This document shows positions 1 through 64,000 of a stretch of 64,000 bases of DNA, one piece after another. This stretch comes from an uncultured Bacilli bacterium (lineage in GTDB: Bacteria > Bacillota_I > Bacilli_A > RFN20 > CAG-826): NCBI GenBank assembly GCA_944372115.1, contig CALVYH010000005.1:11812-75811 (forward strand), given 5' to 3'. Both the position numbers and the translations under genes were made by a program. The notes beneath the pieces were generated by a model. That model was not told where the DNA came from. It saw nothing but the letters and a program-made list of their open reading frames with translations, and did no database searches. How positions within the stretch are numbered: position 1 is the first letter of the stretch; every line of letters starts with the position of its first letter.

Positions 1-1
1 T

Positions 2-829
2 TATATTAACAAAGGATTTATTCGTTTTAGATTTAAAGAATTAAGATTTCATAAACACGAACTTAAAAGAATACTTCAAATTGGAATACCAAGTGGAATT
101 CATGGAGTTATCTTTTCTATTTCTAATGTTATTTTACAAACTACTGTAAATAGTTGGCCACCTGCTGTTGTTACAGCTAATACTGATGCAGCAAATATTG
201 AAAATTATACTTATACTGCAATGTATTCTATTTCTACAGCAACTCCAGCTTTTATAAGTGCTAATGTAGGTAGAGGATTTTATAAAAATATTAAAAAGAT
301 TGAAATAATTTCTCTTGTTACAGTAGTAATAGTAGGAATAGTTTTAGGATGCGCTTCACTAGCTTTTTCTCATCAATTATTACAAATTTATATGGGTGCG
401 AATTATGATAGCGAAGTAGTTAAGTATGCCATTGAAAGAATGACTGTAGTTTTACTTACATACTTTTTATGTGGATTAATGGATACTCAATGTGATATTT
501 TAAGAGGTTTAGGATATAGTTTTATTCCAACTATTTATTCTTTTGTATCTTGCTGTGTATTAAGAATTATTTGGAATTATTTTGTTTATTCTCCTATTGA
601 AGGGATGTGGAACCATTCTTTAGGTATTTTATATTTATGTTATCCAGTTTCTTGGATTATTGCTTTCCTTCTTGAATTTATTACGTTTTTCATCTTAAGA
701 AAAAGAGTAAAAGAAAAATGTGATAAAAATCTAATTGAATATAATAAAAAACATGGATTAGATAATGAAAATAATAAGTTAACTAATGAAAATAAAGAAA
801 AGTTAGTAGATTCAAAAGTAAGTATTTAG
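2..829 (+). CDS. MATE family efflux transporter, C-terminal part (5' end lies outside the window)
   Basis: The open frame runs from position 2 in frame with the 221 ORF. The product is hydrophobic and multi-helix, with MATE-like second-half motifs (ELKRILQIGIPSG, ISNVILQT, LRGLGYSFIP). The tail is K/E/N-rich. Confidence 0.7.
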   Translation, partial: YINKGFIRFRFKELRFHKHELKRILQIGIPSGIHGVIFSISNVILQTTVNSWPPAVVTANTDAANIENYTYTAMYSISTATPAFISANVGRGFYKNIKKIEIISLVTVVIVGIVLGCASLAFSHQLLQIYMGANYDSEVVKYAIERMTVVLLTYFLCGLMDTQCDILRGLGYSFIPTIYSFVSCCVLRIIWNYFVYSPIEGMWNHSLGILYLCYPVSWIIAFLLEFITFFILRKRVKEKCDKNLIEYNKKHGLDNENNKLTNENKEKLVDSKVSI

Positions 830-975
830 TAATTATCTAGTTAATAATATATAGTCATATTCCTCAACAAAATGGAAATATTATTAAATTTAGTTTAGTA
901 ATCTTTATAGATATAATTTTTTGATTTAAAATAAGTAAAGTTAATTTTGTAATTGACTAATTTTTATTATTTATT

Positions 976-2958
976 ATGAACATTTTATTTTTACTTATTT
1001 CATTAATTATTAGTGCTTTTTTCCTTTTTTTAGGTTTATTCTTTTTAAAAGTTAAATATGTTAAAAGTTTTGATGAAGATACTTTAATTTCATCAAATGA
1101 AAAGAATTATGCTTTATTTGATGTTGATAATAAATATAAAGAATATGTTAATTCTTATAAGATAATTAAAGAAGGTAATAATCGTTTTTTAGCATTAAAA
1201 TTAAAAGGTAATGTTAAATATATTAATTTTAATGTTGTATGTTATAAGAATGAAAAAGTATTAAAAATATTAAATATTAAAGATGTATTAAATAACTATA
1301 AAGAAGATTATATAGTTAAACTTCCTTTAAATGCTTCATCTTTTAAAATAGATATCATAGAAGTTAATGATATCTATTTTATAGAAAATGAAGATATTAA
1401 AAAGAGTGTTTATAAATATATTCTTTCTTCTTTATTTTTTAGTATAAGTGCTACATTAGCTTATTTTTTAATCTATTTAATTACACTTTCTTTTTCTCCT
1501 TCTTCTATATATGATTCATGGGATAAATTAATTGAGAGTGTATTTTATGTTCCTATTTTTTATATTTTAGGAGCAATATTATTTCTTTTAACATTTATTA
1601 TCTCTTTTTTAATTCTTTTCTTTTTAAATAAAGAAAAAAGATTTGCTTTTAAAGAAAACAAGAAAAAAGATGAAGAAGAAAGTAAAGAATTTAATATATA
1701 TAAATATTTAAAATTTAATGTTAAAACTAAAAAGGATAAAAAAGATAATAGTGAATATTTTATTATTAAATTAATTAAAAAAAGAGAGTTTATTAAAGGT
1801 GAAATTTTAATAAAAGCAATTGATATAAATAACGAACCTCTTTTATCTTTTCCTTATAAAATTGATAAACATTTTAAAAAGATTAACATTAAGAAAAATA
1901 AAAATATTAAAGAATTAAAGATTTCTTATAACACTCTTTATTTTAAAAAGTTTAGATATATTAATAACGAAGCAATTTATAATGAATATTTAAATAAAAA
2001 TGGTGTCAAATGTGAAACACTTCATATTAAAGGTGTTTTATATTCCATTCTTACTTTCGCGCTTATTTTTATTACCTCATTAGGAGCAAATTTTTATGCT
2101 TCTTATCAATTAAATATTTATAGAAATATCGAAAATTATTTAAATTATGAATTCATTAATGAAGAAAACGAAGAAGAAGGTATAAAAATTGTTGAATCAC
2201 CAATTAAATTTAATACTTTATATATTCCTAAAGAAATTGATGGATATAAAGTTGTTTCAATAGGAGAAGGTGCTTTTAAAAATAACGAATACATTAAAAA
2301 GGTTTATTTTTCTAATGAAATAGAAATTGAAAGTGAAGCCTTTTTAAATTGTTCTTCTTTAGAATATGTCGATTTATCTAAAGTTAACAACATTGGATTA
2401 TCTTCTTTTGAAAAAACTAGTTTAAAAGAAATTTATGTTGGCGAAAATTTAGATACAGTCAATTCGAAAGCATTTGCTGAAATTAAAACTTTAAAGAAAG
2501 TTACTTTAGATAATCCTGATTTAGCTCTTGGATTAAATGTTTTTAGAAACTCTGTTATAGACGGAGATTTAATTATTAATTACGAACCTATTGGTTTACA
2601 AAGAACCTCCTTTATAGGAATATCTTGCAATGAAGTTTATATTTATGATTATAGTAAGATTACTAAAGTAAATTATAATGTTTCATATTATTTAAAAAGA
2701 GACCATACTTATTTTTTAAGCGAATGTATCCATGATGATGTTTCTTTTATTGTTGATAAAAATGGAAAAATTATAAAAACAATGGATGTTGAAGTAAGTT
2801 CCACTTTTGAAGGAACTTGTATAGAAAAATCTTATACTGAATATTTATGTCATAGATGTGGAAATAAATATAAAGTCGAAGGTAAATTAAATTTCCAAAA
2901 TCATAACTTTGTAGATGGTTATTGTACTTGGTGTGGAAAAGCAGAAGATAGAAATTAA
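976..2958 (+). CDS. Polytopic membrane protein with a BspA-type leucine-rich repeat (LRR_5-like) ectodomain and a C-terminal CxxC...CxxC cysteine motif
   Basis: There are about 4 hydrophobic helices (aa 1-25, about 150-175, about 190-220, about 345-370). LRR_5-like repeats are visible (VVSIGEGAFKNNEYIKKVYFSNEIEIESEAFLNCSSLEYVDLS...IGLSSFEKTSLKEIYVG...VNSKAFAEIKTLKKVTL). The C-terminus reads TCIEKSYTEYLCHRCG...YCTWCGK. It is the first gene of a packed operon. Confidence 0.65.
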   Translation: MNILFLLISLIISAFFLFLGLFFLKVKYVKSFDEDTLISSNEKNYALFDVDNKYKEYVNSYKIIKEGNNRFLALKLKGNVKYINFNVVCYKNEKVLKILNIKDVLNNYKEDYIVKLPLNASSFKIDIIEVNDIYFIENEDIKKSVYKYILSSLFFSISATLAYFLIYLITLSFSPSSIYDSWDKLIESVFYVPIFYILGAILFLLTFIISFLILFFLNKEKRFAFKENKKKDEEESKEFNIYKYLKFNVKTKKDKKDNSEYFIIKLIKKREFIKGEILIKAIDINNEPLLSFPYKIDKHFKKINIKKNKNIKELKISYNTLYFKKFRYINNEAIYNEYLNKNGVKCETLHIKGVLYSILTFALIFITSLGANFYASYQLNIYRNIENYLNYEFINEENEEEGIKIVESPIKFNTLYIPKEIDGYKVVSIGEGAFKNNEYIKKVYFSNEIEIESEAFLNCSSLEYVDLSKVNNIGLSSFEKTSLKEIYVGENLDTVNSKAFAEIKTLKKVTLDNPDLALGLNVFRNSVIDGDLIINYEPIGLQRTSFIGISCNEVYIYDYSKITKVNYNVSYYLKRDHTYFLSECIHDDVSFIVDKNGKIIKTMDVEVSSTFEGTCIEKSYTEYLCHRCGNKYKVEGKLNFQNHNFVDGYCTWCGKAEDRN

Positions 2959-2971
2959 AGGAGCATTTATT

Positions 2972-4264
2972 ATGGTTTTAACTAGCACAGTGTCACAAAT
3001 TGTTCTATTAGTTGTTGCTACTATCGTTTTTTTGATATTAGCAGTTATTTCTTGTCTTATTCTTTATAAATATTTAAAAGAAAATAATACATTTATTATT
3101 AAAGGATCGAATAAAAAGAATAAAGAAATTTTAGATTTGAGTGAAGAAATCGGACGTGGAGAAGAAGCTGCTAATAATGATAGCGAAAGATTTTCTAAAC
3201 TTTTAATTTTAGATAGTAAAAAAAGAGCTCAAATTGAATATGATAATGTAGTTTCTTTAAAAACTTTTTCAGAAGATTTTAGAAATTTCTGTGCTTCAAA
3301 CTTAAAACTTTATTACACAATTGACGATATTCGCTCTTTTATTGCTAATTTAGCTACTTCAAAAATTATGATTCTTCAAGGTATGAGTGGTACTGGTAAA
3401 ACTTCTATCGCTTTAGCTTTTGAAAAATATATTAATAACGTTCTTGATCCAATTGCAATTCAACCAATGTGGAAAGAAAGAAGCGATTTAATCGGTTATT
3501 TTAATGAATTTACTAAGAAATTTAATGAAACACCTTTATTAGAAGAATTATATGACGCAACTTTTAACGATAAAATCTATATTATCGTTTTAGATGAAGT
3601 TAATATTGCTCGTGTTGAATATTATTTTGCTGAATTTTTATCTCTTTTAGAATATCCAAACATTGAACAAAGAACATTAGAAATTACTAATGATGTTTGG
3701 GATAGAGATCCTAGAAAATTACAAAAAGGGAGACTTCAAATCGGGGAGAATGTTTATTTTTTAGGAACAGCAAATAATGATGAATCTACATTTGCTATTT
3801 CTGATAAAGTTTATGATAGAGCGATGGTTTTAAATTTAGAGAAAAAAGCTGAAAGTTTTGAAGGAAATAAAGTAAATCGATGTCAAATTTCTAATACTCA
3901 ATTTTTAAAACTTGCTAATGAAGCTGAAGAATCGTTTAAAAAATCAAGTGATTATGATGAACTTCAAAACTGGATTAATAAAATTAATGAACTTATCGTC
4001 GAATCTTTTGGAATAAGTTTTGGTAATCGTATGAGCGGGCAAATATTAAGATATGTTCCAGTTTATGTTGCTTGTGGCGGAAGTAAAGAAGAAGCTTTTG
4101 ATGATTTCGTTGCAAAAAAGATTTTAAGAAAACTTGAAGGAAAGGATTTTTTAAAACTTTCAACTGCTGTAAAACCATTTATCGATAAACTTAATTTGGT
4201 TTTTGGGGTTGATTCAATGAAAAAATGTAAAGAATACGTTTCTAAATATAATATTGTTGGTTAG
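2972..4264 (+). CDS. Membrane-anchored McrB-like AAA+ (AAA_5 type) NTPase, paralog 1
   Basis: I place the start at ATG 2972, preceded by AAAGGAG at 2957-2963; the track ORF starts at 2915. There is one N-terminal TM helix (VSQIVLLVVATIVFLILAVISCLILY). Walker A is GMSGTGKT (3380-3403) and Walker B is IIVLDEVN. The segment LDEVNIARVEYYFAEFLSLLE resembles McrB DEINRAN..FGE..LLE, and FLGTANNDEST resembles McrB (I/L)GTMNTADRS. Confidence 0.7.
   Translation: MVLTSTVSQIVLLVVATIVFLILAVISCLILYKYLKENNTFIIKGSNKKNKEILDLSEEIGRGEEAANNDSERFSKLLILDSKKRAQIEYDNVVSLKTFSEDFRNFCASNLKLYYTIDDIRSFIANLATSKIMILQGMSGTGKTSIALAFEKYINNVLDPIAIQPMWKERSDLIGYFNEFTKKFNETPLLEELYDATFNDKIYIIVLDEVNIARVEYYFAEFLSLLEYPNIEQRTLEITNDVWDRDPRKLQKGRLQIGENVYFLGTANNDESTFAISDKVYDRAMVLNLEKKAESFEGNKVNRCQISNTQFLKLANEAEESFKKSSDYDELQNWINKINELIVESFGISFGNRMSGQILRYVPVYVACGGSKEEAFDDFVAKKILRKLEGKDFLKLSTAVKPFIDKLNLVFGVDSMKKCKEYVSKYNIVG
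3368..3405 (+). repeat. 38-nt stretch identical to 6264-6301 (Walker A region of the two McrB-like paralogs)
   Basis: atgattcttcaaggtatgagtggtactggtaaaacttc is present at both sites. A second identical 41-nt run (aatgtttattttttaggaacagcaaataatgatgaatctac) lies at 3749-3789 and 6645-6685. Confidence 0.9.
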
Positions 4265-4267
4265 TTT

Positions 4268-5788
4268 ATGAATAGAAGTGGTAGAAAGTATAATCAATAT
4301 AAAGGATTAAAACGATATTTAGATGTTGTTACAAAAAATCCAAAATTAGAACAACTTGGAGATTTAGTTAAAAATTCGCCATCTCTTTTTAATGAGATTA
4401 ATACTTTTGAAAACTCTATAAAAATTGAATCTGATTGGATTGAAAAAATCGAATTTTATCTTCCTTTTATTTCAAGCGCTATTTTAGAAGGAAGAAGATT
4501 TATTTTAAATACAGGCGAAACTGTTGATATTGAAAAAATTAAAAGAGTTTCTAAAGATTCTATCGTTGATTTAGCTAAACATTCAAATAACATTCGAAAA
4601 TTTAATGAAGTAAGTCAAGATGTTGAACCTAGAAAGCTTTTGATAGTTGAAAAAAATGATGATTTTGGATTGTACGAAAATAAATTTTTAGTTTATTTAC
4701 TTTTACTTTTAAAATCATTCGTTTCTATGCGTTTTGATAAAATCAAAGAAGCTCAATCAATATTAGAAATTAAAACAACCTTAAAAAATAACGTTACTAT
4801 TTTTAAAGATTCAATTAGTTATGATATTTCAATTGATGATATTAGACATACTGATTTAAAGGTCGAAGAAAACGATGTTAATAAAGATTTAATTAATAGA
4901 CTCAATGCAATTACTTCAACAATTGAACAATTTTTTAAAAGTGATTTAATTTCAATTGTTGCAAAACTTCCTTTAATTAGTGAACCAATTCAAAAAAATA
5001 ACGTCTTAAAAAATGATCCTAATTTTGTTAAATGTTATGAACTTTATGAATATTTAAAAAACTATAATAAAGATGGTTTTGAAATTGAAAAAAGTGAAAT
5101 TAAATTAGATAAATTGAGCGATTCATATATTAATTTCTTTAAATTTATTCCAACAATTTTAACTTTCCTTTCTTATTCTGAATCAAAAGATTTATTCCCA
5201 CTTTTAGAAGAAGAATATATAAATGAAAAAGAAGATATTAGAAAATTAAATCATGAAACATTAATTAATAAGATTTCTGAAATTTTTGCTAGTGAATCTT
5301 TAAATAAAGAAGAAATAACAAATATCATTCTTAAACTTGAAGATGAATTAAAGAATAAAGATGAATTATTAAATAAAACAAAAGAAGATGATTTGAATAA
5401 GTTAAATGAAGTAAAGAAAGATTTAAATAGAAAAATTGAAACATTAACTTATAACTATGAAGATTTAAATAATCGTTATGAAGAAGATACAAAACAATTA
5501 AATAATGAAGTTATAAAGTTAAAAGATGAAAAAGAAGCTTTAAAAAAAGAATATGAAGAAGAAATAAATAAACTTAAAGCAATAAATAGAGCACTTAATA
5601 TTCGTATTAATCCTGAATTTGAAAAAGAAAAGAACGATGAAGTTTATTTTAATGAACTAGAAAAGGATTTTGATGTTTTTACTAATTACTTCAAAGATAA
5701 ATGGAAAGAAGTTAAGAAAGTGATTAAAAAAGAGAAGAAAAAAGAAATTCGTGAATTATTAAAAAAGAAGGAGAAGTTAAATGGTTAA
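4268..5788 (+). CDS. Coiled-coil protein with a McrC/DUF2357-like N-terminal region and no recognisable nuclease domain
   Basis: It lies between the two McrB-like genes, 3 nt after one and overlapping the next by 8 nt. The motif EPRKLLIVEKNDDFGLYENKFLVYLLLLL resembles the (D/T)x(Y)ENRFLK signature of McrC/DUF2357 partners. The C-terminal 190 aa or so is a K/E/N/L heptad-like coiled coil (LEDELKNKDELLNKTKEDDLNKLNEVKKDLNRKIETL...). No PD-(D/E)xK-like block was seen by eye. Confidence 0.45.
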   Translation: MNRSGRKYNQYKGLKRYLDVVTKNPKLEQLGDLVKNSPSLFNEINTFENSIKIESDWIEKIEFYLPFISSAILEGRRFILNTGETVDIEKIKRVSKDSIVDLAKHSNNIRKFNEVSQDVEPRKLLIVEKNDDFGLYENKFLVYLLLLLKSFVSMRFDKIKEAQSILEIKTTLKNNVTIFKDSISYDISIDDIRHTDLKVEENDVNKDLINRLNAITSTIEQFFKSDLISIVAKLPLISEPIQKNNVLKNDPNFVKCYELYEYLKNYNKDGFEIEKSEIKLDKLSDSYINFFKFIPTILTFLSYSESKDLFPLLEEEYINEKEDIRKLNHETLINKISEIFASESLNKEEITNIILKLEDELKNKDELLNKTKEDDLNKLNEVKKDLNRKIETLTYNYEDLNNRYEEDTKQLNNEVIKLKDEKEALKKEYEEEINKLKAINRALNIRINPEFEKEKNDEVYFNELEKDFDVFTNYFKDKWKEVKKVIKKEKKKEIRELLKKKEKLNG

Positions 5789-7157
5789 TAGAAAATTAAT
5801 CGATCAAATTTGTGCTATATTGATGGTCGTTGATTTAATTCTTGGACTATTCTTTTTATCATTCCTTTTAGCATTTACTTTAAGCGATGGAGGAGGTTTT
5901 ATTTTAACTAATCCTTTAGTTTATATAGTAATTGTTATGCTTTTTATTATTCCTTCTTGTTATGTTGTTTATTATCTTTTTACTTTAAAAAGCGATGCTG
6001 AAGAAGAGTTTATTTTTAACAGAGAATCTTATTTGAAGGTTAAAAATTTAACTCATAAAGACAGTGAAGATAAAAATGCATACCGTTTTTCTAAACTTTA
6101 TGATTTAGATAATGAAAAAAGAGAAGAAATTGTTTTTGATAAAATTACTTCTTTAAGCACTTTTTGTAATGAATTTAGATATTATTGTGCTGAAAAGTTA
6201 AATTTATATTATGATATCGAAGACATTAGAGCGTTTATATCAAATTTAGGTGTTTCTAAACTTATGATTCTTCAAGGTATGAGTGGTACTGGTAAAACTT
6301 CAATCGCTTTAGCTTTTGAAAAATTTATTGGTAATGTTTTAGAACCAGTGGCTATTCAACCAATGTGGAAAGAAAGAAGTGATTTAGTTGGATATTTTAA
6401 TGAATTTACTAAGAAATTTAACGAAACTTTGCTTTTAGAAGAATTATATAAATCTAATTTCGACGATAAGATTTATATAATTATTTTAGACGAAGTTAAT
6501 ATTGCTAGAATTGAATATTATTTTGCTGAATTTCTTTCTCTTTTAGAATATCCAGATGAAGATAGAAGAAAACTTGAAATTACAAATGATGTTTGGATCA
6601 ATGACCCAAGAATGTTAAAAGAAGGCAAATTATTAATTAAAGATAATGTTTATTTTTTAGGAACAGCAAATAATGATGAATCTACCTTTGCTATTTCAGA
6701 TAAAGTTTATGACCGTTCAATGGTTTTAAATTTAAATAAAAAAGCCACACCATTTAAGGGAGAAAAAGTTAAAGAAAGAAAGATTTCTAACACTGATTTT
6801 AAAAATATTTGTGATGAAAAAATAAAAGAATTTACCGTAAGTGATGATTATAAAGTTGTAATGAAGTGGATTAATATTATTGATGAGTTATTAAATCAAA
6901 ATTTCTCAATTAATTTTGGTAATCGTATGTTAAATCAAATTTTAAAATATGTTCCATTATATGTTGAATGCGGAGGAAGTAAAGAAGAAGCTTTTGATGA
7001 TTTTGTTTCTAAAAAGATTTTAAGAAAATTAGAATCAAAAGATTTTTTAAGACTTGGACCTGCAATTAATAAATTTTTAAATGAATTAGATGAATATTAT
7101 GGTAAAGACTCAATGCCTTTATCTAGAGAATATTTGAAGAAATTTGTTCAATTTTAA
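5781..7157 (+). CDS. Membrane-anchored McrB-like AAA+ (AAA_5 type) NTPase, paralog 2
   Basis: There are two N-terminal TM helices (ICAILMVVDLILGLFFLSFLLAF and LVYIVIVMLFIIPSCYVVYYLF). Walker A is GMSGTGKT (6276-6299) and Walker B is IIILDEVN, followed by FLGTANNDEST. By eye, roughly two-thirds to three-quarters of residues match 2972-4264 over the ATPase region. Confidence 0.7.
   Translation: MVNRKLIDQICAILMVVDLILGLFFLSFLLAFTLSDGGGFILTNPLVYIVIVMLFIIPSCYVVYYLFTLKSDAEEEFIFNRESYLKVKNLTHKDSEDKNAYRFSKLYDLDNEKREEIVFDKITSLSTFCNEFRYYCAEKLNLYYDIEDIRAFISNLGVSKLMILQGMSGTGKTSIALAFEKFIGNVLEPVAIQPMWKERSDLVGYFNEFTKKFNETLLLEELYKSNFDDKIYIIILDEVNIARIEYYFAEFLSLLEYPDEDRRKLEITNDVWINDPRMLKEGKLLIKDNVYFLGTANNDESTFAISDKVYDRSMVLNLNKKATPFKGEKVKERKISNTDFKNICDEKIKEFTVSDDYKVVMKWINIIDELLNQNFSINFGNRMLNQILKYVPLYVECGGSKEEAFDDFVSKKILRKLESKDFLRLGPAINKFLNELDEYYGKDSMPLSREYLKKFVQF
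6264..6301 (+). repeat. Partner copy of the 38-nt identical stretch at 3368-3405
   Basis: Direct comparison of the two regions. Confidence 0.9.
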
Positions 7158-7178
7158 TTTTTTAGGAGGAAAAGAAAG

Positions 7179-9323
7179 ATGAAACCAAAAACAAAAATAC
7201 TAGTCTTAATAGTTACTGTTATTGCTTTTTGTAGTATTGTCGTAGCTACTCTTTTTGGTTTAAATACTCTTGGTGTTTTAAGACTTTTTGAAACTCCTAT
7301 TTCTATTAAAATTGAAGACTATACTACTACATATAATGCTGAAAAAGTTGAAGCGAATTTTCCTTATCAAATAACAAGTGGCGGTTTAATTTCTGGTGAT
7401 TCCATAGAAGTTACTACAAAAGAAGAAATAATAAATGCAGGAACCTATCAAAATGTTTTTGAAGTAAAAATTATTGATAGAAACGGACAAAATGTTTCAT
7501 CTTCATATGATATAAATATTGACATGGGTGAAATTGAAGTTTCGCCTATTGAAATAACATTACAAAGTGCAACCGCAGTTTTTCCAAATGATGGTGAAGT
7601 TCATAGTGATTTTGGTGTTTCTATTATTAAAGGTAGCCTTATAAATAACGATTATTTTGACTTTAGTAATTTTAAAGAATTTACTGTTAAAGGTTATCAT
7701 GAAAATAAATTTACTGCTAAAGTTTTTACAGAAGAAAATGAAGATGTAACATTTAATTATGATATAACTTATCAATATGGTTATATCATAATTACAGATC
7801 TTTCAGAAAGTGGCGAGAGTGGACCCTCTAGCGAAATTAATTATCCAGAAAAGGTTACTTCCGAAAGTGATATTCAGGGAGCTCCGGGAGCATTGAAAGA
7901 AGGAGATGGTGGTGAATATAAAGCTGGCGGAGAAAAAACTTTTGAAACTATTTTTAATTATACCCCTACAGTCGCTGGATCATCGTTTTTTAAAATCTCA
8001 AGCGATGGTGATTATACAAAAAAAGGTTGGAAAACTGCGCCAAAATATAAGTCAAAATATGGCGTAAATCCTCAAGAATTTATTACTGATTTATTAAGAA
8101 ATCATAAGGAAAGATATTTTTCTGGTTCATTAGAATATGTAAGTATTACTCAAAGAGACATGGATATTGTGCCTTGGCACCCTATTCTTAAATATAAACA
8201 AGTAACAGATACTTATTCAATTTCATCTGATTTAAAAAGTAAAACAATAAATACAGAAGGCTATATGTTTGATTATATAAAAGATTATAGTCTTTTAGAA
8301 AATACAACTTTTTCAAGTGAAGATTATGTTAACGAAGAAAAAGAATATAGAAAATTTGTTTATGATAATTATTTACAAATACCTGATTCTACTAAAACAT
8401 CGATTAATAATTATATAAATAAATATAATTTAAATACTGGGAATCTTTTATCAACTATAAATAAAATTATTGCCCATTTTAAGACGTACTTTTTATATGA
8501 TTATGAGGGATTTAAAGATTACTTAGAGGATGATGTCCTTGTCTCTTTTTTAGAAAAATATAAAGTAGGAGATTGTTCTAGATTTTCCGGTTCTGGGGTA
8601 TTAATGTTAAGAGCCATGGGTTATCCTGCTAGAAGAGTTGGCGGATATGGAGTTCCGGGTTATGCGGTAGGTAAAACTTATTCAGTCAATCCTTGGGCTG
8701 GCCATGCTATAGCTGAAGTTTATATTGATGGGAAAGGTTGGGTAGGCATTGAATTTACTGTTGCCGATTTAGCTCCTACTTGCGTCTATCCTCCTTCATG
8801 GGATGTTAGCGATAATGGAGAAGCTTATGATTTAATTCTTTCAACCGATGATATTGTTGAAGAATATAATGGCTCACCTGTTTCTAGTAATCAAAAATAT
8901 CTTTTAACTGGAGAGTTAAAAGATGGTGATTCTTTAGTAATTAACAATAATAACACTCTTTATAATTGTGGATATATTGATAATATTCCTAGTTATTTGA
9001 TTGTTGATTCTAATTTTAATGATGTTACGAGTAAATATAAGATTAAAGAAGATTTTGGTAAAATTGTAATGAATCAAAAAGATTTAACATTGGAAACAGA
9101 TAATGCGACTTTTTCTTATGATGGAAATGAGCACAATCCTACTTATAAGATAAGTGGGTTAGTAAATGGCGATAAAGTTGATAGCGTTGTAATTTATCCT
9201 GCAAAAGAGTTAGGAACTCATCTTTCAGTTGTAATAATAAATTCTATTAAAAATGCATCAGGAGAAGATGTTACAGCAAATTATAATATTACATATGTTT
9301 TTGGACATATAAGGGTGGAATAA
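7179..9323 (+). CDS. Membrane-anchored transglutaminase-like (Cys-His-Glu) protein flanked by MBG (YGX-type)-like repeats
   Basis: RBS AGGAGG lies upstream. The N-terminal signal anchor is ILVLIVTVIAFCSIVVATLFGL. The transglutaminase core is GDCSRFSGSGVLMLRAMGYPARRVGGYG (Cys466, 8574-8576), GHAIAEVYIDGKGW (His509, 8703-8705) and GIEFT (Glu525, 8751-8753). Repeats follow the pattern Y(D/N)G..GD..aGtYqN..NYdItY.yG.I.I. Confidence 0.75.
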   Translation: MKPKTKILVLIVTVIAFCSIVVATLFGLNTLGVLRLFETPISIKIEDYTTTYNAEKVEANFPYQITSGGLISGDSIEVTTKEEIINAGTYQNVFEVKIIDRNGQNVSSSYDINIDMGEIEVSPIEITLQSATAVFPNDGEVHSDFGVSIIKGSLINNDYFDFSNFKEFTVKGYHENKFTAKVFTEENEDVTFNYDITYQYGYIIITDLSESGESGPSSEINYPEKVTSESDIQGAPGALKEGDGGEYKAGGEKTFETIFNYTPTVAGSSFFKISSDGDYTKKGWKTAPKYKSKYGVNPQEFITDLLRNHKERYFSGSLEYVSITQRDMDIVPWHPILKYKQVTDTYSISSDLKSKTINTEGYMFDYIKDYSLLENTTFSSEDYVNEEKEYRKFVYDNYLQIPDSTKTSINNYINKYNLNTGNLLSTINKIIAHFKTYFLYDYEGFKDYLEDDVLVSFLEKYKVGDCSRFSGSGVLMLRAMGYPARRVGGYGVPGYAVGKTYSVNPWAGHAIAEVYIDGKGWVGIEFTVADLAPTCVYPPSWDVSDNGEAYDLILSTDDIVEEYNGSPVSSNQKYLLTGELKDGDSLVINNNNTLYNCGYIDNIPSYLIVDSNFNDVTSKYKIKEDFGKIVMNQKDLTLETDNATFSYDGNEHNPTYKISGLVNGDKVDSVVIYPAKELGTHLSVVIINSIKNASGEDVTANYNITYVFGHIRVE

Positions 9324-9326
9324 AAT

Positions 9327-12300
9327 ATGCTAACCGAAGTATATAAAAATAAAATTAAAAGATATTTAGCTTTTTATAAATTCATTTATAGATTTAGAAT
9401 CTTACTTATAATTTTAGCGTGTGTAATTGTAGGCGTTACATCTACATTATTATCATTAAAAGGTTTAGTAATCGATACATTGAAAATTAGCGATGTTCAA
9501 TATGGTGAAAAATTGACTTATTCATCAACAGGTCTTTTTGATAATTATATTCATTATGAATTTAAAAAAGATGGTTCTAATGAATGGAGTCAAAATGTTC
9601 CTAAATTAGTCGGAAAATATCAAATTCGTGGTGTTTCAAAAAATATTTTTGGAGGATTTTATTATGGAAAGCCTCAAAATTTTGAAATTAATCCAAAAAT
9701 TTGTGATGTAACTGTTTCTGAAAAAGTATCAACATATGGCGATATACCAACTATGAATTTTAATCTTTTGAGTGGAGATGAGATTGTTGATTTAAATTTT
9801 ACTTATAATAGTTATGGCGATAATTATGCAAACGTAAGTTTTGATAAAGATAGTGTTGTTGTAGTTAATAAAAGTGGTGAAGACGTTTCTTATTGCTACG
9901 ATTTTAATTTTGAAAATTCTTATGATTTAACATTAAAACCTAGAAATATTGTAGTTAAAGCAAGCGGTATTTATGAATACGACGGTGAAACTCATAATGT
10001 CGAAACTGTTGATTTAAAAAATGGAACTTTAGCTAATGGCGATAAAATTAGTTATGAAAATAGTGAAGGATTTGTTGATGGTGGAGTTCATGCTTCAAGG
10101 CCAAAAATAACAATTAAAGATAGACAAAATCGAGATGTTACTAAATTTTATGATATAGATTACAGTCACGATTCTACGATTGTAATAAATCCTAGAAAAA
10201 TCACTATAAAAACAGGTGATTTTTCTAAAACATATGATGGCAAGATTTATGAAGGAATTGTTTCTTTTTCTATAACTGAAGGAAGTTTGATTAATGGTGA
10301 TAGAATTGAATTAACTTATCCTAAATATATCAACGCAGGAAATTACCAAAATAAACCAACTTATACAATTTTTGATAAAGATGGTAAAAATAAGAGTTCA
10401 AATTATGCAGTTACTTTTGATTGTGGAAAATATATTATTAACCCAATTAAACTTACTTTGAATTTTAAGTATTTCGATAAAGTATATTCTGGGTGGATTG
10501 GGGATAATATGAATTTTTCTTATACAGGGAATCTTTTAGAAGGTCATGAAATTAGATTTTATGAAACATCTTCAGAAGCTATTAATACGTTGCACGTTGG
10601 AAAGCACGATAATTACTTAGGTGCTAAAGTATTTGATGCATCTGGAAAAGACGTGAGCATTAATTATGAAATAACTATTAAATCAAATTCGTACGAGGTT
10701 ACAAAAAGATCGATTACAATTAAAGCTCAAAGTTATACTTTTACTTATGATGGTACAAAAAAATATTGCCCTTTCTTTGATGTTGAAGGCGAATTAGGAG
10801 AACCAGATGAAATTTTGATTACGAAACTTACGACTGCCAGAAACGTAGGCGTATATGATAATATTTTAAAATTTGAAATAAAAAATAACTTATATGAAAC
10901 AGATGTAACAAATGATTATGACATTACTTTTATACCTGGAAAAATTACTATTTTAGAGGAAGATAAATCGCCTATAGATTTAGGTTTACCTGATAGTAAT
11001 ATTATGGGAGATGTTTTTCTAGGTCCTAATATGGGTAGTCTTGTCATGAAGTATACCGTTAAAAGTGGAAGTGCTGGTCAATTTTTAAGATCTATTAGTA
11101 CTGGTGTTTATGATAAAGACAGTTTTTTAATGGGGCCAAATTACACGCCTAGATATGGAGTAAATGTTATGGAATTTATTCCAGAATTATTAAAAAACAA
11201 GATGAAACCATTTGAAGGTGTATTAGATTACTATAGATTTGATAATAGAGGATTTGATTATGTTCCATATTATTCAGTGCTTTCAAAAACACAGAAATCA
11301 GATAATTATGTAATTGATTCAGATTTAAAAACTAAAAAAATCAATATAAAAGGTTACAATTTTGACTATGTAAGAGACCACGCCTTAATTGATAACGCAA
11401 CTTTTACGAATCAAGATTTTAAAAACGAAGAACGTGTATACTCAGATTTTGTTAAACAAAATTATCGTTCTTTACCTACTAATTTATTTAACATACTTGC
11501 CGACTATATTAGAGAAAATAATTTGGAAGGAAGAAATTTATTAGATTCTTTAAATAGAATTATAAAATTCTTTTCTGAAACTGGCGGATTTATTTATGAT
11601 ATGGGCGATTATGGAAATAGTACATCTGAAGAACCTATTATAAATTTCTTAACAAAGACAAGAACAGGAGTATGTAATATGTTTGCATCCTCTGGAGCAG
11701 CTTTATTAAGAGTTATGGGTTATCCAACAAGAGTTGTTTCTGGATATGGATTCTCAAGTGGTTCTAATGTAGGCGGTGTTTATAATGTGACTGGACCTGG
11801 ACATGCTTTATGTGAAGTATATGTTGATGGGAAAGGTTGGGTAACAGTTGAATTTACTGTTGCTCCTGTTGCAGAAGACTTATATTTGCCTCCTAAAGAT
11901 TCAGCTGGTGGTGATCCATTAGAAGACTCTTCGCTAGATCAAGATAATATAAATTATGATGAGATTCAGACTGGAGGTGCTGAAATAGATCCTAATGGTC
12001 AACAAGATGAAGAAGTAGATAATCCTGGACAAAGCGGAGATTCTGGAGAAAGCGATGATCCAACTGGCGATCCTCAACCAGGAGAAACTGAAGGAGAAGA
12101 AAAAGAGGATTACGATTTATACATATACGGAGATAGCGGAAGTTTTGAATATGATGGCAAGCCACATTCGGTCGATACGTATAATTTAGAAGGCGAGTTA
12201 AAAGATGGACATACGCTAGAAATATCTGGTGTTCCTTCTATAACAAAGGTTGGAATTATCAATAATAATTTTTCATATAATATTAAAGATGAATTTGGCA

Positions 12301-12617
12301 ATATTGTAACTGATCAATATAAGATTTATTTCTCTAAAGGTACAGTTTCAGTAACTAAAAGGATCTTAAAGATAAAAACAACTACAACTTCAACATCATT
12401 GTCTAGTTTAAGTTCTTTCTCTAATATTATTGAATCAATTGATGGATTAGCTCCGGGGGATAAAATTGTTGATAGAATAGATTTAATTTTAACCTCAACA
12501 AGTAAAGGAACATATCAAAACGTAGTAATAGTTTCTAAAATAGTTAATGAAAAAGGAGAGGATGTTACTTCTTGTTATGCTATAAACTATGATTATGGAA
12601 CAATAACATTAAATTAA
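9327..12617 (+). CDS. Large membrane-anchored transglutaminase-like protein with many MBG-like repeats and an acidic spacer (paralog of 7179-9323)
   Basis: The TM helix is ILLIILACVIVGVTSTLLSL. About 7 N-terminal and 2 C-terminal MBG-like repeats are visible (YEYDGETH...GD...NAGNYQN...NYAVTFDCGKYIINP). The core is GVCNMFASSGAALLRVMGYPTRVVSGYG (Cys783, 11673-11675), GHALCEVYVDGKGW (His826, 11802-11804) and VEFT (Glu842, 11850-11852). A D/E/G/P-rich spacer lies at about 11890-12135. Confidence 0.75.
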   Translation: MLTEVYKNKIKRYLAFYKFIYRFRILLIILACVIVGVTSTLLSLKGLVIDTLKISDVQYGEKLTYSSTGLFDNYIHYEFKKDGSNEWSQNVPKLVGKYQIRGVSKNIFGGFYYGKPQNFEINPKICDVTVSEKVSTYGDIPTMNFNLLSGDEIVDLNFTYNSYGDNYANVSFDKDSVVVVNKSGEDVSYCYDFNFENSYDLTLKPRNIVVKASGIYEYDGETHNVETVDLKNGTLANGDKISYENSEGFVDGGVHASRPKITIKDRQNRDVTKFYDIDYSHDSTIVINPRKITIKTGDFSKTYDGKIYEGIVSFSITEGSLINGDRIELTYPKYINAGNYQNKPTYTIFDKDGKNKSSNYAVTFDCGKYIINPIKLTLNFKYFDKVYSGWIGDNMNFSYTGNLLEGHEIRFYETSSEAINTLHVGKHDNYLGAKVFDASGKDVSINYEITIKSNSYEVTKRSITIKAQSYTFTYDGTKKYCPFFDVEGELGEPDEILITKLTTARNVGVYDNILKFEIKNNLYETDVTNDYDITFIPGKITILEEDKSPIDLGLPDSNIMGDVFLGPNMGSLVMKYTVKSGSAGQFLRSISTGVYDKDSFLMGPNYTPRYGVNVMEFIPELLKNKMKPFEGVLDYYRFDNRGFDYVPYYSVLSKTQKSDNYVIDSDLKTKKINIKGYNFDYVRDHALIDNATFTNQDFKNEERVYSDFVKQNYRSLPTNLFNILADYIRENNLEGRNLLDSLNRIIKFFSETGGFIYDMGDYGNSTSEEPIINFLTKTRTGVCNMFASSGAALLRVMGYPTRVVSGYGFSSGSNVGGVYNVTGPGHALCEVYVDGKGWVTVEFTVAPVAEDLYLPPKDSAGGDPLEDSSLDQDNINYDEIQTGGAEIDPNGQQDEEVDNPGQSGDSGESDDPTGDPQPGETEGEEKEDYDLYIYGDSGSFEYDGKPHSVDTYNLEGELKDGHTLEISGVPSITKVGIINNNFSYNIKDEFGNIVTDQYKIYFSKGTVSVTKRILKIKTTTTSTSLSSLSSFSNIIESIDGLAPGDKIVDRIDLILTSTSKGTYQNVVIVSKIVNEKGEDVTSCYAINYDYGTITLN

Positions 12618-12647
12618 ACTTATTGAAATAATACCCTCCATATAAAC

Positions 12648-12694
12648 TCATGCTTAATTATTTATCTTTAAATAGTAAGCATGACTTTTATTTT
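12648..12694 (+). terminator. Rho-independent terminator of the six-gene operon
   Basis: A 9-bp stem tcatgctta (12648-12656) / taagcatga (12676-12684) is followed by cttttatttt. Confidence 0.65.
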
Positions 12695-12742
12695 CTAGTT
12701 GAAAATAAAGTTCAAATAAGATTTAATAATTATCGGTTTGCT

Positions 12743-12823
12743 AGAGTGTCTATTATTAATATTAATAAAAATAAAATATTAATAATTCCCATGACTAACC
12801 ACTCTTAAAACAAAACAGGGGGA
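12743..12823 (+). promoter_or_regulatory. Candidate preQ1 riboswitch (class I-like P1 and A-rich tail) with an embedded AT-rich hairpin, upstream of queT
   Basis: P1 is AGAGUG (12743-12748) / CACUCU (12800-12805). The 3' part CUAACCACUCUUAAAACAAAACAGGGGG resembles known preQ1-I aptamers (B. subtilis ...CUACACCCUCUAUAAAAAACUAAGG; T. tengcongensis ...CCCCAGUUAACAAAACAAGG). The tail runs into the SD GGGGG (12818-12822), 13 nt before the ATG. A 12-bp hairpin is inserted at 12752-12763 / 12775-12786. Confidence 0.5.
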
Positions 12824-12835
12824 TATATTTTAATT

Positions 12836-13444
12836 ATGGAAAAAGTTAGTTCCAACGAAAAAAAGACTTTTCGTGAATCTTCAAAGTCTTTTTTTAAAGA
12901 TTTCTTTAGTGTAAAAATGATTACACTAAATGCATTTGTTGCTGCATTATATGCTGTATTAACTATTGTTTGTTATCCACTTTCTTATAGTTATATGCAA
13001 CTTAGATTTTCAGAATTATTAAATCTTTTAGTATTTTTTAATCCTTCATATACTTTAGGATTAACAATTGGTTGTTTATTATCAAATTTAATGTCTTCAG
13101 CAGGAATATTTGATATTACTTTAGGTACATTAGCAACATTTATTTCTTGCTTAATTATGATTTTATTTTCTAAATTAACTAAGAATTTATTTTTTAGTGG
13201 GTTAATTCCTTGTATTGTTAATGCTATTACAGTTCCTTTTATTATTTATTTAGCTTCAAGTGGAACAAGTGATGCCTTTAATTTAGAAGCTCCAATTTTC
13301 TTTATTATGGGAGGATGGACTTTTTTAGGTGAATTTATTGCAATAAATATTATTGGTTATAGTGTTTTTATGCTCTTGGCTAAAAAATATAAAGGATTTC
13401 AACAATTATTTAACGCAAATTATAATTTAGATTTTAAATGGTAA
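12836..13444 (+). CDS. queT: Queuosine precursor transporter QueT (ECF S-component-like)
   Basis: It is a 202-aa, roughly 5-6 TM protein with a QueT-like N-terminus (MITLNAFVAALYAVLTIVCYPLSYSYMQLRFSELLNLL). It sits directly upstream of tgt-queA-queH and downstream of the preQ1-like leader. Confidence 0.8.
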   Translation: MEKVSSNEKKTFRESSKSFFKDFFSVKMITLNAFVAALYAVLTIVCYPLSYSYMQLRFSELLNLLVFFNPSYTLGLTIGCLLSNLMSSAGIFDITLGTLATFISCLIMILFSKLTKNLFFSGLIPCIVNAITVPFIIYLASSGTSDAFNLEAPIFFIMGGWTFLGEFIAINIIGYSVFMLLAKKYKGFQQLFNANYNLDFKW

Positions 13445-13479
13445 AAATTTACCGATTAAGAAAATGGATAAATTTAATT

Positions 13480-13504
13480 GCTACCAAAATAATGGTAGCT
13501 TTTA
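13480..13504 (+). terminator. Terminator after queT
   Basis: A 7-bp stem gctacca / tggtagc with a 6-nt loop is followed by tttt. Confidence 0.55.
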
Positions 13505-13604
13505 AATTGCTTTTAAATAAAACATATTTAACTTTAAATGAAAGTATTATTAAATAAAAATCTAAAATAAATAAAATAATTACATTTAAAGCGAATATTT
13601 TTTT

Positions 13605-13657
13605 AAGCTCGTAGCATTCTTGAATATAAATATTCAGGGTGGGTTGAGCTTTTTTTA
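13605..13657 (+). terminator. Second hairpin plus T-run upstream of tgt (terminator or attenuator-like)
   Basis: The outer stem is aagctc / gagctt and the inner stem is tgaatat / atattca, followed by ttttttt. Its function is unknown. Confidence 0.3.
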
Positions 13658-13693
13658 TAAAATAAGCCCATCTTATTTTATATATATAATTAA

Positions 13694-14890
<1,197 letters not shown>

Positions 14891-14893
14891 TAT

Positions 14894-15919
14894 ATGGATA
14901 TCGAACTTTTTAATTACGATTTACCAGAAGAATTAATTGCGCAATCTCCTTCAAAAGAAAGAGATCATTGTAGGTTAATGGTTATTGATAAAACTAAAAA
15001 AACTTATGGAGATAAGCATTTTTATGACATTATAAATTATTTAAAACCTGGCGATGTTTTAGTTAGAAATAACACAAAAGTTATTCCAGCTAGAATTTTT
15101 GGAGTTAAAGAAGTTACTGGTGCTCATGTTGAAGTTTTACTTTTAAAAGATTTAGGTAATGATACTTATGAATGTTTATTAGGCAATGCTAAAGCTATAA
15201 AAGTAGGAAGCGTTATCGATTTTAATAACAAAATGAAAGCAACATGTTTAGAAGTGAAAGATGAAGGAATTAGAATTTTAAAATTTGAATATCAAGGAAT
15301 TTTCTTTGAAATATTAGATGAAATTGGAAATATGCCTCTTCCTCCTTATATTCATGAAAAAATTAAAGATAAGAATGACTATCAAACAGTTTATGCTAAA
15401 GTTGAAGGAAGTGCAGCAGCTCCTACAGCAGGTTTTCATTTTACAAATGAACTTTTTAATAAAATTAAAGAAATGGGAATCGAAGTTTATGATGTTACTT
15501 TAAATATTGGTTTAGGAACTTTTAGACCAGTAAAGGTGAAAGATACAAATGATCATCATATGCATAGCGAATATTATCAAATTAGTGAAAATGTTGCTTC
15601 TTCTTTAAATAAAGCAAAAAAAGAAGGAAGAAGAATTATTGCTATTGGTACAACTGTTGTAAGAACTTTAGAATCTAATTTTAATAAATTTAATGAATTT
15701 AAAGCAGATAAAGACAATACTTCTATTTTTATTTCACCAGGCTATCAATATAAAGCAATTGATTGTTTAATCACTAATTTTCATCTTCCTAAATCCACTT
15801 TAATTATGTTAGTTAGTGCTTTTATGGGAAGAGAATTTACTTTAGAGTGTTATAAACATGCAGTAGATGAAAAATATCGTTTCTTCTCGTTTGGAGATTC
15901 GATGTTTATTCATTCTTAA
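14894..15919 (+). CDS. queA: S-adenosylmethionine:tRNA ribosyltransferase-isomerase
   Basis: LFNYDLPEELIAQSP, MPLPPYI, AAPTAGFHFT and GTTVVRTLES are present. The product is 341 aa. Confidence 0.97.
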   Translation: MDIELFNYDLPEELIAQSPSKERDHCRLMVIDKTKKTYGDKHFYDIINYLKPGDVLVRNNTKVIPARIFGVKEVTGAHVEVLLLKDLGNDTYECLLGNAKAIKVGSVIDFNNKMKATCLEVKDEGIRILKFEYQGIFFEILDEIGNMPLPPYIHEKIKDKNDYQTVYAKVEGSAAAPTAGFHFTNELFNKIKEMGIEVYDVTLNIGLGTFRPVKVKDTNDHHMHSEYYQISENVASSLNKAKKEGRRIIAIGTTVVRTLESNFNKFNEFKADKDNTSIFISPGYQYKAIDCLITNFHLPKSTLIMLVSAFMGREFTLECYKHAVDEKYRFFSFGDSMFIHS

Positions 15920-15939
15920 AATAAGTACTTTTAAAATAT

Positions 15940-17568
15940 ATGGATAAAGAAATTAATAATTATTATTTAGAATTTGTAAAAGAATATAAAGAGATTAGAA
16001 AAAAAGAAGAAGGAAAACCAAAATTACTTCTTCATGTTTGCTGTGGACCATGTAGTGCATATCCACTTGTTTTTTTACAAGATTTATTTGATATTACAAT
16101 TCTTTATTCAAATTCAAATATTTATCCAAAAGAAGAATATGATAAAAGACTTTATAATTTAAAAAGATATGTTAACGAAATAAATTTAAAGTTTAATAAA
16201 CATATTTTAGTGATTGAAGATAATTATGATTATGATTCTTTTAAAGAAGATTTACTTCCTTTTAAAAATCAAAAAGAAGGATTAAATAGATGTAAAATTT
16301 GTATCGCTAAAAGAATGAAGCGTTTATTTATAGTTGCAAAAGAAAGAAATTTTAAATATGTTACAACAGTAATGTCTATTTCTAGAAATAAAGATGCTGT
16401 TTATATTAATAAAATCGGTAAAGCGATTGAAAATAATTTATATAAAAATGAAATTGAATTTATTTATACTGATTTTAAAAAGAATGATGGTCAAGAAATC
16501 GGTATAAAAATTGCTAAAAAATATAATTTATATCGACAAGATTATTGTGGATGTGAATTTTCTCTTCCTTTAGATAAAAGGGAAGAGAAAATTATAGATA
16601 TCTCAATAGTTTTATTAATAAAAGATAACGATAAAGAAGAATATTTAAAAAAGTGTTTAGATAGTTTAATTATTCAAGAAGGCGATATAGCTTATGAGAT
16701 ATTTGTGCTTATTAATGATAAAGAAAAAGAAAAACTTGAAATAATTAATGAATATAAAAATAAATATAACGACTTATTTAATGTTCATATTTTATCTTCT
16801 TCATTATTTTTAGATATATCAAATATTAAAAATTACGCTTTAAAAAATGTTAAAGGAAGATATATTGCTTTTGTTGAATCAACTAGTTATGTCTCTAAAG
16901 ATTTTTTAAGTGTTAATTATAAAGTTGCTTTAAAAAATAACGCCGATGTAGTTAATTTTTTATATAAAAATATAAAAGAAAATAAAAAAGTTAGTTCATT
17001 TAATCCTCGTTTTTATTTAACTAAATTTTATAATGAAGGCAATAAAAAAAGAATATTGAAAGCTTTATTTAATGATATTTTTGTTAGAGGATATATTTTT
17101 AATAAGTTCTTTAAAAAAGATTTTTTAAAGAACCAAAATATCTTTTTTATGGGTGAAAGTTCATGTATGGAAGATCTTTTCTTTTCATATCTAACTTTTT
17201 TATATTCTAAAAAGGTAGTTTTTATTAATAAAACTTTATATTTTAGAAATAAAAAAGCTGAATTAGAAAAGTTTGATATAAATAAATTCTCTCAAAAGTT
17301 AATTAATTCGTGGTTTTTAATGCGCTATGTTTCAATTAAAGAAGGTTTTAAAAATATTGGAAATTGTTCTTTTTTACCTAAAACAATAATGCTTTCTTTT
17401 AGTGGTTTAAAATTTTATAAAAATTTAGATATTTCTTATTTCTCATATTTAAAAAAGAATTCAAAACAGTTAAAAAAATTAGTTAAAAATGAATATAAAT
17501 ATGAAGGTGAAGAGTGGGAGAAGGCTCTTTATATTTATCTTGAAAAAAGCAAAGACAATCACTATTAA
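15940..17568 (+). CDS. queH: Epoxyqueuosine reductase QueH (DUF208) fused to a C-terminal GT2-like glycosyltransferase domain
   Basis: The N-terminal 210 aa or so carries QueH motifs: HVCCGPCS, NRCKICIAKR, TVMSISRNKD and YCGCEFS. From about nt 16590 a GT-A/GT2-like domain follows: ISIVLLIKDNDKEEYLKKCLDSLIIQ...GRYIAFVESTSYVSKDF, where ES(T) replaces the usual D(S)D. The frame is continuous across the junction. Confidence 0.8.
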   Translation: MDKEINNYYLEFVKEYKEIRKKEEGKPKLLLHVCCGPCSAYPLVFLQDLFDITILYSNSNIYPKEEYDKRLYNLKRYVNEINLKFNKHILVIEDNYDYDSFKEDLLPFKNQKEGLNRCKICIAKRMKRLFIVAKERNFKYVTTVMSISRNKDAVYINKIGKAIENNLYKNEIEFIYTDFKKNDGQEIGIKIAKKYNLYRQDYCGCEFSLPLDKREEKIIDISIVLLIKDNDKEEYLKKCLDSLIIQEGDIAYEIFVLINDKEKEKLEIINEYKNKYNDLFNVHILSSSLFLDISNIKNYALKNVKGRYIAFVESTSYVSKDFLSVNYKVALKNNADVVNFLYKNIKENKKVSSFNPRFYLTKFYNEGNKKRILKALFNDIFVRGYIFNKFFKKDFLKNQNIFFMGESSCMEDLFFSYLTFLYSKKVVFINKTLYFRNKKAELEKFDINKFSQKLINSWFLMRYVSIKEGFKNIGNCSFLPKTIMLSFSGLKFYKNLDISYFSYLKKNSKQLKKLVKNEYKYEGEEWEKALYIYLEKSKDNHY

Positions 17569-17627
17569 TTGTGATATATTATTGAAGCTTTATATATAAA
17601 TATATAAGTCGATAAAAATATTTTATT

Positions 17628-17666
17628 GCCAAGTGAAAAAAGTGTTGACTCACTTGGCGTTTTTTG
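17628..17666 (+). terminator. Rho-independent terminator after queH
   Basis: A 9-bp stem gccaagtga (17628-17636) / tcacttggc (17650-17658) is followed by gtttttt. Confidence 0.8.
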
Positions 17667-17673
17667 GTTTAAT
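17645..17673 (+). promoter_or_regulatory. Putative sigma-A promoter of the S10 operon
   Basis: TTGACT (17645-17650), a 17-nt spacer and TTTAAT (17668-17673). The -35 box lies inside the loop and 3' arm of the preceding terminator. Confidence 0.4.
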
Positions 17674-17687
17674 TAAATCGTTTAACG

Positions 17688-17764
17688 TTCGTTATGATTT
17701 GCGAGGTTGCTGATACACCCACAAGCGTTGTCATGAAGGTATCAGGTAATTCGCAATGAACGAA
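17688..17764 (+). promoter_or_regulatory. Structured 5' leader of the S10 (rpsJ) operon
   Basis: It is a long interrupted hairpin. The paired segments are ttcgtt/aacgaa (17688-17693 / 17759-17764), ttgcga/tcgcaa (17699-17704 / 17751-17756), ctgatac/gtatcag (17710-17716 / 17739-17745) and an apical acaa/ttgt. It ends 8 nt before the RBS GAAAGGAG. Confidence 0.5.
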
Positions 17765-17787
17765 TTGTGGTAGAAAGGAGTAATTTC

Positions 17788-18099
17788 ATGGCAAAAGTAA
17801 AAAAGATTAGAGTTCGTTTACAAGCTTATGATCACAAGTTACTTGATATGGCTAGTGGCAAGATTGTAAATGCAATAACTAAAACAGGTGCTAGTGTAGT
17901 CGGACCTATTCCACTTCCAACGGAAAAACAAGTATACACAATCTTAAGAGCTGTTCATAAGTATAAAGATTCTCGTGAACAATTCGAAATTAGAACACAC
18001 AAAAGAATTATCGATATCACCAATCCTAACAGTGATACAATTGTCGCTTTAAGAAAATTAGATCTTCCAAGTGGTGTTGATATCGACATCAAGTTATAG
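17788..18099 (+). CDS. rpsJ: 30S ribosomal protein S10
   Basis: [20 protein letters not shown]... The start is ATG 17788 after GAAAGGAG; the track ORF starts at GTG 17767. Confidence 0.97.
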
Positions 18100-18113
18100 G
18101 AGGAAATGATAGT

Positions 18114-18806
18114 ATGAAACAAATCATTGGCCGTAAAATTGGTATGACTCAAGTTTACGCTGAAGATGGCACAATGTATGCTGTTACAGTTGTTGAAGTA
18201 TTACCAAATGTTGTCACATTAAAGAAAACTGTTGAAAAAGATGGCTACGAAGCAATTCAAGTTGGCTACGAAGACAAACTTAAAAACATTAATAAATGTG
18301 AAAAAGGATTATTTGAAAAAATCAATGTCACTCCAAAGAAAGATTTATTCGAACTTAAGGGTGATGAAATGATGAAATATGAAGTCGGTAACGAAATTAA
18401 AGCCGACCTCTTCCAAGCAGGAGATGTCGTTGACGTTATCGGTACTTCAAAAGGTAGAGGATATGCTGGTGTCATTAAAAGATGGGGACACACAATCGGA
18501 CCAAAAGGTCATGGTTCAGGATATCATAGAGGACAAGGTTCCTTCGCTAATAACGGTAGATGTAACAACCGTGTTATCCCAGGAAAGAAAATGTCCGGTC
18601 ATATGGGAAATCAATCAGCTACAGTCTTAAACTTAAGAGTTGTTAAAACTGATGCAGAAAAGAATTACATCTTAATTAGAGGCGGAGTACCAGGACCAAA
18701 AAAAGGCTTAATCAAAATTAGAAGTGCTGTTAAAACAAATGCAAAATCTATGACAATTAAACCTTTAATTGACAGAAGCAAAAAAGAAGAAGCAACCGCA
18801 GAATAA
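18114..18806 (+). CDS. rplC: 50S ribosomal protein L3
   Basis: IGRKIGMTQVY..., GTSKGRGYAGVIKRW. Operon position fits. Confidence 0.97.
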   Translation: MKQIIGRKIGMTQVYAEDGTMYAVTVVEVLPNVVTLKKTVEKDGYEAIQVGYEDKLKNINKCEKGLFEKINVTPKKDLFELKGDEMMKYEVGNEIKADLFQAGDVVDVIGTSKGRGYAGVIKRWGHTIGPKGHGSGYHRGQGSFANNGRCNNRVIPGKKMSGHMGNQSATVLNLRVVKTDAEKNYILIRGGVPGPKKGLIKIRSAVKTNAKSMTIKPLIDRSKKEEATAE

Positions 18807-18829
18807 TTTAAAGAAAGGAGAAAATTAAC

Positions 18830-19453
18830 ATGGCAGAAATGAATTTAAAAGTTTATTCACAAAATGGCGAAGAAGTATCCACTTTAAAAGTTTCTAAAGA
18901 TGTCTTCGGTATTAAAGTTAATGAACAAGTAATCTTCGATGCTGTTATGACTTATCTTGCAAATAGAAGACAAGCAACAGCAAAAACAAAGAAAAGATTC
19001 GAAGTCTCTGGTGGAGGTAAAAAACCATGGAGACAAAAAGGAACAGGTAGAGCAAGAGCTGGTTCAACACGTTCACCAATTTGGGTTGGTGGTGGAACAG
19101 TCTTCGGTCCTACTGGAATCCAAAACTTCAAAGTTAAACAAAATAAAAAAGAACACGATTTAGCTTTAAAAGGTGCTTTATCACTCAAAGCTAAAAAAGA
19201 TATGGTTGTCCTTAACTCATTAGAAGTTAGTGGAAAAACTAAAGAAATCGTCAGTGTCTTAAAAGCATTCAAACTTGAAGATGAAAAAACATTACTTGTT
19301 ACAAGCGATGAAAAAGTCCTTCAAGGAAGTAATAACATTCCAAGTTTAATTCTTAGAAGCGTTAACAATATCTCAGTTTATGATTTAATGAACGCTACTA
19401 AAGTCTTAATCTTAGAAAATGACGTTAAAAAGATTGAGGAGGAATTAGCATAA
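18830..19453 (+). CDS. rplD: 50S ribosomal protein L4
   Basis: GGGKKPWRQKGTGRARAGSTRSPIWVGGG. Confidence 0.97.
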   Translation: MAEMNLKVYSQNGEEVSTLKVSKDVFGIKVNEQVIFDAVMTYLANRRQATAKTKKRFEVSGGGKKPWRQKGTGRARAGSTRSPIWVGGGTVFGPTGIQNFKVKQNKKEHDLALKGALSLKAKKDMVVLNSLEVSGKTKEIVSVLKAFKLEDEKTLLVTSDEKVLQGSNNIPSLILRSVNNISVYDLMNATKVLILENDVKKIEEELA

Positions 19454-19454
19454 T

Positions 19455-19790
19455 ATGGCAAAGAAAAAAGAAGTTGTCGCAGAAGTTAGTTCAAAAACAA
19501 CAATTAATGACTTCGATTGCATTATCGAACCAATTATTACTGAAAAATCAATGACTCAATCTCAAGAACATCCAATCTTCGCATTCAAAGTTAAAAAAGA
19601 TGCAAATAAGATTGAAATTAGAAATGCAATTTCTAGAATCTTCAATGTTCATGTTGAAAGCGTCAGAGTTATCAACGTATTAGCTAAGAAAAGTTCAAGA
19701 GGAAGCAGATATAAAGGTACACTTCCTGGGTATAAAAAAGCTATCGTTACATTAAAAGAAGGCGAAACAATCAATCTTTTCGCTGAATAG
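19455..19790 (+). CDS. rplW: 50S ribosomal protein L23
   Basis: IIEPIITEKS...FKV...KIEIRNAI. It has a short N-terminal extension. Confidence 0.95.
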   Translation: MAKKKEVVAEVSSKTTINDFDCIIEPIITEKSMTQSQEHPIFAFKVKKDANKIEIRNAISRIFNVHVESVRVINVLAKKSSRGSRYKGTLPGYKKAIVTLKEGETINLFAE

Positions 19791-19815
19791 TCTAACTTAT
19801 ATATAGGAGAAAATT

Positions 19816-20649
19816 ATGGCAGTCAAAACATATAAACCTTATACTCCTTCAAGAAGAGCAATGGTCGTTCTCTCAACTGAAGGAATTACAAAAGCTACTC
19901 CTGAAAAAAGTTTAACCGTTACACTCAAGAAAACTGGTGGAAGAAATAACCAAGGTGTTATTACTTGCCGTCATATCGGTGGAGGAAATAAAACTAAATA
20001 TAGAATTATTGACTTCAAGAGAAATAAAGACGGTGTTGTTGGAAAAGTAGCTGCAATTGAATACGATCCAAATAGAAATGCACACATCGCATTAATCAAT
20101 TATGTTGATGGTGAAAAAAGATACATTATCCAACCAAACGGATTGAATGTTGGCGATAAGATTATTTCTGGAGATAGCGTTGATATCTTAACTGGAAACG
20201 CATGTTTATTAAAAAATATTCCAGAAGGTACATTCGTTCACAACGTTGAACTTCGCCCAAAGAAAGGTGGCCAAGTTTGTAGAAGTGCTGGATGTAGCGC
20301 TCAAATCTTAGGTAAAGAAGGAAAATACGTTATCTTAAGACTCCAAAGTGGCGAAACAAGAAAATTCTTAGGTGAATGTAAAGCTACAATCGGAATCGTT
20401 GGTAATGAAGATTACAACCTTGTTAACTTAGGAAAAGCTGGTAAAACAAGATATTTAGGAATTAGACCTACTGTTAGAGGTAGTGCTATGAACCCTAACG
20501 ATCACCCACACGGTGGTGGTGAAGGTAAGTGTCCTGTTGGTAGAGATGCACCTAGAACACCATGGGGTAAAAGAGCTCTCGGTGTTAAGACCCGTAGAAA
20601 TAAAAAATCTTCAACTAAATTAATCGTTAGAAGAAGAAATGGTAAATAG
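19816..20649 (+). CDS. rplB: 50S ribosomal protein L2
   Basis: [14 protein letters not shown]..., [16 protein letters not shown]. Confidence 0.98.
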
Positions 20650-20667
20650 TAAAGGAGGAAATTAGAG

Positions 20668-20973
20668 ATGGCACGTAGTTTGAAAAAAGGACCATTTGTC
20701 GATGAAAGCTTAATGAAAAAAGTTCAAGCTTTAAATGCTGCAAACAAAAAGTCTGTCATTAAAACATGGTCAAGAAGAAGTACAATTTATCCTGATTTTG
20801 TTGAACATACCTTTGCTGTTTATAACGGTCATACATTTATCACTGTTTATGTTACAGAAGATATGGTCGGTCACAAATTAGGAGAATTTGCTCCAACAAG
20901 AACTTTCAAAGGTCACTTTGGAAATAACGCAGAAGACAAGGCTGCAGCAAAAGCAGCAGCTGGTGTTAAATAA
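20668..20973 (+). CDS. rpsS: 30S ribosomal protein S19
   Basis: [12 protein letters not shown]..., [16 protein letters not shown]. It has an Ala/Lys-rich C-terminal tail. Confidence 0.97.
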
Positions 20974-20995
20974 TATAGGATGGAGATAGAAAATT

Positions 20996-21538
20996 ATGGC
21001 AGAAACTAAAAAAGAAGTCGTAACAGAAGAAAAGGTTACAACAGAACCAAAAACTAAAAAAGCTTCATCCAAAAAAAGCACAACTGCTAGTGAAGCAAAA
21101 AAAGCTCCTGCTAAAAAAGCAGCAGCTAAAAAAGAAACTTCAACTAGAGCTAAAAAAGAAACAAAGGCTGAAGTTAAAGAAGTAAAACCAACTGTTACAG
21201 AAGCTAAAGCTAAAGTCCTTGGACTTAAAGTCACACCTCGTAAAGTTAGATTAGTTCTTGATTTAGTTAGAGGTAAAAAAGTTGATGAAGCACTTGAAAC
21301 TTTATCACTTGTTCATAAAGATGCTGCTCCAATGATTATCAAATTAATCAATTCAGCAGTTGCAAATGCTACAAATAATTTCAATATGAATAAAGACAAA
21401 TTATATATTCATGAAATTATGGCTAGCGACTCATTCAAAATGAGAAGATATCTTCCAAGAGCAAAAGGTAGTGCTTCAGGAATGGTTAAAAGATTCTCTA
21501 ATGTATATATTACATTAAAAGAAAAGAGCGAATTTTAA
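20996..21538 (+). CDS. rplV: 50S ribosomal protein L22 with an N-terminal K/A/T/E-rich extension of about 70 aa
   Basis: The core is VTPRKVRLVLDLVRGKKVDEA...PRAKGSA. It is preceded by a low-complexity basic extension (KKASSKKSTTASEAKKAPAKKAAAKKE...). Confidence 0.95.
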   Translation: MAETKKEVVTEEKVTTEPKTKKASSKKSTTASEAKKAPAKKAAAKKETSTRAKKETKAEVKEVKPTVTEAKAKVLGLKVTPRKVRLVLDLVRGKKVDEALETLSLVHKDAAPMIIKLINSAVANATNNFNMNKDKLYIHEIMASDSFKMRRYLPRAKGSASGMVKRFSNVYITLKEKSEF

Positions 21539-21557
21539 TAGGAAGGAGGAATAAACG

Positions 21558-22250
21558 ATGGGACAAAAAGTTAATCCAGTTGGAATGAGAATCGGATTAA
21601 ATAAGAATTGGAACTCAAGATGGTTTGCATCAGATAAAGATTATTCCACTTTCTTAATTGAAGACGATAAAATTCGTAACTATTTAGAAAAACATTTACC
21701 AAGAGAAGCTTATCTTTCTCACGTTGAAATCGAAAGAAAGAAAAAAGAAAATGGCTTCCAAGTTAGAGTATTTATCTTCTTAGGAAGAGCAGGTGTTGTT
21801 TTAGGAAAAGAAAACCCTGGCAAAAATATTCAAGCTTTAAAGAAACAATTATTAAAATTAGTTGCTAAAAATACAGATATTAGAATTGATCTTGTTGATG
21901 TCAAACAACCTAACTTAGATGCAACAATCGTTGCTAATAAGATTTGCCGTCAATTAGAAGAAAGAGCAAGCTTCAGAATTGTTCAAAAAAGATCAATTGC
22001 TGATGTAAGAAAAGCTGGCGCTAAAGGTATTAAAACTAGCGTTAGTGGAAGACTTGGTGGTGCTGATATTGCTAGAAGTGAAGGTTATAAAGACGGAACT
22101 ATGGCAATTAATACCTTAAGAAGTGATATCGATTACGCATGTAGAGAAGCTATGACAACATATGGAAAACTCGGTGTTAAAGTATGGATTTGTCGTGGCG
22201 AAAAAGATATTAATCCTAAAAAAGAAGTCGTTGAGAAGAAAGGAGAATAA
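21558..22250 (+). CDS. rpsC: 30S ribosomal protein S3
   Basis: [13 protein letters not shown]..., [12 protein letters not shown]. Confidence 0.98.
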
Positions 22251-22252
22251 CT

Positions 22253-22666
22253 ATGTTACAACCTAAAAGAGTTAAATGGAGAAGACCACATATTATTAAA
22301 TATGAAGGCTTATCCAAAGCTGGTAATGAAGTTTCTTTCGGAACATACGGCTTACAAGCTACAGAAGGAAATTATGTTTCTGATAGACAAATCGAAGCAT
22401 GCCGTATCGTTTTATCAAGATATACAAAAAGACAAGGCCAAGTTTGGATTAGAATCTTCCCACACTTAGCAAAAACTAAAAAACCTGCTGAAGTCCGTAT
22501 GGGTAGTGGTAAAGGTTCACCAGAATACTGGGTCGCAGTTGTTAAAAAGAATAGAGTTATGTTTGAAATTGGCGGAGTACCAGATGAAGTCGCTATCAAA
22601 GCACTTGAAATGGCAGCATATAAACTCCCATTAAAAACTCGTGTTATTAAGAAGGAGGTTAAATAA
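22253..22666 (+). CDS. rplP: 50S ribosomal protein L16
   Basis: [11 protein letters not shown]..., [17 protein letters not shown]. Confidence 0.98.
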
Positions 22667-22673
22667 TTAACTT

Positions 22674-22871
22674 ATGAAAATTAATGAAGTTAGAGAACTT
22701 TCTAGCGAAGAATTAAATCAAAAGATTTATTCACTCAAAGAAGAATTATTTAATCTTCGTAGAAAGAAAGCTGTTGGACAACTTGAAAATCTTGCTGAAA
22801 TTAGAAGAGTAAGAAAAGATATCGCAAGAGTCTATACAGTCTTAAAAGAAAGAGAATTAGGTGTTAAATAG
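22674..22871 (+). CDS. rpmC: 50S ribosomal protein L29
   Basis: [25 protein letters not shown]. Confidence 0.95.
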
Positions 22872-22888
22872 GAGGTATAAAAAGAATT

Positions 22889-23218
22889 ATGGGACAAAAA
22901 AGACAAATTCAAGGTGTTGTAATTTCTGATAAAGCTCCTAAAACAATCGTTGTTGAACTTGAAAGTTATAAAAGACACCCAAAATATAAGAAAAGAGTTA
23001 GTTTCAGAGCAAAATATTATGCTCATGATGAAAACGAAATCGCTCATGTTGGCGATACAGTCACAATCCAAGAATCAAGACCATTATCAAAATTAAAGAG
23101 ATTCGTTCTCGTTAGTGTTGATAAAAAAGCTCTTGAAGATATTAAGATTGCTGAAGAAAAAGAAGTTGAAGAACTCTTACACGAACATGAAGAAGAATCT
23201 AGCGAGGAGGCTAAATAG
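22889..23218 (+). CDS. rpsQ: 30S ribosomal protein S17 (acidic C-terminal extension)
   Basis: [14 protein letters not shown]...HPKYKKR...YAHDE...GD.V.I.ESRPLSK. Confidence 0.95.
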
Positions 23219-23220
23219 TT

Positions 23221-23598
23221 ATGGTACAAACAGAAACAAATTTAAAAGTTGCTGATAACTCTGGTGCTAGAGTCGTAAGAGTATTCAGAATTTATGGCGG
23301 TAGCCATAGAAAAAGTGCCAGTGTTGGTGATGTCGTTCTTTGCGCTGTTAAAGATGCTATCCCAAATGGCAAAGTTAAAAAGAGTGATGTTGTTAAAGCA
23401 GTTATTGTTAGAACATCTTATCCAATCGAAAGAAAAGATGGTTCAGTAATCAGATTCGATGATAATGCATGCGTTATTATCAATGAAGACAAAACTCCAG
23501 TCGGAACCCGTGTATTTGGACCAGTCGCTCGTGAACTTCGTGATAAAGGCGATGAAGGATTTATGAAAATTCTCTCCCTTGCAAGTGAAGTTTTATAA
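23221..23598 (+). CDS. rplN: 50S ribosomal protein L14
   Basis: [17 protein letters not shown]... Confidence 0.98.
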
Positions 23599-23618
23599 GG
23601 AATAAAGGAGAATAACCT

Positions 23619-23927
23619 ATGAAACTTAAAAAAGGTGATAAAGTTATTGTTATCTCTGGAAAAGATAAAGGTAAAGTCGGTGTTATTCAAAGAGCCTATC
23701 CATCAATCAATAAGGTTGTAGTCGAAGGAGTTAACACTGTTAAAAAACATCAAAAACCAACCCAAACTCATCCAGAGGGATCAATTGTTGAAATGTATGC
23801 TCCACTCGATGCTTCAAAAGTCATGTTCTATGATGAAAAGAGCAAAAAGGGTGTTAGAGTTGGATATGAATTTGTTGATGGCAAAAAAGTAAGAATCAAC
23901 AAAAAAACAAAGAAGGAAATTAAATAA
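23619..23927 (+). CDS. rplX: 50S ribosomal protein L24
   Basis: [21 protein letters not shown]. Confidence 0.96.
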
Positions 23928-23941
23928 GGAGGTAAGTGATT

Positions 23942-24550
23942 ATGACAGAAAAGAAAGTTACAAAAACTAAAGAAGTAGCACCTACTTCCGGACATAAAGA
24001 AAAAGCTTATGTCACAAGACTTGAAAAGAAATTCAAAGAAGAAATCACTCCTTCTTTAATGAAAAAATTCGAATATAAAAACGTTCATGAAGTACCACAT
24101 TTAGATAAAATCGTTATTAATATTGGTGTTGGAGACGCTACTCAAGATAAGAAAAGACTTGATGAAGCTGTTGAAGAATTAGGCTTAATTTCTGGTCAAA
24201 AACCAATTATTACAAAAGCTAAAAAATCAATTGCTACATTCAAATTAAGAGAAGGCGAACCTATCGGATGTAAGGTTACTTTAAGAGGAAGAAGAATGTA
24301 TGAATTCTTCGATAAATTAGTTTCTATTTCACTTCCTAGAGTTAGAGACTTTAGAGGTGTTAATAAAAACTGTTTCGATGGAAGAGGAAATTATACTTTA
24401 GGTATTAAAGAACAATTAATTTTCCCAGAAATCGATTACGATAAAGTTAATAAAGTTAGAGGCATGGATATCGTTGTTGTTACAACTGCAAAAAGCGATG
24501 AAGAAGCTTATGCATTATTAAAAGAACTCGGCATGCCATTTAATAGATAG
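23942..24550 (+). CDS. rplE: 50S ribosomal protein L5 (short N-terminal extension)
   Basis: [27 protein letters not shown]..., [17 protein letters not shown] prefer ATG 23942 (8 nt after AAGGAGG) over GTG 23936. Confidence 0.95.
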
Positions 24551-24558
24551 GAGGATGT

Positions 24559-24744
24559 ATGGCAAAAACAAGTTTAAAAGTTAAACAAGCTAGACCTCAA
24601 AAATTCAAGGTTAGAGAATATACACGTTGCAAAAGATGTGGACGTCCTCATGCTGTCTATTCGAAGTTTGGCCTTTGTAGAATCTGTTTAAGAGAACTCG
24701 CTTATAAAGGTGAAATTCCAGGAATGAAGAAATCATCTTGGTAA
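24559..24744 (+). CDS. rpsZ: 30S ribosomal protein S14 type Z (zinc-binding)
   Basis: 61 aa, with [10 protein letters not shown]...CRICLRE. Confidence 0.96.
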
Positions 24745-24769
24745 TATTATTAGGAGGTAAAAAAGAATT

Positions 24770-25168
24770 ATGCATCAAGATCCAATTGCTGATATGCTCA
24801 CAAGAATTAGAAATGCTAATGCTTTACGCCATGAAAGTGTAAAGATGCCTTCTAGTAAATTAAAGGTTGGCATTGCTAAAATCTTATTAGATGAAGGATT
24901 TATTACTTCATTTAAAGAAACCAAATTAGATGAACATAAAAAAGAACTCGAAATTGTTCTTAAATATGGTCCTAATGGTGAAAAAGTTATTTCTGGCTTA
25001 AGAAAAATTTCAAAACCAGGCTTAAGAATCAACTGCGATTCAAAACATATTCCTTCAGTTTTAAAAGGCTTAGGAATTGCTATTATTTCAACTTCAAAAG
25101 GACTTTTAACTGACAAACAAGCTAGAGAAGCTAATGTCGGTGGTGAAGTCATTTGTTATATCTATTAA
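24770..25168 (+). CDS. rpsH: 30S ribosomal protein S8
   Basis: [13 protein letters not shown]... Confidence 0.98.
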
Positions 25169-25185
25169 TAGGAGGTTAATTCTAG

Positions 25186-25746
25186 ATGTCACGTATTGGT
25201 AATAAATTAATCCCTATTGTAGAAGGGCTTGAAGTTAAGATTAATGCTGATAATGTTGAAATTAAAGGCAAAAACGGAACTGACGTTGTTAAATACGATC
25301 CTTCAAGAATTAAAATTGAAGTCGAAGATAACAATATTAAAGTTTCACGTCTTAACGAAGAAAAACACACAAAACAACTTCATGGTACAACAAGAGCTTT
25401 ATTAAATAATGCTATTATTGGTTGCCACGAAGGATATAAGAAAACATTAGAAATTATCGGTATCGGTTATCACGCTGATATGAAAGGTAATGATGTTGTT
25501 CTTAGCGTTGGATATTCTCATCCAATCACTATCTCTCCACTTCCAGGTGTTACTATTAAAGTCATCGAAACAAAGAGTAAAGATGTTAACTCAGTTGTTG
25601 AAGTTAGTGGACAAGATAAATTCAAAGTTGGCCAAACAGCTGCTTTAATTAGAGAAGTTAGAAGACCAGAACCTTATAAAGGAAAAGGTATTAGATATAA
25701 AGGAGAGCACATTCTTCGTAAAGAAGGTAAACGTGCTGGTAAGTAA
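25186..25746 (+). CDS. rplF: 50S ribosomal protein L6
   Basis: MSRIGNKLIPI..., EPYKGKGIRYKGE. Confidence 0.97.
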   Translation: MSRIGNKLIPIVEGLEVKINADNVEIKGKNGTDVVKYDPSRIKIEVEDNNIKVSRLNEEKHTKQLHGTTRALLNNAIIGCHEGYKKTLEIIGIGYHADMKGNDVVLSVGYSHPITISPLPGVTIKVIETKSKDVNSVVEVSGQDKFKVGQTAALIREVRRPEPYKGKGIRYKGEHILRKEGKRAGK

Positions 25747-25759
25747 TTAGGAGGGCGAT

Positions 25760-26116
25760 ATGATTAGATCTATTGATAAAAATGAAGTTAGATTAAGAAA
25801 ACATCAAAGAGTCAGAGCTAAGGTATCTGGAACTAGTGAAACCCCACGTTTATGTGTATTCAGAAGTAACAAGAATATTGAAGTTCAAGCTATTGATGAT
25901 ACAAAAGGTGTTACTCTTGTCTCATCTTCAAGTGAACAATTAAAACTTGAAAATGGCGGAAATATCGAAGGCGCTAAATTAGTTGGAGCAGATATTGCTA
26001 AAAAATGCTTAGCTAAAGGAATCGAAAACGTTGTCTTCGATCGTGGTGGATATATCTATCACGGACGTGTTAAAGCTTTAGCTGAAGCTGCTCGTGAAGG
26101 CGGCTTAAAATTCTAA
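25760..26116 (+). CDS. rplR: 50S ribosomal protein L18
   Basis: [15 protein letters not shown]...[10 protein letters not shown]..., [26 protein letters not shown]. Confidence 0.97.
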
Positions 26117-26127
26117 GGAGAAAAGAT

Positions 26128-26769
26128 ATGGAAGAAAATAAAGTAACTGAAACTTTAGAAGAAAATAAAGTCGTCGAAGAAACTGTTAAGAGCGAAAATG
26201 CTCCTCAAGCAGAAAATAAAAAAGGTCAAAAACCACAAAAAGGCGGTAAGAAATTTGACCGTAACAGAAGAGAAAAAAGAGAACCACAAGTCAAAGAATT
26301 CGAAGAAAGAGTCGTTGCTATCAATCGTGTTTGTAAGACTGTTAAGGGTGGTAGAAGAATGAAATTCTCTGCTCTTGTTGTTATTGGAAACGGAAAAGGC
26401 AAATATGGATTTGCTACTGGTAAGAGTGGCGAAGTCCCAGATGCAATTAAAAAAGCTGTTGATAGAGCTAAAAGAAATACTTTCAATATTCATCTTTCGA
26501 AACATGGCACTATTGCTCATGAAGTAGTTGGTGAATTCGGCGCTACAAAAGTCTTCTTAAAACCAGCACCTGATGGAACTGGAATTATTGCTGGAGGACC
26601 AGTTAGAGCTATCTTAGAATTAAGCGGAGTTAAAAACGTTTATTCAAAAGTTTATGGAAGTAGAACTTCTATCAATGCAATTCGTGCTACAAATGACGCT
26701 TTAAATTCATTAAAGAGTTATAAAGACGTACTATCTTTAAGAAAAGGAGGAAATGAAGATGTTAAATAA
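26128..26769 (+). CDS. rpsE: 30S ribosomal protein S5 (N-terminal E/K-rich extension of about 50 aa)
   Basis: VVAINRVCKTVKGGRRMKFSALVVIGNGKG..., GTGIIAGGPVRA. Confidence 0.97.
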   Translation: MEENKVTETLEENKVVEETVKSENAPQAENKKGQKPQKGGKKFDRNRREKREPQVKEFEERVVAINRVCKTVKGGRRMKFSALVVIGNGKGKYGFATGKSGEVPDAIKKAVDRAKRNTFNIHLSKHGTIAHEVVGEFGATKVFLKPAPDGTGIIAGGPVRAILELSGVKNVYSKVYGSRTSINAIRATNDALNSLKSYKDVLSLRKGGNEDVK

Positions 26770-27196
26770 TCTCAAACCTACTGAAGGTAGTAGAAAAAAA
26801 GGCGTAAGAAGATGTAGAGGACTTGGTTCAGGTCTTGGAAAAAATGGCGGAAGTGGTAACAAAGGTCAAAATTCAAGAACTGGCGGTGGAGTCAGATTAG
26901 GATTTGAAGGTGGGCAATTACCATTCTTCAGAAGATTCCAAAAAAGAGGCTTCAAACATCACGCACACGTTACCTATGCTGTTGTTAATCTTTCTGATTT
27001 AAATTGCTTTAAAGATGGTGATACTGTTGGCATGACAGAATTAATCGAAAAAGGCATCATTAAGAAAGAAGAAGGCGGCTTAAAAGTCTTAGGTAATGGT
27101 GAATTAAAAGTTAAAATCACTATTAAAGCTAATAAATTTTCAAAAACTGCATTAGAAGGTATTGAAAAAATTGGCGCAAAGGCTGAAAATATCTAG
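26759..27196 (+). CDS. rplO: 50S ribosomal protein L15
   Basis: LNNLKPTEGSRKK..RRCRG.GSGLGKNGGSGNKGQ. The start is ATG 26759 or 26753, and it overlaps the end of rpsE. No rpmD lies between S5 and L15. Confidence 0.95.
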   Translation: MLNNLKPTEGSRKKGVRRCRGLGSGLGKNGGSGNKGQNSRTGGGVRLGFEGGQLPFFRRFQKRGFKHHAHVTYAVVNLSDLNCFKDGDTVGMTELIEKGIIKKEEGGLKVLGNGELKVKITIKANKFSKTALEGIEKIGAKAENI

Positions 27197-27217
27197 TATT
27201 GTTGTATAGATTTGCTT

Positions 27218-28561
27218 ATGAAGAAATTCATTGATATTTTCAAAAATAAAGAAGTCGTTAATCGTATATTCTTTACGATAATGATCTTATTCGTATTTAG
27301 GATCGGAAGTGCAATCACTGTTCCTGGAATTGATGCATCTACTTTACAAGATCAGATGTCTTCCTCGAATAACATGCTTGCTTTGATGAATTTGCTTGGT
27401 GGTGGTGCATTATCGAATTTCTCGGTATTTGCATTAGGTGTTTCTCCTTACATCACCGCTCAAATTATTATCCAACTCCTTTCTATGGATGTTCTTCCTG
27501 CTCTTACTGAGCTTAACCGTCAAGGTCAATATGGAAGAAAGAAGATTGAAATGGCTACAAGATATTTGTCTTTACTTCTTGCCGCTGTTCAAGCTTATGG
27601 TATTATTCAAACTGCATTAAACACTGAGTGGATTTCCTTTACTTTTGAAGAGAATTTCGTTTCATATCTTTACATTATTACTGTCATGGTGGCAGGAAGT
27701 ATGTTAGTTATTTGGTTGGGAGATCAAATAACTTCTAAAGGTATTGGTAATGGTATTTCCATGATTATCTTTGCTGGTATCGTCGCTTCCTTACCAAATC
27801 AAATAGCTACAGCCTTTAATAAATGGGTTATAACTAACTGGAATTTAGGAAGTGCTGAAACTACTAAAGGTGTATTCCAATTCATCCTTTACATAGCTTC
27901 ATTTATTCTTATTATCGCATTTGTTGTATTTATCGAACTTTCTAGAAGAAAGATACCTGTTCAACACGCAACACGTAGTGGAGGAAGTGAAAAGTTAACT
28001 AAAGCTTCATTCCTTCCTATAAAGATTAATAGTGCTGGTGTTATTCCTGTTATCTTTGCTTCTTCAATCTTGATGGCTCCATCAATTATTGCTTCATTTA
28101 TTTCTGCGGATGCTTTAAATGCTACTTGGCTTAAAGTATTCTCATATAATGAACTTGTTGATACAGGCGGTGTTATGATGCCTTGGGGTCTTATTATTTA
28201 CATGGTTTTAGTATTTGCGTTTACTTTCTTCTATGCAAATCTTCAAATCAATCCTGAAAACCTTGCAAATAACTTCCAAAAGAACGGAAGTTATATTCCA
28301 GGAATTCGTCCAGGTATTGAAACTGAAAGATATGTTAGAAAAGTATTAAACCGCGTTACTTTAATCGGTGCTATATCACTCTGTTTTATCTCTGCATTAC
28401 CAGTTATTTTAACTTTAAGTGGAGTATTCGGAGATGATAATTCACTTGCCCTTGGCGGAACTGGACTTATCATCGTTGTTGGTGTATGTCTTGAGCTTAA
28501 TAACCAAATTTCTGGTCTTATTGCTGGAAAGAGTTATGACGAAGTCATTGGAGGAATGTAA
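27218..28561 (+). CDS. secY: Preprotein translocase subunit SecY
   Basis: GVSPYITAQIIIQLL, GDQITSKGIGNGISMIIFAGI. I prefer ATG 27218; the track starts at TTG 27212. Confidence 0.97.
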   Translation: MKKFIDIFKNKEVVNRIFFTIMILFVFRIGSAITVPGIDASTLQDQMSSSNNMLALMNLLGGGALSNFSVFALGVSPYITAQIIIQLLSMDVLPALTELNRQGQYGRKKIEMATRYLSLLLAAVQAYGIIQTALNTEWISFTFEENFVSYLYIITVMVAGSMLVIWLGDQITSKGIGNGISMIIFAGIVASLPNQIATAFNKWVITNWNLGSAETTKGVFQFILYIASFILIIAFVVFIELSRRKIPVQHATRSGGSEKLTKASFLPIKINSAGVIPVIFASSILMAPSIIASFISADALNATWLKVFSYNELVDTGGVMMPWGLIIYMVLVFAFTFFYANLQINPENLANNFQKNGSYIPGIRPGIETERYVRKVLNRVTLIGAISLCFISALPVILTLSGVFGDDNSLALGGTGLIIVVGVCLELNNQISGLIAGKSYDEVIGGM

Positions 28562-28563
28562 AA

Positions 28564-29211
28564 ATGTTAAAAACAATTATTTTACTCGGTGCTCCTGGAG
28601 CAGGAAAAGGAACAAATGCTAAAAGAATTACAAAAGAATTCAATATTCCTCATATTTCCACTGGAGATATGTTTAGAGAAGCATTAAAGAATGAAACTGA
28701 ACTTGGTAAGCTTGCTAAATCCTATATGGATAAAGGCTTATTAGTTCCTGATGAAGTTACGATTTCTTTAGTTAAAGAAAGATTAGCTAAAGATGATTGT
28801 AAGGACGGTTTTCTTCTTGATGGTTTCCCAAGAACATTACATCAAGCTGAAGAGCTTGAAAAAATTGGTGAAACAATCAATCGTCCAATAAATTATGTTA
28901 TCGACATCAATGTCCCAGAAAGTGTCTTAAAAGACAGAATCTGTGGCAGAAGAGTTTGTAAAAACTGTGGTGCTCCATATCATGTTACAAATCTTAAACC
29001 AAAAGTTGAAGGAGTTTGTGATTTATGTGGAGGAGAGCTTATTCAAAGAAAAGATGATAACGAAGAAGCTTTAAAAACTCGTTTAGACGAATATCATCGT
29101 CAAACAGAACCACTTATCGAATTCTATTCTAAAAAAGGTATCATTCATGAAGTTAATGGTACTAAAGATCTTGATGAATTAATGTCTGATATAAAAGAAA
29201 TCTTAAAATAA
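28564..29211 (+). CDS. adk: Adenylate kinase (zinc-lid type)
   Basis: GAPGAGKGT. The lid carries CKNCG...CDLCGG. Confidence 0.97.
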   Translation: MLKTIILLGAPGAGKGTNAKRITKEFNIPHISTGDMFREALKNETELGKLAKSYMDKGLLVPDEVTISLVKERLAKDDCKDGFLLDGFPRTLHQAEELEKIGETINRPINYVIDINVPESVLKDRICGRRVCKNCGAPYHVTNLKPKVEGVCDLCGGELIQRKDDNEEALKTRLDEYHRQTEPLIEFYSKKGIIHEVNGTKDLDELMSDIKEILK

Positions 29212-29225
29212 GAAGGCATTTATAA

Positions 29226-29993
29226 ATGGCAATAATCATTAAAAGTAGAAGAGAAATAGAATTAATGAAAATTGCTGGGAAAGTAATGATTGGTTTATTC
29301 GATGAATTAGAAAAACATACGAAACCAGGCATTTCTACCGCTGAATTAGACAAAATTGCTTGCAGGTATATTCGCTCCAATGGAGCGATTCCTGCATGTA
29401 AAGGATATGGAGGTTTTCCTGGCAATATCTGTATAAGTGTAAACGATACACTTATACATGGAATCCCATCTAAAAAAATTATATTAAAAGATGGTGATAT
29501 AGTATCTTATGATTGTGTTGTCTTTAAAGATGGATACAACGTAGATGCTTGTAGAACATTCCCGGTTGGTAATGTTAAAGAAGAGACATTACATTTACTT
29601 GAAACAACTAAAAGATGTTTCTTTGAAGCGGTCAAGTTAATTAAGCCAGGAGTTCATCTTGGAGATATCTCTCATAAAATAGAGGAAACTGCTACAAAAG
29701 AAGGTTATTCTTTAACAGAAGATTATACTGGACATGGCATTGGAAAAGAGATGCATGAAGATCCTTATGTTCCTAATGTAGGAGAAAAAGGAAGTGGTCC
29801 TATCTTAAAAGAAGGGATGACGCTTGCTATCGAACCAATGGTCAACGAAGGTAAAAAAGAATTATATACTCTAGAAGATGGCTGGACTGTAAAAACAAAA
29901 GATGGGAAGATGTGTGCTCATTATGAGAACACAGTTGTTGTTACAAAAGATGGCTATCAAATATTAACATTAAAAGAGGGAGAAGAAATTTAA
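29226..29993 (+). CDS. map: Type I methionine aminopeptidase
   Basis: GYGGFP..CISVN, DACRTF, YTGHGIG, LAIEPM. Confidence 0.97.
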
Positions 29994-29997
29994 AAAC

Positions 29998-30216
29998 ATG
30001 GCAAAACAAGATGTTATCACTGTCGAGGCAGTAGTTGTTGAAGCTTTACCTAACGCTAACTTTAAAGTAAAACTTGAAAATGATGTTGTAATTCACGCCA
30101 CTGTTTCTGGTAAAATCCGTATGCATTACATTCGCATTTTACCAGGTGATCGAGTTACAGTTGAACTATCGCCTTATGATTTAAACAATGGCCGAATAGT
30201 ATTTAGACATAAATAA
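29998..30216 (+). CDS. infA: Translation initiation factor IF-1
   Basis: [27 protein letters not shown]... Confidence 0.97.
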
Positions 30217-30257
30217 ACTATTCAAAAAAATTATTTATTTAAAACGGAGGAAATTTT

Positions 30258-30371
30258 ATGAAAGTAAGACCTTCAGTAAAACCAATTTGTGATAAATGTA
30301 AAGTTATTAGAAGACATGGCAAAGTTATGGTCATTTGTTCTAATCCAAAACATAAACAAAGACAAGGTTAA
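30258..30371 (+). CDS. rpmJ: 50S ribosomal protein L36 (not in the ORF track, 37 aa)
   Basis: My translation is [47 protein letters not shown] lies 8 nt upstream, and the position between infA and rpsM is canonical. Confidence 0.93.
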
Positions 30372-30398
30372 TTTCAATTTTGGAGGAAATATTAAAAT

Positions 30399-30773
30399 AT
30401 GGCACGTATAGTCGGTGTTGATATTCCAAACGATAAAAATGTTGTTATTTCATTAACATATATTTATGGTATTGGTCTTTCTACTTCAAAGAAAATCTTA
30501 GCTAAAGTTGGTGTCAATCCACAAACAAGAGTTAAAGATTTAAGTGAAGAAGAATTAACAAAAATCCGTGGTGAAATCGCTCACCTTAAAGTCGAAGGTG
30601 ATTTAAGAAGAGAAGTTGGCTTAAACATCAAAAGACTTCAAGAAATCGGTTGCTACCGTGGTATTAGACATAGAAGAGGTCTTCCAGTAAGAGGACAAAG
30701 AACTAAAACTAACGCTCGTACTCGTAAAGGTCCAGCAAAAACCATTGCGAACAAGAAAGAAGCTGTTAAATAG
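30399..30773 (+). CDS. rpsM: 30S ribosomal protein S13
   Basis: [13 protein letters not shown]..., [25 protein letters not shown]. Confidence 0.98.
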
Positions 30774-30792
30774 TTAGGAGGTAGAAATAAGT

Positions 30793-31182
30793 ATGGCAAG
30801 AAAACAAACTACCCGTAAAAAGAAGATTAAGAGAACGTATACAAAAGGTGTTGCTCATATACATTCAACCTTTAATAACACCATCGTTACAATTACTGAT
30901 GAACAAGGCAATGCTATTGCTTGGTCATCAAGCGGTGTCTTAGGTTTCAAAGGAGCTAAAAAATCTACTCCATTTGCTGCTCAAAGTGCTGCTGAAGCTG
31001 CTGGTAAAGCTGCTGTTGATCAAGGAATTAAAACAGTTGATGTTGATGTTAAAGGACCTGGAGCAGGAAGAGAAAGTGCAATTAGAGCATTATCTCAAGC
31101 TGGACTCACTATTACATCAATAGTTGATACAACTCCAATTCCACATAACGGTTGCCGTCCACCAAAAAGAAGACGTGGCTAA
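30793..31182 (+). CDS. rpsK: 30S ribosomal protein S11
   Basis: [18 protein letters not shown]..., [15 protein letters not shown]. Confidence 0.98.
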
Positions 31183-31199
31183 TTAAAGGGGGAATAAAA

Positions 31200-32195
31200 A
31201 TGGCTGAAGAAAAGTTAAATGAATTAAAAATTGCTCACCCTTTCGAAGAAGTCAAATTTCAATTAACCTTCGAAGATCAAAATGAGCATTATGCTAAAAT
31301 TGTTTGCGAACCACTTGAAAGAGGATTCGGATTAACTCTTGGTAATGCAATGAGAAGAGTCTTACTTAGCGCTCTTCCTGGAACAAGCGTATATGCTCTT
31401 GAAGTAGAAGGTGCTGTACATGAATTTACAGCTTTAGATGGAGTTGAAGAAGATTTAACTCAAATCATCTTAAATTTAAAAGATTTAGTTTTAAAATCTG
31501 ATACTATTGGAGAAGCAGATTATGAAGCTACAATCGATGTTGAAGGTCCACGTAAAGTAACTGGTGAGGAAATTTCTAAAGTTCTTCCTACTGGTGTAAC
31601 AGTAATTAATAAAGATTTAGAAATTTGTAATGTTGCTGCTGGAGGTCACTTACATATGGTTATCCATATTAGAAATGGCCGTGGATTCGCAACAAATGAA
31701 GAAAATAAACAATATATTCATAGCCGTGGGGTAATCGCTACCGATTCTAACTATTCTCCAATTGTTAGAGTCAATTATAAAGTTGAGTCTACCCGTGTAG
31801 GACATGATTCACGTTTCGATAAACTTATTTTAGAAGTTTGGACAAATGGTGCAATATCTCCTACTGATTCATTATCACTTGCTAGTGGAATATTAATTTC
31901 ACATTTCGCTAACTTCTCAAATTTAACATCTAAATTTGATGACTTAAGTTTAATTAAAGATCCAATCGTTCAAAAACAAGAAACATTCGAAAATTTATCT
32001 ATCGAAGATTTAGATTTAACTGTTAGAAGTTATAATTGTTTAAAACGTGCTGGTATTCAAACTGTTTTAGATTTAACTCAAAAGAGTGAAGCTGAAATGA
32101 TGAAAGTAAGAAATTTAGGTAAAAAGTCTTTAAAAGAAGTCAAAGATAAACTTATCGAAAAAGGACTCCACTTTAAAGATAATAAACTCGATTAA
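31200..32195 (+). CDS. rpoA: DNA-directed RNA polymerase subunit alpha
   Basis: GNAMRRVLLSALPG, LDLTVRSYNCLKRAGI. The start is ATG 31200 after AAGGGGG; the track ORF starts upstream, inside rpsK. Confidence 0.96.
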   Translation: MAEEKLNELKIAHPFEEVKFQLTFEDQNEHYAKIVCEPLERGFGLTLGNAMRRVLLSALPGTSVYALEVEGAVHEFTALDGVEEDLTQIILNLKDLVLKSDTIGEADYEATIDVEGPRKVTGEEISKVLPTGVTVINKDLEICNVAAGGHLHMVIHIRNGRGFATNEENKQYIHSRGVIATDSNYSPIVRVNYKVESTRVGHDSRFDKLILEVWTNGAISPTDSLSLASGILISHFANFSNLTSKFDDLSLIKDPIVQKQETFENLSIEDLDLTVRSYNCLKRAGIQTVLDLTQKSEAEMMKVRNLGKKSLKEVKDKLIEKGLHFKDNKLD

Positions 32196-32209
32196 TTAAG
32201 GAGAAGATT

Positions 32210-32605
32210 ATGCAAATTGGAAGAAAAAATGTTCATGGTAAAGGTGGCGTAAGATTTAAAACTCCTTATACTTCATCAAAACATAAAGGACAAGTTAGAA
32301 ATCTTGTTACTGAATTAGTTTTATTTGAAAAAGTTACTGTTACAAGAGGAATGGTTAAAGACGTTATTAAAGAATTTGATCATTTAGTTACTCTTGCTAA
32401 AAGAGGTGACTTACATGCTAGAAGACAAGCAGCTGCTATTTTAAGAAAATATCATGTTGAAGATAAAGCTGATGCATTAACCAAATTATTTGATGAATTA
32501 GCAAAAAGATTTGCTTCTAGAAATGGCGGTTATTTAAAGGTATATAAACTTGAAAACCGTAAAGGAGATAATGCCCCTATTAGATTATTAACTCTCGCAG
32601 ATTAA
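32210..32605 (+). CDS. rplQ: 50S ribosomal protein L17
   Basis: LVTELVLFEKVTVTRGMVKDV...GGYLKVYKL..RKGDNAP. Confidence 0.96.
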   Translation: MQIGRKNVHGKGGVRFKTPYTSSKHKGQVRNLVTELVLFEKVTVTRGMVKDVIKEFDHLVTLAKRGDLHARRQAAAILRKYHVEDKADALTKLFDELAKRFASRNGGYLKVYKLENRKGDNAPIRLLTLAD

Positions 32606-32631
32606 TTTATCTAATATAATTAAAACTTATA

Positions 32632-32659
32632 AGTGGAGAAAATTTTTCTCCACTTTTTT
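32632..32659 (+). terminator. Terminator of the alpha operon
   Basis: agtggagaaaa / ttttctccact is followed by ttttt. Confidence 0.85.
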
Positions 32660-32720
32660 ACTATATAAAAACTAAGTTTTATAGTATAATAACATTAGAA
32701 AAAGAAAGAATTAATGATAT

Positions 32721-32909
32721 ATGAAAAGGAAATTAATTTTATTATCATCTTTATTATTGTTAGGGTTAGGAGGTTTATCTTCTTGTAAGGGTCAAATAAC
32801 TATTGATATTACAACTAACCAAGATTTTTTATCTTCTTCTATAAATGATGAAAATAAAGAAAAGATAAATAAAGAAGATAATAATTATAATTTATTAATG
32901 TTAAAATAA
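32721..32909 (+). CDS. Small putative lipoprotein
   Basis: The signal peptide plus lipobox is MKRKLILLSSLLLLGLGGLSS|C. It is followed by a strong terminator. Confidence 0.5.
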   Translation: MKRKLILLSSLLLLGLGGLSSCKGQITIDITTNQDFLSSSINDENKEKINKEDNNYNLLMLK

Positions 32910-32934
32910 AAAATATATCTATTATTAATATAAA

Positions 32935-32963
32935 ATTATACTCGATTAGAGTATAATTTTTTT
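32935..32963 (+). terminator. Terminator after the small lipoprotein gene
   Basis: A 9-bp stem attatactc / gagtataat is followed by tttttt. The 3' arm contains TATAAT, 10 nt before the next ATG. Confidence 0.6.
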
Positions 32964-32967
32964 ATAT

Positions 32968-33630
32968 ATGAAAGAAACTAAATTTATTATATTTGATTTA
33001 GATGGTACATTAATTGATACTTTAGAAGGTATTAAAGAAGGATTAAATTTAACTTTAAAAGAGTTAAATATAAATAAAACTTATTCTAAAGAAGAAGTGA
33101 AAACTTTTATTGGGAATGGTGCAAGAGTATTACTTAAAAAAGCTTTAAATAGAGAATTTAATGAAGAAGAATATAATCTTTATTTAAAAAACTATGAAAA
33201 AACTCAATATATTTCGCCACTTTTTAATCACGTTTTAAATACATTAATCTCTTTAAAAAATAAAGATTATATTTTATTAATTAATTCAAATAAACCGAAT
33301 GAAATATTAAAGAAATTAGTTAAAAATAAATTTAATGGGTTAGAAAAAGATTTATTTATTGATATAAAAGGAGAAAGAAAAGAAATAAAAAGAAAACCTG
33401 ATCCAACTTATTTAAATGAATTAATAAATAAATTAGATTTAAATAAAGAAAATGGTTTTTATTGTGGAGATTCAATCGTTGACATTTTAGCCGCTAAAAA
33501 TTTAAATTTAAAATCGATTATTGTAAGCTATGGTTATGGAAATAAAAATGAAATAAAAGAAAATAAACCTACCTATTATATCGATGATTTTAAAGAAGTT
33601 GAGGAGATAGTAGATTCTTATGGAAAATAA
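32968..33630 (+). CDS. HAD-IA family hydrolase (phosphoglycolate phosphatase-like)
   Basis: FDLDGTLIDT, NSNKP, KPDP, GDSIVDILAAKN. Confidence 0.8.
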   Translation: MKETKFIIFDLDGTLIDTLEGIKEGLNLTLKELNINKTYSKEEVKTFIGNGARVLLKKALNREFNEEEYNLYLKNYEKTQYISPLFNHVLNTLISLKNKDYILLINSNKPNEILKKLVKNKFNGLEKDLFIDIKGERKEIKRKPDPTYLNELINKLDLNKENGFYCGDSIVDILAAKNLNLKSIIVSYGYGNKNEIKENKPTYYIDDFKEVEEIVDSYGK

Positions 33631-33982
33631 TAATAATAATAAAACTATAGAAAACATGTCTTATCATGAAGAACTTATTTTTGGTCTTAAAAGATGGATA
33701 AAAAAGGCGATAGATTATTTAGATAATAAAGAAGCAAATGACTTTTTTAAAGACGAAAAAAGTTTTGATGCTACTTGTTATACAATTTTAGTAATTAGTG
33801 AAATCGCTAGTAAAATTAAAGAAATTGAAGAATTAAAAAATAAATATAAAAACATTAATTTTGATGAACTTTCATTTATTTATGATAAATGTTTAAAAGA
33901 AGATAATATCAATCTTTCTTATATTTATGAATTAGTTTCTAAAGCTTTCCCTTATCTTTTGTTTTTATTATCTTCTAAATAG
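33620..33982 (+). CDS. Hypothetical protein
   Basis: A 120-aa ORF that overlaps the HAD gene end by 11 nt. No diagnostic motif was seen. Confidence 0.4.
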   Translation: MENNNNNKTIENMSYHEELIFGLKRWIKKAIDYLDNKEANDFFKDEKSFDATCYTILVISEIASKIKEIEELKNKYKNINFDELSFIYDKCLKEDNINLSYIYELVSKAFPYLLFLLSSK

Positions 33983-34058
33983 TTTTTTCTCCTCTTTTTA
34001 GATTAAATATAGAGATAGTCACCTTATTTTAAAGTGCTTTTTATGGTATAATATTAAT

Positions 34059-34505
34059 ATGATTACAATTTATACATCGCCATCTTGTTCTTCATGTCGA
34101 AAGGTTAAAAAATATTTTGAAGAAAATAAAATTCCTTATAAAGAAAAAAATATTTTAGTTCAACCTTTAAAAGATGAAGAATTAAAAGATTTATTACTTA
34201 AAAGCGAGAATGGCACTGAAGATATTATTTCTACTAGAAGTAAAGTAATCAAAGAAGGTAACGTTAATATTGATGATATGTCAATTAATGAACTTATTAA
34301 GTTTATAAAAGAAAACCCATCAGTATTAAAAAGACCAATTATGGTCGATGATCATAAAATGCAAGTTGGATATAGCGAAGATGAAATTTCTGCTTTTATC
34401 CCTCGTGCAAGGAGATTTTTACATGAAAGTATTTGTAAAGATTGTATTGATTGTGATCCTTCGATTATCACTTTATCTTCTTCTATAAATAATAAAAAAG
34501 AATAA
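34059..34505 (+). CDS. spx: Spx/ArsC-family redox-sensitive transcriptional regulator
   Basis: MITIYTSPSCSSCRKVKKYFEENKIPYKEKNI..., ISTRSKV, LKRPIMVDDHKMQVGYSEDEI. Confidence 0.9.
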   Translation: MITIYTSPSCSSCRKVKKYFEENKIPYKEKNILVQPLKDEELKDLLLKSENGTEDIISTRSKVIKEGNVNIDDMSINELIKFIKENPSVLKRPIMVDDHKMQVGYSEDEISAFIPRARRFLHESICKDCIDCDPSIITLSSSINNKKE

Positions 34506-34545
34506 AAACCGTAGAATTTAACTAATTTCTACGGTTTTGTTTTTC
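34505..34545. terminator. Terminator between convergent spx and the CYTH gene
   Basis: A 10-bp stem aaccgtagaa / ttctacggtt is flanked by an A-run and a T-run. Confidence 0.8.
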
Positions 34546-34573
34546 TCTTTTTAATTATTTAATAAAGTAACAA

Positions 34574-35161
34574 TTATTTTTTATCTAAAGATTCTAATGC
34601 TCTAGTTTCTTTACTCTTTAAATTATCTTTATAGAATGTATTAGTTGAAAGACAAATAGATTTTAAATTTTCTTTAGCTTTTGATAAAGATGCTCCAGCC
34701 ATTTCAAGCTCATAATCAACTAAGCCATTATAAGTGTTTCTATCAACTGAAAATTCATAAGTATTATCTTCATAAGCAACTTCAACACGGTGTGTTGTTA
34801 AAGCAACTTGGACCTTTAATAATGATGGATCAACTCCAAGCATTCTAATAAAATCTTCAATATTACATTCTGGGAAGACATTTCTTTTAACAAAAGCATT
34901 AAATTGTTCTTTATTTAAAACTTCATCTTTTTCTAATAATCCTTCAGCCATTGGAGCTTTTAAAGTTAAAGTATAAGTATTATCTTTTTCTCTAATTCGA
35001 CATCCAATGCCTAATTTTTTTAATGCTAAATCATCACTATCAATATAATGATTTATTTGGTCATATTCTTTAATAACTCTATCTTTAAAACGATTTAAGA
35101 CATTATTATATTCTTTTTCACTAATAAGTACTTTAGCTTCAATTTCAATATTTGTTGCCAT
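34574..35161 (-). CDS. CYTH-domain triphosphatase (YjbK-like)
   Basis: The N-terminal EIEAKVLI (ExExK) motif is present. The product is 195 aa and is divergent from the NAD kinase gene, as in the B. subtilis yjbK-ppnKA region. Confidence 0.8.
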   Translation of the reverse strand: MATNIEIEAKVLISEKEYNNVLNRFKDRVIKEYDQINHYIDSDDLALKKLGIGCRIREKDNTYTLTLKAPMAEGLLEKDEVLNKEQFNAFVKRNVFPECNIEDFIRMLGVDPSLLKVQVALTTHRVEVAYEDNTYEFSVDRNTYNGLVDYELEMAGASLSKAKENLKSICLSTNTFYKDNLKSKETRALESLDKK

Positions 35162-35251
35162 AGTATTTCCTTCCTTTTAAATAAAAATTTACTCTTAAAT
35201 ATGATACAATATTTTAAGTAAATAATAAATTAAATTATAGGTAAAAAATAT

Positions 35252-36091
35252 ATGAATTATATATTGATTAGTAGAGGCGATAATTACTCAAATAAAGTAA
35301 AAGAAGATTTAAAAAGTAGATTAAATCTTCTCAATTTTAAAAATGTTGAAGAAGATATAATTAAAAATAATAAAAAAGATATCAGGTTAGATTATGTTTT
35401 TTCTATTGGAGGAGATGGAACGTTTTTAAGAAGCGTTCAATCTTTTTATGAATATAATCCTTTATTTATAACGATAAATACTGGTAATTTTGGTTATTTA
35501 TGTGAATATAAAAAAGAAGATTATTTAAAAAGTTTAACTGATTTAAAAAAAAGAGATATTAACTATAAATTAGTATCGCTTTTAAAATGTGAAATTAATA
35601 AATTTTTAAAAGATGAAAATAAATATAAAATAAATGAATATTATGCTGTTAATGAATTTAGAATTCATTCATCAAATGGTTCGACTTTAAAATTTGATAT
35701 CTCTATCGATGATACATTTTTTGAAACTTTAAAGGGAGATGGATGTTTAATTGCTTCTTCTATTGGAAGTAGTGGAATTGCTAAATCACTTAAAGGAGCA
35801 TTAATTGATAATGAGATTGAATTAATTGAATTTATTGAAAACGCTCCTATTTCTAATAATGGATATACCTCCCTTTCTTCACCATTTGTATTAAATAAAG
35901 AAAAAGTATTTTGTTTTAATAATTTTTCTTCTTCATTCTTTAATATTTATTATGATAGTGAAACTATAGAAATAAAAGATTTTAATAAAAATGATTTTAT
36001 TAAAATCTATTTATCTAATAAAAAGATAAGATTATTACATAATAAAGAAAAGAATTATATTGAAAGAACTTCTTATATGTTTATTCGTTAA
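35252..36091 (+). CDS. nadK: NAD kinase
   Basis: IGGDGTFLRS, NTGNFGYL, GDGCLIASSIGSSG. Confidence 0.88.
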   Translation: MNYILISRGDNYSNKVKEDLKSRLNLLNFKNVEEDIIKNNKKDIRLDYVFSIGGDGTFLRSVQSFYEYNPLFITINTGNFGYLCEYKKEDYLKSLTDLKKRDINYKLVSLLKCEINKFLKDENKYKINEYYAVNEFRIHSSNGSTLKFDISIDDTFFETLKGDGCLIASSIGSSGIAKSLKGALIDNEIELIEFIENAPISNNGYTSLSSPFVLNKEKVFCFNNFSSSFFNIYYDSETIEIKDFNKNDFIKIYLSNKKIRLLHNKEKNYIERTSYMFIR

Positions 36092-36692
36092 TTAATAAAT
36101 TGATATCTTTTTTAATATCTTCTAAAGGAAAACCGATAACATTATAATAACTTCCTTCAATTTTATTAATTAAATGATATTTTTTATCATCTTGAATAGC
36201 ATAGCTTCCAGCTTTATCAAATACATTTATTTCGTTTAAATATTTATTAATTAAAGAAGTGGATAATTTATTAAAATAAACTTTAGTAATTACACTTCTT
36301 TTTATAATTTTATTTTTATAGATAAGTTGATAAGCGCTAATACATTCATGAAAAGAAGAAGAAAATTCATTTAAAGTATTAAAAGCATCTTTTTTATTTT
36401 TTGGTTTATTATAAATTTTGTTATTAAAAATAATTGCGGTATCAAGCGTTAATAAAATTTCATTATCTTTAAGATTATAATTACTTAATAAAGAATTAGC
36501 TTTTAAAATTGCTTCTTTTAAAGGATATTCTTTTATATCGATATTATTTTTATTAATAAAAAAATAATCATCTAATAATCTTTCATCAATATGCGGAATC
36601 ATTATTCTATAAGGAATATTTAATTTTTTTATTAACTTTTTTCTTCTAGGAGAAGAAGAACCTAATATGATTATAACTTCATCTTTATTCAT
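36081..36692 (-). CDS. maf: Maf-like nucleoside triphosphate pyrophosphatase
   Basis: IILGSSSPRRKKLI, KAGSYAIQ, GFPLE. Confidence 0.88.
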   Translation of the reverse strand: MNKDEVIIILGSSSPRRKKLIKKLNIPYRIMIPHIDERLLDDYFFINKNNIDIKEYPLKEAILKANSLLSNYNLKDNEILLTLDTAIIFNNKIYNKPKNKKDAFNTLNEFSSSFHECISAYQLIYKNKIIKRSVITKVYFNKLSTSLINKYLNEINVFDKAGSYAIQDDKKYHLINKIEGSYYNVIGFPLEDIKKDINLLINE

Positions 36693-36787
36693 TTTTTATT
36701 AAACCAAAAACAACTAGTAAAATTATACATTAAACTTGACTTAAAAGAGAGTAACATAATAGAAGAAAAGAGGTTAAATAAAAAAAT

Positions 36788-37718
36788 ATGAAAAGAAATA
36801 ATGGAAAATTTAAAGATTTAAGAATCGTTGATAATTTTTATCAAACAAGTGCATTTTTTCCAATGCCTACGATATTAATTTCTACACTCGATGATGAAAG
36901 AAAAACTACTTTAGGTGCTTATTAGCTTTGTTTTCCTTATTATATTGCGGGAAAAGATTATTATGCGATGATTTTAGAATGTAGAAATTCATCAAATGCC
37001 GCTCAAAACTTACTTAAAAGAGGTAAATGTGCTTTAAATTTTTTAGAAGATAATTATAAAGAATTTAAAGAGACAGTTAAATTAGGTTTTCCTGGACAAA
37101 CATCAAAAGAGAAAATGAAAAATTGCCATTTTAAACTTGAAAAAGGAACGGCTTTAGGAGAAGATAGACCTTTAATTTTATCTGATGCTTATCAAGTTTT
37201 TGAATGTACATGGGATAATCATTAGAAAATTCATTTGAAGATAAAATAAGAGTTAATTTATTAGATGGAATAGAACCTCCATATCGTAATTTTAATGGAA
37301 TAACATCTAAATTTGGCTGCCATTTTATTTTAAAAATCGATAAGATTTTAATAAAAGAAAGGTTTATAATACGATTATTAATGGTGTTAAAGCTATTGGT
37401 TTTCCAAATGTTCCAGTTGATTATGGATATAGAGATTCAACTAACTTTTGGTATTCAAAATTTAAAAAACCACTTAAAGCACTTATTCCAAATGTTGAAC
37501 AAAATTCGATTGATGGAGTAATGTATGCGGCTAATAGAACAGATCCATCAATAAAATTTAGTAAAGAAGCTTGTCAAATGCTTGTTAAAGTTCCTCGTGT
37601 ATTTTTAAAAACAGTATTAAATGGATGTGTAAAATATGCTAAAGAAAATAATATTACATATATTGATGAAAATGTTATGAAGGATATTAATGATAAACGT
37701 AAAAAAGAAAGAAAATAA
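36788..37718 (+). pseudogene. Decayed gene for a flavin reductase-like (FMN-binding split-barrel-like) protein
   Basis: ATG 36788 opens MKRNNGKFKDLRIVDNFYQTSAFFPMPTILISTLDDERKTTLGAY. An in-frame TAG lies at 36923-36925 and the same frame continues to 37225. The sense then continues in a second frame (LENSFEDKIRVNLLDGIEPPYRNFNGITSKFGCHFILKIDKILIKER) and a third frame (NTIINGVKAIGFPNVPVDYGYRDSTNFWYSKF...KKERK), ending at 37718. Confidence 0.75.
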
Positions 37719-37751
37719 AAAACTGTCACTTTTAGGAAGTGACAGTTTTTT
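37717..37751. terminator. Bidirectional terminator between the pseudogene and rnj
   Basis: aaaaactgtcact / agtgacagttttt. Confidence 0.8.
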
Positions 37752-39450
37752 AAAAGTTAACGTTCTTTAAATTAGATTTTTTGTCTAATATTAGAGGGAT
37801 AATCATTGGATTACGTTGAGTTTTTCTAAAATAATATTTAGATACAACACTTCTAACCGTATTTTTAATATCATTAAAAGTTACATGTTTAGAAGTAAAA
37901 AGTTGATTTAATCCTTCTTCAACCATCATAGAAGCATGTCTAGTTAAATGATCTTCATATTTTCCATAAGATACAAAACCTACTGTATTTACTCTAGGAG
38001 GAGCAATTAAGCAAGAATTTTTACTATCTAAGAAAACAAGTACTGAAACCATTCCATCATCATGAAGAATTTTTCTATCACGAATAACCGCAGTAGAAAC
38101 GCCATTAATATCATATCCATCGATATAAACATCTTCAGCTTGAAGTCTATCGCCTTCTTTAATAGTGTGATTTTCTAAAACTAATGTATCTCCGTTAGCG
38201 CAAATAAAGACGTTTTCATTATTCATTCCTAATTCTTTAGCGATATCTCCATGAAGTTTTAACATATGATATTCACCGTGGACTGGCATAAAATATTTTG
38301 GCTTAAATAGTTTTAAATTCATTTTTAATTCTAATCTAGAAGGGTGGCCAGATGAATGGATATCATGAACGATGTTATTTGTAATAACATCAGCTCCAAG
38401 TCTAGTAAGTTGGTTAACAACTTTAGAAATTGAAACACCATTTCCTGGAATAGCAGAAGAAGAGAAAACAACAGTATCACCTGGAGTAATTCTAATACCT
38501 TTAAAAGTTCCATTAGCAATTCTATTTAAAGCAGCCATTGCTTCACCTTGAGAGCCGGTACATAAAATAAGTGTTTCATTATCTTTCATGTTTGGCAAAT
38601 CAGCAACTTCTTTAAAATATGAATCTGGGAATTTAATGTAGCCAAATTTTCTAGCACATTCAACAGCAGTAATCATGCTTCTTCCAACAATAACGCATTT
38701 ACGGTTATGTTTTAAAGCACAGTCTAAAACTTGTTGAATACGTGAAACGTTACTAGAGAAAGTTGAAATAATTAATCTTCCCATTGCTCTATCAAAAATA
38801 TCGTTAATTGCGTTTAAAACGTTTTTTTCTGAAGGAGTCCATCCTTCTTTTTCAGCATTTGTTGAATCAGCTAATAAAAGGTCAACACCTTCTTCACCCA
38901 TTTTAGAGATTTTATGAAGTTCAATATCAGGTCCAACTGGAGTTAAATCAATTTTAAAATCTCCAGTAGTAACAATTCTTCCTTCGCTAGTATCAACACA
39001 AATTCCATAAGAATCAGGAATTGAATGAGTAACTCTAAAGAAAGAAACATCAAAACATCCAATCTTTAAGACTGAATCTTGATTATATTCAACAATTTTT
39101 ACGCTTGTTTTAATTTTTTGGTCTTCTATTTTTTGTCTAATAAGAGCACAAGCAAGTTTTGGAGCATAAATAATAGGTACGTTAACAGTTTTAATTAAAA
39201 AAGGTACAGCACCAATATGGTCTTCATGTCCGTGAGTAATAATTAAAGCTCTTATTTTTTGGTTTACGTCTCTTAAGTGGTTATAAGAAGGGATAACATA
39301 GTCAACACCAACTAAATCATCTTCTGGGAATCTAACTCCAGCATCAATGATGATTAAGTCTTTGTCGCTTTCTAAACAATAGGTATTTTTACCAACCTCG
39401 CCTAATCCACCTAAAGCATAAATTAAAATTGGATTTCTTTTAATATACAT
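37750..39450 (-). CDS. rnj: Ribonuclease J
   Basis: The metallo-beta-lactamase/beta-CASP motifs are present: ITHGHEDHIGA, YALGGLGEVGKN. The product is 566 aa. Confidence 0.95.
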   Translation of the reverse strand: MYIKRNPILIYALGGLGEVGKNTYCLESDKDLIIIDAGVRFPEDDLVGVDYVIPSYNHLRDVNQKIRALIITHGHEDHIGAVPFLIKTVNVPIIYAPKLACALIRQKIEDQKIKTSVKIVEYNQDSVLKIGCFDVSFFRVTHSIPDSYGICVDTSEGRIVTTGDFKIDLTPVGPDIELHKISKMGEEGVDLLLADSTNAEKEGWTPSEKNVLNAINDIFDRAMGRLIISTFSSNVSRIQQVLDCALKHNRKCVIVGRSMITAVECARKFGYIKFPDSYFKEVADLPNMKDNETLILCTGSQGEAMAALNRIANGTFKGIRITPGDTVVFSSSAIPGNGVSISKVVNQLTRLGADVITNNIVHDIHSSGHPSRLELKMNLKLFKPKYFMPVHGEYHMLKLHGDIAKELGMNNENVFICANGDTLVLENHTIKEGDRLQAEDVYIDGYDINGVSTAVIRDRKILHDDGMVSVLVFLDSKNSCLIAPPRVNTVGFVSYGKYEDHLTRHASMMVEEGLNQLFTSKHVTFNDIKNTVRSVVSKYYFRKTQRNPMIIPLILDKKSNLKNVNF

Positions 39451-39543
39451 TTCATTTACACCTTTAAAAACAATCTTTATAAAAGAAAAAATTATTTAAA
39501 TATTAGCAATAATTTTAACGATTTTATTATATAAAATTCTAAA

Positions 39544-40095
39544 TTATATAGCAATAGCGCCGATTTCTTCTTTAAAAGGTTCTAATTTATTTATATGATC
39601 ATAAAATAAAATTCCTTTTAAATGATCGATTTCATGTTGAGCAACAATTGCGCTATATCCTTTTAAATCTAATATAATTTCTTTATCGTTTAATAAATCA
39701 AAAGCTTTAACTTTAATTTTATAAGGACGATATATATAGCCAGGATGTTCTTTATCAACGCTTAAACAACCTTCGCCATTTTTTAAATAGCATTGTTTTG
39801 TTGACTCACTAATGATTTTTGGATTAACAAGAACATATTTATTTTCTTTTTCGTTTTCATCAATAAAATAAATAGCGATTAAATTGATGTTTTTTCCAAT
39901 TTGAGGAGCAGCGAGTCCAACTCCACTACGAATATTTTTATGCTTTTTTAAATAATCTTCATCTTGAGAAAGAATTAAATATTTAAGCATGTCATTTCCT
40001 AATTCCTTAATTTCTTGAGTTAAAGGTAAAGAAATATCAACACTTCTTTCTCTTAAACTTTTCTTATTATCTTTAACAATCTTGAATTCTTTCAT
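39544..40095 (-). CDS. def: Peptide deformylase
   Basis: GVGLAAPQIG, EGCLSV, HEIDHLKG. Confidence 0.96.
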   Translation of the reverse strand: MKEFKIVKDNKKSLRERSVDISLPLTQEIKELGNDMLKYLILSQDEDYLKKHKNIRSGVGLAAPQIGKNINLIAIYFIDENEKENKYVLVNPKIISESTKQCYLKNGEGCLSVDKEHPGYIYRPYKIKVKAFDLLNDKEIILDLKGYSAIVAQHEIDHLKGILFYDHINKLEPFKEEIGAIAI

Positions 40096-40165
40096 AACGA
40101 TTAAAATTATATAAAAATTTTTTAAATAAATACAATAAAACTGTATAATATTTTTGGTTTTATTT

Positions 40166-40498
40166 ATGAATTTAAACTTGCTTGAAGAAATAGATACACT
40201 TATTGATTTAATTAAAAAAGATAAACGCTATAAAGATTATATTTTTTATAAAGATTTAATTGAAAATGATGAGACTTTAATTAAACTTGTAATAAAAAAA
40301 GATAGTTTAATCGAAGAAATTACATCATTAAGAAAATATGATAAGAATAATATAAAAAAAGAATTAGAATTATTAAGAAAATTAAAAGACATAAAAAATA
40401 AAATCGATTCATTAAAAATTGTTAAAGAATATAAAGAAAAAGAAAGTGAATATAATAAATTAATAGATTTAATAAATAAAAACTTATTTGAAATTTAA
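40166..40498 (+). CDS. YlbF/YmcA (UPF0342)-like helical protein
   Basis: It is a small helical K/E-rich protein located upstream of rsmD-coaD, as in the B. subtilis ylbF-ylbH-coaD region. I prefer ATG 40166. Confidence 0.45.
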   Translation: MNLNLLEEIDTLIDLIKKDKRYKDYIFYKDLIENDETLIKLVIKKDSLIEEITSLRKYDKNNIKKELELLRKLKDIKNKIDSLKIVKEYKEKESEYNKLIDLINKNLFEI

Positions 40499-40509
40499 TT
40501 AAATAGATT

Positions 40510-41115
40510 ATGTTAATAATAAGAAGTGGAAAATATAAAAATAAAAGATTAAAAGAAGTTGATCCTTCAATTACTCGTCCTAGTAAAGATATAGTAAAAC
40601 TAGGTTTATTTAATATTATTGGAAAAAGAATTATTAATTCTTCGTTTTTAGATCTTTATGGAGGAAGTGGTCAAATTGGTTTAGAAGCTTTATCCAAAGG
40701 AGCTAAAAAAGTAATTATTAATGATTCATCTTTAAAAGCTTATAAAGTTATATTAGAAAATCGTGATATTACTTTAAAATCAAAAGTAAGTGATAATTTA
40801 GATGATTTTAATAAAATATCAATAACTAATTTAAAAGATATCGATTTTATTAAAAAATATGAAAATAATTTATTTGATATTATATTTTTAGACCCACCAT
40901 ATTTATATAATAACGAAAAAGAAATCCTTTCGTTATTATATAAATATGAATTAGCTAATGAAAATAGTTTAATATTTATTGAAAAAGATAGTGAATTAGA
41001 TATTTCATTAGCTAATGATTATAATATTAAAAAATATAAATATGGTCGTAGTTTATTATTTTTATTATCGTTAAAAAAGGATGATAATAGTAAAGATATA
41101 AGAAAAATAGATTAA
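40510..41115 (+). CDS. rsmD: 16S rRNA (guanine966-N2)-methyltransferase RsmD
   Basis: RPSKDIVKLGLFNII, DLYGGSGQIGLEALSKGA, FLDPPY. Confidence 0.88.
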   Translation: MLIIRSGKYKNKRLKEVDPSITRPSKDIVKLGLFNIIGKRIINSSFLDLYGGSGQIGLEALSKGAKKVIINDSSLKAYKVILENRDITLKSKVSDNLDDFNKISITNLKDIDFIKKYENNLFDIIFLDPPYLYNNEKEILSLLYKYELANENSLIFIEKDSELDISLANDYNIKKYKYGRSLLFLLSLKKDDNSKDIRKID

Positions 41116-41149
41116 TAAATAACGATATAAAAAGAAAGGAAATAAGTTT

Positions 41150-41647
41150 ATGAATAAAAAAAGAATTGGAGTATATCCAGGAAGTTTTGATCCAATAACT
41201 AATGGGCATTTAGATATTATTAAAAGAGCAACAAAATTATTTGATGAAGTAATTGTTTTAATCGCTTATAATTCTTTAAAAACAAATAATCGATTTAGTG
41301 TTAAAGAAAGAGAAGAAATGGTTAAAGATGCTATTAAAAATTTAAAAAATGTGAGATGTGAATCTTACGATGGATTAACTATTAATTTTGCTAAAATGAA
41401 TAACGCTAAATTTTTAATAAGAGGATTAAGAGTTGTTTCTGATTTTGATTATGAATGGAGTTTAGCTGCTTCAAATGAATTTATTGATCATGATATAGAA
41501 ATGGTCTTTTTAATGGCAAAAAAAGAGAATACATTTATTTCATCTTCAAATATTATTGAACTTTCTTCGATGGGAGTTGATGTTTCTAAGCTCGTGCCTA
41601 AAAAAGTAAATGAATATTTAATAAAGAAAAACAAGAACTCCGATTAA
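41150..41647 (+). CDS. coaD: Phosphopantetheine adenylyltransferase
   Basis: GVYPGSFDPITNGHLDII, RGLR..SDFDYE, ISSS. Confidence 0.96.
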   Translation: MNKKRIGVYPGSFDPITNGHLDIIKRATKLFDEVIVLIAYNSLKTNNRFSVKEREEMVKDAIKNLKNVRCESYDGLTINFAKMNNAKFLIRGLRVVSDFDYEWSLAASNEFIDHDIEMVFLMAKKENTFISSSNIIELSSMGVDVSKLVPKKVNEYLIKKNKNSD

Positions 41648-41820
41648 CTCGGATTTTTTCTTTTACAAAAATGTGACAAATTGTAATAACAAATAAACTA
41701 TATTAAATTATTTTTCTTTTTTTAGTAATAAAACACATTTTTAAAACATCCTTGTATGTATAGAGGTTTAGTAAGCCTATAATACCTTTTATTTTTATAT
41801 ATAGATAATATTTATATAAA

Positions 41821-41845
41821 AAAGAGGATCAAATTGATCCTCTTT
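41821..41845 (-). terminator. Terminator of the minus-strand gene 41867-42742
   Basis: aagaggatca / tgatcctctt, with a T-run on the minus strand. Confidence 0.7.
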
Positions 41846-41866
41846 AATTAATTTAATAAGTAACTA

Positions 41867-42742
41867 TTAATGATAGTTTTTATCAAATATTCCATCATAT
41901 GTCCAAGCATCAGCAATAAATGATGCTTTTCCATAAACATCGCTAGCTGCACTAAATGTTGCATCACTTGTATAGAAGACTTCGCTAACGATATATGAAG
42001 TAGTATTTGTATCAGTTAAATCAAGTAACATGATTGTTGGAGTTTGTAAATCACTTGTATTAATTAATGCTTCAGTATTTGAATAGATTGTGTTTTGGCC
42101 ACTTGAACCATCTCTAATACCAACATTTATATAATATCTTAGATTTTGAATATTACCCATAACTATACGGTAGAATTCAAGATAAGATTGATAAGTAACT
42201 AAATCATCAATAGCATGTTTATCTTCATCTTTATAATAATCATCATTGATTTCTTGATCAACAATAATTGCTTGGAAATAGAATGAAGGTTCTTCACTAT
42301 CAGTAACATATGTTGACCAGTTGTCTTCAAGATATTCACAACCTTCTTTTAATGAACTACAACCAGTACATTCTTCTTGAACAAAGAAGAGGAAGAATTT
42401 ATCACCATTATTAGAATAAGAAGCTAATGCTTCTCTAGCTCCTTCTTTATCTCCGTTTTCCCATAAATTTTGAGCTTCAACGAATTTATCAAAGAAGATG
42501 TTAGCTTCACTATTTTCTTCACCTCTTTTTGAACCTTCTAAAGAAAGTTGATGATCTTCAAAATAAACGATGTCACTTTCTTTTTGGTCCATTAATCCTT
42601 GAATTCCTTTAGTAATTGAAGGAATGGAGAAAATAATTGCAAATATAATACCAACAATAAGAAGTGGTTGAACCCAAGCGGTTTCTTTTATCCATCTCCA
42701 TATTGCAACAAATGGAGTTCCAATTTTCTTTAAAATATTCAT
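41867..42742 (-). CDS. Membrane-anchored extracytoplasmic protein with a thioredoxin-like CxxC segment
   Basis: I prefer ATG 42742, with GAGGA 10 nt upstream; the track ORF starts at TTG 42817. The TM helix is AWVQPLLIVGIIFAIIFSIP. FFLFFVQEECTGCSSL and a later TPTIMLLD resemble a thioredoxin-fold CxxC and cis-Pro loop. Confidence 0.4.
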   Translation of the reverse strand: MNILKKIGTPFVAIWRWIKETAWVQPLLIVGIIFAIIFSIPSITKGIQGLMDQKESDIVYFEDHQLSLEGSKRGEENSEANIFFDKFVEAQNLWENGDKEGAREALASYSNNGDKFFLFFVQEECTGCSSLKEGCEYLEDNWSTYVTDSEEPSFYFQAIIVDQEINDDYYKDEDKHAIDDLVTYQSYLEFYRIVMGNIQNLRYYINVGIRDGSSGQNTIYSNTEALINTSDLQTPTIMLLDLTDTNTTSYIVSEVFYTSDATFSAASDVYGKASFIADAWTYDGIFDKNYH

Positions 42743-43116
42743 CTCTTTAATCCTCAAATATATAAAATTTAATTTAAACGCAAATAATAAGATACCATTA
42801 TCTAGCTTTATAAACAAGTATAAAATAATTCTTTATACCATAGGTATAAGGTATCTAATTTCTTGTAAAATTATAAACTAAAGAAATAAAAAAATATAGT
42901 GTCTTTATCTTTGATAAAGAACTTAATTTTTATTTCTAAAACTTGATATTGACATTACCATTAAGGGTAGAGACAATAAAATAAAAGATAAATATTTTTA
43001 TATTTTAAAATTATTTTTAATTAAATAATGATTATTTGAAATTAATATAATTTGGATTACATTATTTAAGCATTTTTTGAAAATTATTTTATAAATATAA
43101 AATTGCGGAGGTTTTT

Positions 43117-44640
43117 ATGATTTCTCAAATAATTTTAACAGCACTATTAGTATATGATATTGGCAATATTGCTAATGTTTTTACTATGAAAGAAAATAAT
43201 GAAAATAATTTAACTTCTTTTATTGTTAAATTAAAAGAAAAAACTGATAAGAACGAAATTTTAAATAAATATTCTTCATCTATATTTGTTGATAGTATTG
43301 ATTTTTTAAATTCTCCAAAAGAAAGTATTAACACATTTTTAATTGACACTTCAAATTCATTGGGGTTAGAAACTTTTTTAGAATCGGATGGTTCAATTCT
43401 GTCTTTTACTATCGATGAAAAAATTCAACTTTTTGATTATTCTAAAGAAAAAATTCTAGATAATACGGATGTATCATTAGAAGCAGAAGCAATTGATGAA
43501 TGGGCCGAAAATATTAGTCTTAGTAAAGCATGGCAAATCAACGATTCGGCTTCAAACATTAGAGTTGCTCTTCTTGATAGTGGTGTTGATGGTGATCATT
43601 CTGAATTAAGTGGTTCACTAAATAAAATTTTATCTAAAAGTTTTGCTAAAGGATGTGATGCATTAGAAGACAAATATGGACATGGAACTAAAGTTGCCGG
43701 AATAATAACAGCTAAACATGACGGTGATTTAGTTTATGGAATTAGTGATAGGGTTGATTTAGTCTCAATTCGTATGACAGATGATGAGGCTTATTCAAGT
43801 TATTCTGACATAGCTAGCGCAATAAATTATGCTGAAACAATTAATTCAGATTTAATTAATTTCAGTTATTTATTTCCTGAAAAAGCAGCGACTTATCTTG
43901 AAGAGGCTATAGATAATTTTTCTGGAATCTTTGTTTGCGCAGGAGGAAATGAAGGTGATAATTTAGAAATTATTACCAAAATTCCGGCCTGTTTAGATAG
44001 TGATAATATTGTAGTTGTAGGAGCAACAAATTCTAGCGATGATATTCAGACCGGTCTAAATACTGGTCCATCTGTTATTGATTTGTTTGCACCAGGTGGG
44101 AACATGTACTTGTTAAATAATACTGGGGGATATTACAAAAGCTCATATAGTGCTTTCACTTCATATGCAACGCCAGTTGTTACTGGCGCCCTAGCGCTAT
44201 ATATGCAAAATCATCAATCGGCTAGCAATCGATCAATTATTAATAGACTTTTATCGACGGTAGATAAAGGTACTCAATTTAATAATAAATGTGTTTCAAA
44301 TGGCAGAATAAACATTTTCAAATTGTTGCACGAAAATCATAATTATCAATATAGGTGGCTAAATAATAAACAACATGAAGTAACTTGTTCGGAATGTGAT
44401 TATAAAATTAATGCTGGGCATGTTGTAGAGAGCGGTGCATTCGAAGGCGGAAGCAAACTTGCTACGTGTTTATTATGTGGAGGTAGTGCTGAAATGGGTT
44501 TTGTAATTGGCCCAATGTCTACTTATAATAATAACACCAGCCAAATTATAAATGGTATTTTAGTATTATCTGATACTGATTATTTAAGATTTATAAAAGG
44601 AGAATTAAGTGATGAAGAAATTTTATCTTACTTTAATTAG
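43117..44640 (+). CDS. Secreted or membrane-anchored S8 (subtilisin-like) serine peptidase with a C-terminal Cys motif
   Basis: RBS GGAGG lies upstream. The catalytic blocks are VALLDSGVD (Asp), YGHGTKVAGII (His), GGNEGDN (Asn) and FTSYATPVVTGALAL (Ser). The C-terminus reads HEVTCSECDY...ATCLLCGG. Confidence 0.85.
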   Translation: MISQIILTALLVYDIGNIANVFTMKENNENNLTSFIVKLKEKTDKNEILNKYSSSIFVDSIDFLNSPKESINTFLIDTSNSLGLETFLESDGSILSFTIDEKIQLFDYSKEKILDNTDVSLEAEAIDEWAENISLSKAWQINDSASNIRVALLDSGVDGDHSELSGSLNKILSKSFAKGCDALEDKYGHGTKVAGIITAKHDGDLVYGISDRVDLVSIRMTDDEAYSSYSDIASAINYAETINSDLINFSYLFPEKAATYLEEAIDNFSGIFVCAGGNEGDNLEIITKIPACLDSDNIVVVGATNSSDDIQTGLNTGPSVIDLFAPGGNMYLLNNTGGYYKSSYSAFTSYATPVVTGALALYMQNHQSASNRSIINRLLSTVDKGTQFNNKCVSNGRINIFKLLHENHNYQYRWLNNKQHEVTCSECDYKINAGHVVESGAFEGGSKLATCLLCGGSAEMGFVIGPMSTYNNNTSQIINGILVLSDTDYLRFIKGELSDEEILSYFN

Positions 44641-45151
44641 CATATTATTTAGCTTAATTAGTTGTGTGAATAAAGTTAATAATTTAAATAATGAGACTAT
44701 TCATTTTATTCCTTCATTTTCACCTGTAACGACATCGCTAATTTTTGATAATAACGAATTAATTAATTTAAAAAAATATGATTCTGAAAGTGAATTTAAT
44801 AACGATTATAATATTTTATTAAGTTCAGAAATTTTAGTAAGAGACGAAAAATCATTATCGAGTTTAGAATTTAATAGTGATTCAATTTTAATTTTAGTTT
44901 CGCTTTTAACGATGTATGAAAATTGTTATCCAGTTAATCTTACTAATATTGAAACTAAAAAAGCTAACAATGAATGTGTTTTATCTTTTTCTTCTTTTAA
45001 TGAACATGAAGGAGAAGGAGGATGTGGAATAAGTCTACCTTCTTTTTGTTATTTCTTTATTAATATTGGTTTAAAAGGCGAAGATTTAAAAGAAATTGAA
45101 GTTAATTATAATGTTTTAGGAGAAAATAACGTTAAAGAATTTAATTTTTAA
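44612..45151 (+). CDS. Lipoprotein
   Basis: MKKFYLTLISILFSLIS|C lipobox. It overlaps the 3' end of the S8 gene. RBS AAAGGAG lies 9 nt upstream. Confidence 0.7.
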   Translation: MKKFYLTLISILFSLISCVNKVNNLNNETIHFIPSFSPVTTSLIFDNNELINLKKYDSESEFNNDYNILLSSEILVRDEKSLSSLEFNSDSILILVSLLTMYENCYPVNLTNIETKKANNECVLSFSSFNEHEGEGGCGISLPSFCYFFINIGLKGEDLKEIEVNYNVLGENNVKEFNF

Positions 45152-45427
45152 AATTTAGCTCAAATTAAAATTGTCTATTTAACTAAATTTAAGGAAAAAT
45201 AGGGAATTTAAAATTCCTATTAATCCTTTCGATTGAATATCCTGGTTTATAAGCCATTTTCTGATCGCATTTAGAAAGTAATTGGTTGAACAAAAAAATA
45301 ATGATAGCCCTAGATTTTCACAAATAAATGTTTTTTGTCTCTTCAATTTAAAAGAAATTTAATTTTAAAAACTTTTTGAAATATTACCAAATTCTTGTTG
45401 TTTTTATAAAACTTTTTGAGTATATTA

Positions 45428-46510
45428 ATGGCGATGTATTACTGGAATCGATTTAAGAAAAAAGTAAATAACTATTTTTATGATCATCCTTTTCAAAAAG
45501 GGACCATTAATTATGTATACGCAATTATAGTTACTGCTATTAGCGCTATTTGTTTTTCTTTCGGTTTTAAATGTTTTATCCAACCAAACTATCAAGCATT
45601 TTCAGACCCATCATTAATTACAGAAAATGGTGTTTTTTTAACACTTGCTTCTTCAGGAGCAAGTGGAATCTCTCAATCAGTAGTTGAAATTTGTAAATTA
45701 TTGGGATTTAACTTTATTATTGATCCATTTAATTTGTATGTAACAAACTTTATTTCCTATTTTGTAGTTAATATTCCACTCTTAGTATTAGCATATTTTA
45801 AAATTGGTAAGAAATTTGCTTTTTTAAGTTTAATAAATGTTATTTTTGTTACTATATTCGGTATTATTTTACCTAATAATGCTGGAGATTTTATTACTGA
45901 GATTTCTGAAGCAGTTTTTAATCAACCGGTTGCTAGAATTTTATTTGCTGGATTATGTACTGGGACAGCAACTGCTTTAAGTTATTTGATTGAATCAACA
46001 TGTGGTGGAATTGATATTATCGCTTATTATATTAGTGAAAAGAAATCTTCAGGCGTAGGTATTTATAGTGCAATTATAAATTTCTTTATTGTTTCTTTAT
46101 TTTCTATTTTGTCTTGTTTAAGTGGAGGAGTAGTTGATGGAGTTCATTTCTCAGCTGTTCCTATTTCTCATCAAGCAATTATTTTCATGTATACATTTGT
46201 TTATATGATTATTACTACTTTAGTAGTTGATACAATAAATATTTCTAATAAAAAATTATCGCTTCAAATTATTTCTAAAGATTCTAATTTATCGCAAGTA
46301 ATTATGGCTAATATTCCTCATGGATGTACAGTCATTGAAGGAAAAGGCGGATATACTGGAAATGAAGTATTCATAATTATGGTTACTATTAGAAAAAATG
46401 AGCGTAGAAAAGTTATACGTATCGCTAAACAAGCTGATCCTTCTTGCTTTATAAATGTTTTAAATACTGAACAAGTTTATGGTAAGTTTTTCAGAAAACC
46501 TATTAAATAA
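45428..46510 (+). CDS. YitT-family membrane protein with a C-terminal DUF2179 domain
   Basis: A multi-TM N-terminal part contains GGIDIIAYY. The C-terminus reads GCTVIEGKGGYTGNEVFIIMVTIRKNERRKVIRIAKQADPSCFINVLNTEQVYGKF. The start is uncertain (45416, 45428 or 45434). Confidence 0.8.
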   Translation: MAMYYWNRFKKKVNNYFYDHPFQKGTINYVYAIIVTAISAICFSFGFKCFIQPNYQAFSDPSLITENGVFLTLASSGASGISQSVVEICKLLGFNFIIDPFNLYVTNFISYFVVNIPLLVLAYFKIGKKFAFLSLINVIFVTIFGIILPNNAGDFITEISEAVFNQPVARILFAGLCTGTATALSYLIESTCGGIDIIAYYISEKKSSGVGIYSAIINFFIVSLFSILSCLSGGVVDGVHFSAVPISHQAIIFMYTFVYMIITTLVVDTINISNKKLSLQIISKDSNLSQVIMANIPHGCTVIEGKGGYTGNEVFIIMVTIRKNERRKVIRIAKQADPSCFINVLNTEQVYGKFFRKPIK

Positions 46511-46537
46511 AAAGTCCGATATAATCGGACTTTTTTA
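46510..46537 (+). terminator. Terminator after the YitT-family gene
   Basis: gtccgat / atcggac is followed by tttttt. Confidence 0.8.
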
Positions 46538-46547
46538 ATATCTTAGT

Positions 46548-46635
46548 TGGCGGAGAAAAGGGGATTTGAACCCCTGCGAGTATTCCTCCTATTGGTTTTC
46601 GAAACCAACCCCTTCAGCCGCTTGGGTATTTCTCC
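46548..46635 (-). tRNA. tRNA-Ser (anticodon CGA), CCA encoded
   Basis: The reverse complement is GGAGAAAT..TTGGT-TTCGAAA-ACCAA..long variable arm..GGGGTTCAAATCCCC..TTTCTCC-G-CCA. The acceptor pairs GGAGAAA/TTTCTCC, and the anticodon loop gives CGA. Confidence 0.93.
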
Positions 46636-46742
46636 TTGTTTATTACCTATAATATATTACATTAAAATTATCTTATTTTTAACTTTAATTTTTATAGTGA
46701 TATTTTAAAAAGAGTTGAATTTAGTATATAATACTAAAATGT

Positions 46743-48494
46743 ATGAACGGTCAATTTTTTGCTGTCGATGTATCTTCTTTTACGGTATTTTTTATCGTTT
46801 TAGAAATCTTATTAATTTTTGGTCTTTTTATAACGATTTTTTCTTTTAACTTTTCTATTAAACGCAATAAGAAAAAATATTTAGAAGAACATAACTCTTC
46901 ATTTTACTATATTATAAATTTAAGGACTCAAAAGGTTTTAAAATATAATTCTAGAGATTTAAGTGTTTATAAAAATGAAACTTTTGTTGATTTTTTATCC
47001 CAATTTTCTAGCGAAGAACAAAATAATGTTAAAAATTGGCTAATTGAAAATTTAAATAAAGATGATTTTGATAGATTTGACAAATGTGCAGTTGGTTTAT
47101 TTACTTTTGCTGATGTTAAATTAAATACTTTATATAAAAAAATCGCTTTAAAAATAGTCGCTGTTGATCAAAATGATGAATTAATTTATTTAGAAACAAC
47201 AAAACTTTCTAATTTTCCAACTAATGATTATAAAAGCAAAAAAAGAGTTAAAAAAATTAGTTATGATTTAGGAGAAATAAAAAAGAGTTATGAAGATGGA
47301 TTTTTTGCTAAAGGGTCTTCTTATATAATTTCTTTTCAAAAAAAGGAAAGTGTTGAATCTATTTTCAACGAAAGTTTTGTAAAATTATTAATTTTAGATG
47401 GTCTTTATAGCGTTTTAGATAAAAATGATGTTTCTTTTTATTTTAAAAATCCTTCAAGATTTGAAATTGGTCTTTTAGATAAAGGGTTTGTTACTGTTGC
47501 ACAAACTAAAGCAAATCTAAAAAAGATTTATAAAAAAATTAATGAAACAATGGAAGGTTATGGTTTATTAAATTTTTATAAATATACAGTCGTAGGAGGA
47601 ATTGTTTCTGATTTCTCTCACTCATTTGACACGATGTATAATTCTCTTTATCAATATATTGGTGATAATTTTGATAAAAAATTAGATTGTACTTTATATC
47701 GTAAAGAAGAAAATTTAAATAATGCTTTAGATAATGTTAAAAATGAATTTCACTCGGTTATTTCTAGAAGAGGGATTGAATCAAATTATCGTTCAATTGT
47801 TCAAGTAAAAGAAGATAGAATCTTAAATTATGGTTACTTTGTTAATTTTAAGGTAAAAAGTAATGTATTTAAAAATATTGAAATGTTAAAAAAAGCTGGA
47901 AAACAATTTAATCAATGTAAAGGCATTTTGTCTTTATGCATGAAAGAATGTGTCCCGCCTTATTATAATGCAAGAGAAAATTACTTTTCTAAACTTATTA
48001 TCCCGATTAATTATGATGAACTTGATGCTACCTTAGATCAAGCAACTAGAATTACCCATTTAAATGAATCTCATATTGTTTTTTTACTCGATATTAATGA
48101 ATTCTTAGATATTGAAGATTTAAATATTGCTTATCAAACGATTAAGAAAGTTCAACTTAAAGGGTATGAGGTTGGATTGCTTATTCGAGAAGGAGAGTTC
48201 CAAGTTAAAAAAGAATTATATGAAGCCATTGATATGTTCTTTGTTGATTGCGAACTTGAAGAAAATGTTAAAGCTGATTCAAAAAGTTTTATCAATGCTC
48301 ACGCACTGCTTGAAAAATTGGTTTCTTATAAAAAGCCGATTATTGAAATTAATGCTCGTTCTTTTTCTGAAATTGAATTAATATATCGTTCGGGCATTCA
48401 ATATTTCTCAAGTGATATCATCCAAAGTTTCTCTCCGATGATTACCCCACTTGATAAGAAAACTATTAAAAAATTGGTTAATATTGCTAAATAA
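46743..48494 (+). CDS. Membrane-anchored protein with a possible degenerate EAL-like C-terminal domain
   Basis: The N-terminal TM helix is FTVFFIVLEILLIFGLFITIFSF. C-terminal blocks are co-linear with EAL topology but lack the catalytic residues: IESNYRSIVQV...YGYFVNF, LIIPINYDEL, IVFLLDINEF, LKGYEVGLLIREGEF, IDMFFVDCEL, PIIEINARSFSEIELIYRSGIQYFSS. Confidence 0.35.
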   Translation: MNGQFFAVDVSSFTVFFIVLEILLIFGLFITIFSFNFSIKRNKKKYLEEHNSSFYYIINLRTQKVLKYNSRDLSVYKNETFVDFLSQFSSEEQNNVKNWLIENLNKDDFDRFDKCAVGLFTFADVKLNTLYKKIALKIVAVDQNDELIYLETTKLSNFPTNDYKSKKRVKKISYDLGEIKKSYEDGFFAKGSSYIISFQKKESVESIFNESFVKLLILDGLYSVLDKNDVSFYFKNPSRFEIGLLDKGFVTVAQTKANLKKIYKKINETMEGYGLLNFYKYTVVGGIVSDFSHSFDTMYNSLYQYIGDNFDKKLDCTLYRKEENLNNALDNVKNEFHSVISRRGIESNYRSIVQVKEDRILNYGYFVNFKVKSNVFKNIEMLKKAGKQFNQCKGILSLCMKECVPPYYNARENYFSKLIIPINYDELDATLDQATRITHLNESHIVFLLDINEFLDIEDLNIAYQTIKKVQLKGYEVGLLIREGEFQVKKELYEAIDMFFVDCELEENVKADSKSFINAHALLEKLVSYKKPIIEINARSFSEIELIYRSGIQYFSSDIIQSFSPMITPLDKKTIKKLVNIAK

Positions 48495-48513
48495 ATGAAA
48501 GGAATTGTTATAT

Positions 48514-49941
48514 ATGGATATTAAAAATAAAAGTATCACTCCAAGAGACGAAGATTTTGCTCAATGGTATACTGATGTTTGCAAAAAAGCAGAATTAATG
48601 GATTATACATCTACAAAAGGTTTTATTATTTATAGACCTTATGGTTATGCAATTTGGGAAAATATTCGTAATTATTTAGATAAAGAATTTAAAGAAACAG
48701 GTCATGAAAATGTTTATATGCCTTTAGTTATCCCACAATCTTTATTCCAAAAAGAAAAAGATCATATCGAAGGATTTGCACCTGAATGTTTAGTTGCTAC
48801 ATTAGGTGGAGGAAATGAAATTCCTGACCCATTAATTATTAGACCAACTAGTGAGTGCGTTTTTACAGATCATTATGCACACATTATTTCATCATATCGC
48901 GATTTACCAAAAAAATATAACCAATGGTGTTCTGTTGTTAGATGGGAAAAAACAACACGTCCATTTTTAAGAGGAAGTGAATTCCTTTGGCAAGAAGGTC
49001 ATACAATGCACGCATCTGAAGTTGAAGCTAAAGAAGAAACTTTAAAAATGCTCGAAATTTATGATAATTTAGGTAAAGATTTATTAGCTATTCCATTTGT
49101 TAAAGGAAGAAAAACAGAAAAAGAAAAGTTTGCTGGAGCTTTAGAAACTTATTCAATCGAAGCTTTAATGCATGATGGAAAAGCTCTTCAAAGCGGAACA
49201 ACCCATTATTTTGGAGATGGTTTTGCTAAAGCTTTTGGCGTTCAATATTTAGATAAAGATGGAAAAATTAAAAATCCATTTCAAACATCATGGGGCGTTT
49301 CAACTCGTTTATTAGGTGCAATTATTATGGTTCATGGCGATGATAATGGACTTGTTTTACCTCCATTTGTCGCTCCTATTCAAGCAGTTATTGTTCCTAT
49401 TCAAATGGCAAAAGAAGGAGTTATGAAAAAATGCCATGAAGTATTTGATGAACTTAAACAAAATGGTATTAGAGTTAAACTCGATGATAGTGATAAAACT
49501 CCAGGATGGAAATTTGCTGAATATGAAGTAAAGGGCGTTCCATTAAGAATTGAAATTGGACCACGTGATATTCAAAATAATGTTTTAACTATTGTTAAAA
49601 GAAATGATGGAGTAAAAGAACAAATTTCTATTGATAATGTAACTGCTGAAGTAAATAGATTATTAAAGAAAATGCATGAAGAAATGTATCACGCTGCATT
49701 TAAAAACTTACTTGCAAATATTAAAGAAGTCCATTCTTATGAAGAATTAAAAGAAGTAGTTAATAAAGGTGGATATGCTAAGATGATGTGGTGTGGCGAT
49801 GAAGAGTGTGAAAATAAGATTAAAGAAGATACAAATGCAACTTCAAGATGTATGCCATTTGATCAAACCGCATTTGATGATGTTTGCCCAGTCTGTGGTA
49901 AAAAAGCAAAATATGTAATCTATTTTGCCAAAGCTTATTAG
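48514..49941 (+). CDS. proS: Prolyl-tRNA synthetase, archaeal/eukaryote-like type with a C-terminal zinc-binding domain
   Basis: ITPRDEDFAQWYTDV..A.L.DY...G...RP.G, RPTSE, FLRGSEFLWQEGHT, and the C-terminal CGDEECE...CPVCGKKA. The product is 475 aa and has no bacterial-type editing insertion. Confidence 0.93.
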   Translation: MDIKNKSITPRDEDFAQWYTDVCKKAELMDYTSTKGFIIYRPYGYAIWENIRNYLDKEFKETGHENVYMPLVIPQSLFQKEKDHIEGFAPECLVATLGGGNEIPDPLIIRPTSECVFTDHYAHIISSYRDLPKKYNQWCSVVRWEKTTRPFLRGSEFLWQEGHTMHASEVEAKEETLKMLEIYDNLGKDLLAIPFVKGRKTEKEKFAGALETYSIEALMHDGKALQSGTTHYFGDGFAKAFGVQYLDKDGKIKNPFQTSWGVSTRLLGAIIMVHGDDNGLVLPPFVAPIQAVIVPIQMAKEGVMKKCHEVFDELKQNGIRVKLDDSDKTPGWKFAEYEVKGVPLRIEIGPRDIQNNVLTIVKRNDGVKEQISIDNVTAEVNRLLKKMHEEMYHAAFKNLLANIKEVHSYEELKEVVNKGGYAKMMWCGDEECENKIKEDTNATSRCMPFDQTAFDDVCPVCGKKAKYVIYFAKAY

Positions 49942-49952
49942 TTAATATTTAA

Positions 49953-49986
49953 AAATCCTGGCTGATTAGCAGTTAGGATTTTTTAA
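49953..49986. terminator. Hairpin between convergent proS and the transporter gene
   Basis: aaaaatcct...aggatttttt. It overlaps the last codons of the minus-strand gene. Confidence 0.45.
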
Positions 49987-51507
49987 AAGTTCGTTTTTGA
50001 TATTTTCATAAGTTTTTTCATCTAAAATTTTAACAAATTTAAGTGTTATTAAAATTCCTATTATTAATAAAATAAGTGGTAAGATAACAAAACCAATTCT
50101 ATAAATAATTAAGGAAGTTGATAAATTAGGGGTTGATAAAATACTTTCTAAAATCATTTCGTTTTTACTAATTTCATCTATTTCATGAGTGTTAAATAAA
50201 GCTTCAGCATTAGAAATTGAATTGTTTAAGCTAAATAAAGATGAAATAAGAAGGAAAATATAAAGAAGAATCGTTTGGATTCCGTTTGCAAATTTAACAG
50301 ATAAAAATTTAAAGGAAGCAACGCTAGAAGCGATTCTTTTTTTATAATAATATTCGTGATATTCAACGATATTTGTACAATTCATTGTAAAAATAATATA
50401 AACAATTCCTTGGAAAAAGAAAGTAAAAAATCCAGCAATAAATAATGAGATTTCAAATCCTTTATTAAATCCAAAATAGAACATATATAAGTAACCTATT
50501 GTTAAAATAATTAATGAAACGATTAACATTCTTTTTTTAGATACTTTTTTAGCTAAAAATGGATATAAAACCATTGCTAAAGTAAAGCCAACTCCATAAA
50601 CAAGTGAAAAAATAAAGGACATTACTCCGCCACTAAGTAAAGCCCCTTCTAAAGGAGTTGAAGAAAAAGATCCATAACCATAGTTATAATAAAAATAATT
50701 AGCGCTATTTCCAATAATTATAAATTGAGCAGTAAATTGTAAAAGGAAAGCAATCATTACAAGTAAGATTTGTTTATCTTTAAAAAGAGGTAAATAACTA
50801 TCTTTTAATTTAAAATTAGATTTAGTAGTTATATTTACTTCTTTTTCTTTCATGAAGAAAAGTGCAAAAACAATTTGTGAAATAACATATAAAGCGCCGA
50901 CAAAAATAGCAACGATTGTTAAATTATTTTTAGCATTTCCGGTTGTTAAAAGTGGAGAGATTGCACAAACTGTATAAGTTCCAATAGCAATAAAAAAATT
51001 CATTAAAGATAAAACTTTTGCTCTTTTAACTTCATCAGTTGCTAAAGATGGCAAATAACCCCAAAAAGCTACATCATTTAATTGATATGTAATTTCTTGA
51101 AAGAAAACAAAAAGTAAAAATAAAACAACATATAAGTATCCTTCTCCAGGTGTAAAGAACATTAAAAAATAAAAAAATGATGTAATAATTGCTCCAAAAA
51201 GTATAAAAGGACGATATTTGCCCATTTTAAAATTTGATTTTTCAATTAAAAAAGATGTAAATGGAGCTAATAATCCGGAAATTATTTTAATTAAAGCAAC
51301 TCCAATTGTAATAATTAAATACATGTTTTCATATGTTGATACATTTTCTTTGCCTAATGGCGAAGCAAATTGAACATATAATAGTAAAAACAGTGAAACA
51401 AATTGTAGCAATGCATCTCTAAAAGTAGAGATAAATGAATAAGCAAATCTAGTTGATTTTGGGGCTAAATCACCATTGAAAGTTCTAAATAATTTAAATT
51501 TTTCCAT
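49966..51507 (-). CDS. MFS/GPH-family (glycoside-pentoside-hexuronide-like) transporter
   Basis: It is a 513-aa protein with about 12-14 TM helices and a GPH-like N-terminus (FAYSFISTFRDALLQFVSLFLLLY). Confidence 0.6.
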   Translation of the reverse strand: MEKFKLFRTFNGDLAPKSTRFAYSFISTFRDALLQFVSLFLLLYVQFASPLGKENVSTYENMYLIITIGVALIKIISGLLAPFTSFLIEKSNFKMGKYRPFILFGAIITSFFYFLMFFTPGEGYLYVVLFLLFVFFQEITYQLNDVAFWGYLPSLATDEVKRAKVLSLMNFFIAIGTYTVCAISPLLTTGNAKNNLTIVAIFVGALYVISQIVFALFFMKEKEVNITTKSNFKLKDSYLPLFKDKQILLVMIAFLLQFTAQFIIIGNSANYFYYNYGYGSFSSTPLEGALLSGGVMSFIFSLVYGVGFTLAMVLYPFLAKKVSKKRMLIVSLIILTIGYLYMFYFGFNKGFEISLFIAGFFTFFFQGIVYIIFTMNCTNIVEYHEYYYKKRIASSVASFKFLSVKFANGIQTILLYIFLLISSLFSLNNSISNAEALFNTHEIDEISKNEMILESILSTPNLSTSLIIYRIGFVILPLILLIIGILITLKFVKILDEKTYENIKNELLKNPNC

Positions 51508-51590
51508 TTATAAAATTATAACGCATAAAAGGTTAATTTATATAGAATTGTTAAATATTTTTTCATATAATTTTTTTGTTATTTAAATTT

Positions 51591-52475
51591 ATGAGAAAAG
51601 TTTGTTTAATTGGTGCGAGTACTGTCGATTATATCGCAACTTCAAATGATCGTTTTATTTTAAAAGATAAAAATGCAGGAAAAATAAAAATTTCATTTGG
51701 AGGGGTAATGAGAAATGTCGCTTATTCATTAGGATTATTAAGTGATAAATGCACTTTTTTAACACCAATTGGTAATGATTTATACGGTCTTAAAAATAAA
51801 GAAGAGTTAGAAAAAAATAATATCACAGTGATATCTCCAAAAACAGATAAAAATAGCGCAATTTATTTATGTTTAAACGACAACGACAATGATATGATTT
51901 GCGGATTAACCGACAATGAAATTTTTGAATCGCTAAATTTATCTTTTTTAAAAGATAACGAAATACTTTTGTCTTCTTTTGAATATTTAATAATTGACGG
52001 AAATTTAAAAGAAGATTGCATAGAATATATCTTTCATAAATTCAAAGACAAAAAGATAATTGTAGAAGCAGTTTCTAATTTAAAAGTGAAAAAATTTTCT
52101 CCTTATTTGAAAGAAATTTTCTTATTAAAATGTAATAGTTATGAAGCAAAAGCGTTATTGGAAGATGGAAATAACAAGGATGAAAGTTTATTAGACGAAT
52201 TCTTAAATAAGGGATTAAAAAATTTGGTTATTTCTCAAGGTAGTAGCGATGTTTTATATCTCGATAACGGCATTAAAAAGAAAAAAGAGGTACAAATTAT
52301 CAAAGATATTAAAAATACAACTGGATGTGGCGATGCCTTGTTTAGCGGTATTATTCATTCTTTAATTAATGATAAAAGTTTAGATAAAGGTGTTGAATTA
52401 GGAATTAAAATGGCTTATTTAACACTTTTGAGTGATAGTGCAGTATCTTTAGAGATTAAAAATTTAGTTATTTAA
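51591..52475 (+). CDS. PfkB-family carbohydrate/nucleoside kinase (pseudouridine-kinase-like)
   Basis: SFGGVMRNVAYSL, DGN, TGCGDALFSGII. I prefer ATG 51591. Confidence 0.75.
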   Translation: MRKVCLIGASTVDYIATSNDRFILKDKNAGKIKISFGGVMRNVAYSLGLLSDKCTFLTPIGNDLYGLKNKEELEKNNITVISPKTDKNSAIYLCLNDNDNDMICGLTDNEIFESLNLSFLKDNEILLSSFEYLIIDGNLKEDCIEYIFHKFKDKKIIVEAVSNLKVKKFSPYLKEIFLLKCNSYEAKALLEDGNNKDESLLDEFLNKGLKNLVISQGSSDVLYLDNGIKKKKEVQIIKDIKNTTGCGDALFSGIIHSLINDKSLDKGVELGIKMAYLTLLSDSAVSLEIKNLVI

Positions 52476-52493
52476 GAAAGGTAGAATATAAAA

Positions 52494-54020
52494 ATGGACA
52501 AAATTATCGTAATAGATTATGGAAGTCAATATAACGAACTCATCGTAAGAAGATTAAGAGACTTAAATGTTGAATCATATTTATGTCCTTCAACATTTTC
52601 TTATGAAGATGCATTAAAAATAAATGATTTGAAAGGAATTATTTTAAGTGGAGGATTTGATTCTGTTTCATCATCATCGCTTAGTTTTAATAAGGATTTA
52701 TTAAAATTAAATGTTCCAATTTTAGGAATTTGTTATGGAATGGAACTTCTTTCTCATTTTTTAAATGGACAAATTAATAAAGCTAAAAATAGTGAATATG
52801 GAAGAAGCTTAATAAATGTTGATAATTCATCTCCTATATTTAAAAATCTACCATCTTCTTTTAATGCTTGGATGTCTCATTCAGATAGTGTTACTTTTGA
52901 TAATAATGAAGATATAAAAATCATTGCTACAAATAAAAATAAAGAAGTTGTTGGCTTTTCTTATAAAAATTCCATATATGGCTTATTATTCCATCCGGAA
53001 GTAAATAATACTGACTTTTCTAAAGAAATTTTCTTAAACTTCATTGATATTTGCGGAGCAAAAAGAGATTTTATAATGGATAATTTTGTTGAAACAAAAA
53101 TTAAAGAGATAAGAGAAGAAGTCAAAGATAAAAAAGTAATTTTAGGTCTTAGCGGCGGTGTCGATAGTGCAGTATGTGCTCTTTTATTGCATAAAGCGAT
53201 TGGCGACAATTTAATACCTGTTTTTATCGATCATGGATTAAATAGAAAATATGAAAAAGAGGAATTAGAAGAAAGATTTGTAAAAAAATTACATTTAAAT
53301 GTTGTCATTAAAGATTTTAGTCAGGTATTTTTAGAAAGATTAAATGGAGTTACTGATCCAGAAACAAAAAGGAAAATAATTGGGAAAACTTTTATTGATT
53401 GTTTTAAAAAGGTTGCTGATGAATATAAAGACATTGATTTTTTAGCTCAAGGTACTTTATATACCGACATTGTCGAATCAGGGAAAGGGGGCATCTCAAA
53501 AGTCATTAAATCTCATCATAATGTTGGTGGATTACCAAAAGATTTAAATTTTAAACTAATTGAACCTTTAAAAACTTTATATAAAGATCAAGTAAGAGAA
53601 GTCGGAAAAATTTTAGGATTAGACAAGGAGTTTTTATATCGCCAACCATTTCCAGGGCCAGGGCTTGGAATTAGAATAATAGGTGAAATTACTAAAGAAA
53701 AATTAGACATTTTAAGAGAAGCTGATTATATTTTAAGAAGTGAAGTTAAAAACAATCATTTAACTAATGATATTTGGCAATATTTTTGCGTTCTAACTAA
53801 CCTAAAAAGCGTTGGCGTAATGGGTGATAATCGAACATATTGTTATGCATTAGCTATAAGATGTGTTACTTCAATTGATGGAATGACCGCTGATTTTTAT
53901 AAGATGGATTATGACATTTTAGGAAAAATTGCCAACCGTATTGTTAACGAAGTTAAAGGAATTAATCGTGTTCTATATGATGTAACTTCAAAACCGCCAT
54001 CAACAATTGAATATGAATAA
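52494..54020 (+). CDS. guaA: GMP synthase (glutamine-hydrolysing)
   Basis: The GATase block is GICYGMELL..HPE. The PP-loop is LGLSGGVDSAV. The C-terminus reads TSKPPSTIEYE. Confidence 0.96.
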   Translation: MDKIIVIDYGSQYNELIVRRLRDLNVESYLCPSTFSYEDALKINDLKGIILSGGFDSVSSSSLSFNKDLLKLNVPILGICYGMELLSHFLNGQINKAKNSEYGRSLINVDNSSPIFKNLPSSFNAWMSHSDSVTFDNNEDIKIIATNKNKEVVGFSYKNSIYGLLFHPEVNNTDFSKEIFLNFIDICGAKRDFIMDNFVETKIKEIREEVKDKKVILGLSGGVDSAVCALLLHKAIGDNLIPVFIDHGLNRKYEKEELEERFVKKLHLNVVIKDFSQVFLERLNGVTDPETKRKIIGKTFIDCFKKVADEYKDIDFLAQGTLYTDIVESGKGGISKVIKSHHNVGGLPKDLNFKLIEPLKTLYKDQVREVGKILGLDKEFLYRQPFPGPGLGIRIIGEITKEKLDILREADYILRSEVKNNHLTNDIWQYFCVLTNLKSVGVMGDNRTYCYALAIRCVTSIDGMTADFYKMDYDILGKIANRIVNEVKGINRVLYDVTSKPPSTIEYE

Positions 54021-54042
54021 CATTTAAAAAGGAAGTAAAAAT

Positions 54043-55059
54043 ATGAAAGTTTTATTATATTTTGAAAATGAAAATGCAATTAAAAAAAGTGGTATTGGTA
54101 GAGCCTTAAGACACCAAATTAAAGCTTGCGAAGAAAACGGAATCGAATATACATTAAATCCAAAAGATGATTTTGATATTGCACACATAAATACTTACTT
54201 TACAAAGTCTCATCTTTTAGCAAAAAAATTTAAGAAAAAGGGAATTCCTTTAATAGTGCATGGACATTCTACGCGAGAAGATTTTAGGGATTCTTTTAGA
54301 TTGTGGAAGGTAATGAAAATATATTTTTATCCTCAATTAAAAAAGATGTATTCGTTAGCCGACTTAATCATTACTCCAACTCCATATTCAAAAAAATTAA
54401 TTCTTTCTTATGGATATAATAAAAATGTTATTGATTTATCAAATGGAATTGACTTAAAAGAATATGAACATAACGAAGGGTCAATTAAAGCTTTTAAAGA
54501 GCATTTTAATATCAAAGATGGTGAAAAAGTAATTATCGGTGTTGGTCTTCCTTTTAGAAGGAAAGGAATCCAAGATTTTATTGAAGTAGCTAGAAAATAT
54601 CCTGATATTAAGTTTATCTGGTTTGGTCATCTTGCAAGAATTCTAGTTCAACCATATATTTTAAAATATATTAAAAATCGACCAAATAATGTAATTATGC
54701 CTGGATATATCGCTGGAAATATAATTAAAGGTGCATATCAATATGCTTCTCTTGTCTTTTTTCCTTCCTATGAAGAGACAGAAGGCATTGTTGCTTTAGA
54801 AGCTTTAGCCAGTAAAACTCCTCTACTTGTTAGAGATGTTGGAGTTTATGATAGTTGGCTTTTTAATAATAAAAATTGCTATATGGGTAAAAATAACGAT
54901 GAATTTTCGTTATTAATTGATAAAATTATTTCTTCTGATAATTCAAAAATAATTGAAGAAGGATATAAAACTGTTCAAGAAAGAGATTTAAAAAATATTG
55001 GAAAAAGATTGAAAGAAATCTATTCTAAACTTTTGGAAGATAAAAATGTTAAAAAATAG
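54043..55059 (+). CDS. GT4-family (GT-B) glycosyltransferase, glycolipid-synthase-like
   Basis: FPSYEETEGIVALEALASKTPLLVRDVG (EX7E motif). Confidence 0.8.
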   Translation: MKVLLYFENENAIKKSGIGRALRHQIKACEENGIEYTLNPKDDFDIAHINTYFTKSHLLAKKFKKKGIPLIVHGHSTREDFRDSFRLWKVMKIYFYPQLKKMYSLADLIITPTPYSKKLILSYGYNKNVIDLSNGIDLKEYEHNEGSIKAFKEHFNIKDGEKVIIGVGLPFRRKGIQDFIEVARKYPDIKFIWFGHLARILVQPYILKYIKNRPNNVIMPGYIAGNIIKGAYQYASLVFFPSYEETEGIVALEALASKTPLLVRDVGVYDSWLFNNKNCYMGKNNDEFSLLIDKIISSDNSKIIEEGYKTVQERDLKNIGKRLKEIYSKLLEDKNVKK

Positions 55060-55879
55060 TATTTTAAAAATAATCGCTATAATTTTTTTATTATTACTTT
55101 CAAGTTGTAATCTATCTTTTGATAATGAAAAAGCTCTTACTTACGATGAAGTCAAAATCATTATTTCATCTTATGATTTTAGTGCTCAAAAATTAATCGT
55201 TAATTCTAAAGTAAATTCAAAAATAAATTCAGAATCTTTTACTAATAACGAATTGACGATTAAAGAAAACATAAATTTAAATACAATTCAACACATCGAC
55301 TTTTCCTCATATTCCTCATATTATGTTTATTCTTTTAGCGAAGAAGAACATAAGTATGAAGGTTTTATAAATCAAACCTTAAATTCAAAATTAGAAATTT
55401 TAAGTTATATAAGCGATAATAAGCTTTTTACTTTTCAAAAGATTGGCGAAATTTCAGACGTAATAAGTGAAACCATAGAAATAAGCGAAGATTCATTTAA
55501 ACAAGTAATAAACAATTCAATCGAAGTACTCGAAAGTGAAAATAGGTTAAACGAAAAAAATTTGGATGTCTTTAATAATAAATCTAAAGAAACTAATTAT
55601 TTCTTTAATGAATCAAAGAACGAGTTAACCATTAATATCAAAGAAATAGACTTATTAGATTTACCGTTTTCTAATCTTAAATCAAATTTAACGAGTTCAC
55701 TTATAATTGATGAAATTACATTAAAGTATGATAAAGACGGTTATATTACTAGCTTTGAAGTGCCTTTATTTCAATATGAAACAAGTATTGAATCACTAAA
55801 TATTAAGACAATTACTGAGTATTCCATAAGTCAACATATTGAATACAAAAATGATTTCGATCGATTAGAAAAACTTTGA
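55046..55879 (+). CDS. Lipoprotein
   Basis: MLKNSILKIIAIIFLLLLSS|C lipobox. It overlaps the GT4 stop. Confidence 0.7.
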   Translation: MLKNSILKIIAIIFLLLLSSCNLSFDNEKALTYDEVKIIISSYDFSAQKLIVNSKVNSKINSESFTNNELTIKENINLNTIQHIDFSSYSSYYVYSFSEEEHKYEGFINQTLNSKLEILSYISDNKLFTFQKIGEISDVISETIEISEDSFKQVINNSIEVLESENRLNEKNLDVFNNKSKETNYFFNESKNELTINIKEIDLLDLPFSNLKSNLTSSLIIDEITLKYDKDGYITSFEVPLFQYETSIESLNIKTITEYSISQHIEYKNDFDRLEKL

Positions 55880-55960
55880 TTTTCAAGGTTTTTCAACGCT
55901 AAATTTATTGTAGTAATTTTATATTCGCTTTGATATAATAATTAAGCCTGAATTGACAGT

Positions 55961-56050
55961 GGAGTAATACCCAAGTGGTGAAGGGGCTTCCCTGCTAAGG
56001 AAGTAGATCGGGCAACCGGTGCGAGAGTTCGATCCTCTCTTACTCCGCCA
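55961..56050 (+). tRNA. tRNA-Ser (anticodon GCU), CCA encoded
   Basis: The acceptor pairs GGAGTAA/TTACTCC. The anticodon arm is CTTCC-CTGCTAA-GGAAG. It has a long variable arm and the T-arm GAGAGTTCGATCCTCTC. An extended -10 TGATATAAT lies at 55931-55939. Confidence 0.93.
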
Positions 56051-56063
56051 TATTTGAGAAAAT

Positions 56064-56088
56064 GTGCGATTAATATCGCATTTTTTTG
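56064..56088 (+). terminator. Terminator after tRNA-Ser
   Basis: tgcgat / atcgca is followed by ttttttt. Confidence 0.7.
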
Positions 56089-56165
56089 TGCCTTTTTTAT
56101 CTTTTAAAAATATTAAAAACCGCCCAAATCGTTTTTATATATGATATTATTTATACATATATATA

Positions 56166-56188
56166 ATATAAGAACGGGGTTCTTATAT
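56166..56188. promoter_or_regulatory. Perfect 10-bp inverted repeat abutting a TATAAT box (operator-like or RNA switch element)
   Basis: ATATAAGAAC-GGG-GTTCTTATAT. TATAAT at 56162-56167 overlaps its 5' edge. An alternative 8-bp pairing is ACGGGGTT (56174-56181) / AACCCCGT (56201-56208). Confidence 0.35.
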
Positions 56189-56284
56189 AAAAGGTTCACC
56201 AACCCCGTACGTAGTACAAGAATGCTTTGAAAGTTAAAAAATATTCACTTTTAAGCATAATTTAATACTATTTTAATTTTAGTT

Positions 56285-57211
56285 ATGAAAAGTTATAAAA
56301 AATGGATAAACATAAATATAAAGAATTTAAAAAATAAAACTATATTAATAAATGGGGTTACAGGCGGTATTGGAAGAGCTACTGTTTATTATTTAGCTTC
56401 TTTGAATAATTCTTTAATTTTTCTAGTAAGAAATTTAAAAGCAGCTGAAAAATTAAAAAACGAAATTATTAAAACATATAATGCAAATGTTGATATTATA
56501 TTTTTTGATTATTTAGATAAAAATAGTCTTAATAATTGCTTAATTAATTTAAAAACAAACAAAAAAATCGATATTTTTATGAATGTTAGTGGAATCTATC
56601 ATCAAAAAGAAGAATATATTGGCGATATTGAAAAAACATTTATTGTAAATTATTTTGCCCCTTCATATATTATTTCTTCTTTATTTAAATTATTTCCTGA
56701 TTTAAAAGTAATTGATGTAAGTAGTGTTACTTATCAAATAAAAAAGATTAAAAATATCAACTATTTAGCAAATAAAGAATCTTTTATAAATTATTTAAAG
56801 ACAATAAAAAATAAGACTATTCGATACGGTTTAAGTAAAAGATTTTTAATGCAATATCTACTTTATTTAAAAATAAACGAAAATAAAAATATAGTTTTTG
56901 TACATCCTGGTGTAAGCAAGACTAATCTTTTTGATAAAAAGAATAATGCCTATGGCAAGTGGTTTTATTATTTTGTTCCTTCTTTAATGAATTTAATTTT
57001 TATGAAGCCATCAAAAGCATGCTTGTCTTTATTAAAAGGAGCTGAAATAGATAATATAAATAAAAATTTTTGGGTTGGACCTCATGGTTTTTTAAATTTT
57101 TGGGGATACCCAAAAATTTATAAATTAAGAAAAAATTTAATGAATAAAGAAATTATTGATAAAATTTTTTCATTAACAAATGAAATAAATGATTTATGGA
57201 AGATAAATTAA
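56285..57211 (+). CDS. SDR-family oxidoreductase
   Basis: INGVTGGIGRATVYYLA (TGxxxGxG). YGLSK matches the catalytic YxxxK motif. Confidence 0.8.
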   Translation: MKSYKKWININIKNLKNKTILINGVTGGIGRATVYYLASLNNSLIFLVRNLKAAEKLKNEIIKTYNANVDIIFFDYLDKNSLNNCLINLKTNKKIDIFMNVSGIYHQKEEYIGDIEKTFIVNYFAPSYIISSLFKLFPDLKVIDVSSVTYQIKKIKNINYLANKESFINYLKTIKNKTIRYGLSKRFLMQYLLYLKINENKNIVFVHPGVSKTNLFDKKNNAYGKWFYYFVPSLMNLIFMKPSKACLSLLKGAEIDNINKNFWVGPHGFLNFWGYPKIYKLRKNLMNKEIIDKIFSLTNEINDLWKIN

Positions 57212-58104
57212 AAAAAGCGGTCATTATTTGTTTTAGCGGAACAGGAAATACACTCTTTTTAGCTTCTTTAATAAAAGAAAGACTTGAAAAAGATGACTTA
57301 TATAAGATTGACATTTGTTCGATTGATTATAAAAAAGAAGTAATTGAATTAACTAGCTATGATTTAATTATTTTTTCTTATCCAATATATGCTTTTAATA
57401 GTCCAATTATTTTTGACAAATATATTAAAAAATTGAAGTTTCCTAAGGATAAAAAGTATTTTATTTTAAAGCAAAGTGGTGAACCATTAGCGTTAAATAA
57501 TTCCTCTTCATTATTTATAAAAAGAAAATTAAGAAAAAATAAGATTAAAGTAAGTGGCGAATATCATTTTTTATTCCCATATAATATTCATTTTCGTTAT
57601 AGTGATGAATTTGTTAAAGAATTATATGAAGCAAGTTTAAAATTATTAGATATTTTTATTTATGATTTAAAAAATAACAAAGTATCCAAAATTAAGTTTA
57701 ATCCTTTTATTTATTTAAACGCATTAATATTTAAAATTCAAAGATTAGGAGGTCCTATAAATTCGTATTTTTATAAAATTGATTATAACAAATGTATTCA
57801 TTGCAACAAATGCATGAACAATTGTCCAACAAATAATATATTTAAAATTAATGAAGAGTATAAGTTTAAAAATAAATGCGTAATGTGTATGAGATGTTCC
57901 TTTTTTTGTCCAAAAGATGCAATTAATATTGGAATGCTTCAAAAGTGGAAAGTCAATGGAGCATATGATTTTAGAAAAATCATTAATGATAAAAATATAA
58001 AAGGAGATTTTTTAAAGTCTCATAAAAAAGGTTTTTATGGATTTTTTAAAAAATATTTTAAAGAGTTGAACAAAAAATATGATGAATATTTTTTTAAAAA
58101 ATAA
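57196..58104 (+). CDS. EFR1-family ferredoxin (flavodoxin-like domain plus 2x[4Fe-4S])
   Basis: VIICFSGTGNT, then CIHCNKCMNNCP and CVMCMRCSFFCP. Confidence 0.8.
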   Translation: MEDKLKKAVIICFSGTGNTLFLASLIKERLEKDDLYKIDICSIDYKKEVIELTSYDLIIFSYPIYAFNSPIIFDKYIKKLKFPKDKKYFILKQSGEPLALNNSSSLFIKRKLRKNKIKVSGEYHFLFPYNIHFRYSDEFVKELYEASLKLLDIFIYDLKNNKVSKIKFNPFIYLNALIFKIQRLGGPINSYFYKIDYNKCIHCNKCMNNCPTNNIFKINEEYKFKNKCVMCMRCSFFCPKDAINIGMLQKWKVNGAYDFRKIINDKNIKGDFLKSHKKGFYGFFKKYFKELNKKYDEYFFKK

Positions 58105-58137
58105 TTTATAATTTAAAAAGAAAAGAGAGATATAAAA

Positions 58138-59295
58138 ATGGGCAAAAAAAGAAGAAAGAAAAACAATAAAAAAACTATAATATCAGCACTTATTTTAGTA
58201 GGAATTATTGCTATTGGTGCTTGTGGATATGTGATTTATGATCGTTTTATTAAAAAAGATGAAGTGGTTGATCAAGATCAAGGAGATGATGATAATAATA
58301 AACCTTCATATCCAACTGAACTAGGTAGTGTTAATGTGACAAGTAAAGTTTCTTGGAATAATAAATTTAATATTTCTAAAGAAAGTGTTTTTTATCAATA
58401 TAATCAAAATGAAATTGAAAGTTATTACTCATCTATAGATTTTAATTTGGCAAAAGATGCTTCAACTAAAGAAGATGTTTTTACTTCACTTTATGATTTG
58501 TTATCAAAAGATTTTAATAAACTTAATTATGATGGAAAAAATTCATCTTATGAAGGAACAAATTTTACATGGGCAAATTATGTAATTGCTGATAGAGATT
58601 TTTCTCTTTCTCCATTAACTCAAGAAGAAGTAAATAAAAATGGTTGGAATAAAGATAATATATATTTAGATATTTTATATAGAAAAGATAGCATAATTTT
58701 TAAATCTTCTTTAGGAAGCGAAGGACTTTTAGATATAGAGCATATTTTACCTAAATCATATGGATTTAATATTGAAGGAACCGGCTATCAAAAATTAGAT
58801 GCTGGATGTGATTTACATAATTTAAGAGCGGCAGATCATAAGGGTAATTCTACTGGACATAATAATAGGCTTTATGATGATATTTCTACCTTAAATGATA
58901 TAAATGAAGTTTATGATCCAGATAATAACTCAGTTTCTTATTATAATGATTCATATTTTGAACCACCTAGCGAAGATAAAGGGGAGATTGCTCGTGCTGT
59001 ATTTTATATGGCTTTAAAATATCGTTATTATGAAGAAGGTAATGATATATTAACTGAAGGTCCGGCAATTAGAATAACTGATAGCGCTATTAAAATTGAT
59101 TCAACAGTTATTCCTTCTGATACAAAAGATAAACCAATAGAATTTGGTAAATTATCAACTCTTTTAAAATGGAATGAAGAAGATCCAGTTAGTGAAAATG
59201 AAATGATTAGAAATAATATTGTTTATAATTTACAAGGGAATAGAAATCCATTTGTTGATTATCCTAATTTAGCTAATTTATTATTTATGGAATAA
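58138..59295 (+). CDS. Membrane-anchored endonuclease I family nuclease
   Basis: The N-terminal basic stretch plus TM helix is IISALILVGIIAIGACGYVIY. Endonuclease_1 motifs are present: EHILPKSYG, DLHNLRAADHKGNSTGHNN, GEIARAVFYMALKY, NRNPFVDYP. Confidence 0.85.
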   Translation: MGKKRRKKNNKKTIISALILVGIIAIGACGYVIYDRFIKKDEVVDQDQGDDDNNKPSYPTELGSVNVTSKVSWNNKFNISKESVFYQYNQNEIESYYSSIDFNLAKDASTKEDVFTSLYDLLSKDFNKLNYDGKNSSYEGTNFTWANYVIADRDFSLSPLTQEEVNKNGWNKDNIYLDILYRKDSIIFKSSLGSEGLLDIEHILPKSYGFNIEGTGYQKLDAGCDLHNLRAADHKGNSTGHNNRLYDDISTLNDINEVYDPDNNSVSYYNDSYFEPPSEDKGEIARAVFYMALKYRYYEEGNDILTEGPAIRITDSAIKIDSTVIPSDTKDKPIEFGKLSTLLKWNEEDPVSENEMIRNNIVYNLQGNRNPFVDYPNLANLLFME

Positions 59296-59327
59296 AAAAT
59301 AGATAACATCAATGTATCTATTTTTTT
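59294..59327. terminator. Bidirectional terminator between the nuclease gene and pfp
   Basis: aaaaatagata...tatctattttttt. Confidence 0.7.
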
Positions 59328-60535
59328 AAATAATCAATAATACCATCTTTTGAAAATGTATTGATATGACCTTTTATTAATCTTTTTATATAAGTTTTAT
59401 ATTCATCTTTAATTTCTTTTTTAGTGTAATCTAAATAATTTTCATCCATCTTTCTTTCTTTATTTGCAACTTTATCAATATTAATAAAAGAGAAAGTATA
59501 TTTATTATTTTTATAAATGACTTTTATCATTTTATTATTTATATCTTTTTTTAATACGTTTTTAAGAGCAAAAGAAGAAGCTTTTTTAGCGAGTGTTAAA
59601 TCAACTTTTGAAGGCGAAAAAGAATTTGCTCTTTGTAAAAGCGAAAGTTCAATTGCTCTAACTTTAAAATTTAATTTTTCCATAACTAAAGAAGCTAAAT
59701 ATGAAGACACTCCTCCTAATGAATGATGATTAAATTCATCTTTTTTAATATTTGCTTGATAAATTAATTTATTATTCTCGTTTTTTATTCCTTCGCTAAT
59801 TATTACTAAGCAATGTTGTTTTTTAGAATATATTTCATTAACTTTATTTAAAAAATTATCAATATTAAAACTAAATTCAGGAAGATAAATTAAATCAATA
59901 TCGACTCCATAATCTTTTAAAATAATAGAAGAAGCAGTTAACCATCCTGCGTTTCTACCCATAACTTCAATAATATTTACTCTTCCTTTTTTATAAGACA
60001 TATCGTCGTTATAAACATTTAAAATAGAATTTATTACAAATTTTGCACTAGAAGGAAAACCAAAAGAAAAATCGGTTCCTACTAAATCATTATCGATGGT
60101 TTTAGGAATACCGATTGTATCGCATTTATAACCATTCAACTTTAAATAAGAATCAATCTTATTGATAGTATCCATTGAATCGTTTCCGCCATTATAAAAA
60201 AAATAACGAATGTTATATTTTTTAAAAATTTTTAGTATTTTTTTATAATCTGTTTCATCTTCAATATATCTTTTTAATTTATAACGATTACTTCCAAAAA
60301 AAGCACCGCTCGTGTTTTCTAATTTTTTATATTTAATAAAATCAGAAGGTTCAATAATAAATAAATCTTCGCTTAATAATCCTTCAATTCCATAATGCAT
60401 GCAGATAATTTTATCTATATTGTCTTTGTGTTTATTAGCTTCATTAATTAAACCTAAAAAGGAAGAATTAATTACGCTAGTTGGCCCGCCACTTTGGCCA
60501 TATAAAATATTGGCTTTTTCTTTAAACATCTTCAC
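59318..60535 (-). CDS. pfp: Phosphofructokinase, predicted pyrophosphate-dependent type
   Basis: GQSGGPTSVINSS, GGNDS (Asp at the position that is Gly in ATP-PFK GGDGS), IPKTIDND (Lys where ATP-PFKs have Gly) and MGRNAGWL. Confidence 0.8.
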   Translation of the reverse strand: MKMFKEKANILYGQSGGPTSVINSSFLGLINEANKHKDNIDKIICMHYGIEGLLSEDLFIIEPSDFIKYKKLENTSGAFFGSNRYKLKRYIEDETDYKKILKIFKKYNIRYFFYNGGNDSMDTINKIDSYLKLNGYKCDTIGIPKTIDNDLVGTDFSFGFPSSAKFVINSILNVYNDDMSYKKGRVNIIEVMGRNAGWLTASSIILKDYGVDIDLIYLPEFSFNIDNFLNKVNEIYSKKQHCLVIISEGIKNENNKLIYQANIKKDEFNHHSLGGVSSYLASLVMEKLNFKVRAIELSLLQRANSFSPSKVDLTLAKKASSFALKNVLKKDINNKMIKVIYKNNKYTFSFINIDKVANKERKMDENYLDYTKKEIKDEYKTYIKRLIKGHINTFSKDGIIDYLKK

Positions 60536-60598
60536 TATTTTATAAAAATAAAATTGATAAAGAAAGCATTAATAAAACATGTTAAAATAATTTTCGGT

Positions 60599-61384
60599 AT
60601 GGAAAGAAAAATTATTGTTTGTGATGTTGATGGAACAACATTAAAGGCTGGAGAAAATTACTTTAAAAAAGAAGTAAAAGATGCATTTAATAAAGTTTTA
60701 AACGAAAAATCTTATCTTGTTGTAGCAAGCGGAAGAACTTATCGTAATCTTTATAAAATTTTTGATAAAAATAATGATGTTATCTATATTGCTGAAAACG
60801 GAAATCAAATTGTTTTTAATAATGAATTTCTAAAAATAAATAAATTTGAGAAAGAAAAATCGTTAGGCATTATAAAGTATCTTTATTCAGTTAAAAAAGA
60901 ATTAATAGCTATATTAATTTCAACTCCTTTTGAAGCTATTTATTATGAAGATTCAAATATTTATATTGATGAAGAAGAGGAGCCAAGATATAAAAATATT
61001 GATTTAGATGGTTTGATTTCTTATCTCACTAATAAAGAAGTTATAAAAATTTCTATTTTTAAAGAAAAAAGGGATAAAAGATTTTATGAAATATATGATT
61101 TTTTAATAAAAAAATTTAAAGATATTGAAGTTTTTGATGCAAATAATCGATGGATTGATATTTCTCCTTTAAACGGGAACAAGGGTGGTGCTTTAAAATA
61201 TGTAATAGAAAAATTTGATATTTCTAATTTTCCTTTGTATGTTTTTGGAGATGGAGAAAACGATATTTCAATGTTAACTTTAACTAAAAATAGTTATTGT
61301 CCAAATGATGCGTTAGAAAAGGTTAAAAAAATAGTTAATCATCAATATGTTCATTTTGAAGAGGTGATTTCTTCAATCTTTTAA
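60599..61384 (+). CDS. Cof-type HAD-IIB phosphatase
   Basis: IIVCDVDGTTL, ASGR, GDGENDISML. I prefer ATG 60599. Confidence 0.85.
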   Translation: MERKIIVCDVDGTTLKAGENYFKKEVKDAFNKVLNEKSYLVVASGRTYRNLYKIFDKNNDVIYIAENGNQIVFNNEFLKINKFEKEKSLGIIKYLYSVKKELIAILISTPFEAIYYEDSNIYIDEEEEPRYKNIDLDGLISYLTNKEVIKISIFKEKRDKRFYEIYDFLIKKFKDIEVFDANNRWIDISPLNGNKGGALKYVIEKFDISNFPLYVFGDGENDISMLTLTKNSYCPNDALEKVKKIVNHQYVHFEEVISSIF

Positions 61385-61946
61385 GAATCAAATATTTATA
61401 AATTAAAATAACTATTAAAGCAACTAATGCTCCATCAAACATTCCCATTAAACAATCTGTAAAATAGTGATGTAAAAGAGCAATTCTTGAAAGCATAACA
61501 AGAAGTGCTATTACTATAAAAATTATTGAATAAGCTAAATGGGTTTTATTTTTACCTTTTTCAATAAATATAAAATAAAAGATGAAAGAAAAAGTTCCGG
61601 CAGAAACTATAGTTGAATGCCCGCTAGGGAAAGAATACCCATCGATATAAAATCCAACCGGATCAATTCCCATAGCAACAAATGGTCTATCTCTTGTGAA
61701 AAGATTTTTTAATACTAAGTCATTTAATAAATAGCAAACTATTAGAGTTATTAGCATTAATATTCCAATATTTCTGCTTTCTTTTTTAAATAAGAACATA
61801 AAAGCAATGACAAAATAAAAAATAAAAAAACAAGAAAATATTGTCATCCAATTTACCCAACTTTCGCTTTCTATAAATTGTTTAAAAAAATTTGAAATTG
61901 AATCATCAAAAGGATTTCTCATAGATAATAAAATATTCATAGGCAT
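61335..61946 (-). CDS. PAP2-family lipid phosphatase (undecaprenyl-diphosphatase-like)
   Basis: KNLFTRDRPF, PSGHS, SRIALLHHYFTD. Confidence 0.85.
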   Translation of the reverse strand: MPMNILLSMRNPFDDSISNFFKQFIESESWVNWMTIFSCFFIFYFVIAFMFLFKKESRNIGILMLITLIVCYLLNDLVLKNLFTRDRPFVAMGIDPVGFYIDGYSFPSGHSTIVSAGTFSFIFYFIFIEKGKNKTHLAYSIIFIVIALLVMLSRIALLHHYFTDCLMGMFDGALVALIVILIYKYLILKRLKKSPLQNEHIDD

Positions 61947-62037
61947 ATTATATTTTTATTAAAACATTTTTTACATAAAAAATTTTATATCTATTCTTTT
62001 TTTAAATAAAAATACGATAAAATTCGAATCTTTTATC

Positions 62038-62080
62038 TTTGTAAAATATTCTTTACAAATCTGTAAAGTTAAATGTAAAG
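62038..62080. promoter_or_regulatory. Cluster of TGTAAA/TTTACA half-sites (candidate operator) between the divergent PAP2 and XRE genes
   Basis: The inverted repeat is TTTGTAAA (62038-62045) / TTTACAAA (62052-62059). Direct TGTAAAG repeats lie at 62062-62068 and 62074-62080, spaced 12 nt apart. Confidence 0.4.
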
Positions 62081-62186
62081 ATATATTTTCTTTATTTTTT
62101 CCGTTTAATGCTTAAACTTTAATAATAAGCAATAGAGATTTAGGCCGACTCATTGTAAAAATTAAATTAAAAAGGTGGTATTTAAT

Positions 62187-63041
62187 ATGAGTTTAGAACT
62201 TGGAAAAAGATTAACAGAATTTAGAAAAAGAAATAATTTGTCACAAGAAGAACTTGCAAATAAATTAAAAGTATCAAGACAAAGTATTTGCAATTGGGAA
62301 AGTGGGGAATCATCTCCTTCCATTGATTATATTCAAGATATGGCAAAATTATATAATGTTTCTATTGATGATTTAATAAACGTTAATAAAACTATAGATG
62401 ATTGCTATAAGAAAAAAGAAGAGAATGGTTCATTTGTACATGTCTCAAAAAACGGTATTTTCATTAATGATAAAGATGGTGGTGATTTTTTATCAATTGA
62501 TGAAGACGGAATAAATATTAACGGCAAAAAAGATTGGAAAAAAGATGATGAAAAATATGATTTTGTTAATGATAATGGAACCTGGAAAGTAATTTATAAT
62601 GAAAATGTTAAAAATAGAAAGATTATTAAAAAAACAGCTAGTTTAATTGACGGATTAATGGCTTTAATTGTGTGTGCTGTTTATATTCTTTTAGGTTGCT
62701 TAGATAATTCTTTATGGGGAAAAATGTGGCCTCTATTCTTTACATTTTTAATTCCAGGTGCATTAGTTAGAACTTTTGGATTAAAAAAATTTAATGATTT
62801 TCCTATTGTTTTTATAGTAGCTGCAATTTATTGTTTTTTAGGAATGTGGCTTCCAAATAATTCAGGATGGCATCCTTATTGGGTAATTTTCTTTGCAATC
62901 CCTATTTATTATTCATTGATAAGTTCTATTAAAGCAATTATAAAAGAAAAAAAGAAAAATGCTTATTTAAAAGATAATGTTACTATAAGTGTTGATGATG
63001 AAGATGATGAAGAAGATAAAGAAAGTGATTTAGATAAATAA
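62187..63041 (+). CDS. XRE-family HTH protein with a C-terminal polytopic membrane domain
   Basis: LGKRLTEFRKRNNLSQEELANKLKVSRQSICNWESGESSPSIDYIQDMAKLYNVSIDDLI. About 4 TM helices follow (aa 165-265), then an acidic tail. Confidence 0.85.
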   Translation: MSLELGKRLTEFRKRNNLSQEELANKLKVSRQSICNWESGESSPSIDYIQDMAKLYNVSIDDLINVNKTIDDCYKKKEENGSFVHVSKNGIFINDKDGGDFLSIDEDGININGKKDWKKDDEKYDFVNDNGTWKVIYNENVKNRKIIKKTASLIDGLMALIVCAVYILLGCLDNSLWGKMWPLFFTFLIPGALVRTFGLKKFNDFPIVFIVAAIYCFLGMWLPNNSGWHPYWVIFFAIPIYYSLISSIKAIIKEKKKNAYLKDNVTISVDDEDDEEDKESDLDK

Positions 63042-63090
63042 AAAAATAAAAAATCGGGCAAATATTGCTTGATTTTTTACTTGTTATTAA

Positions 63091-63714
63091 TTAATGTATT
63101 TCATCATTTAAAATAGCTTTTAATACTGCGCCTAAAACTTCTATAGATTTATTATCATAACCATCGTTATTAATAATTAAGTCTGCGTAATATTGAGATG
63201 GCCCTATAATTTCTTCATACATTGGTTGAACGGTTGAAAAATATTGATTTAAGATATTTTCTCTATCTCTTCCTCTTTCAACGATATCTCTATCCATTCT
63301 TCTAATAAGTCTTCTTTCTCTAGAAGCATTTATAAATACTTTTAAATCACCTAAATCTCTGACTTTTTTATTAACTAAACCCATAATTCCTTCAACAATT
63401 ACTAATTTTTTAGGTTCAATATGTTCAGTTTGTTTGCTACGATTATGTTCTTTATAATCATAAAGAGGTTTATCAATAGCTTTATCATTTTTTAAATCAG
63501 TAAGTTGAACAAACATATATTTCCAATCGAATGCTTTTGGATGATCAAAATTTTGTTTTCTTCTTTCTTCAAAACTTAAATCACTTAAATCTTTATAATA
63601 ATCATCGATTGAAAAATGTACGACATTTTCTTTTCCTATTATCTTTATTACTTCATCGATGACATAAGTTTTGCCGCTTGCGGTACCTCCGCCAACTAAA
63701 ATTAATTTTGCCAT
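63091..63714 (-). CDS. udk: Uridine kinase
   Basis: VGGGTASGKT, NFDHPKAFD, VIVEGI. Confidence 0.93.
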   Translation of the reverse strand: MAKLILVGGGTASGKTYVIDEVIKIIGKENVVHFSIDDYYKDLSDLSFEERRKQNFDHPKAFDWKYMFVQLTDLKNDKAIDKPLYDYKEHNRSKQTEHIEPKKLVIVEGIMGLVNKKVRDLGDLKVFINASRERRLIRRMDRDIVERGRDRENILNQYFSTVQPMYEEIIGPSQYYADLIINNDGYDNKSIEVLGAVLKAILNDEIH

Positions 63715-63838
63715 TTTTTGGTGCCCTATCTTATTCTATTCTTTTTTATCGAAATAAAGTAGATATTTTTTATTTTTGTTTCTTTTAAATTAATTTAATG
63801 AGACAATATTGAAAATCATGAAAGGACTTTATTAATTT

Positions 63839-64000
63839 ATGAATTTTAAAATTATCGTAGATTCTTCATCAAATCTTACAAACGATTACCTTAAGAATGA
63901 AAAAGATATTGGGTTTGCTGTCGCACCATTAACAATAAGATTTGATGGAAGAGAATACGTTGACGATGAAAACTTAGATGTACATCAAATGCTCATTGAT
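63839..64000 (+). CDS. DegV-family fatty-acid-binding protein, N-terminal part (continues beyond the window)
   Basis: MNFKIIVDSSSNL...PLTIRFDGREYVDDENLD. Confidence 0.8.
   Translation, partial: MNFKIIVDSSSNLTNDYLKNEKDIGFAVAPLTIRFDGREYVDDENLDVHQMLID

What the first reader, a model, noticed from the sequence alone, without database searches (positions are those of the whole stretch)
12743..12823. preQ1-I-like riboswitch upstream of queT carrying an embedded 12-bp AT hairpin
Seen in the sequence: P1 is AGAGUG/CACUCU. The loop 3' part is CUAAC, with a C directly before the P1 3' strand (the position of the ligand-pairing C in class I aptamers). The tail UAAAACAAAACAGGGGG merges into the SD, 13 nt from the queT ATG. 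The 3' half is close to the B. subtilis and T. tengcongensis class I sequences as I remember them.

The 5' part of the loop is interrupted by a perfect 12-bp hairpin, AUUAUUAAUAUU (12752-12763) / AAUAUUAAUAAU (12775-12786). Canonical class I aptamers are only about 34 nt and have no such insertion. An embedded extra hairpin is a feature of class II, which is the class usually found before queT/COG4708.

A CCC at 12888 to 12890 does not apply here; the relevant CCC is at 12788-12790 and could pair with the SD G-run to give a translational off switch.
Basis: partly seen in the sequence, partly recalled or inferred. Interest (0 to 1): 0.55.

Follow-up and report, generated by a model that had tools for sequence, protein, structure and literature searches.

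The report
Divergent preQ1-I-like riboswitch before queT
The leader of this gut bacterium's queT transporter gene is a real, conserved RNA pseudoknot built like a class I preQ1 riboswitch that hides the ribosome-binding site, but it is too divergent for the Rfam model to detect, and in this lineage it carries an extra hairpin in one loop.

Summary
No Rfam family matches the leader, even at E<=10 on a 281-nt stretch.

The leader is nevertheless conserved before queT in all 30 loci fetched from the genus, in a second family of the same order, and in at least 45 species of the GTDB genome collection. These are uncultured gut Bacilli, with records labelled Ca. Onthovivens, Ca. Enterosoma and Clostridium sp. 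CAG:568.

- **P1:** five of its six pairs covary, and 99.7% of cells are paired.
- **P2:** CCCAUG pairs with CAGGGG, which covers four of the five Gs of the Shine-Dalgarno G-run.
- **Pocket positions:** every position the 2024 review names for the class I pocket is invariant. These are the closing G-C pair, the following U, 'AC' before the P1 3' strand, and the A-rich L3.
- **Bridge forms:** relatives with a CCUUG/CAAGG P2 score 11-28 bits on RF00522 and link this leader to canonical preQ1-I.
- **Hairpin:** the 12-bp AT hairpin is an optional insert in loop L1, found in one subclade. Its ten sequence versions all fold.

The most likely function is a preQ1-sensing translational OFF switch. I class it as a new variant of a known kind. 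Ligand binding is untested. The scan noted the same motif before on another genome (e1-1474562).

The parts
12699..12729 (+). Putative promoter: TTGAAA (12699-12704) followed by an AT-rich -10 region (TTTAATAAT, 12722-12730 at most). It would place the transcript start a few nt upstream of P1.
   Evidence: Read from the sequence. The same TTGAAA-17-TTTAAT arrangement is present in L018 and L019, and a clear TATAAT lies 7-9 nt before the motif in most other relatives. The consensus scanner did not list it. Inferred, not shown.
12743..12748 (+). P1 5' strand, AGAGUG. G12748 is the invariant closing G.
   Evidence: It pairs with 12800-12805. Five of six pairs show changes on both sides and 99.7% of cells are paired across 52 distinct sequences. 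RNAalifold predicts the same helix on its own.
12749..12751 (+). The conserved start of loop L1, UCU. The first U is invariant in all 89 aligned sequences.
   Evidence: Alignment A3.
12752..12787 (+). Lineage-specific insert in L1: a perfect 12-bp A/U hairpin (arms 12752-12763 and 12775-12786, loop 12764-12774) plus a linker U at 12787.
   Evidence: it dominates the centroid fold; ten distinct inserts all fold as perfect 7-13 bp stems; 9 of 11 rows of one QueT clade; the sequence is unique in the genome.
12788..12793 (+). P2 5' strand (anti-SD), CCCAUG.
   Evidence: It is complementary to CAGGGG at 12816-12821. Relatives have CCUUG/CAAGG or CCCAUUG/CAAGGGG, so an inserted U is matched by an inserted A.
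12794..12799 (+). Loop L2, ACUAAC. C12799 is the candidate ligand-pairing (specificity) cytosine, and it is preceded by A as in type II.
   Evidence: 'AC' before the P1 3' strand is invariant in A3. Its role is taken from the review PMC11625349.
12800..12805 (+). P1 3' strand, CACUCU.
12806..12815 (+). A-rich loop L3, UAAAACAAAA. The last two As before the P2 3' strand are invariant.
   Evidence: The Rfam preQ1-I consensus has a comparable tail (AUAAAAAACUAAGG, shown).
12816..12822 (+). P2 3' strand CAGGGG (12816-12821), overlapping the Shine-Dalgarno G-run (12818-12822).
   Evidence: It lies 13 nt before the ATG at 12836.
12836..13444 (+). queT, the regulated gene (a queuosine-precursor transporter, 202 aa).
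   Evidence: Pfam PF06177, E 1.2e-34.
13480..13499 (+). Terminator-like hairpin after queT, followed by a T run on either strand. It makes queT a one-gene unit, separate from tgt-queA-queH.

Best explanation
The queT leader is a translational OFF riboswitch with the architecture of class I preQ1 riboswitches and the type II signature ('AC' before the P1 3' strand).

It is an H-type pseudoknot laid out as follows:
- P1: 12743-48 with 12800-05
- L1: UCU plus the insert
- P2: CCCAUG 12788-93 with CAGGGG 12816-21
- L2: ACUAAC
- L3: an A-rich loop

Proposed mechanism: when preQ1 is plentiful it stacks between P1 and P2 and pairs with C12799. That stabilises P2, which holds four of the five Gs of the Shine-Dalgarno G-run, so ribosomes cannot start on queT and import of the precursor is shut down. 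When preQ1 is scarce the weak P2 opens and queT is translated.

The 12-bp A/U hairpin is an optional helix inserted into L1 in one subclade. It stands in for the 1-3 linker nucleotides found in relatives. It probably loops out or stacks on the far end of P2, and it offsets the entropic cost of the enlarged loop.

Shown here: the conservation, the P1 covariation, the P2 complementarity to the SD, the gene context, and the fact that no terminator-like site was found between aptamer and ATG.

Inferred: the ligand, the direction of control, and the role of the hairpin.
For: 1. **Gene context.** QueT lies downstream, followed by tgt, queA and queH. The genome (96% complete) has no QueF match and only a weak partial QueC-like match inside a 511-aa ORF. 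The organism therefore probably depends on an imported precursor.

2. **Conservation.** All 30 queT loci fetched from the genus carry the motif 8-20 nt before the start codon. My covariance model R1 finds exactly one copy in the own genome (63.8 bits). It finds hits in 18 of 151 genomes sampled from the order, in two families. The eight hits outside the genus whose downstream ORF I ran through Pfam all precede QueT. An exact-pattern scan of 185,579 species genomes listed 80 of its 106 matching stretches, and 45 of those are true copies, all in uncultured gut Bacilli-type MAGs.

3. **P1.** Five of six pairs covary (CG/AU/GC, AU/UA/CG/GC, UA/GC/CG) and 99.7% of cells are paired. None of 500 shuffles reaches the observed covariation score, and sliding the partner columns drops pairing to 40-57%. 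RNAalifold recovers P1.

4. **P2.** CCCAUG/CAGGGG is present in every member of that type. Five species have CCCAUUG together with CAAGGGG, a matched insertion. Relatives have a perfect CCUUG/CAAGG. One pair switches C-G to U-A and the A.G step becomes U-A.

5. **Pocket residues.** The positions the review names for class I recognition are invariant in all 89 aligned sequences: the closing G-C of P1, the U after P1, the specificity C preceded by A, the A-rich L3, and a G-C pair at the P1-proximal end of P2.

6. **Link to canonical preQ1-I.** RF00522 scores fall in steps: 41-53 bits for canonical elements, four of five before queT-like ORFs, in the same class; then 28.2 (L193), 12.3 (L063) and 11.4 (L067) for CCUUG forms; then nothing for L053, L030 and the window. 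R1 detects all of these.

7. **Control level.** No terminator-like site lies between the aptamer and the ATG. P2 alone is weak (about -5 kcal/mol as a duplex), which fits a helix that needs ligand to hold.
Against: - No Rfam covariance model for preQ1-I, -II or -III matches the window, even at E<=10.
- Nothing here tests ligand binding or regulation.
- Covariation in P2 is thin, because its 3' strand is also constrained as the SD.
- The conserved A.G step in P2 and the longer L1 and L2 differ from the solved class I structures, so the pocket geometry is assumed rather than modelled.
- Most of the sequences come from one genus, so counts of cells overstate the number of independent events.
Confidence: 0.8

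Rival explanations
1. The fold and the wiring are the same, but the ligand is a different 7-deazapurine or purine. Candidates are preQ0, the queuine base or guanine. In this reading the longer L2, the A.G step and the extended P2 reshape the pocket, which would make this a functionally new subtype.
For: The organism appears to depend on salvage. The element escapes RF00522 entirely. L2 and P2 differ from canonical forms. Class I aptamers are reported to bind preQ0 only about 17-fold more weakly than preQ1 (review).
Against: Every position named as ligand-contacting in class I is conserved, including the closing G whose O6 contacts the aminomethyl group specific to preQ1. The genome has tgt, queA and queH but no QueF, so preQ1 is the intermediate it can use directly.
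Confidence: 0.1
2. The leader is a conserved anti-SD pseudoknot that binds no small molecule. It would be a constitutive translation damper, or the target of a protein or sRNA.
For: No binding data exist. P2 could form without ligand, since its duplex energy is -5.3 kcal/mol.
Against: Unpaired loop positions (the U after P1, AC before the P1 3' strand, AA before the P2 3' strand) are invariant across two families while the helices vary. That is the pattern expected of a ligand pocket. The element occurs only before queuosine-precursor transporters (QueT, and YhhQ/Vut_1 in the bridge form L065). It grades into canonical preQ1-I.
Confidence: 0.07
3. The AT hairpin is an independent functional element, such as a protein or RNase site, an attenuator, or the remnant of a mobile palindrome, rather than a tolerated loop insert.
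For: The stem has been kept as a perfect helix through complete sequence turnover in at least five stem versions. That suggests selection for pairing.
Against: The sequence is unique in the genome. Only UU follows the 3' arm before CCC, not a U-tract, and the terminator scan listed nothing there. The hairpin is absent from most members, including two inside the carrier clade. Its length varies from 7 to 13 bp.
Confidence: 0.1

Closest known systems
preQ1-I riboswitch, type II (Rfam RF00522; Thermoanaerobacter tengcongensis and Bacillus subtilis aptamers)
   Same: - It is an H-type pseudoknot.
- P1 is closed by a conserved G-C pair.
- A U follows the P1 5' strand.
- The specificity C is preceded by A, directly 5' of the P1 3' strand.
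- L3 is A-rich.
- The P2 3' strand lies in the SD.
- It sits before queuosine-precursor genes, with translational control as in T. tengcongensis (review PMC11625349).
- Bridge forms score weakly on RF00522.
   Different: - P1 has 6 bp, against 5 in the RF00522 consensus.
- P2 has 6-7 layers (CCCAUG/CAGGGG with a conserved A.G step) and pairs four of the five SD Gs, rather than the first two SD nucleotides.
- L1 has 4-6 nt, or holds a 20-35-nt hairpin, against 2-3 nt by my recollection.
- L2 has up to 6 nt.
- It scores below about 10 bits on RF00522, whose gathering score is 39.
preQ1-I type III (E. coli)
   Same: It has 'AC' at the specificity position, a 1:1 ligand logic, and complete burial of the SD in a Watson-Crick P2.
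   Different: Type III is found almost only in Pseudomonadota, has a small pyrimidine-rich stem-loop and a UU motif, and has an AAGG SD. No sequence match was found here.
preQ1-II riboswitch (RF01054, Lactobacillales queT leaders)
   Same: It precedes queT, it sequesters the SD in a pseudoknot helix, and it contains an extra embedded hairpin (P4). P4 is dispensable for binding but affects folding kinetics.
   Different: Class II has a different fold (HLout, P1-P4, about twice the size) and a different recognition mode. By my own knowledge, untested here, its P4 sits in the 3' loop rather than in L1. RF01054 gives no match at this site. In the present motif the hairpin is optional and confined to one lineage.

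Membership tests
preQ1-I riboswitch (biological definition, review PMC11625349) | H-type pseudoknot: a P1 hairpin whose loop pairs with the 3' tail (P2) | tested here: met
   P1 covaries at five of six pairs. P2 is complementary in all members, with one covarying pair and a matched U/A insertion.
preQ1-I riboswitch (biological definition, review PMC11625349) | A strictly conserved cytosine directly 5' of the P1 3' strand ('AC' in types II and III) | tested here: met
   AC is invariant in 89 of 89 aligned sequences. In the window these are A12798 and C12799.
preQ1-I riboswitch (biological definition, review PMC11625349) | A conserved G-C closing pair of P1 (the pocket floor) and a conserved U following it | tested here: met
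   Pair 9-62 is G-C in 89 of 89 sequences. Column 10 is U in every sequence.
preQ1-I riboswitch (biological definition, review PMC11625349) | An A-rich L3 running along P1, ending in As before the P2 3' strand | tested here: met
   UAAAACAAAA in the window. 'AAC' before the purine run is invariant.
preQ1-I riboswitch (biological definition, review PMC11625349) | Location before queuosine synthesis or transport genes | tested here: met
   The motif precedes a QueT homologue at all 30 genus loci. Pfam confirms QueT after the window copy and after all eight out-of-genus hits tested. Vut_1/YhhQ follows the bridge form L065.
preQ1-I riboswitch (biological definition, review PMC11625349) | Selective binding of preQ1 with a ligand-dependent structure change | not testable with these tools
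   This needs in-line probing, ITC or a reporter assay.
Rfam RF00522 (PreQ1), operational membership | Covariance-model score at or above the gathering score of 39 bits | tested here: not met
   No hit at E<=10 on the window, L030 or L053. Bridge forms score 11.4-28.2 bits.
preQ1-II (RF01054) | Match to the P1-P4 HLout model | tested here: not met
   No hit at the site in the window or in the whole genome.
preQ1-III (RF02680) | Match to the class III model | tested here: not met
   cmscan against all 4227 Rfam families found nothing at the site.

The most novel reading that the evidence does not exclude
This is a fourth, undescribed subtype of class I whose remodelled pocket surroundings have shifted ligand preference away from preQ1, for instance to preQ0 or the queuine base scavenged in the gut. 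The remodelled features are the longer L2, the conserved A.G step, a 6-7-layer P2 that buries most of the SD, and an L1 that accepts a whole helix. In the same reading the inserted hairpin stacks coaxially on P2 and acts as a natural tuning module.
Probability: 0.1. Interest if true: 0.7.

Novelty: new variant of a known kind. Interest (0 to 1): 0.42.

Why it matters
**Annotation.** A whole lineage of uncultured gut Bacilli, at least 45 species in the genome collection, regulates queuosine-precursor uptake with a preQ1-I-type element that current Rfam annotation misses completely. Riboswitch censuses therefore undercount this class.

**Structure.** The variant is a natural experiment on the smallest known riboswitch fold. 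It shows that L1 can take a 20-35-nt helix, and that P2 can grow to cover most of the SD while the pocket residues stay fixed. This bears on ideas about folding kinetics (compare P4 of class II) and on aptamer engineering.

**Practical use.** The model built here (R1, from alignment A2; the wider alignment is A3) could seed a new Rfam entry or an extension of the RF00522 seed.

Tried and rejected
- **Rfam at gathering threshold on the whole window:** only two tRNAs.
- **Rfam at E<=10 on 281 nt around the site, and on insert-free relatives:** no preQ1 family hit.
- **RF00522 and RF01054 over the own genome and seven related genomes:** only noise at other sites. Not all first-look candidates are scored in those searches, so I rely on the direct cmscan calls.
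- **Single-sequence folding of the leader:** z = -0.10, not informative on its own.
- **Metagenome scan for further insert-bearing copies:** six matches, none of them a new insert variant.
- **Full-text search for the motif sequences and for a 'preQ1-IV' or queuine riboswitch:** nothing relevant. I therefore cannot exclude that its alignments held similar sequences.
- **Mechanical ORF 12650-12808 overlapping the leader:** rejected as a leader peptide. It starts inside the upstream terminator-like hairpin (12650-12684) and upstream of the inferred promoter, and the upstream sequence is not conserved in relatives.
- **Hairpin as a terminator or mobile repeat:** rejected. Only UU follows the stem, the terminator scan listed nothing there, and the sequence is unique in the genome.

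Full report
**Observation**

- P1 is AGAGTG (12743-48) with CACTCT (12800-05).
- A perfect 12-bp A/T hairpin has arms at 12752-63 and 12775-86 and an 11-nt loop.
- CCC lies at 12788-90.
- CTAAC ends in a C directly before the P1 3' strand.
- The A-rich tail runs into GGGGG (12818-22), and 13 nt separate that run from the ATG at 12836.

The ORF that follows is QueT (PF06177, E 1.2e-34). Then come tgt, queA and a QueH-glycosyltransferase fusion. A terminator-like hairpin after queT (13480-99) makes queT a unit of its own.

**The proposed Infernal test is negative**

cmscan against all 4227 Rfam families finds only two tRNAs in the window. Nothing related to preQ1 appears at E<=10 on a 281-nt stretch around the site. 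Whole-genome searches with RF00522 and RF01054 give only noise elsewhere. Folding the single sequence is uninformative (z = -0.10).

**Comparative evidence is strong**

I searched related genomes with the QueT protein. Of the 36 other genomes sampled from the genus, 31 have queT. All 30 loci fetched, the window's own among them, carry the same leader just before the start codon. Its consensus reads:

C-U-[C/A]G[A/U]GUG UCU N1-4 CCCAUG ACUAAC CAC[U/A]C[G/U] UAAAAUUUAA CAGGGG(G)

A covariance model built from these sequences (R1) gave three results.
- It finds exactly one copy in the own genome (63.8 bits).
- It hits 18 of 151 genomes sampled from the order, in two families. The eight hits outside the genus whose downstream ORF I ran through Pfam all precede QueT.
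- It finds weaker relatives elsewhere in the class.

An exact-pattern scan of one genome for each of 185,579 species gave 106 matching stretches, of which 80 were listed. Of the 80, 45 are true copies, meaning a complementary P1 strand followed by UCU upstream and an ATG downstream. Thirty-three have no complementary P1 strand and two more (L112, L115) are GC-rich chance matches. The true copies lie in uncultured gut MAGs labelled Bacilli, Mollicutes or Firmicutes, Ca. Onthovivens, Ca. Enterosoma or Clostridium sp. CAG:568. A few bins carry labels that are probably wrong, such as Parabacteroides or Gemmiger.

**Structure**

I aligned 89 sequences (52 distinct) to the model. The alignment leans towards P1 by construction, but RNAalifold recovers P1 independently.
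- **P1:** it is paired in 99.7% of cells. Five of six pairs change on both sides, with forms such as AGAGUG/CACUCU, CGUGUG/CACACG, GGUGGG/CCCACC and AGCGCG/CGCGCU. None of 500 shuffles reaches the observed covariation score. Sliding the partner columns drops pairing to 40-57%.
- **P2:** It is CCCAUG (12788-93) with CAGGGG (12816-21), and it contains a conserved A.G step.

Three observations support P2.
1. Five species have CCCAUUG together with CAAGGGG, so an inserted U is matched by an inserted A. The QueT tree suggests one or two events.
2. Relatives have a perfect CCUUG/CAAGG helix.
3. One pair switches C-G to U-A, and the A.G step becomes U-A.

Because the 3' strand is also the SD, more covariation than this cannot be expected.

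**Relation to known classes**

The 2024 review of the preQ1 family (PMC11625349) lists the class I features:
- an H-type pseudoknot;
- a strictly conserved specificity cytosine directly 5' of the P1 3' strand, preceded by A in types II and III;
- a conserved G-C closing pair of P1;
- an A-rich L3;
- a cytosine from L1 that forms a triple with the G-C pair at the ligand-proximal end of P2;
- SD nucleotides inside P2.

All of these positions are invariant in the 89 aligned sequences. In the window they are G12748-C12800, U12749, C12750, A12798-C12799, G12793-C12816 and AA12814-15. The residue-by-residue mapping onto the T. tengcongensis aptamer rests partly on my memory of that sequence.

The link to canonical preQ1-I is graded.
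- Canonical elements in the same class, four of the five before queT-like ORFs, score 41-53 bits on RF00522.
- A CCUUG...CCUAAC...CAAGG form scores 28.2 bits (L193).
- Two more such forms score 12.3 (L063, same family as the window) and 11.4 bits (L067).
- The CCCAUG forms score nothing.
- R1 detects the whole series.

One bridge form, L065, precedes a Vut_1/YhhQ transporter.

The element therefore works like, and descends from, preQ1-I of the type II kind, but it is not a member of RF00522 as that family is modelled. It differs in four ways:
- a 6-bp P1;
- a 6-7-layer P2 that pairs four of the five SD Gs;
- a longer L1;
- an L2 of up to 6 nt.

Class II and class III models do not match. The resemblance to class II, an embedded hairpin before queT, is an analogy only.

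**The hairpin**

It is an insert at a fixed point in L1, after UCU plus 0-2 nt and 1 nt before CCC. I found ten distinct inserts of 23-39 nt. Every one folds as a perfect stem of 7-13 bp, and at least five stem sequences are unrelated to one another.

On a QueT tree the carriers are 9 of the 11 rows of one clade (support 98/91). Two members, L021 and L022, lack the insert. This fits one gain with later loss, or two gains.

The window's insert is unique in its genome. Perfect hairpins of this size are about 25 times more frequent in the genome than in Markov controls (269 loci against about 10), so chance is a poor explanation.

Nearest-neighbour energies show the stem offsetting the cost of the enlarged loop. 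P1 alone gives -3.6 kcal/mol, and P1 with the hairpin gives -10.6 kcal/mol.

I infer a tolerated, structure-preserving loop-out that replaces the 1-3 linker nucleotides. It may stack on the distal end of P2. Its effect, if any, is more likely on folding kinetics, as the review reports for P4 of class II, than on ligand recognition. This is a hypothesis.

**Mechanism**

The putative promoter ends a few nt before P1 (inferred). No terminator-like site separates the aptamer from the ATG. P2 on its own is weak, at about -5 kcal/mol.

The genome (96% complete) has tgt, queA and queH. It has no QueF match, and only a weak partial QueC-like match inside a 511-aa ORF. The cell probably imports preQ1.

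The most likely reading is that preQ1 binding stabilises P2, hides the SD and shuts off queT translation. I put this at about 0.8.

The rivals are these.
- Same fold with another 7-deazapurine as ligand: about 0.1.
- A ligand-independent anti-SD knot or a protein target: about 0.07.
- A hairpin with its own function (about 0.1), which is a question apart from those three.

**Novelty**

I found no paper that holds these motif sequences or that describes a fourth class or type. The paper that defined the preQ1-I types could not be read. The scan's own notes hold the insert-free form of the same motif from another genome (e1-1474562).

**Verdict**

The feature is real and strongly supported. It is a new variant of a known kind and of moderate interest.

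Noticed in passing
window 15940-17568 (+): A single 542-aa ORF joins a QueH epoxyqueuosine reductase domain (PF02677, E 8.6e-52, residues 29-209) to a family 2 glycosyltransferase domain (PF00535, E 9.9e-10, residues 230-381). It lies directly after tgt-queA. This could point to a glycosylated queuosine derivative in a bacterium.
   Followed up: partly
L065:1501-1548 (-) and L065:757-1494 (-): A bridge-type preQ1-I-like element (AGAGUG UUGU CCUUG CUAAC CACUCU ... CAAGGAG) precedes a Vut_1/YhhQ-family transporter in another family of the same class. It did not appear among the RF00522 matches of a whole-genome search of that genome. That search scored only part of its first-look candidates, so the absence is not a firm negative.
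   Followed up: partly
L193, L067, L063, L064 (hit coordinates): Several queT leaders in the class have a clear preQ1-I type II-like pseudoknot (P2 CCUUG/CAAGG, L2 (C/A)CUAAC). L193, L063 and L067 score only 11-28 bits on RF00522, below the gathering score of 39; L064 was not run through cmscan directly. The Rfam model seems to under-detect this whole group.
   Followed up: partly
window 12650-12695 (+): The hairpin CATGCTTA...TAAGCATG followed by ACTTTTATTTT looks like the terminator of the upstream transglutaminase-like operon. The scanner missed it because the stem has few G-C pairs.
   Followed up: no
L077, L089, L101, L106 (record titles): MAG bins titled Parabacteroides goldsteinii, Gemmiger formicilis, Bacteroidaceae and Lachnospiraceae carry queT leaders typical of the Onthovivens-like genus. 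L101 and L106 also sit inside that genus's clade on the QueT tree (L077 and L089 are not rows of the tree). The record labels are probably wrong.
   Followed up: no
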